Assembly: GCA_030040035.1 (NCBI GenBank)
Contig: JASHUJ010000186.1
Coordinates: 1 to 35,068, forward strand
DNA length: 35,068 nucleotides
DNA from: Thermoplasmata archaeon
Lineage (GTDB): Archaea > Thermoplasmatota > Thermoplasmata > Lutacidiplasmatales > UBA184
Direction of reading: 5' to 3'
The position numbers were made by a program, and so were the translations under genes. Within the stretch, counting starts at the first letter, position 1; each line of letters opens with the position of its first letter. Positions 1-35,068 of the stretch are shown piece after piece. The notes under the pieces were generated by a model. It saw nothing but the letters and a program-made list of their open reading frames with translations, had not been told where the DNA came from and did not search any database.

Positions 1-12
1 GCCTCCCTCCAG

Positions 13-462
13 ATGGCGCGGCCCCCGGTGCCCGCGCGGGGGCCGTCCGCGCCGGTCCGGGGCGTGCGCCCGCTCGACCGCCGGGACCACGCGGCGCTCG
101 CGGCGTGGGCGCGACGACAGGTCGATCCGCTCGTGGCCGCCTACCCGTACCTCGATCCCGAGGCCGACCGGATCTGGGGCGCGTTCGAGGGGTCCGCGCT
201 GGTCGGGGCCGTCCACGCGGAGGTCCGGCTGCCCCGGGTCTGGGTCCTGGGCGGAGTCTACGTCGACCCGGACGCGCGTCGCCGCGGCTGGGGCCGCGCG
301 CTGGTCCAGGCCGCGGTCGACGCGGCGGAGGGGACGGGGGCCCGGGTGGCGCTCTACGTCCGCGAGGACCGGGCCGAGGCCCGCCGGCTGTACGAGGGCC
401 TCGGGTTCCTTCCCTCGGACCGACGGATCTGGATCGATCTCGGCGCCGGTCTCGCGCCCTGA
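13..462 (+). CDS. GNAT family N-acetyltransferase
   Basis: Acetyl-CoA-binding motif VYVDPDARRRGWGRALV and C-terminal ARRLYEGLGF are typical of GNATs. The start lies close to the window edge. Confidence 0.85.
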   Translation: MARPPVPARGPSAPVRGVRPLDRRDHAALAAWARRQVDPLVAAYPYLDPEADRIWGAFEGSALVGAVHAEVRLPRVWVLGGVYVDPDARRRGWGRALVQAAVDAAEGTGARVALYVREDRAEARRLYEGLGFLPSDRRIWIDLGAGLAP

Positions 463-504
463 GCGCGGCCGGTTCATAAGCCGGGGGCGGTTCGCGTCGT
501 GGCG

Positions 505-2166
505 ATGCCCTCGAACGCCGAGGCGGCGGAGATCTTCCGGAACATCGCCGATCTCCTCGATGTCCTCGGGGAGAAGTTCAAGCCGGACGCCTACCGACGC
601 GCGTCGCGCTCGATCGAGACCCTGACCGAGGACCTCGGGCCGATCGCCGCGCGCGACGAGCTCGGGACGATCCCGGGCGTCGGTGACGCGATCGCGGAGA
701 AGATCCGCGAGTACCTGCGGACCGGACGCATCGCCTACTACGACCGCCTCCAGAAGGAGGTCCCGCCCGGGCTGGTGGAGATCCTGAGGCTGCCCGGGCT
801 CGGGCCGAAAACGGCGCGCCGGTTCTGGGTCGAGCTCGGGATCGAGGGCCCGGCGGAGCTGGCCGACGCGGTCGCCGCGGGCCGGCTCGATCGCGTCAAA
901 GGCTTCGGACCCCGCAAGATCGCGCTGATCCGGGACGCGCTCCGGGCCGCCGCCGCGGCTCCGCCGGGGGGCGCCCGGATGCCGATCGAAACCGCGTACC
1001 CCGTCGCAGAGCGCATCGCCGGTGCGCTGCGCGCCCGCTCCCGGTCGGACCGCGTCGAGATTGCCGGCAGCTTCCGGCGGCGTCGTGAGACCGTGGGGGA
1101 CCTCGATGTCCTGGTCACCTCGGACGAGCCGGAGGCCGTGTTCGACACGTTCTCGCGCCTCCCCGAGGTGAAGGAGGTCCGGCTGCGCGGGAGTACGAAG
1201 GAGACCTGCATCCTTGCGAACGGGCTCCAGGTCGACCTGCGGGTCGTCGAGCCGGCCGCCTTCGGCGCCGCGCTCGTCTACTTCACCGGCTCGAAGGACC
1301 ACAACGTGCACCTCCGCACGATCGCGCGCGACCGGGGCCTGAAGGTGAACGAGTACGGCGTCTTCCGCGGCGAGGAGCGGATCGCCGGCTCGACCGAGGC
1401 GGACGTGTACGCCGCGCTCGAGCTCGCCTACATCGCCCCCGAGCTCCGAGAGAATCGCGGGGAGATCGAGGCCGCCGCTCGCGGGCCGCTCCCCGCGCTC
1501 GTCGACGCCGCGGAGATCGTCGGAGACCTGCACGTCCACCTGCCGCCGTCGGCCGGACCGTCCGACGTCGACCGGATCGTCGGGGAGGCCCGACGGCGGC
1601 GCCTCACCTACGTCGGGGTGGTCATCGGCGGCCCCGGGGCCGACGGCACGCCCTGGTCCCTTCCGCCCGCCACGGTCGCCCGGCTGATCGCGGCCGACGA
1701 CCCCGCGCTCCGCGTGCGTCGAGCGATCGAGATCGGTCCCTCGGCCACGCCGCGCCGGCTTCCCGCGGACGGCGCCGAGTTCGCGATCGGACGGCCGACG
1801 GCCGGATCGGACCCGGCGGATCTCGCGGCCCCTGACGGGGTGCCCGTGCGGCTGATCGCGCACGTCGCGGGCGCTGCCGACGAGCGCGCTCCGCGAGGCT
1901 GGATCGAGCGGGCCCATGCGCTCGGGGCGGCGGTCGAGGTCGGTCCCGGGGCCGAGCGACTGGATTCGACCTGGGCCCGCCACGCCCGGGAGTCCGGTAC
2001 GCGACTCAGCGTCGCCACCGGCCTGGGCGGTCCCCCGGACGACCCGACGTTCCCGATCGCCCTCGGATTCGCGCGACGGGCGGGGGCCCTCCGTCCGGAC
2101 GTGGACAATGCCGGTGGGGGATCGACCCCGGTCGTGCGGCGGCCTAGCGGCCGCCGACGGAGCTAG
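505..2166 (+). CDS. polX: Family X DNA polymerase with degenerate C-terminal PHP domain
   Basis: N-terminal SNAEAAEIF..AYRRA, HhH motifs (IPGVG, LPGLGPK), GSFRR..TVGDLD, QVDLRVV, YFTGSKDHN and PELRENRGEIE. ATG at 505 lies 24 nt after TTCATAAG (473-480); the ORF track uses GTG at 499. Confidence 0.93.
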   Translation: MPSNAEAAEIFRNIADLLDVLGEKFKPDAYRRASRSIETLTEDLGPIAARDELGTIPGVGDAIAEKIREYLRTGRIAYYDRLQKEVPPGLVEILRLPGLGPKTARRFWVELGIEGPAELADAVAAGRLDRVKGFGPRKIALIRDALRAAAAAPPGGARMPIETAYPVAERIAGALRARSRSDRVEIAGSFRRRRETVGDLDVLVTSDEPEAVFDTFSRLPEVKEVRLRGSTKETCILANGLQVDLRVVEPAAFGAALVYFTGSKDHNVHLRTIARDRGLKVNEYGVFRGEERIAGSTEADVYAALELAYIAPELRENRGEIEAAARGPLPALVDAAEIVGDLHVHLPPSAGPSDVDRIVGEARRRRLTYVGVVIGGPGADGTPWSLPPATVARLIAADDPALRVRRAIEIGPSATPRRLPADGAEFAIGRPTAGSDPADLAAPDGVPVRLIAHVAGAADERAPRGWIERAHALGAAVEVGPGAERLDSTWARHARESGTRLSVATGLGGPPDDPTFPIALGFARRAGALRPDVDNAGGGSTPVVRRPSGRRRS

Positions 2167-2494
2167 CCGGGGCGGGGGCGCGACCGCCCGAGATCGCGGT
2201 CGCGTCGATCGATCCGCGGGCGAGGCAGCTCGTGCACCGGTGGGCGGACGGGGTCAGCCCGTGGCGCCAGTAGCAATCCACGCAGAGGGCGCGCCCGCAC
2301 CCCCAGCAGAGGGGTGGGGCAGTGGTCTTCCCGATCGTGCCCGAGCAGTTGGCGCAGACCGCCGGGGCGCCCGGGGCCCGGGCCCGGTAGGCGGGCGGTT
2401 CGGGCAAGCGGGGCCGGGGCGCTCGGGGAGCCGCGGGCGGGACCGCCCGCGGAAGGCTCCCGGCCTCCGGCCGCCGGGGGGTCGTCTCGGACAC
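2144..2494 (-). CDS. Small 8-Cys zinc-finger protein (FYVE-like cysteine spacing)
   Basis: CANC-x12-CWGC-x4-CVDC-x12-CTSC. The likely start is GTG at 2494, about 22-25 nt downstream of a minus-strand CTAAATAG box (~2516-2524). The ORF track extends to 2596. Confidence 0.7.
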   Translation of the reverse strand: MSETTPRRPEAGSLPRAVPPAAPRAPRPRLPEPPAYRARAPGAPAVCANCSGTIGKTTAPPLCWGCGRALCVDCYWRHGLTPSAHRCTSCLARGSIDATAISGGRAPAPASSVGGR

Positions 2495-2594
2495 CGAGCG
2501 TTCGATGCGGGACCTACTATTTAGGGTTCGGTTCCGCGCGGATTTCTGCCGCTGGAGCCGGAAGTAGATGTAGCGGTCGGCGGAACCGGCGCGC

Positions 2595-2960
2595 ATGTCG
2601 GACGGGTCCGCCTATCCCCGCGTGTACCGCCGCTCGGCCGCCGGCCGCCCGGACCGGGCGGCCGAGGTGGAGGCGAAGCGCTCGAACGCCGCGATCCCGG
2701 CCGTGGTCGTGCTGGCGGCCGTCGGGCTCTATTTCGGGCAGTACACGGTCTTCGCGCCCGGCCTCCTCGGGCTCGTGCTGGCCGGGGTCGGGCTCTCGTT
2801 CCTTTCGACCCGGCTGAACCCGCTCAGCGCCCACTTCTACCTTCCCAAGAAGCCGAGCTGGCTCGCGGTCGGCGTCGTCTTCCTCGGCGCGCTCGGGCTG
2901 CTCGCGGACGCCTACGTGCTCCTCGCGCGTGACCTGCGCGGGCTCGGCCTCCCCGTCTAG
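2595..2960 (+). CDS. Hypothetical membrane protein (about 3 TM segments)
   Basis: Three hydrophobic stretches with GC3-rich codons; fills the gap between neighbouring genes. Confidence 0.7.
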   Translation: MSDGSAYPRVYRRSAAGRPDRAAEVEAKRSNAAIPAVVVLAAVGLYFGQYTVFAPGLLGLVLAGVGLSFLSTRLNPLSAHFYLPKKPSWLAVGVVFLGALGLLADAYVLLARDLRGLGLPV

Positions 2961-2976
2961 CGCTGCCCCCCGCGGT

Positions 2977-3882
2977 CTACGCGGCGACCATCCGCTCGAG
3001 CGAGCGGCGCGCCCGGGCCGCCGTCTCGGGCGGCACGTCGATGACGTAGCGGCCGAACTGGAGCGAGTCCCGGACGTCCGCGAGGCTGATCTCCTTCATG
3101 TACGGGCAGATCGCCCCCGCATCGATCGGGTGGAACTGGGTCGTCGGGTTGAGCTTGCGCATCCGGTGCAGAATCCCGACCTCGGTCGCCACCAGGACCT
3201 CGGGCGCCCGGGTCTCCTCGGCGAAGCGGACCATCCCGTCGGTCGAGAGGACCCGGTCGACGTACGGGAGCGCGTGGGTCGCGCAGCCGCACTCGGGGTG
3301 CGCGATCACGGGGGCGCCCGGGTGCTCGGCGCGCGCGCGGTCGAGCCCCTCGGGCCGGAGCTTCGCATGGACCGGGCAGTCGCCGACCCACAGGTGCATC
3401 TTGCGGCCGGTCCGCCGGCGGACATAGTCGCCCAGGAACATGTCGGGCAGGAACAGGATCTCGCGGTCGGCCGGAACGTTCTCGACAACCTTCAGCGCGT
3501 TCGAGCTCGTGCAGCAGTAGTCCGCCTCGGCCTTCACGTCGGCCGAGGTGTTGATGTACGCGACCACGACCGCGTCGGGATGCTCCGCCTTCCACGTGCG
3601 GAGCTCCTCCGCGGTGATCGAGTCGGCGAGCGCGCAGCCGGCGGCGAGGTCGGGGAGCAGGACCGTCCGGCCCGGGTTCAGGATCTTCGCCGTCTCGGCC
3701 ATGAACCGGACCCCGGCGAAGACGATCACCGGTCGGTCCGACTCCATCGCCTTGCGGGAGAGGAAGAGGGAGTCGCCGACGTAGTCCGCGACGTCCTGGA
3801 CCTCGGCGCGCTGGTAGTTGTGGGCCAGGAGGACGGCCCGCCGCTCCTCCTTCAGGCGCCGGACCTCCGCTTCCAGCGACAT
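2977..3882 (-). CDS. nadA: Quinolinate synthase A
   Basis: [46 protein letters not shown] and CPYMK motifs, including the three Fe-S cysteines. Confidence 0.97.
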
Positions 3883-3903
3883 CGCCGCGGTCCCCCGACG
3901 TTG

Positions 3904-4788
3904 CTAGCCGGCGGGGCGTTTTAAGTGAGCCGGAGCGCGGATCGTGAGGTGGAACGGGAGGGCGGGCGCGGAGTGCGTGAGCGCGCCCAAGCTGACGACC
4001 TCCGCTCCGACCGACCGGTAGCGCGCGACGCGCCCGGGGGTGATCCCGCCCGAGAGCTCGATCCGGCGGCCCCGCCGGAGACCGGCAGCGTTCAGGGCCC
4101 GGACGATCCGACGGGCCCCCGCGGGCCCCGCGTTGTCGACGAGCAGCACGTCCGCGCCCGCGCGCGCCGCCGCGAGCGCGGCCCGGACCGTCCGCACTTC
4201 CACCTCGACCGGCTCGCTCGGGCGCGCGGCCGCCCGGGCGCGCCGGACCGCCTCGGCGAGGGGCACGAGCGCGAGGTGGTTGTTCTTGATCAGGATCGCG
4301 TCGGACAGATCGCGCCGGTGCGGTCGCCCCCCACCGTGGACCACCGCCGCCTTCTCGAGGTCCCGCAGGCCCGGGAGGGTTTTGCGCGTCGCCCAGACCT
4401 CGGGCCCCCCGGACCGGGAGTGCGCGGCCCGGACCGCGCGCGCGGTCTCGGTCGCGACCCCGCTCGCGTGCATCAGGAAGTTGAGGAGCGTCCGCTCGAC
4501 GGCGAGGAGGGTGCGCGCGTCGCCCGCGAGCCGGGCGACGACCGTACCGGCGTGGACCCGGCGGCCGTCGCGACCGGCCGCCACGACCCGCAGGCCGGTG
4601 GCCCGGGCGATCGCCCGGAGCTCCACCATCCCGGACAGCACGCCCGGCGCCTGGGCCGTCACGGTCGCCTCGGCCGCGATCGGGCGCGGGAGGAGCGCGC
4701 GCGTCGTTCGGTCCCGCTCGGTCCGGTCCTCGCGCAGCGCCCGTCGGACGAGCGCCGGGACCTCCCTAGTCGGCCGGGGCGTCGTCAT
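3904..4788 (-). CDS. nadC: Nicotinate-nucleotide pyrophosphorylase (carboxylating) / QAPRTase
   Basis: ERTLLN, SGVAT, TRKTLPGLR, HRRDLSDAILIKNNH, EVEV, LVDN, SGGI and GALTHS motifs; adjacent to nadA. Confidence 0.95.
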   Translation of the reverse strand: MTTPRPTREVPALVRRALREDRTERDRTTRALLPRPIAAEATVTAQAPGVLSGMVELRAIARATGLRVVAAGRDGRRVHAGTVVARLAGDARTLLAVERTLLNFLMHASGVATETARAVRAAHSRSGGPEVWATRKTLPGLRDLEKAAVVHGGGRPHRRDLSDAILIKNNHLALVPLAEAVRRARAAARPSEPVEVEVRTVRAALAAARAGADVLLVDNAGPAGARRIVRALNAAGLRRGRRIELSGGITPGRVARYRSVGAEVVSLGALTHSAPALPFHLTIRAPAHLKRPAG

Positions 4789-7171
4789 CGCCCTCGCTCT
4801 CGCCCTCGTCCCCCGCCACCCGGAGCGCTGCGACCAGCCGATCGAGATCGGGCACGACGTCCGGCCGCAGGGAGCGCAGGTTCTGCCGCTCGAGCTCCGT
4901 GACCCGGCGCCGCGCGCTCGCGTGGTCGCCGCGGGCGAACGACAGCTGGGCGAGCCGTAGCAGCACGTCGACCTCGTCCGCCGGGGCCTTCAGCTCGCGG
5001 ACGAGCCGGTACGCTTCCAGCAGGTCCGCCTCGGCCCGGTCGTACTCGCCCCGGTCGAGGCCGATCTTGCCCTGGATGATCAGCGCCTGGACGACCCCGA
5101 ACCGGTCCCCGAGCCGCTCCAGGATCTCGCGCGACCGGTGGACCTTGCGGACCGCCTCCTCGACCTTCCCCGCCTCGCGGAGCACGTCGGCCGAGTTGAA
5201 GAGCGCCCAGGCCACCCGGCGCTGGTCGTGCGCCTTCTCGGCCAGCCGGATCGCCTCGTTGAACTGCGCCTCGGCCGCCTCGAACCGTTCGGGCGTCGGG
5301 GGCCGGCTCGCGAACATCACGCCGAGGAACAGGTGCGCGTGCGCCGCCTCGCGCGCGTCCCCGAGCTCCTCGAGGAGCCGGGCCGCCTCGCGCGTCTCGT
5401 CCATCGCGCGATCGGTCTCCCCGGTCATCGCGAGCACGTTGGCCCGGCGGGCCCGGCTGAGCGCGGTCGCGCGCTCGTTGCCGCTCGTCCGCGCGATCCG
5501 GAACTCCTCGTCATGCTCGGCGAGCGATTCCGGGTAGCGCCCCTGGTAGTACAGCGCCTCGCCCCGGAGCCGGTGCAGCGCGAGCGTGACGAGCGGGTGG
5601 GCCGAGAGGTCGACGCTCCGGAGCACCTTCTCGGTCGTCTCGTCGGCGGCACGCCACTCGCCCTGGTCGGACTGGACCTGGGCGAGGTACAGCTCGGCCA
5701 TCGCGCGGACGGGCGGGCTGATCCGCTCGGAGCCGCGGCGGCCGAGGTGCTCGCGGACCACGCGCTCCGCCTCGTGGAACTCGCCGAGATGGTCGATCTC
5801 CTGTGCGAGCTCGAGGACGAGGCCGGCCTCGCCGTCGGCGTCGTCGGGCCGCAGGCGACGGAATCCCTCGAGCGCGCGCTCGAGGTGCTGGCGCGCGGTC
5901 TCGTGGGCGTACACCCGCTCCGCGATCTCGGCCGCGGTACGGTTGTACTGGACGCTCTTCTCGTCGACCTTCCCGAGGTCGAAGTGCCGCGCGAGGGCGT
6001 AGATCGTCTCGATGTCGGCGCTCCCCGACGCCTCGAGCGCCTCGCCCGCCCGCCGGTGGAGGAGGCGGCGCCGGCTCTCGGTGAGCTGGCCGTAGACCTC
6101 GGCCCGCGCGGCGTCGTCAGGGAACGCGAGGAGCTCGCCGGCCCGCTCGACGAGCAGACCCCGCCCGACGAGCCGGTCGACGGACTCCGCGAGCCGCTCC
6201 TCGTCCTCCCCGCTCGCGCGCAGCAGGACCGAGAACGGGAACTCGGGCCCCAGGACGGAGGCGACCGCGACCGTGCGCTGATCGTCGTCGCCGAGCGGCT
6301 CGGGTCCCGCGGGGGCGGGGCCGCCCGACGGCGGCGTCGGCCAGCGGCGGTCGAACTGCTCGAGCAGGAGCGGGTTGCCGCCCGTCTCCGAGTAGCGGCG
6401 CGCGACCTCCTCCGTGGAGAACTCCCGGTCCGGCTCGCGCCAGTGGAGGTACTCGGCGACCTCCGCGCTCGTGAACGGCCGCAGGTAGGTCCGGCGCGCC
6501 CGCACCGTGCCCTCGAACTCCTCGAGGCGCGCGCGCCGGGACTCCGGCAACGCCTCGAACGGCCGGGACGTCGCGAGGATCCAGAACGGGCGGTCGGCGA
6601 GACGGCCGGCGAGGTACTCGATCGCCTCGAGCGAGAGATCGTCGCTCCGGTGCAGGTCCTCGAGGACGAGGACCGTCGGGCCGGTGCGCGAGACCTCGCG
6701 GAACTGCTCGATGAGGCCGGTCCAGAGCGGCTCGCGCGCGAGCTCGCCCCGCTCGTCGGCCTCCTCGATCTCGGAGAGGAGGCGCTCCTCGATCCGCACC
6801 GGCGTCGGGAGCTCGGAGAGCCGCAGGCGCGGGGCGAAGCCGATGAGGACGCTCGCCGGACCCGAGGGCCCCCCGAGCGGTTCGTCCGCCGACGTCGCGA
6901 GATCGCGGGCGCTCTCGATCGCCGAGCGGATCAGGGAGAGCGGCGGCGGGGCATCGAGCGCCGGTGCGCGCCCGACCAGGACCTGGGCGCCGCGCACGCG
7001 GAAGTCGCGGACGAGCTCGCCGACGAGCGTCGACTTACCCGTACCGGTCGCGCCGACGAGGATCGTGACCCCGCCGCTCCCGGCCCGCGCGTCGTCGAAG
7101 CGTCGGTACAGCGCTTCGACCGCCTCCATCCGGCCGAGGAACGTTCGGCTGTCCCCGACCCCGGTTGCCAT
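4766..7171 (-). CDS. STAND-class P-loop ATPase (AAA_16-like) with C-terminal TPR-like repeats
   Basis: Walker A GATGTGKS, Walker B VLVLEDLH, STAND GxP motif TGGNPL and ASVLG..F winged-helix segment, followed by about 400 aa of helical repeats. Confidence 0.85.
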   Translation of the reverse strand: MATGVGDSRTFLGRMEAVEALYRRFDDARAGSGGVTILVGATGTGKSTLVGELVRDFRVRGAQVLVGRAPALDAPPPLSLIRSAIESARDLATSADEPLGGPSGPASVLIGFAPRLRLSELPTPVRIEERLLSEIEEADERGELAREPLWTGLIEQFREVSRTGPTVLVLEDLHRSDDLSLEAIEYLAGRLADRPFWILATSRPFEALPESRRARLEEFEGTVRARRTYLRPFTSAEVAEYLHWREPDREFSTEEVARRYSETGGNPLLLEQFDRRWPTPPSGGPAPAGPEPLGDDDQRTVAVASVLGPEFPFSVLLRASGEDEERLAESVDRLVGRGLLVERAGELLAFPDDAARAEVYGQLTESRRRLLHRRAGEALEASGSADIETIYALARHFDLGKVDEKSVQYNRTAAEIAERVYAHETARQHLERALEGFRRLRPDDADGEAGLVLELAQEIDHLGEFHEAERVVREHLGRRGSERISPPVRAMAELYLAQVQSDQGEWRAADETTEKVLRSVDLSAHPLVTLALHRLRGEALYYQGRYPESLAEHDEEFRIARTSGNERATALSRARRANVLAMTGETDRAMDETREAARLLEELGDAREAAHAHLFLGVMFASRPPTPERFEAAEAQFNEAIRLAEKAHDQRRVAWALFNSADVLREAGKVEEAVRKVHRSREILERLGDRFGVVQALIIQGKIGLDRGEYDRAEADLLEAYRLVRELKAPADEVDVLLRLAQLSFARGDHASARRRVTELERQNLRSLRPDVVPDLDRLVAALRVAGDEGESEGDDDAPAD

Positions 7172-7210
7172 CGCCTCGGCGGGTGAGAAGGGAGCCCGCG
7201 CGTAATAACG

Positions 7211-8389
7211 CTACCCTCGCTTCGCCGGCACGAACGGCAGCGGGACGACCCGGGCCGGGACCTCCCGACCGCGGATCTCGAGGGCGACCGACGTCCCGGG
7301 GACGGCGAGCGGGGGCGGGAGGTAGGCGAGCGCGATGCCGCGCCCGAGCGTCGGCGAGATCCCCCCGCTCGTCGCCGCGGTGATCTCGGTGCCGTTCGCG
7401 CGGACGGGGGTCCCGTGGCGGGGGATCGCGCCCGGCGCGTCGGTCTCGATCCCCGCGAGCCGGACCGCGGGTCCGTCCGTTCGCTGCTTCTCGAGCGCGG
7501 GGCGCCCCACGAACTCGTGCGCGAAATCGACGAACCGGTCCTGGCCGGCTTCGATCGGCGTGTGATCGCGGTGGAACTCCTGGCCCGAGAGGAGGTACCC
7601 CTTCTCGAGCCGCAGCGAGTCGCGGGCCCCGAGCCCGATCGGGGTCGCCCCGGCCGCGACGAGCCGCTCGGCGAGGACGTCCGCGGACTCCGCCGGGACG
7701 AAGAGCTCGTAGCCGAGCTCGCCCGTGTAACCCGTCCGGCTCACCAGCGTCGTCTCGGCGAGCGCGGCCGGGAACGGCCGCCCGAGCGTGCCCCCGGCCT
7801 CGCCCGGGCCGGGCGCCGCGGGGAAGAACGCGGCGTGGTAGAAGGCGAGCGGACCGAGCTGCCAGCCGAAGACGCCCTCCAGGAGCGCACGGGAACGCGG
7901 CCCCTGCAGCGCGAGGAGCGCGACCTTCCCGTTCCACCGGGCGATCTCGGTGTCGGGCCCGCGGTGCTGACGGAGGATCTCCTCGACCTCGTCGGCGCGG
8001 CCCGCGTTCGGCACCGCGAGGTGCGTGCGCGCGAGCTCGTCCCCCCGGTCGAGCCGGCTCACGAGGAGGTCGTCGACGATGCCGCCGCTCGACTCGAGCA
8101 GGAACGTGTAGCGCACCTGGCCCGGGGCGAGGAGCGGGACGTTCGCCGTCGTCCGGCGCGCGAGGAGATCGGCCGCGTGGGCCCCGGCGAGGCTCAGGAT
8201 CCCCATGTGCGAGACGTCGAAGAGGCCGACGCCGGTCCGCACCGCGCGGTGCTCGGCGAGGATGCTCGAGTAGTAGAGGGGCATCTCCCAGCCGGCGAAC
8301 GGGACGAAGTGCGCGCCGTGACGCCGGTGGAACTCGTAGAGCGGGGTGCGGCGCAGCTCGGCCGTCCCCGGCGCCGGGTCCGCGCTCAC
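7211..8389 (-). CDS. gcvT: Glycine cleavage system aminomethyltransferase T
   Basis: RTPLY..H, FAGWEMPLYY, EHRAVR, LFDVSHMG, SRTGYTGELGYE and GLGARDSLRLEKG. The real start is GTG at 8389, overlapping the purP TGA. The upstream part of the 905-aa track ORF is a shadow frame. Confidence 0.95.
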   Translation of the reverse strand: MSADPAPGTAELRRTPLYEFHRRHGAHFVPFAGWEMPLYYSSILAEHRAVRTGVGLFDVSHMGILSLAGAHAADLLARRTTANVPLLAPGQVRYTFLLESSGGIVDDLLVSRLDRGDELARTHLAVPNAGRADEVEEILRQHRGPDTEIARWNGKVALLALQGPRSRALLEGVFGWQLGPLAFYHAAFFPAAPGPGEAGGTLGRPFPAALAETTLVSRTGYTGELGYELFVPAESADVLAERLVAAGATPIGLGARDSLRLEKGYLLSGQEFHRDHTPIEAGQDRFVDFAHEFVGRPALEKQRTDGPAVRLAGIETDAPGAIPRHGTPVRANGTEITAATSGGISPTLGRGIALAYLPPPLAVPGTSVALEIRGREVPARVVPLPFVPAKRG

Positions 8390-9543
8390 GTCAGGATCTC
8401 CTTGAGCCGGCCCGTGTCGATCGCGTGGCGGACCTCGAGCGCGATCCGGCGCCCGGTGCTCATCGGACCGCGCCAGAGCGCGTTGCCGTACGGGTGGCCG
8501 AGGCCCAGGTGGACGTTCGTGCCGCCCCCGATGCGCGCCGCGACATCGAAGACGGTCGGCCGGCCGTCGCGGTCGAGACACGTCTGCAGGCAGAACGGGC
8601 CGAGGATCCCGGGCGGGTAGCGCGCGCGCGCCGCGTCCACGAACTGTTCGCCGATCCGGAACACCTCCTCGAGGATCGACTCCCGGACCGTGAGCGTGCC
8701 GTGGCCCACGACCGTGTAGTCGGGGATGCGCGACGCCTCGGGGAGCTCGAGCTGCTGGGCCGCGGGAAGGCGCACGAGGCCATCGAGACTGCTCTCCCGC
8801 CGCTCGTCGACCCCGAGGAGTTCGAGCCCCTCCGGACGGGGGTGCAGCGGCGAGAAGAAGAAGTTGAAGTTGAACACGGGACCGATCACGTACTCCTCGA
8901 TCCGGGCGGTCGCGAGATCGTCCTTGGCGATCGTCCCCTGGGCGATAAGCTGGTCGCTCTTCCGGCGGTACTCCCGCGGGCTCGCGGCCGTGAAGAACCC
9001 GCGTTCGAGCCGGCGCTTCGCGTGGGGGAGCTTCACGATCGCGAGCGAGTCGATCGCGTCGGGGGAAGAGATCCGGCGCGGGATCCGGATCCCGGCCTCC
9101 TCGAGGAGCGTGTAGTAGTTCGCGCGCTCGCTCCGCTCCTCGATCCGGAGCATCGCGCGCGCCCCCACGATCGGGACGCGCAGCTCGTCCTCGATCGTCG
9201 CGAGCGGCACGTAGGAGGAGAGCGCGCGGTTCGGCACCAGGAGCGCGCCGTGACGGCGCAGCCGCTCCTGGTTCGCGGGCGTCGCGAGGTCCGCGAACTT
9301 GGGGAGCGTCCAGATCTCGTCCACGCAGCCGCGCCGGCGGAGCCCGCCCGGGCTGCGGATCGTCCGGAAGTAGCGGGCGTACGTCGCGTCCCGGCCCTCC
9401 TCGGCGATAACGAGGCTCGGAAAGCTCTCGGTCACGGCGCCGTCGGCGACGTCCAGCGCGGAGTGGGATCCGATCGTGGCCAAAACGGGTGTACGGGGAT
9501 ACTCGTCGACGAGGGCGCGGACTTCGGAAACGGAGAGGACCAT
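8386..9543 (-). CDS. purP: PurP-family ATP-grasp formate ligase (FAICAR synthetase-like)
   Basis: ATIGSHSALD, VPNR, ERGFF, IEEYVIG, GPFCLQ and RIGGGTN motifs of archaeal PurP and PurP-like proteins. Confidence 0.88.
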   Translation of the reverse strand: MVLSVSEVRALVDEYPRTPVLATIGSHSALDVADGAVTESFPSLVIAEEGRDATYARYFRTIRSPGGLRRRGCVDEIWTLPKFADLATPANQERLRRHGALLVPNRALSSYVPLATIEDELRVPIVGARAMLRIEERSERANYYTLLEEAGIRIPRRISSPDAIDSLAIVKLPHAKRRLERGFFTAASPREYRRKSDQLIAQGTIAKDDLATARIEEYVIGPVFNFNFFFSPLHPRPEGLELLGVDERRESSLDGLVRLPAAQQLELPEASRIPDYTVVGHGTLTVRESILEEVFRIGEQFVDAARARYPPGILGPFCLQTCLDRDGRPTVFDVAARIGGGTNVHLGLGHPYGNALWRGPMSTGRRIALEVRHAIDTGRLKEILT

Positions 9544-9557
9544 TCGAGGGGACGGCG

Positions 9558-11762
9558 CTAACGGAACTTAAGCTCTCGCGCCACCCGTTCCGGAGCGAGG
9601 GGCAACTCGCGGACGTGCGCGCCGGCGGCGTCGCGCACCGCCGCGGCGATCGTCGCCGGGACCGGGATGATCGGCGGCTCACCGAGCCCTTTCGCCCCGA
9701 ACGGCCCGGCGCCCGGGAAGCCCTCGAGGAAATGGACCTCGATCGGCGGGACCTCGCGCAGCGTGGGGATGCGGTAGTCCACGAGCCCCGCGTTCTCGAG
9801 CCGGCCGTCGTCCGACCAGATCGCTTCCTCGGTGAGCGCAGCCCCGAGCCCCATCGCGACCCCGCCCTCCACCTGCGCGCGCGCGCTCGGAAGATCGACG
9901 ACGACCCCCGCGTCGTGGAACGCCGCATAGCGGAGGACGCGCACCGAGCCGGTCTGGGGATCGACCTCCACCTGGGCTACGTGGGCCGCACCGGTGAAGT
10001 CGGTGAACGCGTAGAACGCGCCGTCCAGGACGACGCTCTCGTCGATCTCCCCCGAGCGTCCGTAATGCTTACCGTCGGCGGCGAGCCCACCCGCCGCCGT
10101 CTCGGCGGGGGTCAAGAGCTCGGCCACGCGCCGGCGGCCCGAGCCGTGCACGGCCACGATCTCGCCGTCCAGCACCGCGAGCGTCACCGGGCCGGGGCTC
10201 CCGAGCCGCTCGCCGAGGCGGGCGAGGAGACTGACGAGCGCCGCGTCGACCGCCCGCCCCAGCGCGCCGACCGTGCGGCTGCCGAAGACGCCGGCGTCGA
10301 ACGGCGCGCCCGCGGAGTCGCGGTACTCGACCCGCACCTGCTCCACCGGGAGGCCGCTCCGCCGGGCGGCGACCTGCGCGAGCCCGACGACGACGCTCCC
10401 GCTGCCGATCTCCCGCTCGCCCTGAAGGATGACGAGCTCCGTCGGAGAAAGGACGACCCGCGCCTCGCCGCCGGCTCCCGTGCTCGTCGACCAGAACCCG
10501 AGCCCGATCCCGACTCCCTGGCCCGGCGGGGCCTCCGACCGCCACCGGGCCGCGAGCGCCCGGGCGCTCTCGAACGCGCTCGCGAGCCCGAAGGGGAGCA
10601 CGCGCTGGCCGAACGGGGTCCGGTCCCCCTCGCGCCATAGATGCCGGGCCTTGAACGTCGCCGGATCGATCCCCGCCGCGCGGGCGACCGCGGCGAGGTG
10701 CGACTCGACCACGAACGCGGCCTGAGGGGCGAACGGCGCCCGGTGCGGACCGAACGGGGGCTTGTTGGTGCGGACCGCGTACCCCTCGACCTCGAAGGCG
10801 GGCGCGCGGTACGGACCGAGCAGAAATCCGATCGCGTAGCCGGTCGCGAAGTCCCGGCCGGGCAGGGAGGTCCCGACGTCGAGCAACAGCCGCACCCGGC
10901 GCGCCGTGATCTCGCCCGCGTTCACCGCCGTCTCCATCCGCACGACGGCGGGCAGCGTCGTCCGTCCGAGCCGGAACTCCTCCGCGTAGCTGAGCGCGAG
11001 GCGGACCGGTCGGCCCGCCGCCCGGGCGAGCAGGAGGGCGTACGGCTCGAGGAACGCCGCGCCCTTCCCGCCGAATCCGCCCCCGACCCACGTCCCCTCG
11101 ACGACGAGCGCCGCCTCGGGGATCCCGAGGATCGACGCGGTATCCTCGCGAGCCCCGAACGGGCTCTGGGTGGACGTGCGGACCCGCCAGCCGCCGTCGG
11201 TCACCTCGGCGACGCACGCGTGCGGCTCGAGCGCGACCTGGTGCACGCTCGCCGTCCGGTACGTCTCCGCAACGACCGTCGCGCTGTCGCGGAACGCCCC
11301 GTCGACGTCCCCGCGACGCGCGTGCACGTGCGCGGCGACGCGAGCGGGGTCCTCGATCTTCTCGCGGGGCCATTCGGGGAAGAGGTCGTCGAGATCGGTC
11401 GCGACCGGTAGCGGCTCGACCGAGATGCGCACGGCGCGGGCCGCTTCCCGCGCGAGCGACCGGGTCGGGGCGGCCACGGCCGCGACGGGCTGCTGGAGGT
11501 ACGAGACGCGTTCGGAGGGGAACGGGGGGCGCTCGGGGTCGCCCGTGCCGCCGTCCACAAGCCCCGCGACGTCCGCGGCGCCGATCGCGACGACCCCGGG
11601 AAGGGCGCGCGCGGGCGAGAGGTCGACCGAGAGCCGTCGGCCGTGCGCCACGGGGGCCAGGACGAGCGCCCCCCAGAGCATCCCGGGTACGTCGAGGTCC
11701 TCCCCGTACACGGCGGCGCCGGCGAGCTTCACCGCGCCGTCGGGCCGGGCGGTCGCGCTCAC
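9558..11762 (-). CDS. Xanthine dehydrogenase/aldehyde oxidoreductase family molybdopterin-binding (large) subunit
   Basis: LEPH, STQSPF, VGGGFGGK, FGSRT, QVEGG and GAKGLGEPP. Start is GTG at 11762, overlapping the TGA of the 2Fe-2S gene. Confidence 0.92.
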   Translation of the reverse strand: MSATARPDGAVKLAGAAVYGEDLDVPGMLWGALVLAPVAHGRRLSVDLSPARALPGVVAIGAADVAGLVDGGTGDPERPPFPSERVSYLQQPVAAVAAPTRSLAREAARAVRISVEPLPVATDLDDLFPEWPREKIEDPARVAAHVHARRGDVDGAFRDSATVVAETYRTASVHQVALEPHACVAEVTDGGWRVRTSTQSPFGAREDTASILGIPEAALVVEGTWVGGGFGGKGAAFLEPYALLLARAAGRPVRLALSYAEEFRLGRTTLPAVVRMETAVNAGEITARRVRLLLDVGTSLPGRDFATGYAIGFLLGPYRAPAFEVEGYAVRTNKPPFGPHRAPFAPQAAFVVESHLAAVARAAGIDPATFKARHLWREGDRTPFGQRVLPFGLASAFESARALAARWRSEAPPGQGVGIGLGFWSTSTGAGGEARVVLSPTELVILQGEREIGSGSVVVGLAQVAARRSGLPVEQVRVEYRDSAGAPFDAGVFGSRTVGALGRAVDAALVSLLARLGERLGSPGPVTLAVLDGEIVAVHGSGRRRVAELLTPAETAAGGLAADGKHYGRSGEIDESVVLDGAFYAFTDFTGAAHVAQVEVDPQTGSVRVLRYAAFHDAGVVVDLPSARAQVEGGVAMGLGAALTEEAIWSDDGRLENAGLVDYRIPTLREVPPIEVHFLEGFPGAGPFGAKGLGEPPIIPVPATIAAAVRDAAGAHVRELPLAPERVARELKFR

Positions 11763-12235
11763 GGGAGCCCCTCCCGAGCGGCGCGCGCCGCCCGGACGAT
11801 CGTCGAGTACCCGGTGCACCGGCAGAGGTTGCCCCCGAGGTCCTCGAGGAGCTCGTCGAGCGGGGTCGACCGACCGGCCTCGCGCAGGAGGCCGGTGAGC
11901 GCCATCACGAACCCCGGCGTGCAGTACCCGCACTGCAGGGCGCCGGCCGACTCGAACGCTGCGCGCACGCGCTCGCCGACCGGGTCCGAACGGACGCCCT
12001 CGATCGTCGTGATCGCCGCCCCATCGGCGTCCCGCGCGAGCAGGAGGCAGGAGAGGACGGCGTGGCCGTCCCGGAGGACGGTGCACGCACCGCACTCGCC
12101 GGTGCGGCATCCCTCCTTCGTTCCCTTGAGCCCGAGGCGCCAGCGCACCGTGTCAAGGAGCCGCTCCTCGGGCGGCACGTCCGCGAGCTCGGTCGGCCGA
12201 CCGTTCACCGAGAGGCGCAGCCGGCCCCCGCTCAC
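11759..12235 (-). CDS. XDH/CoxS-family 2x[2Fe-2S] small subunit
   Basis: GTKEGCRTGECGACT..SC, QCGYCTPG and GNLCRCTGY. Confidence 0.95.
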   Translation of the reverse strand: MSGGRLRLSVNGRPTELADVPPEERLLDTVRWRLGLKGTKEGCRTGECGACTVLRDGHAVLSCLLLARDADGAAITTIEGVRSDPVGERVRAAFESAGALQCGYCTPGFVMALTGLLREAGRSTPLDELLEDLGGNLCRCTGYSTIVRAARAAREGLP

Positions 12236-13083
12236 GATCCCGCCTTCTCGCCGCTCGCCCGTCGCACCGCGCGCTCCAGGAGCGGGCGCACGATCTGTCG
12301 GCGGTACGCCTCCGAGGCGCGCTTGTCGCCGACGATCGGCGCGCGCGTGCTGAGCACGTGCGCGCCCCGGTCGAGGTCCGACCGGGCGGGCGGGAGCACG
12401 GGCCCGAGCGCGTCCTCGACCTCAGGAACCAGGAGCGGTCGCGGCGGGAAACCGGCGACCGCGACCCGCCAGCGGGCTCGGGCCGGGGAGTACGCGACCG
12501 CCACCGCCATCTGAGAGATATCGCGGAACGGCCGGACCCGCTGCCAGAGGTACGCCGACGGCCGCGGCTCGGGGAAGCGGACCGATCGGATCAGCTCGGC
12601 CGGTCGCAGCGCCGTCCGACGCGAACCGATCACGAACTGGTCGACCGGTACGGTACGCGCTCCCTGGGGCCCGACGAGGTCGATCTCCGCGTCCAGCGCC
12701 AACAGCATCGGCACGAGGTCGGACGCCGGGGCCGACCGTCCGAGGTTGCCCCCGAGCGTCGCCTGGTGACGGAGCGCGACGCTCCCGACCGCGCGGACCG
12801 CGGTGTAGAGGCCGGGCAGGCGCGTTCGCACCTCGGGGTCGGTCTCGAGACGACGGAGCGGCAGCGTGCTCCCGACCGTGAGGATCGGCCCGTTCCAGTC
12901 GAGCGTCTGCCAGGGCAACCGGCGGAGCGAGACGACCCGACGCGGCGCGAGTCGCCCGTCGTCGAGATCGAAGAGGAGGTCGGTCCCTCCGGCGAGCGGG
13001 ACGGCGTCCGAGGCGCCGAGCGCGCCGAGCTCGGCGATCGCCTCGTCCGGTGTCGCGGGGGCGACGAGCTCGAACGGCGCCAC
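12232..13083 (-). CDS. XDH/CoxM-family FAD-binding medium subunit
   Basis: LAGGTDL and ATLGGNL..SAPASD motifs; no 4Fe-4S insertion. GTG start at 13083 lies 24 nt after a minus-strand GATAAG box. Confidence 0.92.
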   Translation of the reverse strand: MAPFELVAPATPDEAIAELGALGASDAVPLAGGTDLLFDLDDGRLAPRRVVSLRRLPWQTLDWNGPILTVGSTLPLRRLETDPEVRTRLPGLYTAVRAVGSVALRHQATLGGNLGRSAPASDLVPMLLALDAEIDLVGPQGARTVPVDQFVIGSRRTALRPAELIRSVRFPEPRPSAYLWQRVRPFRDISQMAVAVAYSPARARWRVAVAGFPPRPLLVPEVEDALGPVLPPARSDLDRGAHVLSTRAPIVGDKRASEAYRRQIVRPLLERAVRRASGEKAGS

Positions 13084-13182
13084 GACCGTCCCAGCGCGAC
13101 GAGCCCGCTTATCGTTTGGTGGAACGGCGGTCCCGAGAGTCCCACTTTTTATCCGTGGAAGGAGTCCGGCTCGGCATCCTCC

Positions 13183-13710
13183 ATGCCTTTCGAGCTCGCG
13201 TTGCGTTACAGTACCCCGCTCACCCCGATTTCGGACCTCGACGAGGTGCTGCGCGAGTTCCTCCGCCTGGTCGGGTACTTGCCCGACGGCGAGGAGGGCC
13301 GCGGCTCCGAGGGGCCGATCGCGCAGAGCCTCGCCTACCGACTGGTTCGGGATTGCTTCCTCAAGGACCCCGCGCGCCCGTGGTACATCGAGGAAGTGAC
13401 CGCGGTCCTGAAGACGTCGAAGCCGACCGTGTACCGGCACATCAACAAGCTCAAGGCTCTCGATCTGCTGGAGGAGGTGGGGGGCGCGGCGGACGGCAAG
13501 GGCCGGAAGGGCTACCGGTTGCGCTACGGGAACCTCGCCCGGGCCTGGGACTTCACCGAGGCGAACGCTCAGAATGCCCTCAAGCGCTACCGGGAGACGG
13601 TGAACCACTTGCAGAGCCTCCTCGAGCAGCGCACCGCCGAGGCCGTGCCTCGGCTCCTCACCACGTCGGCGGGCGTGCGCGGGGCGCGCGAACGGGGCGG
13701 TCCGCGATGA
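13183..13710 (+). CDS. Winged helix-turn-helix (ArsR-like) transcriptional regulator
   Basis: HTH segment IEEVTAVLKTSKPTVYRHINKLKALDLLEE. ATG at 13183 lies downstream of TTTTTAT (13146-13152). Confidence 0.8.
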   Translation: MPFELALRYSTPLTPISDLDEVLREFLRLVGYLPDGEEGRGSEGPIAQSLAYRLVRDCFLKDPARPWYIEEVTAVLKTSKPTVYRHINKLKALDLLEEVGGAADGKGRKGYRLRYGNLARAWDFTEANAQNALKRYRETVNHLQSLLEQRTAEAVPRLLTTSAGVRGARERGGPR

Positions 13711-14012
13711 GCGCCCCGAACGCCGGCGCGAAGAAGCCGACGATCGGCCTCACGGCCGGCTCGCGCGTGCGGCTGCGCTCGGCCGGGCCCGATGACGAGG
13801 CGATCGTCTCGACCGGCATCTTCCGGGGCCTCGTCTCGATCGGAGGGGACAACGCCCTCGCGATCGAGCTCGAGGGGGCGGACGGGGACGAGAAGGGCCG
13901 CGTGCGGCTCGTCCCGATCCCGGCGCTCCTCGCGGTCGACATCCTCGAGGCGGCGAAGCCCGAGGAAGAGAAGCGGAACGAGCCGACGCCGTCGGCGAAC
14001 TACTTCCGGTAG
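13707..14012 (+). CDS. Small beta-rich hypothetical protein, translationally coupled to the HTH gene
   Basis: ATGA overlap at 13707-13710. MSAPNAG..GSRVRLRS..TGIFRG..RVRLVPIPALLAVDIL..NYFR, with typical GC3-rich codons. Confidence 0.75.
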   Translation: MSAPNAGAKKPTIGLTAGSRVRLRSAGPDDEAIVSTGIFRGLVSIGGDNALAIELEGADGDEKGRVRLVPIPALLAVDILEAAKPEEEKRNEPTPSANYFR

Positions 14013-14023
14013 ACGGCCCGGGA

Positions 14024-14123
14024 CGGGCTTGCTGGGAGTTCCGTCGCGCGCGCCCGCGCGATTTCGAACCCAGGTCGTTGGCTTCGAAGGCCAACAGGAT
14101 AGTCCAGACTACCCCACAAGCCC
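14024..14123 (-). tRNA. tRNA-Arg(UCG) with a 25-nt intron at position 59/60 (T-loop)
   Basis: Minus strand: acceptor GGGCTTG/CAAGCCC plus discriminator G; anticodon arm TTGGC-CTTCGAA-GCCAA (anticodon 14085-14087); T-arm CTGGG-TTCGAA[intron]T-CCCAG. Spliced length is 75 nt; CCA is not encoded. Confidence 0.93.
14038..14062 (-). other. Archaeal bulge-helix-bulge tRNA intron (non-canonical site)
   Basis: Intron ATCGCGCGGGCGCGCGCGACGGAAC. Central helix TTCG/CGGA, 3-nt bulges AA^A and AC^T, inner 7-bp helix TCGCGCG/CGCGCGA; the outer helix is the T-stem. Confidence 0.88.
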
Positions 14124-14174
14124 GACCTCCGGCCGGACGCGTTCGTCGCTATTTGGCCGTTCCGAGCGTACGGT

Positions 14175-17100
14175 TCACGGACCGCGGGGGCCGGCCGGGG
14201 CGGGGCGGAATCGGTCGAGCGTGGTCTGGGAGCTCGCGCCGGGGAAGAGCGTCGCCACCGAGTCGGCGAGCAGCTCGATGCGCTGGCGGACGTACGGCGT
14301 GATCCCGTCGATACCGGCGAGGCGTTGGGAGAGCGGCAGATACTTGCGGACCGATGCCTCGTAGACCGTCGAGAGGAGCTCGCCGTCGCACCGGGCCCCG
14401 CCGGGCCGCAAGGCGACGCACCGACCCGAGAGCGGCGGCCGTCGGTAGGACGTACCGCACTCCTTGCAGCGGAACTTCTGAGTCGCGTAGCTCTTCAGAT
14501 TCCCCATGACGTCGGGGAGGAAGTGGGCGTTGAGGACCAGCGTCACCGCCTCGGCGACGTCCACCGCGCGGATCTCGGCCGCGAGCACGGTCGAGCGCTC
14601 GACCATCTCGGCCATCGAGCGGCTCTCGCGGTACGCGGACCGGACCGGGCCCCCCGCGATGCGGCGGGTGTCGTGGGTGAACCGGTACGCCCGGAGCGCC
14701 TCGGGGGTCCCCAGGCGGCGGCCGACCTTGTCGAGGAGGCCGTCGACCTCCTTCGCCGGCCGCCGTTCGTCGGCGGCGCGGTAGAGCGCGAGCGGGTAGT
14801 GGGCCCCGACGTCCAGGTTGTGCGCCTCCTTGTCGACCTCGGTCGGGTCGATCCGCGTCGTCAGGACGAGGGGCTTGTCCATCAGCGCGCCGCGGCTCGC
14901 GGGCAGGTAGGCCCGGGAGAAGTTGAGGAGCGCATCGAGGAGCAGCGTGACGGAGTCCTCGTCCCCGTCGCAATTCCGCCGCTTCGCCGCGTGGAAGACC
15001 GGGTGGGCGAAGCAGGCCTCGGCCTCGGTGAAACCGAGGACGCGGCCCGCGACCGCCCCCGAGGTGTGGGGCGCGAGGGCGGTGACGATCTGCCCTACTA
15101 GGTCCTCGGGGCGCGCGGCCCGGTAGAATGGCTCGAGGTTGTAGAGGCGCACGAGCTCGTCATCGACGAACTGGGCGAGACGAGTGAGATACGTCCCGCA
15201 GGACCGGGAGACGATCAGGTCCTGCGGCGCGAGCTCGATCAGCTGCTCCGCGTCCGTGATCGGAGCCCCGGTCCAGTCCGTCGCGTAGCCGAGCCGCGCG
15301 AGCGTCGGGAGGTCGATCCCGATCTCCGCCGGGCGGAAGTGCGTGAGCGGGAGATCGGTGAGGTCGAATCGGGCCGTCCCGTCCTGGTAGACCGAGATCG
15401 CGTGGGTCGCCCGGAGGATCCCCTTCTCGAGCGGTTCCGGGACCTTGCCCGGCGACGTGAGGCCCTTGACGCCCTTGACGACGGGCACCTTGCCGAGATG
15501 CAGGCGGGAGAGCGCCTCGCTCCACAAGGGGGCGATCGGCAGGGTCTCGGAGACGACGCGGCCGGTCGGCTCGGTGTGGGCTCCGCACGGGCAGCGCGTC
15601 CAGACGGTGGTCCGACCGCACGCCGGGCAGGTCCGGACCCCGAGGTCGACCTTCGTGCCCTCGCGCATCGTGTTGCGGGCCGCCTCCGGCACCGAACGGC
15701 TCGCCCCGCCCGCCGTCCCGACCGGGAACAGCGCGTGGATGTTCGGCTGCATCGCCCGCTGGTACGCCTTCTCCGGTCGGCCGACGCGACCTCCGACGCG
15801 GGACGGGGCGCGCGCTCGTACCGACACTCCCGCCAATCGGCTCACGTAGTCCAGCGGGTCGGTTCCGGGAGGATCGAGTGCGACACGTCGGATGAGGAGC
15901 GAGCCCTCCACCGAGAGCCCGAGCGCCCCCACGAGCGCCGCGCTGGGGTCGGGCTCGCCCCGGAGTCGGTCCGGCTCGAGCGGGAACGACAGGAATCCCA
16001 GGCGGGCGAGCGGCTCGTGCCAGGACGGGTCGCGCGGTAGTTCGAGGGCGCCATCCCGCCAGCTACCGGATCGCTCGACGAACTCGGAGAGCGCTCGGAT
16101 CTCGGCCGTCGTGAGGTCGTGCCAGAAGAGGAGCCAGCGGGGGTGGAGCGGGACGGAGCGCTCGCGCGCGAGCGCGCTGGCCTCGTCGTACGTCGCGAGC
16201 GACGCCCCGTAGACCGGATCGACCCCGGCGGCCCGGAGTTCTTCGAGGTGGCGATCGAGGGAGTACGCGCCGGGCACGAGCGGACGGTTGTTCTCGACGA
16301 ACTCGCCGAAGGAGACGAGCAGCTCGCCGAGGTCGAGGATCCGCGTCACCCGGGGTCGCAGCTCCTCCGCCCGCGCGACGTCGTGGACCGCGGTCACGGT
16401 GCCGTCGTCGAGCTCGACGATCGGTCCGTCGATCGTGTCGCAGACCGCCATCGCGGTCGCCTTCCCAGGGTACTCGAGCTTGACCTGCGTGCCGATCGCC
16501 ACGAAGTGCTGGAGGATCACCATCGCCGCCGGGTTGATCGCGCACGCGGCGAGGCCCGTCGTCCGGGCCCGCCCGTAGACGAGCCGGAACCCGCCCGGGT
16601 GGTTCGGGTGCGCCAGGACCGGCCGGCCCCCGACCGAGTCCTGGAGGTACTTCGGCGTGCGCGTCTCCTCCTCGTCGACCGCGCCGTGGCCGATCTCGGC
16701 GAGGAACTCCCAGCCGTCGATCCCAAGGTTCTCGACGATCTTTCGCACCTTCGCGGCCTTCTGGCAGAGGCCCTCGGCGATCACGAGACACGCCCCTCCG
16801 CGGATCCCGTTGGTCGGGACGCGGGCCAGGTTGCGGAAGGAGCTCACCTCCGCGTCGCCCTCGGTCGCCTCGCCCGAGATCGCGACCGGCACGTTCCGGG
16901 CGATCCGTTCGATCTCCGCGGCGGTCGGCACGTACTGGAGGTGCTGATGGTACTTGTAGAGCGGGATCTCCTCCTGGTACCGCTCGACCTCGCCCGGTTC
17001 GGGCACGTACCGGGCGAGGCCAAGGTCGCGTCGCACGACGTCCGCGAGCAGGACGCTCAGCGCCTGCGCGGTCGCGCCCGCCGCCCGGATCGGTCCGGCG

Positions 17101-17510
17101 TAGTACAGCTCGACATACTGGCTCCCGTCGCGCGCGGGGCACACGTGGACCTCGGCGAGGCCCTCGAGCGGGGCGACCAGGATCCCTTCCGTCAGGATCG
17201 CGAGGCCGACCCGGAGCGCGGCATCGAGCCGGGCCTCCGTCGACGCGCCGCGCGAGGGGTCGCGGGCGAGGCGTCGGGCAATGGTGAGCGCGACCTCTTC
17301 CCGCGGCATCTGGGCGGCCAGGGCCCGGATCTCCGTCGAGATCCCCTCGATCCCGAGGTGGGCGAGCAGCTGCTCGACGCGGGAGGCCATGTCCTGTGCC
17401 CGCGGGATCTCGGTGCGCGCTTCGGGATCATACCCCTCCCGCCGCGCGCGCTCGGCGACCTCGTACGCCCGGTCGACCGAGGATTCGATCGCGCGAAAGT
17501 ACGATTCCAC
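14175..17510 (-). CDS. polC: DNA polymerase D large subunit (DP2)
   Basis: TEGILVAPLEG, YAGPIRAAG, GGFRLVYGRARTTG, KGVKGL..EPLEKGILRA, catalytic KRRNCDGDED, C-terminal Zn finger and PIP-box-like QTTLDRF. GTG start lies 23 nt after CTTAAG. Confidence 0.97.
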   Translation of the reverse strand: MESYFRAIESSVDRAYEVAERARREGYDPEARTEIPRAQDMASRVEQLLAHLGIEGISTEIRALAAQMPREEVALTIARRLARDPSRGASTEARLDAALRVGLAILTEGILVAPLEGLAEVHVCPARDGSQYVELYYAGPIRAAGATAQALSVLLADVVRRDLGLARYVPEPGEVERYQEEIPLYKYHQHLQYVPTAAEIERIARNVPVAISGEATEGDAEVSSFRNLARVPTNGIRGGACLVIAEGLCQKAAKVRKIVENLGIDGWEFLAEIGHGAVDEEETRTPKYLQDSVGGRPVLAHPNHPGGFRLVYGRARTTGLAACAINPAAMVILQHFVAIGTQVKLEYPGKATAMAVCDTIDGPIVELDDGTVTAVHDVARAEELRPRVTRILDLGELLVSFGEFVENNRPLVPGAYSLDRHLEELRAAGVDPVYGASLATYDEASALARERSVPLHPRWLLFWHDLTTAEIRALSEFVERSGSWRDGALELPRDPSWHEPLARLGFLSFPLEPDRLRGEPDPSAALVGALGLSVEGSLLIRRVALDPPGTDPLDYVSRLAGVSVRARAPSRVGGRVGRPEKAYQRAMQPNIHALFPVGTAGGASRSVPEAARNTMREGTKVDLGVRTCPACGRTTVWTRCPCGAHTEPTGRVVSETLPIAPLWSEALSRLHLGKVPVVKGVKGLTSPGKVPEPLEKGILRATHAISVYQDGTARFDLTDLPLTHFRPAEIGIDLPTLARLGYATDWTGAPITDAEQLIELAPQDLIVSRSCGTYLTRLAQFVDDELVRLYNLEPFYRAARPEDLVGQIVTALAPHTSGAVAGRVLGFTEAEACFAHPVFHAAKRRNCDGDEDSVTLLLDALLNFSRAYLPASRGALMDKPLVLTTRIDPTEVDKEAHNLDVGAHYPLALYRAADERRPAKEVDGLLDKVGRRLGTPEALRAYRFTHDTRRIAGGPVRSAYRESRSMAEMVERSTVLAAEIRAVDVAEAVTLVLNAHFLPDVMGNLKSYATQKFRCKECGTSYRRPPLSGRCVALRPGGARCDGELLSTVYEASVRKYLPLSQRLAGIDGITPYVRQRIELLADSVATLFPGASSQTTLDRFRPAPAGPRGP

Positions 17511-17602
17511 GGGGCGCGCACGGAGCCTCGGGACTTAAGGCTGTGTCGATTTCCGCGGGGTCCGGCCGGCCGGGGCTCCGTTCCGAAGCCGCAACCCTTA
17601 TG

Positions 17603-17620
17603 AATGAATATTTATTCATT
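17603..17620. promoter_or_regulatory. Perfect inverted repeat, probable TetR operator
   Basis: AATGAATA-TT-TATTCATT immediately after a CCTTAT TATA-like box and before the tetR start. Confidence 0.75.
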
Positions 17621-17636
17621 AGAAACGAAGCCGGAA

Positions 17637-18308
17637 ATGCCGCGTACCCGCGAGGCCAATCGGGCGATCCAGGATCGGCAACGGGCGAACCTCCTGGCCG
17701 CCGCCGGGCGGCTCTTCCTGCGGGGCGGTCCATTGACCATGGAGAACCTCGCCAAGGAGGCCGGCGTGAGCCAGGGACTCCCGTATCGCTACTTCCGGAG
17801 CAAGGACGAGCTGTTCGACTCGTTCCTGCGCGATCTGCTCCGCGCGGCCCGCACCTCCCCCGCGCCTCGGGACCGGCGAGGCTCCGCCCGCCCTCGGGTG
17901 CGCTTGGAGGGCATGATCGATCGCCTGCTCGAGCGGCGGCGACAGCACCCCGAGTTCTTCCGCTACGTCTTCCGCATGACCGCGGCACCGAACCTGTCGC
18001 CCGAGGTCGGGCACCTGATGGGGCAGACCTACGAACGGCTCCGCTCCACGCTGCGCCGGCTCATCTCGGAGGCGCAGGCCGAAGGCGAGGTGGCCGGGGA
18101 CGATCCCGAGGAGCTCACCGCGGTTCTTCTCGCTCTGGTCGAGGGGATTTCGGGCGCCATCGCCCGCGCGCCGGCGGACGGTCCGGCGCCTCGCGTGCCC
18201 GCCACCGCGACCGTACTACGACTGCCCGGGCCGGCGCCTTCCGCGAAGGCTCCGCGCGCCCGGGTCGCGCGGGGACGGGGATCCCCGCTCGCCCCGAGCG
18301 CTCACTGA
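17637..18308 (+). CDS. TetR/AcrR family transcriptional regulator
   Basis: LLAAAGRLF..TMENLAKEAGVSQGLPYRYFRSKDELF. ATG at 17637 (MPRT) is preferred over 17604, which lies inside the operator. Confidence 0.9.
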   Translation: MPRTREANRAIQDRQRANLLAAAGRLFLRGGPLTMENLAKEAGVSQGLPYRYFRSKDELFDSFLRDLLRAARTSPAPRDRRGSARPRVRLEGMIDRLLERRRQHPEFFRYVFRMTAAPNLSPEVGHLMGQTYERLRSTLRRLISEAQAEGEVAGDDPEELTAVLLALVEGISGAIARAPADGPAPRVPATATVLRLPGPAPSAKAPRARVARGRGSPLAPSAH

Positions 18309-18319
18309 GGAGGGTAGCG

Positions 18320-19267
18320 ATGGCTCCCAGTCTCGAAGCGCGCGGACTCACTCGTCGCTTCGGTTCGTACACGGCGCTCGACCACCTGAACCTCCGGGTG
18401 GACGGGGCGAAGTGCGTGGGTTTCCTCGGCCCGAACGGGGCCGGCAAGACCACGACCCTCAAGATGTTCACGAATTTGATCTTCCCGAGCGAGGGCGAGG
18501 CGTTCCTCAACGGGGTCTCGGTCCAGCGCGACCGCAAGCGCGCGCTCGAGGTCTGCGGTGCGCTCATCGAGACGCCCGAGATCTACGGATCGCTCACCCC
18601 CCGCGAGGCGCTCGAGCTCTCGGGCGCGCTGCGGGGGATGGATGCCCGCGAGATCCGGCTCCGGACCGAGGAGGTCCTCGGTCAGGTCAAGATGACCGAG
18701 TGGGCGGATCAGAAGGTCGGCCGGTTCTCGAAGGGGATGAAGCAACGCGTGAACGTCGCGGCGACGCTGCTGTCCGACCCGGAGGTCGTGCTGCTCGACG
18801 AGCCGAGTACCGGGCTCGATCCCCGCGGTATGGCCGAGGTACGCTCGATCATCCGGAGCCTGAAGGGCGAGGGGCGGCTGATCTTCTTCTCGAGTCACAT
18901 CCTGAGCGAGGTCGTCGACGTTTGCGACGAGGTCGCGTTGCTCGACAAAGGACGGCTCCTCTTCTACGACACGCTCGAGCACGTGAGCGCGAACCTCGCC
19001 GGGGGGACGGTGAGCGTCGACGCGGTGTTTCTCGCGCCGCTCAGCGAGACCGACGTGCGCGATCACGTCGCCACGCTCCCGGGGGTCACCTCCTGCGTCC
19101 GGCTCGACGAGCGGCGGTTCACGATCGCGATCCAAGGCGGTCCGGAGGGCCGCGCACGGGTGCTTCGGTCCCTGAGCGACCGACCCGGGGGACTCGTCAG
19201 CTTCCACGAGTCCCGGAGCGCCCTCGAGGACGTCTACCTGCGCGAGATCCAAGCGGGGGACTCGTGA
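18320..19267 (+). CDS. ABC-2 type exporter ATP-binding protein
   Basis: GPNGAGKTT, FSKGMKQR, LLDEPSTGLDP and SSH motifs; RBS-like GAGGAGG before ATG at 18320. Confidence 0.93.
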   Translation: MAPSLEARGLTRRFGSYTALDHLNLRVDGAKCVGFLGPNGAGKTTTLKMFTNLIFPSEGEAFLNGVSVQRDRKRALEVCGALIETPEIYGSLTPREALELSGALRGMDAREIRLRTEEVLGQVKMTEWADQKVGRFSKGMKQRVNVAATLLSDPEVVLLDEPSTGLDPRGMAEVRSIIRSLKGEGRLIFFSSHILSEVVDVCDEVALLDKGRLLFYDTLEHVSANLAGGTVSVDAVFLAPLSETDVRDHVATLPGVTSCVRLDERRFTIAIQGGPEGRARVLRSLSDRPGGLVSFHESRSALEDVYLREIQAGDS

Positions 19268-20124
19268 GCGCAGCGGCGCCGGACGCGTCGGCCCGCTCGG
19301 GACCTCCGAGCACCCTCGGCTCGGTCCCGGGCTCGTGGATGCAGGCGATCCTCATGTCGCGTTACCAGTTCCGGGACTTCCTGCGGTCCCGTCGGTTCCT
19401 GCTCATGGTCGGGATCGTCGGGGCGATCGGGTCCATCCTCCTCTCGCTCGTCGGGTACTACCGGCCGGCGACGTTGCTCGCGAATTCGAACACGTTCTAC
19501 GCGAACCTCTGGGTCGGGGGCGCCGAGCTCCTGATCATCTTCGCCGGCATCATCTTCGGCGGCGACGCGATCGCCGGAGAGTTCCAGAACAAGACCGGTT
19601 ACTACCTCATGAGCCACCCGATCAAGCGCTGGAGCGTCTACGCGGGGAAGTTCCTCGCGTCGTACGCCGCCGCGCTCGTGACGATCTCGGCCTACTTCCT
19701 GATCCTGGTCGGCGCCGGCGGCTACTTCTTCGGGACGGGGGCGCTGACGGCCGGTCTCTTGGGATCGTACGGCCTCGCGATCCTGTACCTCGGCGGCCTC
19801 CTCGGCGTGACGTTCCTCTTCAGTGCCCTCTTCAAGACGAGCCTCTACGGCGTCATCATCGTCGCGGTCATGTTCCTCTTCGGGTTCTCGATCATCAACG
19901 CGCTCTTCGAGGGCCTCGTGGGCCTCCAGCCTTGGTTCATCATCACCTGGGCCAACGAGGCGATCTCCTATCCGCTCACCGGCGCCCCGCACACCGCCGG
20001 GCTGCTCGTGCCCAAGGCGTACGTACCGCCGACGCTCGCACAGGGCATCGCCGTGATGGCCGGCTACCTCGTCTTCACCACGCTCGGCGGGCTCTGGCTC
20101 TTCGAGCGGGAAGAGTTCACCTAG
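19264..20124 (+). CDS. ABC-2 type exporter permease
   Basis: GTGA overlap with the ATPase gene, about 6 TM segments, DAIAGEFQNKTG..HPIKR..GKF motif and C-terminal FEREE. Confidence 0.9.
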   Translation: MSAAAPDASARSGPPSTLGSVPGSWMQAILMSRYQFRDFLRSRRFLLMVGIVGAIGSILLSLVGYYRPATLLANSNTFYANLWVGGAELLIIFAGIIFGGDAIAGEFQNKTGYYLMSHPIKRWSVYAGKFLASYAAALVTISAYFLILVGAGGYFFGTGALTAGLLGSYGLAILYLGGLLGVTFLFSALFKTSLYGVIIVAVMFLFGFSIINALFEGLVGLQPWFIITWANEAISYPLTGAPHTAGLLVPKAYVPPTLAQGIAVMAGYLVFTTLGGLWLFEREEFT

Positions 20125-20269
20125 ATCCCCGGGAGCGGGACGACGCGTCCGCCTGTGCCGCTCTTGGTCTCGGGCGGGGAGGGTTCCGTCACCGAAGCCC
20201 CGGACGGGCGGCGTCGCGCCGAAGCCCTTTTGACGCCGGAATCCCCCCGCGCACGGAGAGGCGGCGGCA

Positions 20270-20986
20270 ATGGACGCGAAAGTGAACGTGGTCTTGGTGC
20301 ACGGCGCGTGGGCGGACGGATCGTCCTGGGCGAGGGTGATCCCCCTCCTGCAGACGAAAGGGTTCAACGTCGTGGCGGCGCAACTGCCGCTCACCTCGAT
20401 CGAGGACGACGTCGCCGCGACGCGCAAGCTCCTCGCCACCCAGAGCGGTCCGGTCGTGCTCGTCGGCCACTCCTACGGCGGCGTGGTGATCACGAATGCG
20501 GCGAACGGAGTACCGAACGTGAAGGCCCTCGTCTACATCGCCGCGTTCGGGCTGGACGAGGGAGAGAGCATCGAGGCGCTGGGGAAGCAGGGACCCGCGC
20601 CGGCGGGAGCGGCCGCGGTCCGCCCGGACCCGAACGGCTTCCTCTGGATCGATCGCGCGGGCTTCGCGAAGGCGTTCGCCGCGGACGTGGACCCGGCGCA
20701 AGCGAGCGTGATGGCGGCCGTCCAGGGTCCGCTCAGCCTCCGATCGTTCGCGGGTCGGAGCGGAGCCCCGGCGTGGAAGCACCTGCCGTCCTGGTACCTC
20801 GTCGCGACCAACGATCAGATGATCCCGCCCGAGGCCGAGCAGTTCATGGGGCAGCGCATGGGGGCGACGGTGCGTAGCGTCCCCTCCAGCCACGCGGCCA
20901 TGGTGTCCCATCCCCGAGAGGTCGCGGACCTCGTTTCGGAGGCCGCGGATTCTCTCCGAGGATCCGCGAAGTCCCCGTCCGGCTAG
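20270..20986 (+). CDS. Alpha/beta fold hydrolase (esterase-like)
   Basis: VLVHGAWADG, nucleophile elbow GHSYGG, and candidate triad residues in DQMIP and SSH. Confidence 0.92.
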   Translation: MDAKVNVVLVHGAWADGSSWARVIPLLQTKGFNVVAAQLPLTSIEDDVAATRKLLATQSGPVVLVGHSYGGVVITNAANGVPNVKALVYIAAFGLDEGESIEALGKQGPAPAGAAAVRPDPNGFLWIDRAGFAKAFAADVDPAQASVMAAVQGPLSLRSFAGRSGAPAWKHLPSWYLVATNDQMIPPEAEQFMGQRMGATVRSVPSSHAAMVSHPREVADLVSEAADSLRGSAKSPSG

Positions 20987-21239
20987 CCGCGGCGATCCGG
21001 CGGGGCCCCCGTCGGGAGGGATCCGGGGCCGGCGCCCCCGTCACCGAGCCGGTTTCGCTCGGGGGTTTGCGCCCCGTCCCGGGCACCGCTCGACCGCGTT
21101 CGGACACCGGTTCGGCTCGGTCGCCGTCAGTCGTCCTCGCGCAACTTCCGCTCTACGCAAATGTTTATTTACGAACTCCCAAAATCGTCCTCTTCGGAGC
21201 GTATGACGCTCGTCTGACAAACAGAACGAGGAACCACCG

Positions 21240-22373
21240 ATGAAGTCCATCATCCAGGAAGCGATCGCGAAGCATCAGGAGAACCAGTCCTTGGTCGAAG
21301 AGAAGAAGCCCGCGGCGCCGGCCTACGCGAGCTCCGACGATGCCGAGCTGGCAAAGCTGGCGGAGACGCTCCGGGTCAACATCCGGATCGTCGGATGCGG
21401 CGGCGGTGGATCGAACACGATCAACCGGTGCGTCGAGGAAGGGATCCAGGGCGCCGAGATGTGCGCCATCAACACCGACGCGAAACACCTCCTGACCATC
21501 CACTCGCCCCGCAAGATCCTCATCGGCCGCCGGGCCACGAAGGGCCTCGGCGCCGGCGCCCGCCCCGAGATCGGGGAGGAGGCTGCGCGCGAGAACGAGG
21601 AAGAGCTGCGCCAGTTCGTCAACGGCGCGCACATCGTCTTCGTCACGGCCGGCATGGGCGGCGGGACCGGAACCGGTTCCGCGCACCTCGTCGCCCGGAT
21701 CGCGAAGGAGGCCGGCGCGCTCACGATGGGCGTCGTCACCCTCCCGTTCTCCGGCGAGGGCGCCGCCCGCATGGAGCAGGCCCGCGACGGGCTCGAGCGC
21801 CTGCGCCGCGTCTGCGACACGACGATCGTGATCCAGAACGACAAGCTCCTCGAGCTCGTGCCCCGCATGCCGCTCGATTCGGCGTTCAAGCTCGCGGACG
21901 CGGTCCTCATGACCGCGATCAAGGGCATCACGGAGATCGTGACCAAGCCCGGGCTCGTCAACCTCGACTACGCCGACATCCTGACGGTCATGAAGGACGG
22001 CGGGGTCGCGCTGATCGGCCTCGGCGAGAGCGAGAGCGCGACGGACCGGGTGACCGAGGCGGTCACCGAGGCCCTCACGTCGCCGCTCCTCGGCTCGGTC
22101 GAGCTGAAGGACGCGACCGGTGCGCTCGTCCGCGTGATCGGCGGCCCGACCATGACGGTCAGCGAGGCCGAGAAGGCGGCCGCGCTCGTCGGCGGGAAGA
22201 TCTCGAAGCGCGCCCGGATCATCTGGGGCTGCTCCGTCGAGAACTCCCCCGAGCTCGAGAACACCATCAAGGTGCTGCTCATCATCACCGGCGTCCGGGC
22301 CCAGAGCCTCCTCGGGCAGAAGGGAGGGTACGCCAGCGGTGAGTCCGAGGAAGTCATCGACCTCGTCCGGTAG
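21240..22373 (+). CDS. ftsZ: Cell division GTPase FtsZ
   Basis: GCGGGGSN, AINTDA, GLGAG, GMGGGTGTG, NDKL and LVNLDYAD motifs. Confidence 0.98.
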   Translation: MKSIIQEAIAKHQENQSLVEEKKPAAPAYASSDDAELAKLAETLRVNIRIVGCGGGGSNTINRCVEEGIQGAEMCAINTDAKHLLTIHSPRKILIGRRATKGLGAGARPEIGEEAARENEEELRQFVNGAHIVFVTAGMGGGTGTGSAHLVARIAKEAGALTMGVVTLPFSGEGAARMEQARDGLERLRRVCDTTIVIQNDKLLELVPRMPLDSAFKLADAVLMTAIKGITEIVTKPGLVNLDYADILTVMKDGGVALIGLGESESATDRVTEAVTEALTSPLLGSVELKDATGALVRVIGGPTMTVSEAEKAAALVGGKISKRARIIWGCSVENSPELENTIKVLLIITGVRAQSLLGQKGGYASGESEEVIDLVR

Positions 22374-22710
22374 GCCGTCCCGTCAGGACCGACCCCGCTA
22401 CCTCGGCATCGAGGTGGCGGGGGAACACCTTCCCCCGAGCTCGCCCCGCGACTGGGAGGAGCTCCTCGCGCTCCGGCTCCATCGGCCGGGCGAGACCGCG
22501 CCGCCGTTCCGGGTCGTCCGCTCGGACGGTCGGCGCGCGATCGTGGCGATCGGTCACCGGGCGCTCGAGCGGGGGCGCGCGGCGTGGAACGGGCCCGCCC
22601 CGGTCCCCGGTGCCCCCGCGCTCGCGACCCGACGGACGTGGGGCACGCTCGTCGGCGCGAAGGCGTGGATGCGGGATCGTTCGGCATCGGCGGTCGAGCG
22701 CTCGAGCTAG
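22339..22710 (+). CDS. Divergent Rpp14/Pop5-family RNase P protein subunit
   Basis: N-terminal RPRYLGIEV (cf. RxRYixF) and C-terminal TRRTWGTLVGAK (cf. T.gtSGTi.kak), about 120 aa. Start is uncertain. Confidence 0.6.
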   Translation: MSPRKSSTSSGRPSRQDRPRYLGIEVAGEHLPPSSPRDWEELLALRLHRPGETAPPFRVVRSDGRRAIVAIGHRALERGRAAWNGPAPVPGAPALATRRTWGTLVGAKAWMRDRSASAVERSS

Positions 22711-22738
22711 GAACTCGATCGAGCACCCGAAGCCGGGC

Positions 22739-23728
22739 CTACGCCACCGTGACCGAGAAGAACGCCTGGGTGACCGTGAGGGAGGTCACGGGGATCGTCA
22801 TCGTCACCTTGCCGTTCCCGTGGCCCGGCTGGTACGCGTACGACGAGGAACAGACGTTGGACGCGAGCGCCGTACACGTGATCGTCGCGCTCGCGAACGA
22901 CGTCTGGCTCTCGAAGTAGTTCACCCAGGCGATCGCGTAGGGGCTGTAGATCGTGAGCACCACGTTCGCGCTCAGCGCGAAGCCCGTGACGGGCAGCGTC
23001 ACGGACTGGATCGCCGTCAGGCGGAGCGCGACCTCCGCGGTCGCCGTCCCCGACTCCGAGCTCAGGGCGTTGGTGAAGACCGGCTCGACGATCGCGAGCG
23101 TCGTGCCGGAGAGCGTGATGGCGGGCGGATCCTCCATGATCGGTACCCCGCCCGGCTCCGCGAAGATCACCGCCCCCTCGTCGTACGCGACCTCGGCGGA
23201 CGACGAGTAGGTGTTGCGCAGCTCCACGACGAACCCGGCCCCGGGGACGGCGGCCGCGCTGAGCGACTGGGTGCCGGCGGAGGAGGTCGCCGAGTAGTTG
23301 GCGTAGAGCGCGTAGAACCCGGCCGTATAGTTGTGGGACGGCTGGGGGACGAGGAGGGACGAATCGGGGCCCGCGAACGGCGGAGCACCCTCCGAGCCGA
23401 GACTAACCGGGAAGGTCGCCTGGCCCCCGACCGCGTCCGCGCTCGCGATCTGCGTCGCGACCGCGGCGAGCTGCGAGACCTGGTTCTGGACGAGAGTGTC
23501 GTGGTTGAGGTCGTTGATCGCCATCTGGTTCGGGAGCGTCGTCGTGAGGTAGCTCGCGATGAACGTGACGACGAGGAGGAGCCCGAGCACGGTCGCCACC
23601 GGGGCGACCTGGCCCCGGTGGCCGAGGCGCCGCCAGCGTCGGGCGCGGGACCGTCGTCCGGGCCGGGCCCACGTCGTCAAGATCGGGTCTCCGCACGCGA
23701 GCGCGGGCGACCGGGAGCGAGATCGCAT
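22739..23728 (-). CDS. Secreted/surface protein with class III (type IV pilin-like) signal peptide
   Basis: Basic RRLGHRG followed by QVAPVATVLGLLLVVTFIASYL and a Ser/Thr-rich beta-rich body. Start is uncertain. Confidence 0.7.
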   Translation of the reverse strand: MRSRSRSPALACGDPILTTWARPGRRSRARRWRRLGHRGQVAPVATVLGLLLVVTFIASYLTTTLPNQMAINDLNHDTLVQNQVSQLAAVATQIASADAVGGQATFPVSLGSEGAPPFAGPDSSLLVPQPSHNYTAGFYALYANYSATSSAGTQSLSAAAVPGAGFVVELRNTYSSSAEVAYDEGAVIFAEPGGVPIMEDPPAITLSGTTLAIVEPVFTNALSSESGTATAEVALRLTAIQSVTLPVTGFALSANVVLTIYSPYAIAWVNYFESQTSFASATITCTALASNVCSSSYAYQPGHGNGKVTMTIPVTSLTVTQAFFSVTVA

Positions 23729-23856
23729 GGAGAGGTTCGGGAGAGTATCTAGCCGGGGTCGTCCTATTAATTACTGCCGTAGAGGCACCCCGGCGGCCGC
23801 GCCGGGCCTCCGCGCATCTTATCTCTCTCCCATCCTGCCTCTCGAGGGTAAGGACG

Positions 23857-25425
23857 GTGTCGTCCAGCGAAGGTCCGGCGATCCGGATCGGGCGCGCGCT
23901 CGTCTCGGTCGATGATAAGTCGGGACTTTCCGATTTCGCGCGCGGGCTCGCGGAGCTGGGCGTCGAGCTCTGGGCGACGACCGGCACCCGGACGGCGCTC
24001 GCCGCCGACCGCGTCGCGGTGCGGCCGGCCGAGGAGCTGACCGGCCTCGCCTCCTGGTTCGGAGGACGGATCAAGACGCTGCACCCGGGGATCCTGGGCG
24101 GGATCCTCGCGCCCCGCACCGACGCCGGCCGGCGGGAGCTCGCCGAGCACGGCCTGCTGCCGTTCGACCTCGTCGTCGTCAACTTCTATCCGTTCGAGCG
24201 CCATCTCGCCGAGCACCCCGACGCTCGGGACCGGGAGGAGTACATCGACATCGGCGGGGTGACGCTCGCGCGCGCGGCTGCGAAGAACCACGCGTGGGTG
24301 ACGGTGGTGACCGACCCGGCCGAGTACGCGCCCGTCCTCGCGGAGCTCCGCGCGAGCGGCGGCGCGATCTCCGCCGCGACCCGGGCCCGGCTCGCGGTGC
24401 GCGCGTTCGAGCGCGCGACCGATTACGACGCGGCGATCGCCCGGGGCCTCGCGCCTCCCGCCCCGAGCCCGGGGGGGTTCCCGGAGGAGCTCGTCCTCCG
24501 TCGCGAATCCCTCGCGCTGCGCTACGGGGAGAACCCGCACCAGCCGGCCGCGACGTACGCGCTCGCGAGCCCCCCCGGCGGCGGCCTCGCGCCCGCGCCG
24601 TTCACCGTCCTGAAGGGAGCGTCCCTCTCGTACACGAACCTCCTCGACCTCGACACGGCGCGCGCGATCGCGGCGGAGTTCCCGCTCCCGAGCGCGGCCG
24701 TCGTCAAGCACGCGACCCCCTGCGGGGTCGCCTCGGCCCCGACCCTGCGGGAAGCGCTCGAGCGCGCCATCGCGACCGACCCCGTGGCGCGGTACGGTTG
24801 CGCGATCGCGGTCAACCGCCCGCTCGGCCCGGACGACCCGGCCGCGTTGAAGGGCGTGTTCGTCGACCTCCTCGCCGCGCCGGGGGTCGACGCGGCGGCG
24901 GCGGCCGCGCTCGCGCACCGCACGAAGCTGAAGCTCGTCCGCGTCGACCCCGCGCCCGTCGGGGGGGCCAGCTGGGAGGCGAAGACCGCGCTCGGTCGGG
25001 TGCTCCTCCAGGAGACCGACCGCCGGGAGCTCCTCGCGAGCGACTTCCGGCTCGTCGCCGGTACCGAAGCGACCGGCGAGGAACGGTGCGCGCTCGACTT
25101 CGCCTGGCGGGTCGTACGGCACGCGAAATCGAACGCGATCGTGCTCGCGCGCGGACCCCAGACCGTCGGGATCGGCTCGGGCCAGCCGACGCGGGTGAAG
25201 GCGGTCGAGCTCGCGATCGAGGTCGCCGGCGAGCGCGCGCGCGGATCGGTCCTCGCCTCCGATGCGTTCTTCCCGTTCGCCGACGGGGTCGAAGCCGCCG
25301 GGCGTGCCGGGGTGCGGGCGATCCTCCAACCGGGGGGGAGCGTCCGGGACCCCGAAGTGATCGCGGCCGCCGAACGGGCCGGGATCGCGATGTACTTCAC
25401 CGGCTGGCGGGTCTTCCGCCACTAG
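23857..25425 (+). CDS. purH: Bifunctional AICAR transformylase / IMP cyclohydrolase
   Basis: ALVSVDDK, GRIKTLHP, IDIGG, LRYGENPHQ, KHATPCG, KSNAI, ASDAFFPF, QPGGS and RVFRH. Confidence 0.96.
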   Translation: MSSSEGPAIRIGRALVSVDDKSGLSDFARGLAELGVELWATTGTRTALAADRVAVRPAEELTGLASWFGGRIKTLHPGILGGILAPRTDAGRRELAEHGLLPFDLVVVNFYPFERHLAEHPDARDREEYIDIGGVTLARAAAKNHAWVTVVTDPAEYAPVLAELRASGGAISAATRARLAVRAFERATDYDAAIARGLAPPAPSPGGFPEELVLRRESLALRYGENPHQPAATYALASPPGGGLAPAPFTVLKGASLSYTNLLDLDTARAIAAEFPLPSAAVVKHATPCGVASAPTLREALERAIATDPVARYGCAIAVNRPLGPDDPAALKGVFVDLLAAPGVDAAAAAALAHRTKLKLVRVDPAPVGGASWEAKTALGRVLLQETDRRELLASDFRLVAGTEATGEERCALDFAWRVVRHAKSNAIVLARGPQTVGIGSGQPTRVKAVELAIEVAGERARGSVLASDAFFPFADGVEAAGRAGVRAILQPGGSVRDPEVIAAAERAGIAMYFTGWRVFRH

Positions 25426-25774
25426 GCGACGAGCGGGCGGTCGGGAAGAGCCGTCGCAGGATCGTGCGGAACTCGACGGACCCGATCGGGCCCACCTCGC
25501 GACCCTTCTCCTGGCCCGCCTCGAGGAACAGGAACGTCGGGATCGAGTGGATCCCGTACGACCGGGCGACGCCGACGGCCTCGTCGACGTTGATCTTCGT
25601 GAACTTCACGCGCCCGGCCATCCGGGCGCTCAGGTCCCGGATCACCGGCTCGGTGACCCGGCACGGCGCGCACCAGTCGGCGTAGAAGTCGACCACGACG
25701 GGGAGCGGAGAGCGGACGACCTCGGCGTCGAACGTTGCGTCCGTCACGTGGATCGGCAACGCCCGGCTCGGCAC
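25397..25774 (-). CDS. trxA: Thioredoxin
   Basis: VVVDFYADWCAPCR, KINVDE and SIPT. Confidence 0.92.
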   Translation of the reverse strand: MPSRALPIHVTDATFDAEVVRSPLPVVVDFYADWCAPCRVTEPVIRDLSARMAGRVKFTKINVDEAVGVARSYGIHSIPTFLFLEAGQEKGREVGPIGSVEFRTILRRLFPTARSSPSGGRPASR

Positions 25775-25844
25775 GGTCGTACTCCCGGCGCGCTTCGAAC
25801 TCCCGGCTCGCTTTAAGGATGTGGCTCGTGTCGGCGCATCTTCC

Positions 25845-26984
25845 GTGCCGGCGCGCCCGCGCTCCCCCCGGACGATCGCCCCGGCCGCGCGGGCCTCGGC
25901 GCTGCTCGTCTGGTTCGCCCAGCACCGTCGTCCGCTCCCCTGGCGCCGGCGTCCGACGCCGTACCGGACCTGGATCGCCGAGGTCCTCCTGCAGCAGACG
26001 CGGGTCGCGCAGGCGGCCCCCTACTTCGAGCGCTTCGTGGGCGAGTTCCCGACCGTCCGGGCGCTCGCCGACGCGCCGCTCGAGCGGGTCCTCAAGGTCT
26101 GGCAGGGAGCGGGCTACTACGCACGCGCCCGGAACCTCTCGGCGGCCGCCCGCCTCCTCGCGCGGGAGCGGAACGGGGAGCTCCCCTCCACCGTGGCCGG
26201 GCTCGAGGAGCTTCCGGGGGTGGGGCCGTACATCGCCCGGGCGATCGCCGCGATCGCGTTCGGCGTCCCGACGGTCGCCCTGGAGGCGAACGGTCTACGG
26301 GTCGGGGCCCGGTGGATCCGCGCCTCGGGCGACGTCCGGCGCGGACCCGTCCGACGGCGGATCGAGGCGGCCCTGGCGACCGCCCTCGGAACGAATCCGC
26401 CCGGCCCGTTCAACGAGGCGGTGATGGAGCTCGGCGAAACGATCTGTCGGCCGGTCGCCCCGCAGTGTGAGCGGTGTCCGGTGGCGTTCGGGTGCCGGGC
26501 CTACCTCGAGCTCGACGACCCCGGGAGCGTTCCGATCGCCCGACGCGCGCCCCGACGCCCCCGCGTCCGGGCCGCGGTGGTGGCGCTCGCGGACCGACGG
26601 GGCCGCTGGTTCGTGCAACGTCGACCGCCCCGGGGACTGCTCGGCGGGCTCTGGGAATTCCCGGGCGGGAAGATCCGCCCCGGAGAGACCGCCGCTCACG
26701 CCGCGGCCCGGGAGCTCTTCGAGGAGACGGGCGTCCGATCCGCCGCGCTCGAGTACGTGGGGCGGATCCGCCACGCCTACAGCCACTTCTCGGTCGATCT
26801 CCACCTCTACCGAGCCTCCGCCCGGGCGCGGCCCGCCGCCGCCCCGGACCGACGATGGGTCACCGCGGCCGGACTGCGGCGTCTCGCGCTGCCGAAGGCG
26901 ACCGAGAAGGCGCTCGCGCTGCTCGAGCGTCGGGATAGAGCTTCCCGGGATTCAGGATCCCGTCGGGGTCGCACTGGCGTTTGA
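25845..26984 (+). CDS. mutY: A/G-specific adenine glycosylase with C-terminal Nudix domain
   Basis: RPLPWR, AEVLLQQT, GYYARARNL, HhH LPGVGPY, 4Fe-4S CRPVAPQCERCPVAFGC, GLLGGLWEFPG and HAYSHF. GTG at 25845 fits the TATA spacing better than 25821. Confidence 0.9.
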   Translation: MPARPRSPRTIAPAARASALLVWFAQHRRPLPWRRRPTPYRTWIAEVLLQQTRVAQAAPYFERFVGEFPTVRALADAPLERVLKVWQGAGYYARARNLSAAARLLARERNGELPSTVAGLEELPGVGPYIARAIAAIAFGVPTVALEANGLRVGARWIRASGDVRRGPVRRRIEAALATALGTNPPGPFNEAVMELGETICRPVAPQCERCPVAFGCRAYLELDDPGSVPIARRAPRRPRVRAAVVALADRRGRWFVQRRPPRGLLGGLWEFPGGKIRPGETAAHAAARELFEETGVRSAALEYVGRIRHAYSHFSVDLHLYRASARARPAAAPDRRWVTAAGLRRLALPKATEKALALLERRDRASRDSGSRRGRTGV

Positions 26985-28281
26985 CGGCGCGAAGGAGCGC
27001 GATCGCCGCCGGGCCGAGCTCCCGCGCGAGGAACGGCCGTTTCACGTGGCCGATCCCGTGCTCGGAGCTCACCGTGCCGCCCAGGGCGAGGGCGGCGTCG
27101 AGCAGCTCCGCGCGGATCCGCTCGGCCGCGGGGCTGCCGGGCTCGACGACGTAGTTCGGGTGCAGGCTGCCCTCCCCCAGGTGCCCGAACAGGAAGAGCG
27201 GCGCGCCCGCGTCGCGCCCGATCGCCTCCAGCCGGCGGACGAGCGCGTCGATCCGGGGGAGCGGCACGGCGACGTCCTCGCGGACGCGGATGCCCATGCG
27301 CTCGTCCAGCACGACCCCGCTCTCGCCCCGCAGCATCCAGAGACGGTCGGCGTCGTCGAAGACGATCGGGGGCGCCGAGACCCCGACCGCCTCCAGCGCC
27401 GCCGCGACGCGGGCACGTCGCGCCGCGAGTTCGCCCCGCGTCGCCGCCTCGATCTCGAGCAGGAGGAACGCCTCGTCGGCCGGCAGGTCGGCGCGGCCCG
27501 ACGCCCGGAGGGCGGACGAGGACGGTCGGTCGAGATACTCCACGGCCGAGAGGCCCGAATCGGCGAGCCGGGCGAGCCGCGACGCGACCGATCCCAGCGA
27601 GATCCCGGCCGGGAGGGGAACGATCAGCCCGTCGCGCTCGGCCGGCCGCGCGGCGACGCGCACCGTCACCTCCGTGACCAGGCCGAGGGTCCCTTCGCTC
27701 CCGATGACCAGCTGGAGGAGGTCCGGACCGGTCGACCGCTTGGCGGTCCGCGCGCCCCATCGGACCGGGACGCCCGTTCCCAGGACGACCTCGACCGAGC
27801 GGACCCACACGCGGGTGGGCCCGTAGCGGAACGAGCGCGGGCCCGAGGCGTTCGTCCCGACGTTCCCACCGATCGTGCACGTCGTCCAGGAACCCGGGTT
27901 GGGTGGGAAGAAGAGCCCGTGGGGCCGGAGGGCCTCTTGGAGGGACCAGTTCACGACCCCCGGGCCGACCACCGCGCTGAGCTCTTCGGGCGCGATCTCG
28001 AGCACCGAGTTCCATCCCGAGAAATCGACGATCACGCCCCCCTCGGTCGGCACCGACTCCCCGTCCAGCGAGGTCCCCGCCCCCCGCGCCACGAGGGGGG
28101 TCCGGTTCCGCCGTGCCCAACGGACGAGCGCGGCCACGTCTTCCGTATCGCGCGGCGCGACGACCGCCGTCGGGTCGCCGGCCAAGTGCGACGCGTCCCG
28201 ACGGCAGCGCTCGAGCTCGGCCGGATCCGTACGAACGCGGCCCCGTACGGCGCTCGTCAGCGGGTCGTCGTCGGCCCCCAT
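26860..28281 (-). CDS. FAD-linked oxidase, GlcD/D-lactate dehydrogenase-like
   Basis: RGAGTSLDG, FFPPNPGS, TIGGNVGTNASG, GSEGTLG, GHLGEGSLH, SSEHGIG and DPDGILNPGK. Start is ATG 28281 or GTG 28287. Confidence 0.9.
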   Translation of the reverse strand: MGADDDPLTSAVRGRVRTDPAELERCRRDASHLAGDPTAVVAPRDTEDVAALVRWARRNRTPLVARGAGTSLDGESVPTEGGVIVDFSGWNSVLEIAPEELSAVVGPGVVNWSLQEALRPHGLFFPPNPGSWTTCTIGGNVGTNASGPRSFRYGPTRVWVRSVEVVLGTGVPVRWGARTAKRSTGPDLLQLVIGSEGTLGLVTEVTVRVAARPAERDGLIVPLPAGISLGSVASRLARLADSGLSAVEYLDRPSSSALRASGRADLPADEAFLLLEIEAATRGELAARRARVAAALEAVGVSAPPIVFDDADRLWMLRGESGVVLDERMGIRVREDVAVPLPRIDALVRRLEAIGRDAGAPLFLFGHLGEGSLHPNYVVEPGSPAAERIRAELLDAALALGGTVSSEHGIGHVKRPFLARELGPAAIALLRAVKRQCDPDGILNPGKLYPDARAARAPSRSPSAARDAAVRPR

Positions 28282-28336
28282 CCGCACGGGCGAGCGCGGA
28301 GGGCCCCTTACCGCTGCCGGAGGCGTTCGCCGGGAC

Positions 28337-28753
28337 CTACGGGCCGGTGGTCGCGCCCGCGGCCGCCGTCGTCGCGACCGCCTGCGCGAAGTCCTGGATC
28401 GCGAAGGGCCGCCGGATCACCTCGGCGGCGCCCGCCGCCCGGGCGCGCGACTCGAGCGGGGCGCTGTCGCGCGGGAGGACGACGAGCCCGCGGAGCTCCG
28501 GGCGCGCCGCCAGCGCGGCCGCCAGATCGCGGTCCCACGGTCCCTCCGGGTTCTCGGCGTCGACGATGAGCACGGTCGGAGCGAACAGCGGCGGCAACGC
28601 CTCCAGATCGTCGAGGTTCGCGACCTCGTAGACGTTGGGGCACTGGTGCAAGCGGAGCAGGCCGCGCAAGAGGAGGCGGGTGTCCTCGTTCGATCCCCAG
28701 AGTACCGCGGGGATCCGGTTGAGCCGGGTCCCATCCGAAGTGGTGGCGGCCAC
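28337..28753 (-). CDS. Stand-alone atypical receiver (CheY-like) domain protein
   Basis: AVLWGSNEDTRLLLRGLL..PTVLIVD..LVVL..ARAAGAAEVIRRPF follows the (beta/alpha)5 receiver pattern. GTG start at 28753 is inferred. Confidence 0.65.
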   Translation of the reverse strand: MAATTSDGTRLNRIPAVLWGSNEDTRLLLRGLLRLHQCPNVYEVANLDDLEALPPLFAPTVLIVDAENPEGPWDRDLAAALAARPELRGLVVLPRDSAPLESRARAAGAAEVIRRPFAIQDFAQAVATTAAAGATTGP

Positions 28754-29053
28754 GGGGTCCCGCGCGCTGATGCCGGGGGAACCGAACGCGCGCACGGCCG
28801 GACCGCTACGGACTACCCGTTCCCCCGCTCTACCTTTTGCGGACCGCGAAAATGAACGTTCCGCTGCCGCAACGTCCACATTCCAAGGGCACGGATAGCT
28901 ATATAGAGTGTGCGGACAATAGGTAGTTGGCCTCGGGCATCGGTGGCAGCGTCTCCTGGTGGCACCGTCCAAGAGACCTGGAGCGCCCCGCCGGTGCCTT
29001 CCCGATGCGTCTCGAACGATACCTTCTTTTGGGACACGACGGAACGACCGGCA

Positions 29054-29755
29054 ATGGTCGCCTTCTTCGGTCCGTCGGACGAAGATCTCGAACGCCTGCG
29101 CGCCACGGTGGAGTCCCTCGGCACGACCAGTGTGCCGGGGCTCGCCGCCGCGCTGGCCTGGCGCGAACGCAAGGCCGAGAAGCTGCTCGCCCACGAGCTC
29201 GCGCGGCCGAACACCCGGCTCATCTACGACCCGGCCCGCCGGGTCGTCCGGTATAGTCGCCCCGCACCGCCCGCCGCGCCGGCCGAGCGGCCCGCGGTCC
29301 GGGCGGCGGTCCGGGACCCCTCGCCCTCCGCGCCCCGCGCCCCGGCGCCGGTCCTCACCGGGACGACCTTGAAGACCCTCTGCCCGTCCTGCCACGTCGC
29401 GCTCATCCCGACCGGCTCGGCGAGCCTCGCGGTCTGCCCGCAGTGCGGCCGACTCGCCTCGTCCCGCGGAGGGCCGACGGAGACGGCCGCCTCCCCGGCG
29501 TCGGCCGCGGCGGACCCCACCGCGGGCTCCGCCCCGTCGGCCGTCGCGCCGGTCCACATCGGCGACCGGCGCTCCCAGGAACTGTTCGCGGCGTACGTGA
29601 CGTCGAAGCCGATCCCCTGCCCAAAGTGCCGGACGCCGCTCCGCCACCGGGGCCTCAGCGAGTACGTCTGTCCGAGCTGCGCCCAGACGGTGCAATTCCC
29701 GCGCGGGACGGTCCCCGCGCCACCGGCCGCCGCCCCGCCGGCCCCGCCCGCCTAG
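29054..29755 (+). CDS. Hypothetical protein: N-terminal wHTH-like domain plus two CxxC..CxxC zinc ribbons
   Basis: CPSC..CPQC and CPKC..CPSC separated by Pro/Ala linkers. ATG at 29054 (MVAFFG) marks the onset of coding-like composition. Confidence 0.7.
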   Translation: MVAFFGPSDEDLERLRATVESLGTTSVPGLAAALAWRERKAEKLLAHELARPNTRLIYDPARRVVRYSRPAPPAAPAERPAVRAAVRDPSPSAPRAPAPVLTGTTLKTLCPSCHVALIPTGSASLAVCPQCGRLASSRGGPTETAASPASAAADPTAGSAPSAVAPVHIGDRRSQELFAAYVTSKPIPCPKCRTPLRHRGLSEYVCPSCAQTVQFPRGTVPAPPAAAPPAPPA

Positions 29756-31293
29756 TACGGCACGGCCGCCCGGACCTCGCCGACGAGCGAGCGGTCCAGG
29801 ATCGCCGCGGCGACCCGCTCGATGTCGGGGGCCGGACTGCGGTCCCGCGTCCACGGCGCGACCCGCGTCCGGAGCGATCGGAGCGCGGACTCGCTGCCCC
29901 GCCCGCCGACGCGGGGCCGCCGGAGCTCGAGCGCCTGGCCGGCGACGATCCACTCGACCGCGACGATCCGCCGCGTGTTCGCGAGCACCCGCCGGAGTTT
30001 CGCGCCCGCCCACGGCCCCATCGACACGAAATCCTCCTGATCGGCGGAGGTGGACAGGCTCGCCGCGCTCGCCGGATGCACGAGCGTCTCGTTCTCGTTG
30101 ACGAGGGCCGCCGCGAGGTACTGGGGGACCATGAACCCCGAGCTCACGCCCGGATCGGGCGCGAGGAAGGCGGGCAGGCCCCGGTTGAGCGCGGGGTGGA
30201 CGAGGCGGGCGATCCGCCGCTCGCTGAACGCGGCGATGTACTGGATCGCGAGCGCGAGCGCGTCGAGGGCGAAGGCGAGGGGCTGGCCGTGGAAGTTGCC
30301 CCCGTTGACGAACTCGTCGTCGGAGAAGACCACCGGGTTGTCGCTGACCGCGTTCAGCTCGGAGGCCAGGACGCGCTCGGCGAACTCGAGGGCGATCCGC
30401 ACGGCGGCGAGGACCTGGGGGATGCACCGCAGGGTGTACGGGTCCTGGCCCTTCCACTCGTGGCGGGGGGCCGCGAGCTCGCTCCCCTCGAGGAGCCGGC
30501 GCATCGCGAGCGCGACCGCCCGCTGATCCGGCGAGTTGCGGACCTCCCCGAGGCGGTCGTCGAGCGACTCGGGCGACCCTTCGAGCGCGTCGTACGAGAG
30601 CGCCGCGGCGACGAGCGAGGCATCGAGGAGCTCCCGGCCCTCCGCGACCGCGAGCCCGAGGTACGACGCCATCAGCGCCGTCCCGTTGAGGAGCGCGACC
30701 CCCTCCTTGGCGGCGAGCTCGAGCGGGAGGAGGTGGTGCTCGGCGAGCACGGCGCGGGCCGGGACCGGGGCGGTCGACCCGGCGCGCACGAACTCCCCTT
30801 CCCCGATCAGCGCGAGCGACAGGTGGGCGAGCGGCGCGAGGTCGCCCGACGCGCCGACCGAGCCCTGCTCCGGGACCCACGGCACGAGGCCGCGGTTCAG
30901 GAATTCGGCGAGGAGGTCGACGACGGCCTCCCGGACCCCGGAGTGGCCGCGCAAGAGCGAGTTTAGACGGACGAGCATCATGCCGCGGACGACGTCCTCG
31001 GGGAGCGGCGGCCCCGTCCCGCTCGCATGGCTGCGGACGAGCGATGTCTGGAGCTCGGCCGCCTTGTCGCGGGGGACGACCCGGTCCGAGAGCGCGCCGA
31101 AGCCGGTCGTGACCCCGTAGATCCGCCGATCGCTCGCCACCGCGCGCTCGACGGCCCCGCGGCTCCGGGCCACGGAGCGCCGGGCGTCCGCCGTGAGCGC
31201 GACGGCGCGGCCGTCCCGCGCGACCGACAGGAACGCCGCGAGGGTCAGCGACCGTCCGTCCAGCGGTACGGTCTCGGCGAGAGAGCGGTCCAC
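29752..31293 (-). CDS. hutH: Histidine ammonia-lyase
   Basis: YGVTTGFG, LVRSHA, MIO-forming GSVGASGDLAPL, KEGVALLNGT, QDPYTLRCIPQ, GGNFHG and QEDFVSMG. Confidence 0.93.
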   Translation of the reverse strand: MDRSLAETVPLDGRSLTLAAFLSVARDGRAVALTADARRSVARSRGAVERAVASDRRIYGVTTGFGALSDRVVPRDKAAELQTSLVRSHASGTGPPLPEDVVRGMMLVRLNSLLRGHSGVREAVVDLLAEFLNRGLVPWVPEQGSVGASGDLAPLAHLSLALIGEGEFVRAGSTAPVPARAVLAEHHLLPLELAAKEGVALLNGTALMASYLGLAVAEGRELLDASLVAAALSYDALEGSPESLDDRLGEVRNSPDQRAVALAMRRLLEGSELAAPRHEWKGQDPYTLRCIPQVLAAVRIALEFAERVLASELNAVSDNPVVFSDDEFVNGGNFHGQPLAFALDALALAIQYIAAFSERRIARLVHPALNRGLPAFLAPDPGVSSGFMVPQYLAAALVNENETLVHPASAASLSTSADQEDFVSMGPWAGAKLRRVLANTRRIVAVEWIVAGQALELRRPRVGGRGSESALRSLRTRVAPWTRDRSPAPDIERVAAAILDRSLVGEVRAAVPY

Positions 31294-31312
31294 GGGGGTC
31301 CGGACCCCACGC

Positions 31313-31846
31313 TCAGGCGGCGACCGGGACGACGAGCTCGCCGCCCGGCTTTTGCATCGACGGCTGGCGCTTCGTCGCCACGCCCTTCGTCTGCCAGAAG
31401 ATCTCCGCGAAGTCCTGGACGAGCTTGAGGAGCTCCTGTGCGTCCGTGAGGGCGATCCCCTGGCGGCACTTCGACGCCTGCTTCAGGATCTGGAAGACGA
31501 GATCGGAGGTCTTCGGGAACTGCTTCAGGTGGTCGGGGGTGAAATAGTCGCCCCAGATCACGCGGACCTGCTGCTTCACCAGTTCCGCGTGCTGCTCCTT
31601 GACCGCCGTGTACCGCGCCATCTTGGAGGAGTACGCCGCCCGCTCCTCGGGCTTCGAGTCCGTGGGGGGCTGGGGGAGCTCGCCGATCAGCTGGTCCATC
31701 CGGATCACGGTCAGGGCGGCCAGCTGCGCCTCGTGCGGGTCATAAATACCGCACGGAATGTCGCAGTGGGCGTAGACCGTGCGCGGGGGATGCACGCGGT
31801 CCCAGAGGCGTTCGACCCAGTCGAGCGAGCGAGAGGGGGCGGACAT
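31313..31846 (-). CDS. sodN: Nickel-dependent superoxide dismutase precursor
   Basis: 26-aa leader ending VYA, then the Ni-hook HCDIPCGIYDP. Also KEQHAE, IWGDYF and FAEIFWQTK. Confidence 0.95.
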   Translation of the reverse strand: MSAPSRSLDWVERLWDRVHPPRTVYAHCDIPCGIYDPHEAQLAALTVIRMDQLIGELPQPPTDSKPEERAAYSSKMARYTAVKEQHAELVKQQVRVIWGDYFTPDHLKQFPKTSDLVFQILKQASKCRQGIALTDAQELLKLVQDFAEIFWQTKGVATKRQPSMQKPGGELVVPVAA

Positions 31847-31876
31847 GCCCGGGCGAGCCCGGAGGGGCCGATAAAG

Positions 31877-32263
31877 GTGCCGGCGCGCAACGATCCGGCC
31901 GCGGCCCCACCGCCGGAGCGGGCGCGGGTCTCCCGCTGGCGGACCCGCCGGGTGGAGGTCGCGGACGCGAGCATGGCCCCGACCCTGCGGCCCGGGGATC
32001 GGCTATTGGTCGACCGCGGGGCGTACCGCACCGCCCCGCCCGAGATCGGGGACATCGTCGTCCTGATCGACCCGGAGCGCTCGGACCGCTGGCTCATCAA
32101 GCGGGTGCTCGCCGTCGATCCGGGCGCCGGCACGCTGGAGGTCCGGGGCGATGCGCGGGAGGTCGCCCGGGACAGCCGTCAGTTCGGGGCCGTGCCACTG
32201 CGTTCCGTCATCGGCCGGGCGTTCCGCCGCTACCACCCTCCCGACCGGATCGGCGACCTCTAG
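31877..32263 (+). CDS. sodX: Ni-SOD maturation protease (S26 peptidase family)
   Basis: Ser/Lys dyad motifs SMAPTLRPGDRLLV and LIKRV, plus GD....RDSRQFG; no TM anchor; divergent from sodN. Start is GTG 31877 or 31952. Confidence 0.85.
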   Translation: MPARNDPAAAPPPERARVSRWRTRRVEVADASMAPTLRPGDRLLVDRGAYRTAPPEIGDIVVLIDPERSDRWLIKRVLAVDPGAGTLEVRGDAREVARDSRQFGAVPLRSVIGRAFRRYHPPDRIGDL

Positions 32264-32283
32264 GGTCCCCCCCAACGCTTAAG

Positions 32284-32306
32284 CGATGTGTGAAATGCAC
32301 ACATCG
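32284..32306. promoter_or_regulatory. Perfect 9-5-9 inverted repeat between TATA box and wtpA start (candidate Mo/W-responsive operator)
   Basis: CTTAAG (32278-32283), then CGATGTGTG-AAATG-CACACATCG, then ATG at 32307. Confidence 0.72.
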
Positions 32307-33470
32307 ATGTCCGCAGCTGCCCCGGCTCCGACCCCGTCGACGCTCCCGCCGCCGCCTCCCGGACCCGGCACTTCCACGGCCGTCTGGATCGTGGTCGTGA
32401 TCGTGATCGCCGCGGCGGTCGGAGGACTCGGGTTCTACGCCGGGTACGAGTACCGCGGCTCGTCCGCCTCGTCGCCCAGCGGCATCGTGAACTCTACGCT
32501 GTCGATCCTGGGCGCCGGCACCCTGACGTACACGTTCCCCGAGCTGGCGAGCGCGCTCGTCAACGAGACCCCGGGCATCTCCGCGCCGGCCGCGGCCCAG
32601 ACGTACGAGGGCTCCCTCGATATCACGACCGCGATCACGACGCTGGACGCGAAGGCGGACGTCGCTGCCCTCGCCGACTTCCGATTGATCCCGCAGCTCC
32701 TCCAGCCGACGTACGCGAGCTACGAGGTCGTGTTCGCCCACACCCAGGAGGTCCTCATCTACAACTCGTCGATCTCGGAGTTCAACGGGATCAGCCCCTC
32801 GAACTGGGGCCAGAAGCTCGTCAACGCGGTGACCAGTCCGGGCGTGCCCCGCTTCGGCGTCTGGAACGCCTCGACCGACCCGAACGGCTACAACGAGATC
32901 TTCACGATGATGCTGCAGGGCCAGATGTACCAGGGCGGGAACCTCTCCGCCGTCTACGGCCACTTCTACAGCGGTGCCCCGGGCAGCTACGCGACCCCCA
33001 ACCCGTCGACCACCATCCTCGAGCACGAGTCCCAGGCGGCGAACCTCGTCCGCACGGGCGTCGTCTCGGCCGTGATCACGTACAAGCCGGTCGCGCTCCA
33101 GAACAACCTCTCCTACGTGCCGATCGATCCGACCGTCGGGCTCTATTCGAACGACTCGGCCGCCTTGAACACTTACGCGGCCCTGCCCGGGACGCAGATC
33201 ATCTCCTCCTCGGGCGCGCTCGTCACGGTCCATCCTGCGCCGATCTTCTTCGCGGTGACCGTCCCGCTGAACGCGCCGAACCCGGCGCTCGGCGCCGCGT
33301 TCATCCACCTCATCCTGTCCCCCGTCGGTCGATCGATCCTGACGGAGGACAACGCCTGGACCCCGGTCTATCCGGGCTGGACGAACAACATGACCGCGGT
33401 CCCCCCGGTGCTCGCGCCGGACGTCGTCCCCCTGCCCGCCTGGGCGGCGCCGTTCGTCCCTAGTTCATGA
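32307..33470 (+). CDS. wtpA: Tungstate/molybdate ABC transporter substrate-binding protein (WtpA-like)
   Basis: N-terminal TM anchor; GAGTL, EGS, ADVAALAD..LIP, DPNGY and HES motifs match the WtpA pattern. ATG at 32307 lies 23 nt after CTTAAG. Confidence 0.8.
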   Translation: MSAAAPAPTPSTLPPPPPGPGTSTAVWIVVVIVIAAAVGGLGFYAGYEYRGSSASSPSGIVNSTLSILGAGTLTYTFPELASALVNETPGISAPAAAQTYEGSLDITTAITTLDAKADVAALADFRLIPQLLQPTYASYEVVFAHTQEVLIYNSSISEFNGISPSNWGQKLVNAVTSPGVPRFGVWNASTDPNGYNEIFTMMLQGQMYQGGNLSAVYGHFYSGAPGSYATPNPSTTILEHESQAANLVRTGVVSAVITYKPVALQNNLSYVPIDPTVGLYSNDSAALNTYAALPGTQIISSSGALVTVHPAPIFFAVTVPLNAPNPALGAAFIHLILSPVGRSILTEDNAWTPVYPGWTNNMTAVPPVLAPDVVPLPAWAAPFVPSS

Positions 33471-34345
33471 GCGCGGGGGGCACCCGCCCCCCGCGTGCCG
33501 GCCGCGTCCGCGGCCTCCCGTGGCTCGTCCTGCAGGCCGTCCTCACGGCCTCGCTCCTCCTCCTCCTGCTCCTGCCGATCTACGGGCTCTTCACCTACGC
33601 CCCGCCGTCGCAGATCCTGGCGGCGGCGACCAACCCGGCGGTCGACGAAGCGATCTGGCTCACCCTGTTCGCGTCGGGCCTGACGGTCCTCGGCGCCGTG
33701 ATCTTCGCGATCCCGGCGGGCTACCTGCTCGCCCGGCGCCGGTTCCCGGGCAAGAGCGTCGTCGAGTCCGCGATCGCGCTGCCCATCGCCGTCCCGCACC
33801 TGATGGTCGGTCTCGGGCTCTTCCTCGTGCTCGTGCTGCCCGGGACCCCGCTCTACCGGTTCACGACGGCGATCGGCTTCCCCGTCTACTACACGATCTG
33901 GGGCGTCGTGCTCGTGATGATGATCGTCAGCTTGCCGTACACGGTCTTCGCGGCCGAGCTCTCGTTCCGGGCGGTCGACGCGCGGGTCCTCGAGGCCGCC
34001 CGCTCGCTCGGAGCCGGACCGGCGAGCGCGTTCCTCACCGTCTCCTTCCCCCTCGCCCTGCGCGGCATCGTGGCGGGACTGCTCCTCACCTGGGCGCGGG
34101 CCGTGAGCGAGATCGGCGGGATCCTGATCCTCGCCTACGTCGTCTACCCCGGGGGGCCGTACAACGGACCGGTCACGTCCACGATCTCGGTCCTCGTCTA
34201 CAACCTCTTCCAGGCGGGGGACCTCGCGGGGGCGGCGGCGGTCAGCTCGGTCTTCCTGCTCGTCGCGTTCGTCATCTTCCTCGCGGTCCGTCTCGGCGAG
34301 CGCTCCGGCTGGCTGCCGTGGCGACGGGGGGAGGTCGTCCCGTGA
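33467..34345 (+). CDS. wtpB: Tungstate/molybdate ABC transporter permease
   Basis: ATGA overlap; ARRRFPGK, LPIAVPH, EAARSLGA (EAA loop) and WARAVSEIG. Confidence 0.85.
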   Translation: MSAGGTRPPRAGRVRGLPWLVLQAVLTASLLLLLLLPIYGLFTYAPPSQILAAATNPAVDEAIWLTLFASGLTVLGAVIFAIPAGYLLARRRFPGKSVVESAIALPIAVPHLMVGLGLFLVLVLPGTPLYRFTTAIGFPVYYTIWGVVLVMMIVSLPYTVFAAELSFRAVDARVLEAARSLGAGPASAFLTVSFPLALRGIVAGLLLTWARAVSEIGGILILAYVVYPGGPYNGPVTSTISVLVYNLFQAGDLAGAAAVSSVFLLVAFVIFLAVRLGERSGWLPWRRGEVVP

Positions 34346-35068
34346 CCGTCTGGTCGGTCGAGGGGCTCGAGACGCACCTCGACGGGTTCCGGCTCGGCCC
34401 GATCGACCTCGCCCTCGCGCCCGGCCGCGTGGTCGCGGTGCTCGGGAGCTCGGGGGCCGGCAAGACCACGCTCCTGCGGGCGGTCGCCGGATTCCTCCCC
34501 GCCGATCGCGGACGCGTGGTCCGGGACGGTATGGAGCTCACCGGCGCCCCGCCCGAACGCCGCCGGCTCGGCTACGTTCCCCAGGGGCTCGGGCTCTTCC
34601 CGCACCGCACCGTGGAACGCAACGTGAGCTACGCGCTCGAGATGCGGGGCCGGACCGACGCCCGCCCCCGGGCCCGCGCGATGCTCGCGCGATTCGGCCT
34701 CACTCCGCTCGCGCGCCGCTACCCGGCCCGGTTGAGCGGCGGGGAGCTCGAACGGGTCGCGCTCGCGCGGGCCCTCGCCGCCGAGCCCGAGCTCGTCCTC
34801 TGGGACGAGCCGTGGCAGGCGCTCGACGTCGAGGCGCGCTTCGCCCTCGGCGGGGTGTTCGACGAGCTGCGCGGCGCGGCGCACGTGCCCTCGATCGTCG
34901 TGACGCACGACCCCGAGCTGGCGTTCTCGGTCGCCGACACGTTCGTCGTCCTGCGCCGCGGGCGGGTCGCGTTCCACGGCCCGCCCGAAGAGCTGCTCGA
35001 ACGCCCGATCGACTCGTTCAGCGCCCGGTTCGTCGGCTACGAGAACGTCTACGATCCCGCCACGCTCG
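34342..35068 (+). CDS. wtpC: Tungstate/molybdate ABC transporter ATP-binding protein (3' truncated by window)
   Basis: GTGA overlap at 34342; GSSGAGKTT, GYVPQ..LFPH, LSGGE..RVALARAL, WDEP and VTHD. No stop codon before the window end. Confidence 0.85.
   Translation, partial: MTVWSVEGLETHLDGFRLGPIDLALAPGRVVAVLGSSGAGKTTLLRAVAGFLPADRGRVVRDGMELTGAPPERRRLGYVPQGLGLFPHRTVERNVSYALEMRGRTDARPRARAMLARFGLTPLARRYPARLSGGELERVALARALAAEPELVLWDEPWQALDVEARFALGGVFDELRGAAHVPSIVVTHDPELAFSVADTFVVLRRGRVAFHGPPEELLERPIDSFSARFVGYENVYDPATL

Follow-up and report, generated by a model that had tools for sequence, protein, structure and literature searches.

The tRNA-Arg(UCG) gene and its T-loop intron

The window, a stretch of 35,068 nt, is contig C122 of the MAG G000 (1.63 Mb, 70% G+C, 211 contigs, 73.7% complete, 0.26% contaminated). 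On its minus strand, the sequence from 14123 to 14024 reads as a 100-nt pre-tRNA-Arg(UCG) gene whose T-loop is interrupted by a short intron. The locus comprises the following elements, all on the minus strand:

14175..17510: gene for the large subunit DP2 of DNA polymerase II (PolD), the upstream neighbour, which ends 51 nt before the tRNA gene
14149..14156: A/T-rich CCAAATAG, about 29 nt upstream of G1
14024..14123: pre-tRNA-Arg(UCG) gene, with G1 at 14123, discriminator G73 at 14024, and CCA not encoded
14063..14123: 5' exon, tRNA positions 1-59 (61 nt; the D-loop has extra bases)
14123-14117: acceptor stem, 5' strand
14087-14085: anticodon UCG within the 7-nt loop CUUCGAA
14032..14073: hBHBh' motif with the T-stem as outer helix, from the MFE fold and pair counts
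14073-14069: T-stem, 5' strand
14068-14065: UUCG of the T-loop, positions 54-57
14064-14062: bulge AAA (3 nt)
14038..14062: intron of 25 nt between positions 59 and 60, consisting of A, a 7-bp GC hairpin with a 4-nt loop, CGGA, and AC
14061-14055 with 14050-14044: inner helix of 7 bp, closing a 4-nt loop (14054-14051)
14043-14040: CGGA, the partner of the T-loop UUCG
14039-14037: bulge ACU (3 nt)
14024..14037: 3' exon, positions 60-73 (U60, T-stem 3' strand, acceptor 3' strand, discriminator)
14036-14032: T-stem, 3' strand
14031-14025: acceptor stem, 3' strand

Excision of 14062..14038 yields a 75-nt cloverleaf with a 7-nt T-loop that scores 125.2 in ARAGORN, compared with 107.7 for the program's own intron-less call at 14048..14123; the gain of 17.5 points is reduced when the excision is shifted by one base (123.6). 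In the MFE structure predicted by RNAfold for the 100-mer, the cloverleaf is complete and the T-arm is extended into a strict hBHBh' motif, which runs through 5 bp, 4 bp, a 3-nt bulge, 7 bp, and the 4-nt loop and is mirrored on the return strand. The energy of this fold is -51.7 kcal/mol (z = -3.93), and none of 200 shuffled sequences was as stable. The T-arm alone (42 nt) adopts the same fold (z = -2.72; 3 of 200 shuffles as stable). The central helix of the motif pairs UUCG with CGGA through one U-A, one U-G, one C-G, and one G-C pair. A tRNA-Arg(UCG) with a strict BHB intron at 59/60 had been predicted from the sequence, and this prediction proved exact with regard to sequence, MFE fold, ARAGORN gain, and coordinates, including the TTCGAAT T-loop and the 75-nt cloverleaf that removal of 14038-14062 was expected to restore. 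The locus is a real, conserved, intron-containing tRNA gene and thus an element of a known kind. The trinucleotide after its discriminator is UCC (window 14021-14023), whereas the tRNA-Glu(CUC) gene at C157:2660-2761 (plus strand) has an encoded 3' CCA.

Introns of this type were searched for by a custom scan, in which BHB-compatible excisions were enumerated around tRNA-like matches and each was scored with ARAGORN. When the same excise-and-score procedure was applied to 23 intron-less tRNA regions of G000, the largest gain was 0.4 points. Together with the covariation control described below, this places the Arg(UCG) intron above chance expectation. The gene had also been described as hidden, which is only partly true: ARAGORN does call a tRNA-Arg(tcg) at the locus, yet without the intron and with a wrong 3' end. 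The Rfam tRNA model reaches 23.8 bits here at a permissive threshold, below the cut-off of 29 bits, and no Rfam match was obtained anywhere in the window at the gathering threshold.

Archaea need a UCG anticodon to read CGA, a codon that occurs 14 times in the adjoining gene for the PolD large subunit and 11 times in another neighbouring gene. No other tRNA with this anticodon was found in G000, at its completeness of 73.7%, by ARAGORN, Rfam, or the R1 model introduced below, and a DNA search revealed no second strong Arg(UCG) match in 24 congeners. An intron-less tRNA-Arg(UCG) elsewhere, which according to the original prediction would, together with a missing spliced product, point to a pseudogene in the window, was thus looked for and found neither in G000 nor as a second match in a congener. 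The only CGA-reading tRNA gene found in this genome is therefore one that ARAGORN mis-calls and that falls below the Rfam cut-off, and genomes with genes of this kind will receive too low a score wherever completeness is judged by the number of tRNAs.

The A/T-rich CCAAATAG upstream of the gene is, judging from its sequence, likely a TATA-type promoter element of the archaeal kind; CCAAATA is found at the same distance upstream in the contigs of two relatives (loose ends at 14124/14126). On the other side of the gene, a plus-strand frame (13050-14012) ends 12 nt from the tRNA 3' end, and its last codons, Tyr-Phe-Arg-stop, are conserved in the flanks of most congeners. Since the corresponding ORF of 320 aa lacks a Pfam match and overlaps a gene for an FAD-binding dehydrogenase on the minus strand, the real gene is probably short and starts after 13608.

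Conservation of the intron and RNA data

Forty relatives, of which 24 are congeners, were included in the DNA search. A match spanning the intron was found in 23 of the 24 congeners, one of which (G020) has its copy split across two contigs; G021 contains no Arg(UCG) orthologue and only a weak match to another tRNA. A weak second match in G001 (query 75-118), considered as a possible att remnant that included the intron, was dismissed as an unrelated, chance GC-rich hairpin. All 24 orthologous sequences, the gene in the window and those of 23 congeners, carry an insertion of 23-34 nt at 59/60 and have an outer helix with 5/5 pairs and the 3' bulge AC^U. The central helix has 4/4 pairs in 23 of them and 3/4 in the remaining sequence, L022, which comes from G019, an unpublished genome.

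The covariation alignment consisted of 22 orthologues after removal of this last sequence and of the partial L026. Standard pairs account for 97.8% of its pair cells, and each of the seven pairs of the inner helix shows compensatory changes on both sides. Two pairs covary in the T-stem and two in the anticodon stem. The central helix is paired in 100% of the cells and varies between U-A and U-G, on the intron side only. The observed covariation score was not reached by any of 500 shuffles, and sliding the partners by 1-3 columns lowered pairing to 36-52% of cells. Pairwise identity amounts to 95% in the exons, 50% in the intron hairpin, and 90% in the six 3'-terminal bases of the intron, and all 22 introns are distinct. 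A drifting hairpin between conserved exons and a conserved 3' intron end indicates selection on structure and on the geometry of the splice sites rather than on the intron sequence.

Outside the genus, an intron at the same site occurs in another family (f3) of the same order, where the Arg(UCG) genes of G026 and G028 contain strict BHB introns of 13 and 11 nt, respectively, at 59/60 and an additional intron at 37/38. The 59/60 intron of this gene is thus present in families f1 and f3; it is absent from G027 (f2), G031, G033, G034, and G039. In G027, the Arg(UCG) gene (L200, G027:C20:5850-7000, about 41-333) has a 37/38 intron of ~216 nt instead, which is full of short repeated hairpins of the GGGTG...CCCC type, and the G030 gene begins alike.

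In six RNA runs, 4-7% of the sampled words were present, and four of these metatranscriptome runs, one per study, were compared with the window. No joint across 14038-14062 was found in these four runs, and four contigs from relatives (records 1, 2, 3, and 6) run through the unspliced intron; they may represent DNA carry-over or precursor RNA. Read depth in the metatranscriptome runs is higher over the 5' exon. Furthermore, three short contigs (studies X3 and X5) end at 14061, 14062, and 14063, which is the 5' splice site, without loose ends there. Their ends are at most a weak hint of cleavage; co-occurring relatives share the 5' exon and differ from the first intron bases onward, so that an assembly graph would break at the same place.

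The lack of a spliced product in the four RNA runs would be in line with a disrupted pseudogene, in which the 25-nt insertion is never removed. Such a gene would, however, hardly be expected to look as it does in the relatives: the insertion, its cleavable geometry, and compensatory changes are kept in 24 of 24 orthologues and the exons have remained 95% identical, while the gene is the only one found with a UCG anticodon and an essential gene uses CGA codons. A pseudogene is thus very improbable. Even less credible, to the point of being negligible, is the uninterrupted 76-nt tRNA that ARAGORN reports from 14123 to 14048. Its score of 107.7 is surpassed by 17.5 points by the excised form, mismatches and G-U pairs weaken its acceptor and T stems, and its 3' part lies in a stretch that differs in every relative in the alignment.

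T-loop introns across the genome and the class

The intron had been regarded as unusual for this genome, a view that has to be abandoned: at least 13 of the 40 credible tRNA genes of G000 have an intron at 59/60, and introns at this site are routine in the lineage. The twelve further genes encode Gly(UCC), Gln(CUG), His(GUG), Glu(CUC), Arg(UCU), Ala(GGC), Asn(GUU), Ser(GCU), Ser(GGA), Lys(UUU), and, with two genes, Ser(CGA); the Lys(UUU) gene has a second intron in the D-region. Their T-loop introns measure 29-38 nt, contain GC-rich hairpins, and share the layout seen in Arg(UCG), in which GUUCRAA is followed by the GC-rich hairpin, a 4-base complement of UUCR, two bases, U60, and the T-stem. 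The genes are located as follows:

C149:7104-7207, plus strand: tRNA gene with 59/60 intron
C195:6503-6609, minus strand: tRNA gene with 59/60 intron
C35:9135-9241, plus strand: tRNA gene with 59/60 intron
C157:2660-2761, plus strand: Glu(CUC)
C67:13078-13186, minus strand: tRNA gene with 59/60 intron
C67:4842-4945, plus strand: tRNA gene with 59/60 intron
C124:4299-4402, minus strand: tRNA gene with 59/60 intron (same sequence on C14)
C181:2940-3054, minus strand: tRNA gene with 59/60 intron
C131:5012-5129, minus strand: tRNA gene with 59/60 intron
C6:215-334, plus strand: Ser(CGA)
C199:2616-2735, plus strand: Ser(CGA)
C151:9429-9571, plus strand: Lys(UUU)

The other tRNA genes among the 40 comprise 23 without intron, two with a 37/38 intron, and two with a D-loop intron only. 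Eleven extra calls were obtained from ARAGORN with anticodon-loop introns enabled (10-192-nt "introns"), most of which were unsupported by the BHB-aware scan; with low scores of 101-107 points, those on C62, C204, and C207 were taken as false and excluded from the gene count. The introns of the D-loop or D-arm have a weaker BHB geometry with 2-3 outer pairs (C117:5927-6026, minus strand; C133:13156-13263, minus strand; C151:9429-9571, plus strand). They sit in an initiator-like tRNA-Met, in tRNA-Pro(UGG), and, as the second intron, in Lys(UUU), and those of Pro and Met are also found in G007. The exons of the two tRNA-Ser(CGA) genes are identical, but their T-loop introns, both of 33 nt, and their flanks clearly differ. 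The two genes are paralogues or else lie on contigs of two strains that ended up in one bin.

The central helix is not equally perfect in all 13 T-loop introns of G000. It has 4/4 pairs in five of them (Arg-UCG, Gly, Gln, His, and Lys) and 3/4 in seven, where the defect always is A57 opposite G, while the intron of Asn has 2/4. An A opposite G in the same place also occurs in the canonical 37/38 intron of the elongator tRNA-Met in three genomes, and from these sequences such a mismatch is probably tolerated.

A survey of other tRNAs in the lineage, one of the checks suggested with the original prediction, showed that 59/60 introns are widespread. G007 has at least 11 T-loop introns; at least four occur in G026 (f3), including one in Arg(UCU) that was read by eye, and at least three each in G027 (f2) and G033 (f6). 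The combination of a T-loop and a D-region intron in Lys(UUU) is shared by G000, G027, and G033. For a broader census, a covariance model (R1) was trained on 20 class-I pre-tRNAs interrupted at 59/60 and applied at a threshold of E <= 2e-14, whose specificity was checked on five genomes. In these five test genomes all 22 matches at threshold were at least 100 nt long, every inspected one had a T-loop intron, and the best intron-less tRNA scored 61.9 bits. The Arg(UCG) gene, a member of the training set, scores 95.4 bits. Of 151 genomes sampled across the class, 108 have at least one R1 match. The matches are most numerous in the family of the window, where 15 of 15 genomes (including the unpublished G128) have 7-10 matches each, compared with 0-4 per genome in other families; in some families no match was found, for example in the 12 genomes searched of f20 and the three of f15. 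All these counts are lower bounds, because R1 scores are lower for class-II tRNAs and for introns that are very short and AT-rich.

The organism of the window probably belongs to the Lutacidiplasmatales (TMEG), which are known as inhabitants of acidic soils with 2.1-Mb genomes of about 69% G+C, according to their description (PMC9287336), whose main text does not contain the word "intron". With most subscription journals outside the search, no paper on tRNA introns of Methanomassiliicoccales, Lutacidiplasmatales, or Thermoplasmatota was found. The supplement to the tRNAscan-SE 2.0 paper (PMC8450103) has a row of coordinates and a score for a tRNA-Lys(TTT) of Candidatus Methanomassiliicoccus intestinalis, newly detected by tRNAscan-SE 2.0, whose length of 139 nt fits the two-intron Lys(UUU) mentioned above. 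Thus, current software already detects such genes in the class.

Splicing enzymes and the persistence of the intron

The splicing endonuclease, whose type the original prediction had proposed to determine, could be assigned to a single gene of the two-unit alpha'2 type. This gene, the only endonuclease gene found in G000, is located at C89:3-749 and truncated by the contig start, so that the architecture of the enzyme rests on the congeners, where EndA has 354 aa. Two matches to PF01974 and no other significant match were obtained in one ORF each of G000, G007, G003, G002, G026, and G028, and in the G007 protein PF01974 and PF02778 each match twice. The best relative of solved structure is the alpha'2 EndA of A. 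fulgidus (1r0v/2gjw; E = 5e-30, residues 34-336). A Tyr, a His, and a Lys in the C-terminal unit are aligned with identical residues of this enzyme, and we take them to be the catalytic triad. The EndA proteins of A. fulgidus and Thermoplasma acidophilum likewise consist of two units in a single polypeptide, but are shorter (305 and 289 aa, respectively), the extra residues of the lineage's protein being mostly in the N-terminal, non-catalytic unit. EndA enzymes of broad specificity bear a specific loop (CSL/ASL) with a Lys that is inserted near the catalytic His. Next to the His of the lineage's protein, there is no insertion relative to A. fulgidus EndA, and this stretch is three residues shorter. 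Six residues, among them a Lys and an Arg, are inserted at about 241-246 in the N-domain of the catalytic unit (L036:1471-2535, minus strand; EndA of G007), a place that may or may not correspond to that of the loop. Relatives of this EndA show 60-89% identity in Thermoplasmata archaeon and 38-51% in Methanomassiliicoccales, which agrees with the earlier impression of a Thermoplasmata-like genome. A gene for an RtcB-type ligase is located at C25:12-659; it covers profile positions 1-213 of 426 and is truncated by the contig end.

The gene, its motif, their conservation and covariation, and the genes for EndA and RtcB are all observed. With high probability, the locus is a tRNA-Arg(UCG) gene whose strict-BHB intron at 59/60 is spliced by the alpha'2 EndA and RtcB and belongs to a lineage-wide set. 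How the gene is transcribed, where its RNA is cut in vivo, and how the halves are joined we infer as follows, along the standard archaeal pathway. The locus would be transcribed as a precursor of ~100 nt, in which U54-G57 would pair, before splicing, with the CGGA close to the intron's 3' end. By this pairing the T-stem would continue into the 4-bp helix, the two 3-nt bulges, and the 7-bp hairpin. The alpha'2 homodimer would then cut each bulge between its second and third base (A59|A and C|U60), the ligase would join the halves, CCA would be added, and the product would be a 75-nt tRNA reading CGA (and CGG).

Why the intron persists is a separate question. The favoured explanation is a passenger that persists since only its exact loss is viable. 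It would be neutral or selfish and would either have a single ancestral origin or have spread between tRNA genes by means of the 3' segment that pairs with the T-loop, and as a single-copy essential gene, tRNA-Arg(UCG) would tolerate only a precise deletion. This explanation has somewhat better than an even chance of being correct. It accords with the conservation of only those parts that form the BHB, while the hairpin has 50% identity and is distinct in 22 of 22 sequences, with the recurrence of one architecture at 59/60 in 13 different tRNA genes of G000, and with the patchy distribution of the Arg(UCG) intron across families. The inner sequences of ten distinct T-loop introns of G000, however, show no obvious resemblance by eye, and conservation across a genus of more than 24 species would also fit selection. 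The site 59/60 itself is probably favoured because the 3' segment of the intron pairs with the near-universal UUCR of the T-loop, a design that would fit any tRNA.

Alternatively, the intron might be kept as a shield against integrating elements, as had been suggested with the original prediction; this would explain its persistence and not its identity. Integrases commonly use attachment sites that span the 3' half of a tRNA gene, and the idea of a shield is reportedly part of the hypothesis of "tRNA genes in pieces". In G007, an intron-less tRNA-Ile(GAU) gene adjoins a gene for a tyrosine integrase (PF00589, 47.2 bits) at a distance of 129 nt, and the part of this tRNA gene from the anticodon stem to the 3' end is repeated 38.7 kb downstream as a direct repeat of 63 nt with 95% identity. 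The element signature is located at:

G007:C2:1458373-1459040 and 1497159-1497221: integrated-element signature (loci L198 and L199)

Elements thus seem to integrate at tRNA genes in this genus, in the present case at an uninterrupted one. A protective role would also be in line with the higher number of class-I genes with T-loop introns in the family than elsewhere in the class. However, the integrated element is a single case that provides no comparison of rates between interrupted and uninterrupted genes, and an att site could equally include the intron. The shield is therefore the less convincing explanation and rather unlikely, and the passenger remains preferred.

Introns of this kind have precedents in other archaea. 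In Candidatus Micrarchaeum acidiphilum (ARMAN-2), the pre-tRNA-Pro(GGG) has strict hBHBh' introns in the T-loop at 53/54 and 59/60, and introns at 59/60 include strict and relaxed forms (Fujishima et al. 2011, PMC3239211). The site and the strict T-arm motif are the same as in Arg(UCG), whereas the enzyme of ARMAN-2 is a three-unit epsilon2 EndA of broad specificity with a specific loop, in an organism in which 56% of the tRNA genes are disrupted; the enzyme described here is a two-unit alpha'2 EndA from Thermoplasmata. Another 59/60 intron (PMC5829648, published in 2018) has the same position but is a relaxed hBH motif, which was not cut by the alpha'2 EndA of A. fulgidus in vitro, whereas the Arg(UCG) intron is strict and has both bulges. 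Thermoproteales and Thaumarchaeota likewise have many tRNA genes with BHB introns outside 37/38 (PMC8450103). However, their EndA is of the (alpha-beta)2 type with the Crenarchaea-specific loop, and their introns occupy many positions and often are relaxed, whereas 59/60 dominates here.

In Hirata 2019 (PMC6379350), the alpha'2 enzymes of A. fulgidus (1r0v/2gjw) and T. acidophilum (2ohc) are listed as narrow in specificity. This paper and PMC5829648 discuss alpha'2 enzymes mostly with 37/38 introns and ascribe the handling of relaxed motifs to (alpha-beta)2 and epsilon2 enzymes only. Under these rules, a strict hBHBh' motif would suit a narrow alpha'2 enzyme wherever the intron sits. Abundant non-canonical tRNA introns, however, usually accompany an (alpha-beta)2 or epsilon2 EndA, as described in PMC5829648 and PMC3239211, and an alpha'2 lineage with many such introns, nearly all of them at 59/60, departs from this usual picture. 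While the Arg(UCG) intron on its own is a point of annotation, its lineage comes as a mild surprise given how alpha'2 endonucleases are viewed in the field. The imperfect central helix in 8 of the 13 introns suggests that its EndA is more tolerant than the model enzyme of A. fulgidus, as far as can be judged from sequence. The site 59/60 may also be a hotspot, at which an intron that pairs with UUCR could move between tRNA genes or be selected for breaking attachment sites. A joint reading for this family of Lutacidiplasmatales-like soil Thermoplasmata, in which 59/60 introns in about one third of the tRNA genes are family-wide, depend on an alpha'2 EndA alone, a type regarded in the field as limited to standard introns, and reflect both a more tolerant enzyme and an insertion hotspot, is tentative and has the odds against it. 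What an alpha'2 enzyme accepts, and why 59/60 is favoured, are the questions that this lineage raises.

Follow-up and report, generated by a model that had tools for sequence, protein, structure and literature searches.

Most of what is expected of a nickel superoxide dismutase (Ni-SOD), namely, cleavage of the precursor before its first histidine (His27 in the protein described here), nickel binding, oligomerization, and activity, comes from the enzymes of Streptomyces and cyanobacteria. The Streptomyces SodN leader is 14 amino acids long, compared with 26 here, and bacterial sodX lies adjacent to sodN in an arrangement other than the divergent one reported below. Within the Streptomyces NiSOD, residues His1, Glu17, and Arg47 form a hydrogen-bond triad (PMC5722923). 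Archaeal examples are also on record: Sutherland et al. 2021 (10.1101/2021.01.12.426412) describe NiSOD in 26 archaea, along with several transfers from bacteria to archaea, NiSOD is noted in all major archaeal groups (PMC10783094), and Sheridan et al. 2022 (PMC9287336) place Ni-SOD among the stress genes of the Lutacidiplasmatales (TMEG), acid-soil organisms with ~69% GC, ~2-Mb genomes, and aerobic respiration.

The window analyzed here is a contig of 35,068 nucleotides from a Thermoplasmata metagenome-assembled genome (MAG), and its sodN/sodX pair is real, ordinary, and already known. The original prediction had put forward an archaeal Ni-SOD as a novelty, a claim that does not survive the publications of 2021 (on archaea) and 2022 (on Lutacidiplasmatales), or the fact that close homologues are named "superoxide dismutase, Ni [Thermoplasmata archaeon]" at NCBI; archaeal Ni-SODs of the same clade are thus already described, a circumstance that the prediction itself had named as counting against it. 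Its narrower statement that none has been characterized in archaea stands for biochemistry, in that we found no biochemical characterization of any archaeal Ni-SOD in the literature searched. The present analysis adds a conserved TATA element ahead of sodN, an invariant C-terminal hairpin, a NikR-NiCoT locus in most family genomes, and a rare Fe/Mn-type SOD gene near nikR. We consider it very probable that the pair constitutes a functional Ni-SOD system that came from bacteria and has long been passed on as a core trait in a Thermoplasmata family of soils and peat, probably within the Lutacidiplasmatales.

The sodN gene (positions 31313 to 31846, minus strand; stop codon at 31313 to 31315) encodes a Ni-SOD precursor of 177 amino acids, recognized from its open reading frame and translation and from profile scores that pass the cutoffs of both Pfam Sod_Ni (PF09055; 149 bits, cutoff of 25) and NCBIfam TIGR02753 sodN (150.5 bits, cutoff of 90). 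The precursor begins with a 26-residue leader, or propeptide (MSAPSRSLDWVERLWDRVHPPRTVYA; 31769 to 31846, minus strand), that ends in VYA and would be cut before His27; the mature part opens with the Ni-hook HCDIPCGIY, whose codons for His27 to Tyr35 are read directly from the sequence at 31742 to 31768 on the minus strand (His27 codon, 31766 to 31768). Alignment to PDB entries places this motif at residues 1 to 9 of the mature Streptomyces NiSOD, with His27 at residue 1 of the 1t6u and 1q0d chains. At 63 of 71 related loci, an ATG in frame precedes the His codon by exactly 26 codons; across 49 sequences, Pro21 and Ala26 of the leader, the entire segment from H27 to P37, and the Ala|His-Cys junction are invariant. 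AlphaFold2 (AF2) predicts a helix at leader residues 6 to 18 (pLDDT, 64 to 81).

The AF2 model of SodN (pLDDT of 88.2) has the predicted four-helix-bundle fold of NiSOD, and the 12 best Foldseek matches to it are all NiSOD chains (E value of ~1e-6; TM score of 0.86 to 0.89 on target length). Residues 155 to 177 (31316 to 31384, minus strand) extend beyond the end of the PDB alignment at residue 154; within this C-terminal extension, P162, S163, Q165, K166, G168, G169, and V172 are invariant in the 49 sequences, and a beta hairpin is predicted at 158 to 162/170 to 174 (pLDDT of ~80). Leader, VYA/H context, hook, and C-terminal extension had all been called in the original prediction, and the reading frame, profiles, and alignments confirm each of them. 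The second coordination sphere is another matter. Glu17 of the Streptomyces enzyme corresponds in the alignment to Ala43 and Arg47 to His86, position 43 being Ala, Ser, or Gly among relatives and His86 being invariant, such that the His1-Glu17-Arg47 triad is not kept in the aligned SodN sequence and the second sphere differs from that of the Streptomyces enzyme. By our own count, SodN sequences of the Marine Group II (MGII) type also have no Glu at the Glu17 position, which makes the triad a feature of the Streptomyces enzyme and not of the family as a whole.

The neighboring sodX gene (31877 to 32263, plus strand; GTG start) encodes a soluble S26 Ser/Lys peptidase of 128 amino acids, as assigned from its reading frame and profiles. 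It passes the cutoff of Pfam Peptidase_S26 (64.7 bits, cutoff of 22.9) and scores just below that of NCBIfam TIGR02754, the Ni-SOD maturation protease (61.4 bits, cutoff of 63.25; profile positions 3 to 88 of 90), and it matches the sigpep_I_bact model at 65.4 bits versus 19.3 bits for the archaeal model. Ser32 (SMAPTL; codon at 31970 to 31972, plus strand), Lys75 (KRV; codon at 32099 to 32101, plus strand), and the RDSR box (box E) align with those of the signal peptidase I structures SpsB and LepB, and S32, K75, D99, and S100 do not vary among 40 sequences. The Kyte-Doolittle mean over 19 residues peaks at 0.46 and stays at or below 1.33 in all 40 relatives, indicating a protease without a membrane anchor; the start of the protein (Met, Val, or Leu followed by Pro) is kept in 48 relatives. 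By analogy with the bacterial systems, SodX would cleave the SodN leader before His27. A predicted complex of SodX with SodN residues 2 to 71 scores 0.02 against a mark of 0.32, which speaks neither for nor against binding.

The two genes stand head-to-head on opposite strands with start codons 30 bp apart, and the predicted pairing of sodN with a soluble peptidase gene is confirmed. A TATA-like box, TTTATC (31870 to 31875, minus strand), lies 24 to 29 nt upstream of the sodN ATG, where it had been predicted, and the element is conserved in 66/66 unique upstream regions of relatives (consensus, CCGGCAyCTTTATCC), with 97 to 98% A/T at positions -28 to -25 compared with 5 to 30% in most columns nearby. 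TTTATC may therefore act as an archaeal-type promoter of sodN, and its short distance from the ATG implies a leaderless or near-leaderless sodN mRNA. A Shine-Dalgarno-like GGAGGGG (31861 to 31867, plus strand) precedes the sodX GTG by 9 to 11 nt and may serve that gene; inspection by eye shows a complementary CCTCC-like run in many of the 66 sodN upstream regions, at -20 to -15. As for the flanks, which had been described as hutH and an archaeal wtp operon, the former (29752 to 31293, minus strand) passes NCBIfam cutoffs, but the latter, which matches WtpA and WtpB best, falls so far under the curated cutoffs (WtpA, 115 versus 355 bits; WtpB, 172.5 versus 340 bits) that any substrate assigned from these names would be tentative. 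The predicted host-like, GC-rich codon usage holds, with a GC content at third codon positions (GC3) of 0.927 for sodN and 0.922 for sodX, compared with 0.925 to 0.97 for seven other genes in the window.

Ni-SOD is a long vertically inherited core trait of this Thermoplasmata family and not a peculiarity of one genome. The sodN gene is present in 58 of 61 sampled family genomes and in 7/7 genera; all family counts out of 61 include three unpublished genomes (G455, G425, and G443), without which the sodN count becomes 55/58. With a hidden Markov model built from eight seeds, a SodX-like gene was located within 1.5 kb of sodN at every one of 66 clade loci, in divergent orientation at 63 and upstream, on the strand of sodN, at 3 (L031, L037, and L084 are counted as divergent, their "downstream opposite" calls being envelope artifacts). 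Outside the clade, sodX lies downstream of sodN on the same strand at 11 of 14 further loci and at all 12 MGII-like loci. Within it, hutH adjoins sodN in 48/66 loci and wtpA adjoins sodX in 46/66, and dozens of independent assemblies show the same order, wtpB-wtpA-sodX/sodN-hutH, in some cases within contigs of 0.4 to 1.8 Mb.

In the SodN phylogeny, the window sequence belongs to a monophyletic clade of 80 rows (SH-aLRT of 99), next to which stand other archaeal and unnamed sequences, followed by Dehalococcoidia/Chloroflexota, the nearest named bacterial relatives (55 to 58% identity). A single clade joining window-type and MGII-type archaeal SodN was rejected (p-AU of 0.0004). The SodX tree (119 columns) is poorly resolved, with 6 changes for Thermoplasmatota versus 2 forced by the starred branches, and therefore neither supports nor contradicts cotransfer with sodN. 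The pair is of bacterial type and native in an archaeal chromosome, in line with the predicted horizontal acquisition; the acquisition is, however, old and shared by the family, not particular to this genome. Of the donor and the archaeal distribution, which the original prediction had proposed to find by phylogeny, the distribution proves to be family-wide, but the donor is only narrowed to a Chloroflexota-type SodN radiation, because the sister group of the clade consists mostly of unnamed sequences; among ten representatives near the clade, P0124 (Chloroflexi) alone yielded an organism name.

Two readings would remove the pair from the ancestral gene content of its host, and both draw on the bacterial type of the genes. 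One is that mis-assembly or mis-binning attached a bacterial fragment to archaeal DNA, and here the preference of SodX for the bacterial signal peptidase model and the fragmented state of the source MAG (211 contigs) could be cited. However, the same 35-kb contig carries PolD DP2 (14175 to 17510), PurP, and FtsZ, and its DP2 is 68 to 80% identical to the DP2 of five named MAGs that also carry sodN of this clade (68 to 76% for four AcS/SubAcS MAGs); a search of the five named MAGs placed sodN and DP2 on one contig in three. In public data, contigs of four runs from two studies bridge both junctions, hutH/sodN and sodN/sodX/wtpA. These are short Logan contigs, none of which spans the whole stretch, and the gap that they leave at 31705 to 31738, where sodN is most conserved and depth is high, is given no weight. 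Taken with the recurrence of the gene order in independent assemblies, the uniform GC3, and the low contamination (0.26%), this leaves mis-assembly with a negligible probability. The contig is archaeal, as the proposed check of its taxonomy showed through PolD and PurP, and both the genomes of relatives and the public contigs speak against a chimera. The second reading, a recent horizontal acquisition particular to the source organism, would suit the 55 to 58% identity to Dehalococcoidia/Chloroflexota as nearest non-archaeal relatives, but it is highly improbable given a monophyletic clade that reaches nearly every sampled genome and all genera of the family with synteny, leader length, and promoter conserved and codon composition host-like. 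The host family probably belongs to the order Lutacidiplasmatales, to judge from how similar its proteins are, the synteny that it shares, its GC content, and its habitat; the source genome has 70% GC and 1.63 Mb at 74% completeness and is found in peat and soil runs. No RNA run was among those listed as containing the stretch, a result that is neutral as to expression.

An unlikely, though less remote, reading accepts the locus as ancestral and holds either that SodX is not the SodN maturase (but, for example, a general peptidase) or that archaeal maturation or metallation differs. The shortfall against TIGR02754 would fit, as would a helical leader longer than that of Streptomyces and the altered second-sphere residues, and no experimental work on an archaeal Ni-SOD was found in the literature searched. 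Yet sodX adjoins sodN throughout the clade despite three gene orders across the wider tree, and its catalytic residues are as invariant as the Ala|His-Cys junction of SodN. We therefore retain the reading of a functional, inherited Ni-SOD system, in which, by analogy with the characterized enzymes, SodN would be cleaved at His27, bind nickel, oligomerize, and act as a superoxide dismutase. Transcription of sodN from its own archaeal TATA promoter would yield a leaderless or near-leaderless mRNA and, from it, a cytoplasmic precursor, which the divergently encoded, soluble SodX (Ser32/Lys75) would cut at the Ala26|His27 junction. On cleavage, the released N-terminal amine, the side chain of His27, the amide and thiolate of Cys28, and the thiolate of Cys32 would fold around Ni, and the Ni-hook, carried on the four-helix bundle, would dismutate superoxide. 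A NiCoT permease under NikR control, encoded outside the window, would provide the nickel.

Such a supply route, like exposure to oxygen, had been predicted from the locus, and the rest of the source genome agrees on both counts: it has three COX1 matches (heme-copper oxidase genes) and, on contig C148, a NikR-NiCoT uptake locus in which nicO (NicO, 307 bits) and nikR (RHH_1, 28.8 bits; NikR_C, 53.8 bits) are divergent and 559 bp apart. Among the 61 family genomes, 54 have NicO and 58 have NikR, the two genes lying side by side in 48 of the 52 genomes with both, and Fe/Mn-SOD occurs in only 2. The genome search suggested by the original prediction thus turned up Fe/Mn-SOD, a Ni transporter, and NikR but not Nur; neither Fur/Nur (PF01475) nor Cu/Zn-SOD (PF00080) was found in the source genome, absences that carry little weight at 73.7% completeness. 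The source genome is one of the rare carriers of an extra Fe/Mn-type SOD gene, which lies near nikR, as it does in both family genomes with such a gene (in G427, directly behind nikR). This placement would allow a Ni-responsive switch between two SODs, like the sodF/sodN switch under Nur control in Streptomyces. We offer only tentatively, as a rather doubtful proposal, that the family Ni-SOD is a distinct structural subclass, practically the sole SOD of its hosts and fed by NikR-NiCoT, with a Ni-responsive Fe/Mn-SOD switch as a possible addition. The traits that would mark the subclass are the 26-residue helical leader, the loop insertion, the C-terminal hairpin (P-S-x-Q-K-x-G-G), and Ala/Ser43 together with His86.

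As a discovery, the locus has little weight, archaeal Ni-SOD having been in print since 2021 and that of this order since 2022. Its value is that of a well-defined test case, with two genes, a defined predicted cut site, and no assayed archaeal Ni-SOD apparent, and a metalloenzyme laboratory could address the conserved hairpin and the changed second sphere at little cost. By relying almost exclusively on nickel for superoxide defense (sodN in 58/61 genomes, Fe/Mn-SOD in 2/61), these acid-soil and peat archaea tie their oxygen tolerance to nickel supply.

Set beside the known systems, the pair has much in common with that of Streptomyces. SodN shares with the Streptomyces NiSOD (1T6U and 1Q0D) its Pfam and NCBIfam families, its predicted four-helix-bundle fold, and the hook H-C-D-x-P-C-G-x-Y placed straight after a leader ending in Ala, and SodX, like Streptomyces SodX, is a small soluble S26 Ser/Lys peptidase encoded beside sodN. 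It differs in its archaeal host, TATA-box promoter, and divergent sodX and in a SodN that is only ~32 to 34% identical over the fold alignment, with a 13-residue insertion after helix 1 and the additional conserved 23-residue C-terminal hairpin (155 to 177). The Ni-SOD of Marine Group II (Poseidoniales) likewise has a Thermoplasmatota host, a bacterial origin, and sodX beside sodN (12/12 loci), but it represents a separate acquisition, with sodX downstream on the same strand and a SodN that has the hook HCDGPCGVYDP, a mature length of 135 to 138 amino acids, and no C-terminal hairpin. Dehalococcoidia/Chloroflexota SodN matches reach query residues 174 to 177 and so cover the C-terminal extension; these are bacterial hosts, and in the Chloroflexota, sodN is followed by sodX on one strand at six loci (L093, L096, L097, and L100 to L102), while sodX is upstream on the opposite strand at L105 and no sodX lies within 1.5 kb at L090.

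The last comparison is with the Lutacidiplasmatales. Seven MAGs of Sheridan et al. (AcS1-67, AcS4-93, AcS5-107, AcS13-54, SubAcS10-22, SubAcS15-31, and SubAcS15-120) encode a SodN that groups in the clade described here (58 to 71% identity), with the same sodN neighbors as in the window; AcS13-54 and SubAcS15-31 are listed as "Candidatus Lutacidiplasmatales" in Table 1 of that study (PMC9287336), and the other AcS/SubAcS MAGs are assigned by their naming pattern. There, Ni-SOD appears as the KEGG call K00518 only, and the passages on superoxide dismutase do not mention sodX, the leader, the promoter, the C-terminal extension, or the NikR-NiCoT link.

The sodN gene (31313-31846, minus strand) encodes a 177-aa Ni-SOD precursor with a 26-residue leader ending in VYA, followed by HCDIPCGIY; direct reading of the sequence places the His27 codon at 31766-31768 (minus strand). 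The product scores 149 bits against Pfam Sod_Ni and 150.5 bits against NCBIfam sodN, both far over the curated cut-offs, and a search against solved structures aligns His27 with the first residue of mature NiSOD from Streptomyces (chains 1t6u and 1q0d). An AlphaFold2 model of residues 2-177 (from a 49-sequence alignment, numbered one below the precursor) has a mean pLDDT of 88.2, and its best twelve Foldseek matches are all NiSOD chains (TM of 0.86-0.89 on target length); a helix is predicted in the leader (precursor residues 6-18). Reading frame, profiles, and structure alignment agree on the precursor as originally predicted, including its leader, VYA/H junction, HCDIPCGIY motif, and C-terminal extension. 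Leader length recurs: 63 of 71 related loci have an in-frame ATG exactly 26 codons ahead of the codon for this His. There is also a sodN subclade with a 20-codon leader, and in four of its loci (L019, L088, L089, and L091) sodX lies upstream on the same strand, not head-to-head.

The adjacent gene, sodX (31877-32263, plus strand, starting with GTG), encodes a 128-aa protein that passes Pfam Peptidase_S26 at 64.7 bits and reaches 61.4 bits against the dedicated NCBIfam model of the Ni-SOD maturation protease, just below the 63.25-bit cut-off, with a match covering nearly the whole model. In an alignment with structures of signal peptidase I, Ser32, Lys75, and the RDSR box all find counterparts, and they are invariant among 40 relatives. 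The highest 19-residue Kyte-Doolittle mean is 0.46 (at most 1.33 in every one of those relatives), so SodX is soluble, and the predicted soluble S26 Ser/Lys peptidase is borne out. Its score of 65.4 bits against the bacterial signal peptidase model versus 19.3 bits against the archaeal one marks it as a peptidase of bacterial type.

A spacing of 30 bp separates the start of sodX from the ATG of sodN, which is on the opposite strand. A one-genome-per-species scan yielded 80 sodN loci, of which 66 belong to the clade of the window in the SodN tree; of the latter, 63 have sodX and sodN in divergent orientation and 3 have sodX upstream on the sodN strand, hutH follows sodN in 48, and a wtpA-like gene follows sodX in 46. 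The original prediction placed the pair between hutH and an archaeal wtp operon. The former stands (29752-31293, minus strand, passing equivalog cut-offs). As to the latter, the genes beyond sodX match WtpA and WtpB best but fall far under the cut-offs; they encode a Mo/W/sulfate-type ABC importer whose substrate is unproven. On the other side of hutH, a 281-aa protein (28910-29755, plus strand) gives weak double zinc-ribbon matches, all under Pfam cut-offs, and has a homologue in 42 of the 66 related loci.

The TTTATC box claimed upstream of sodN proves to be conserved: at positions -28 to -25 relative to the ATG, 97-98% of 66 unique upstream sequences have A/T, against a background of mostly 5-30% A/T (consensus, CCGGCAyCTTTATCC). 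This element fits a putative archaeal TATA box for a leaderless or near-leaderless sodN transcript. Read on the opposite strand, the CAT/CAC that directly precedes this box is the sodX start codon, and a GGAGG-like run 9-11 nt ahead of the start could serve as its ribosome-binding site; a sodX promoter was not located. The gap between sodX and the wtpA-like gene (32279-32309, plus strand) holds a TATA-like TTAAGCG, an inverted repeat, and then a start codon (TTAAGCGATGTGTGAAATGCACACATCGATG). Under a strict pattern, 33 of 49 loci show this arrangement, with further variants visible, which suggests that a separate promoter and operator serve the importer and that the true wtpA-like start is the ATG at 32307, not 32286.

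The window is the whole of contig C122, from a 1.63-Mb MAG of 211 contigs (completeness of 73.7%, contamination of 0.26%, mean contig GC of 0.70), and a bacterial-type gene pair on such a contig could in principle reflect a chimeric assembly. The contig, however, encodes the archaea-specific DNA polymerase D large subunit (14175-17510), as well as PurP, FtsZ, and a DUF7289 protein; the PolD is 68-80% identical to those of five named MAGs carrying window-type sodN, in three of which sodN and PolD share a contig. Some of the related sodN loci sit on contigs of 0.4-1.8 Mb, and public contigs bridge both the hutH/sodN junction (e.g., 31028-31704) and the sodN/sodX/wtpA junctions (e.g., 31743-32887) in four peat/soil runs from two studies. 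Recurrent gene order, long contigs, PolD identity and linkage, and these bridging contigs together make a chimera at the locus very unlikely. The prediction of host-like codons agrees with GC3 values of 0.927 for sodN and 0.922 for sodX, within the range of seven other window genes (0.925-0.97). A tRNA-Arg (TCG) gene lies directly downstream of the PolD gene (14048-14123, minus strand). Summed contig depth in the peat/soil runs rises to 79-350 in some bins of 31444-31811 and 32732-32915, where most of the stretch has about 5-10, probably because many related strains share conserved stretches.

Across the phylum, sodN occurs in 83 of 401 sampled genomes, concentrated in the family of the window (8 of 9 sampled) and in two families of another class, whose SodN is of a different type (hook HCDGPCGVYDP, mature length of 135-138 aa). 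A denser sample of 61 family genomes, including that of the window and 3 unpublished ones (G455, G425, and G443; values without these in parentheses), has sodN in 58 of 61 (55/58), spanning 41 of 43 high-quality genomes and all 7 genera. The NiCoT permease NicO is present in 54 (51/58), NikR in 58 (55/58), and Fe/Mn-SOD in 2 (2/58). Three genomes (G206, G413, and G422) each carry two sodN copies. Three loci titled just "bacterium" (L030, L076, and L088) fall within the archaeal SodN clade; for L030, this placement is backed by neighbouring archaeal genes and by a PolD with 80% identity to that of the window, and at L076 and L088 no genes other than sodN and sodX are seen. These titles are probably too coarse or wrong, and since L076 and L088 come from one MAG, that MAG has two sodN copies.

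A search of the window's genome for a nickel transporter, NikR, and Fe/Mn-SOD recovered all three together on contig C148, adjoining the gene for FttA, an archaeal termination factor. Neither Cu/Zn-SOD nor Fur turned up in this genome, which, being ~74% complete, does not imply absence; three heme-copper oxidase matches are present. Of the 52 family genomes with both NikR and NicO, 48 have the two genes side by side (45/49 without the unpublished three); 39 of these pairs share a strand and 9 are divergent, that of the window's genome being one of the 9. The C148 Fe/Mn-type SOD gene (216 aa; L110:10531-11181, plus strand) is some 2.2 kb away from nikR and nicO, in a locus with further coordinates of 6439-7647 (minus strand) and 7765-8289 (plus strand). 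Its product matches Pfam in the C-terminal domain only (72 bits; best PDB match, 1coj, E value of 3e-23). Among the 61 genomes, only G000 and G427 have such a gene; that of G427 (L112:3861-4511, minus strand) is directly downstream of nikR (4686-5264, same strand). The Fe/Mn-type SOD beside nikR could be a nickel-linked back-up enzyme.

In a SodN tree of 171 rows (quick search, LG+G4), the window falls within an 80-row clade (SH-aLRT of 99) comprising 63 rows titled Thermoplasmata or Thermoplasmatota, including the AcS* and SubAcS* isolates, with 3 titled "bacterium," family genomes, and 4 cluster representatives. Next outward come a mixed set including other archaeal sequences (support of 81-89) and then Dehalococcoidia/Chloroflexota. 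A single clade of window-type and MGII-type SodN (the latter from Marine Group II archaea) is rejected (log-likelihood 102 lower, p-AU of 0.0004, the groups having been defined after inspection of a first tree), so the phylum acquired Ni-SOD at least twice. Of the predicted horizontal acquisition and domestication, transfer is upheld by the tree and domestication by the conserved putative promoter; the donor of the window's type lies somewhere in the "Chloroflexota-type" radiation, and the SodX tree is uninformative on this point.

The observation of a sodN/sodX system is accurate and its biology sound. Sutherland et al. 2021 (bioRxiv 10.1101/2021.01.12.426412) report that NiSOD is not absent from archaea (found in 26 archaea) and infer several bacteria-to-archaea transfers, with "sodX" absent from the main text; PMC10783094 finds NiSOD across every major group of archaea, chiefly MGII, with the words "peptidase," "heterologous," and "expressed" absent; and Sheridan et al. 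2022 (PMC9287336) include Ni-SOD (K00518) in their list of Lutacidiplasmatales stress genes and describe these organisms as aerobic acid-soil archaea of about 69% GC and about 2.1 Mb. At NCBI, close homologues already bear the name "superoxide dismutase, Ni [Thermoplasmata archaeon]." Archaeal Ni-SODs of this clade had already been described, by these names and by Sheridan et al., and the novelty originally claimed falls away. A search of the literature outside subscription journals found no paper expressing or assaying an archaeal Ni-SOD or treating archaeal sodX. As an old trait, shared across the family and already in print, the system is ordinary.

Relative to known systems, the locus differs in gene order: sodX is head-to-head with sodN in the window's clade, whereas it follows sodN on the same strand in 6 of 8 named Chloroflexota loci and 12 of 12 MGII-type loci. 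Compared with Streptomyces NiSOD, the window's SodN has a 13-residue insertion after the first helix and, beyond residue 154, where the alignment stops, a 23-residue C-terminal extension. The model predicts a beta hairpin there (158-162 and 170-174, pLDDT of about 80), and all of 49 sequences share P162, S163, Q165, K166, G168, G169, and V172. Because matches to Dehalococcoidia relatives extend to query residues 174-177, the extension belongs to this SodN type as such and was not added in archaea. The hydrogen-bond network that links His1, Glu17, and Arg47 in Streptomyces NiSOD (PMC5722923) is not preserved: in the alignment, Glu17 is replaced by Ala43 (Ala, Ser, or Gly among relatives) and Arg47 by an invariant His86.
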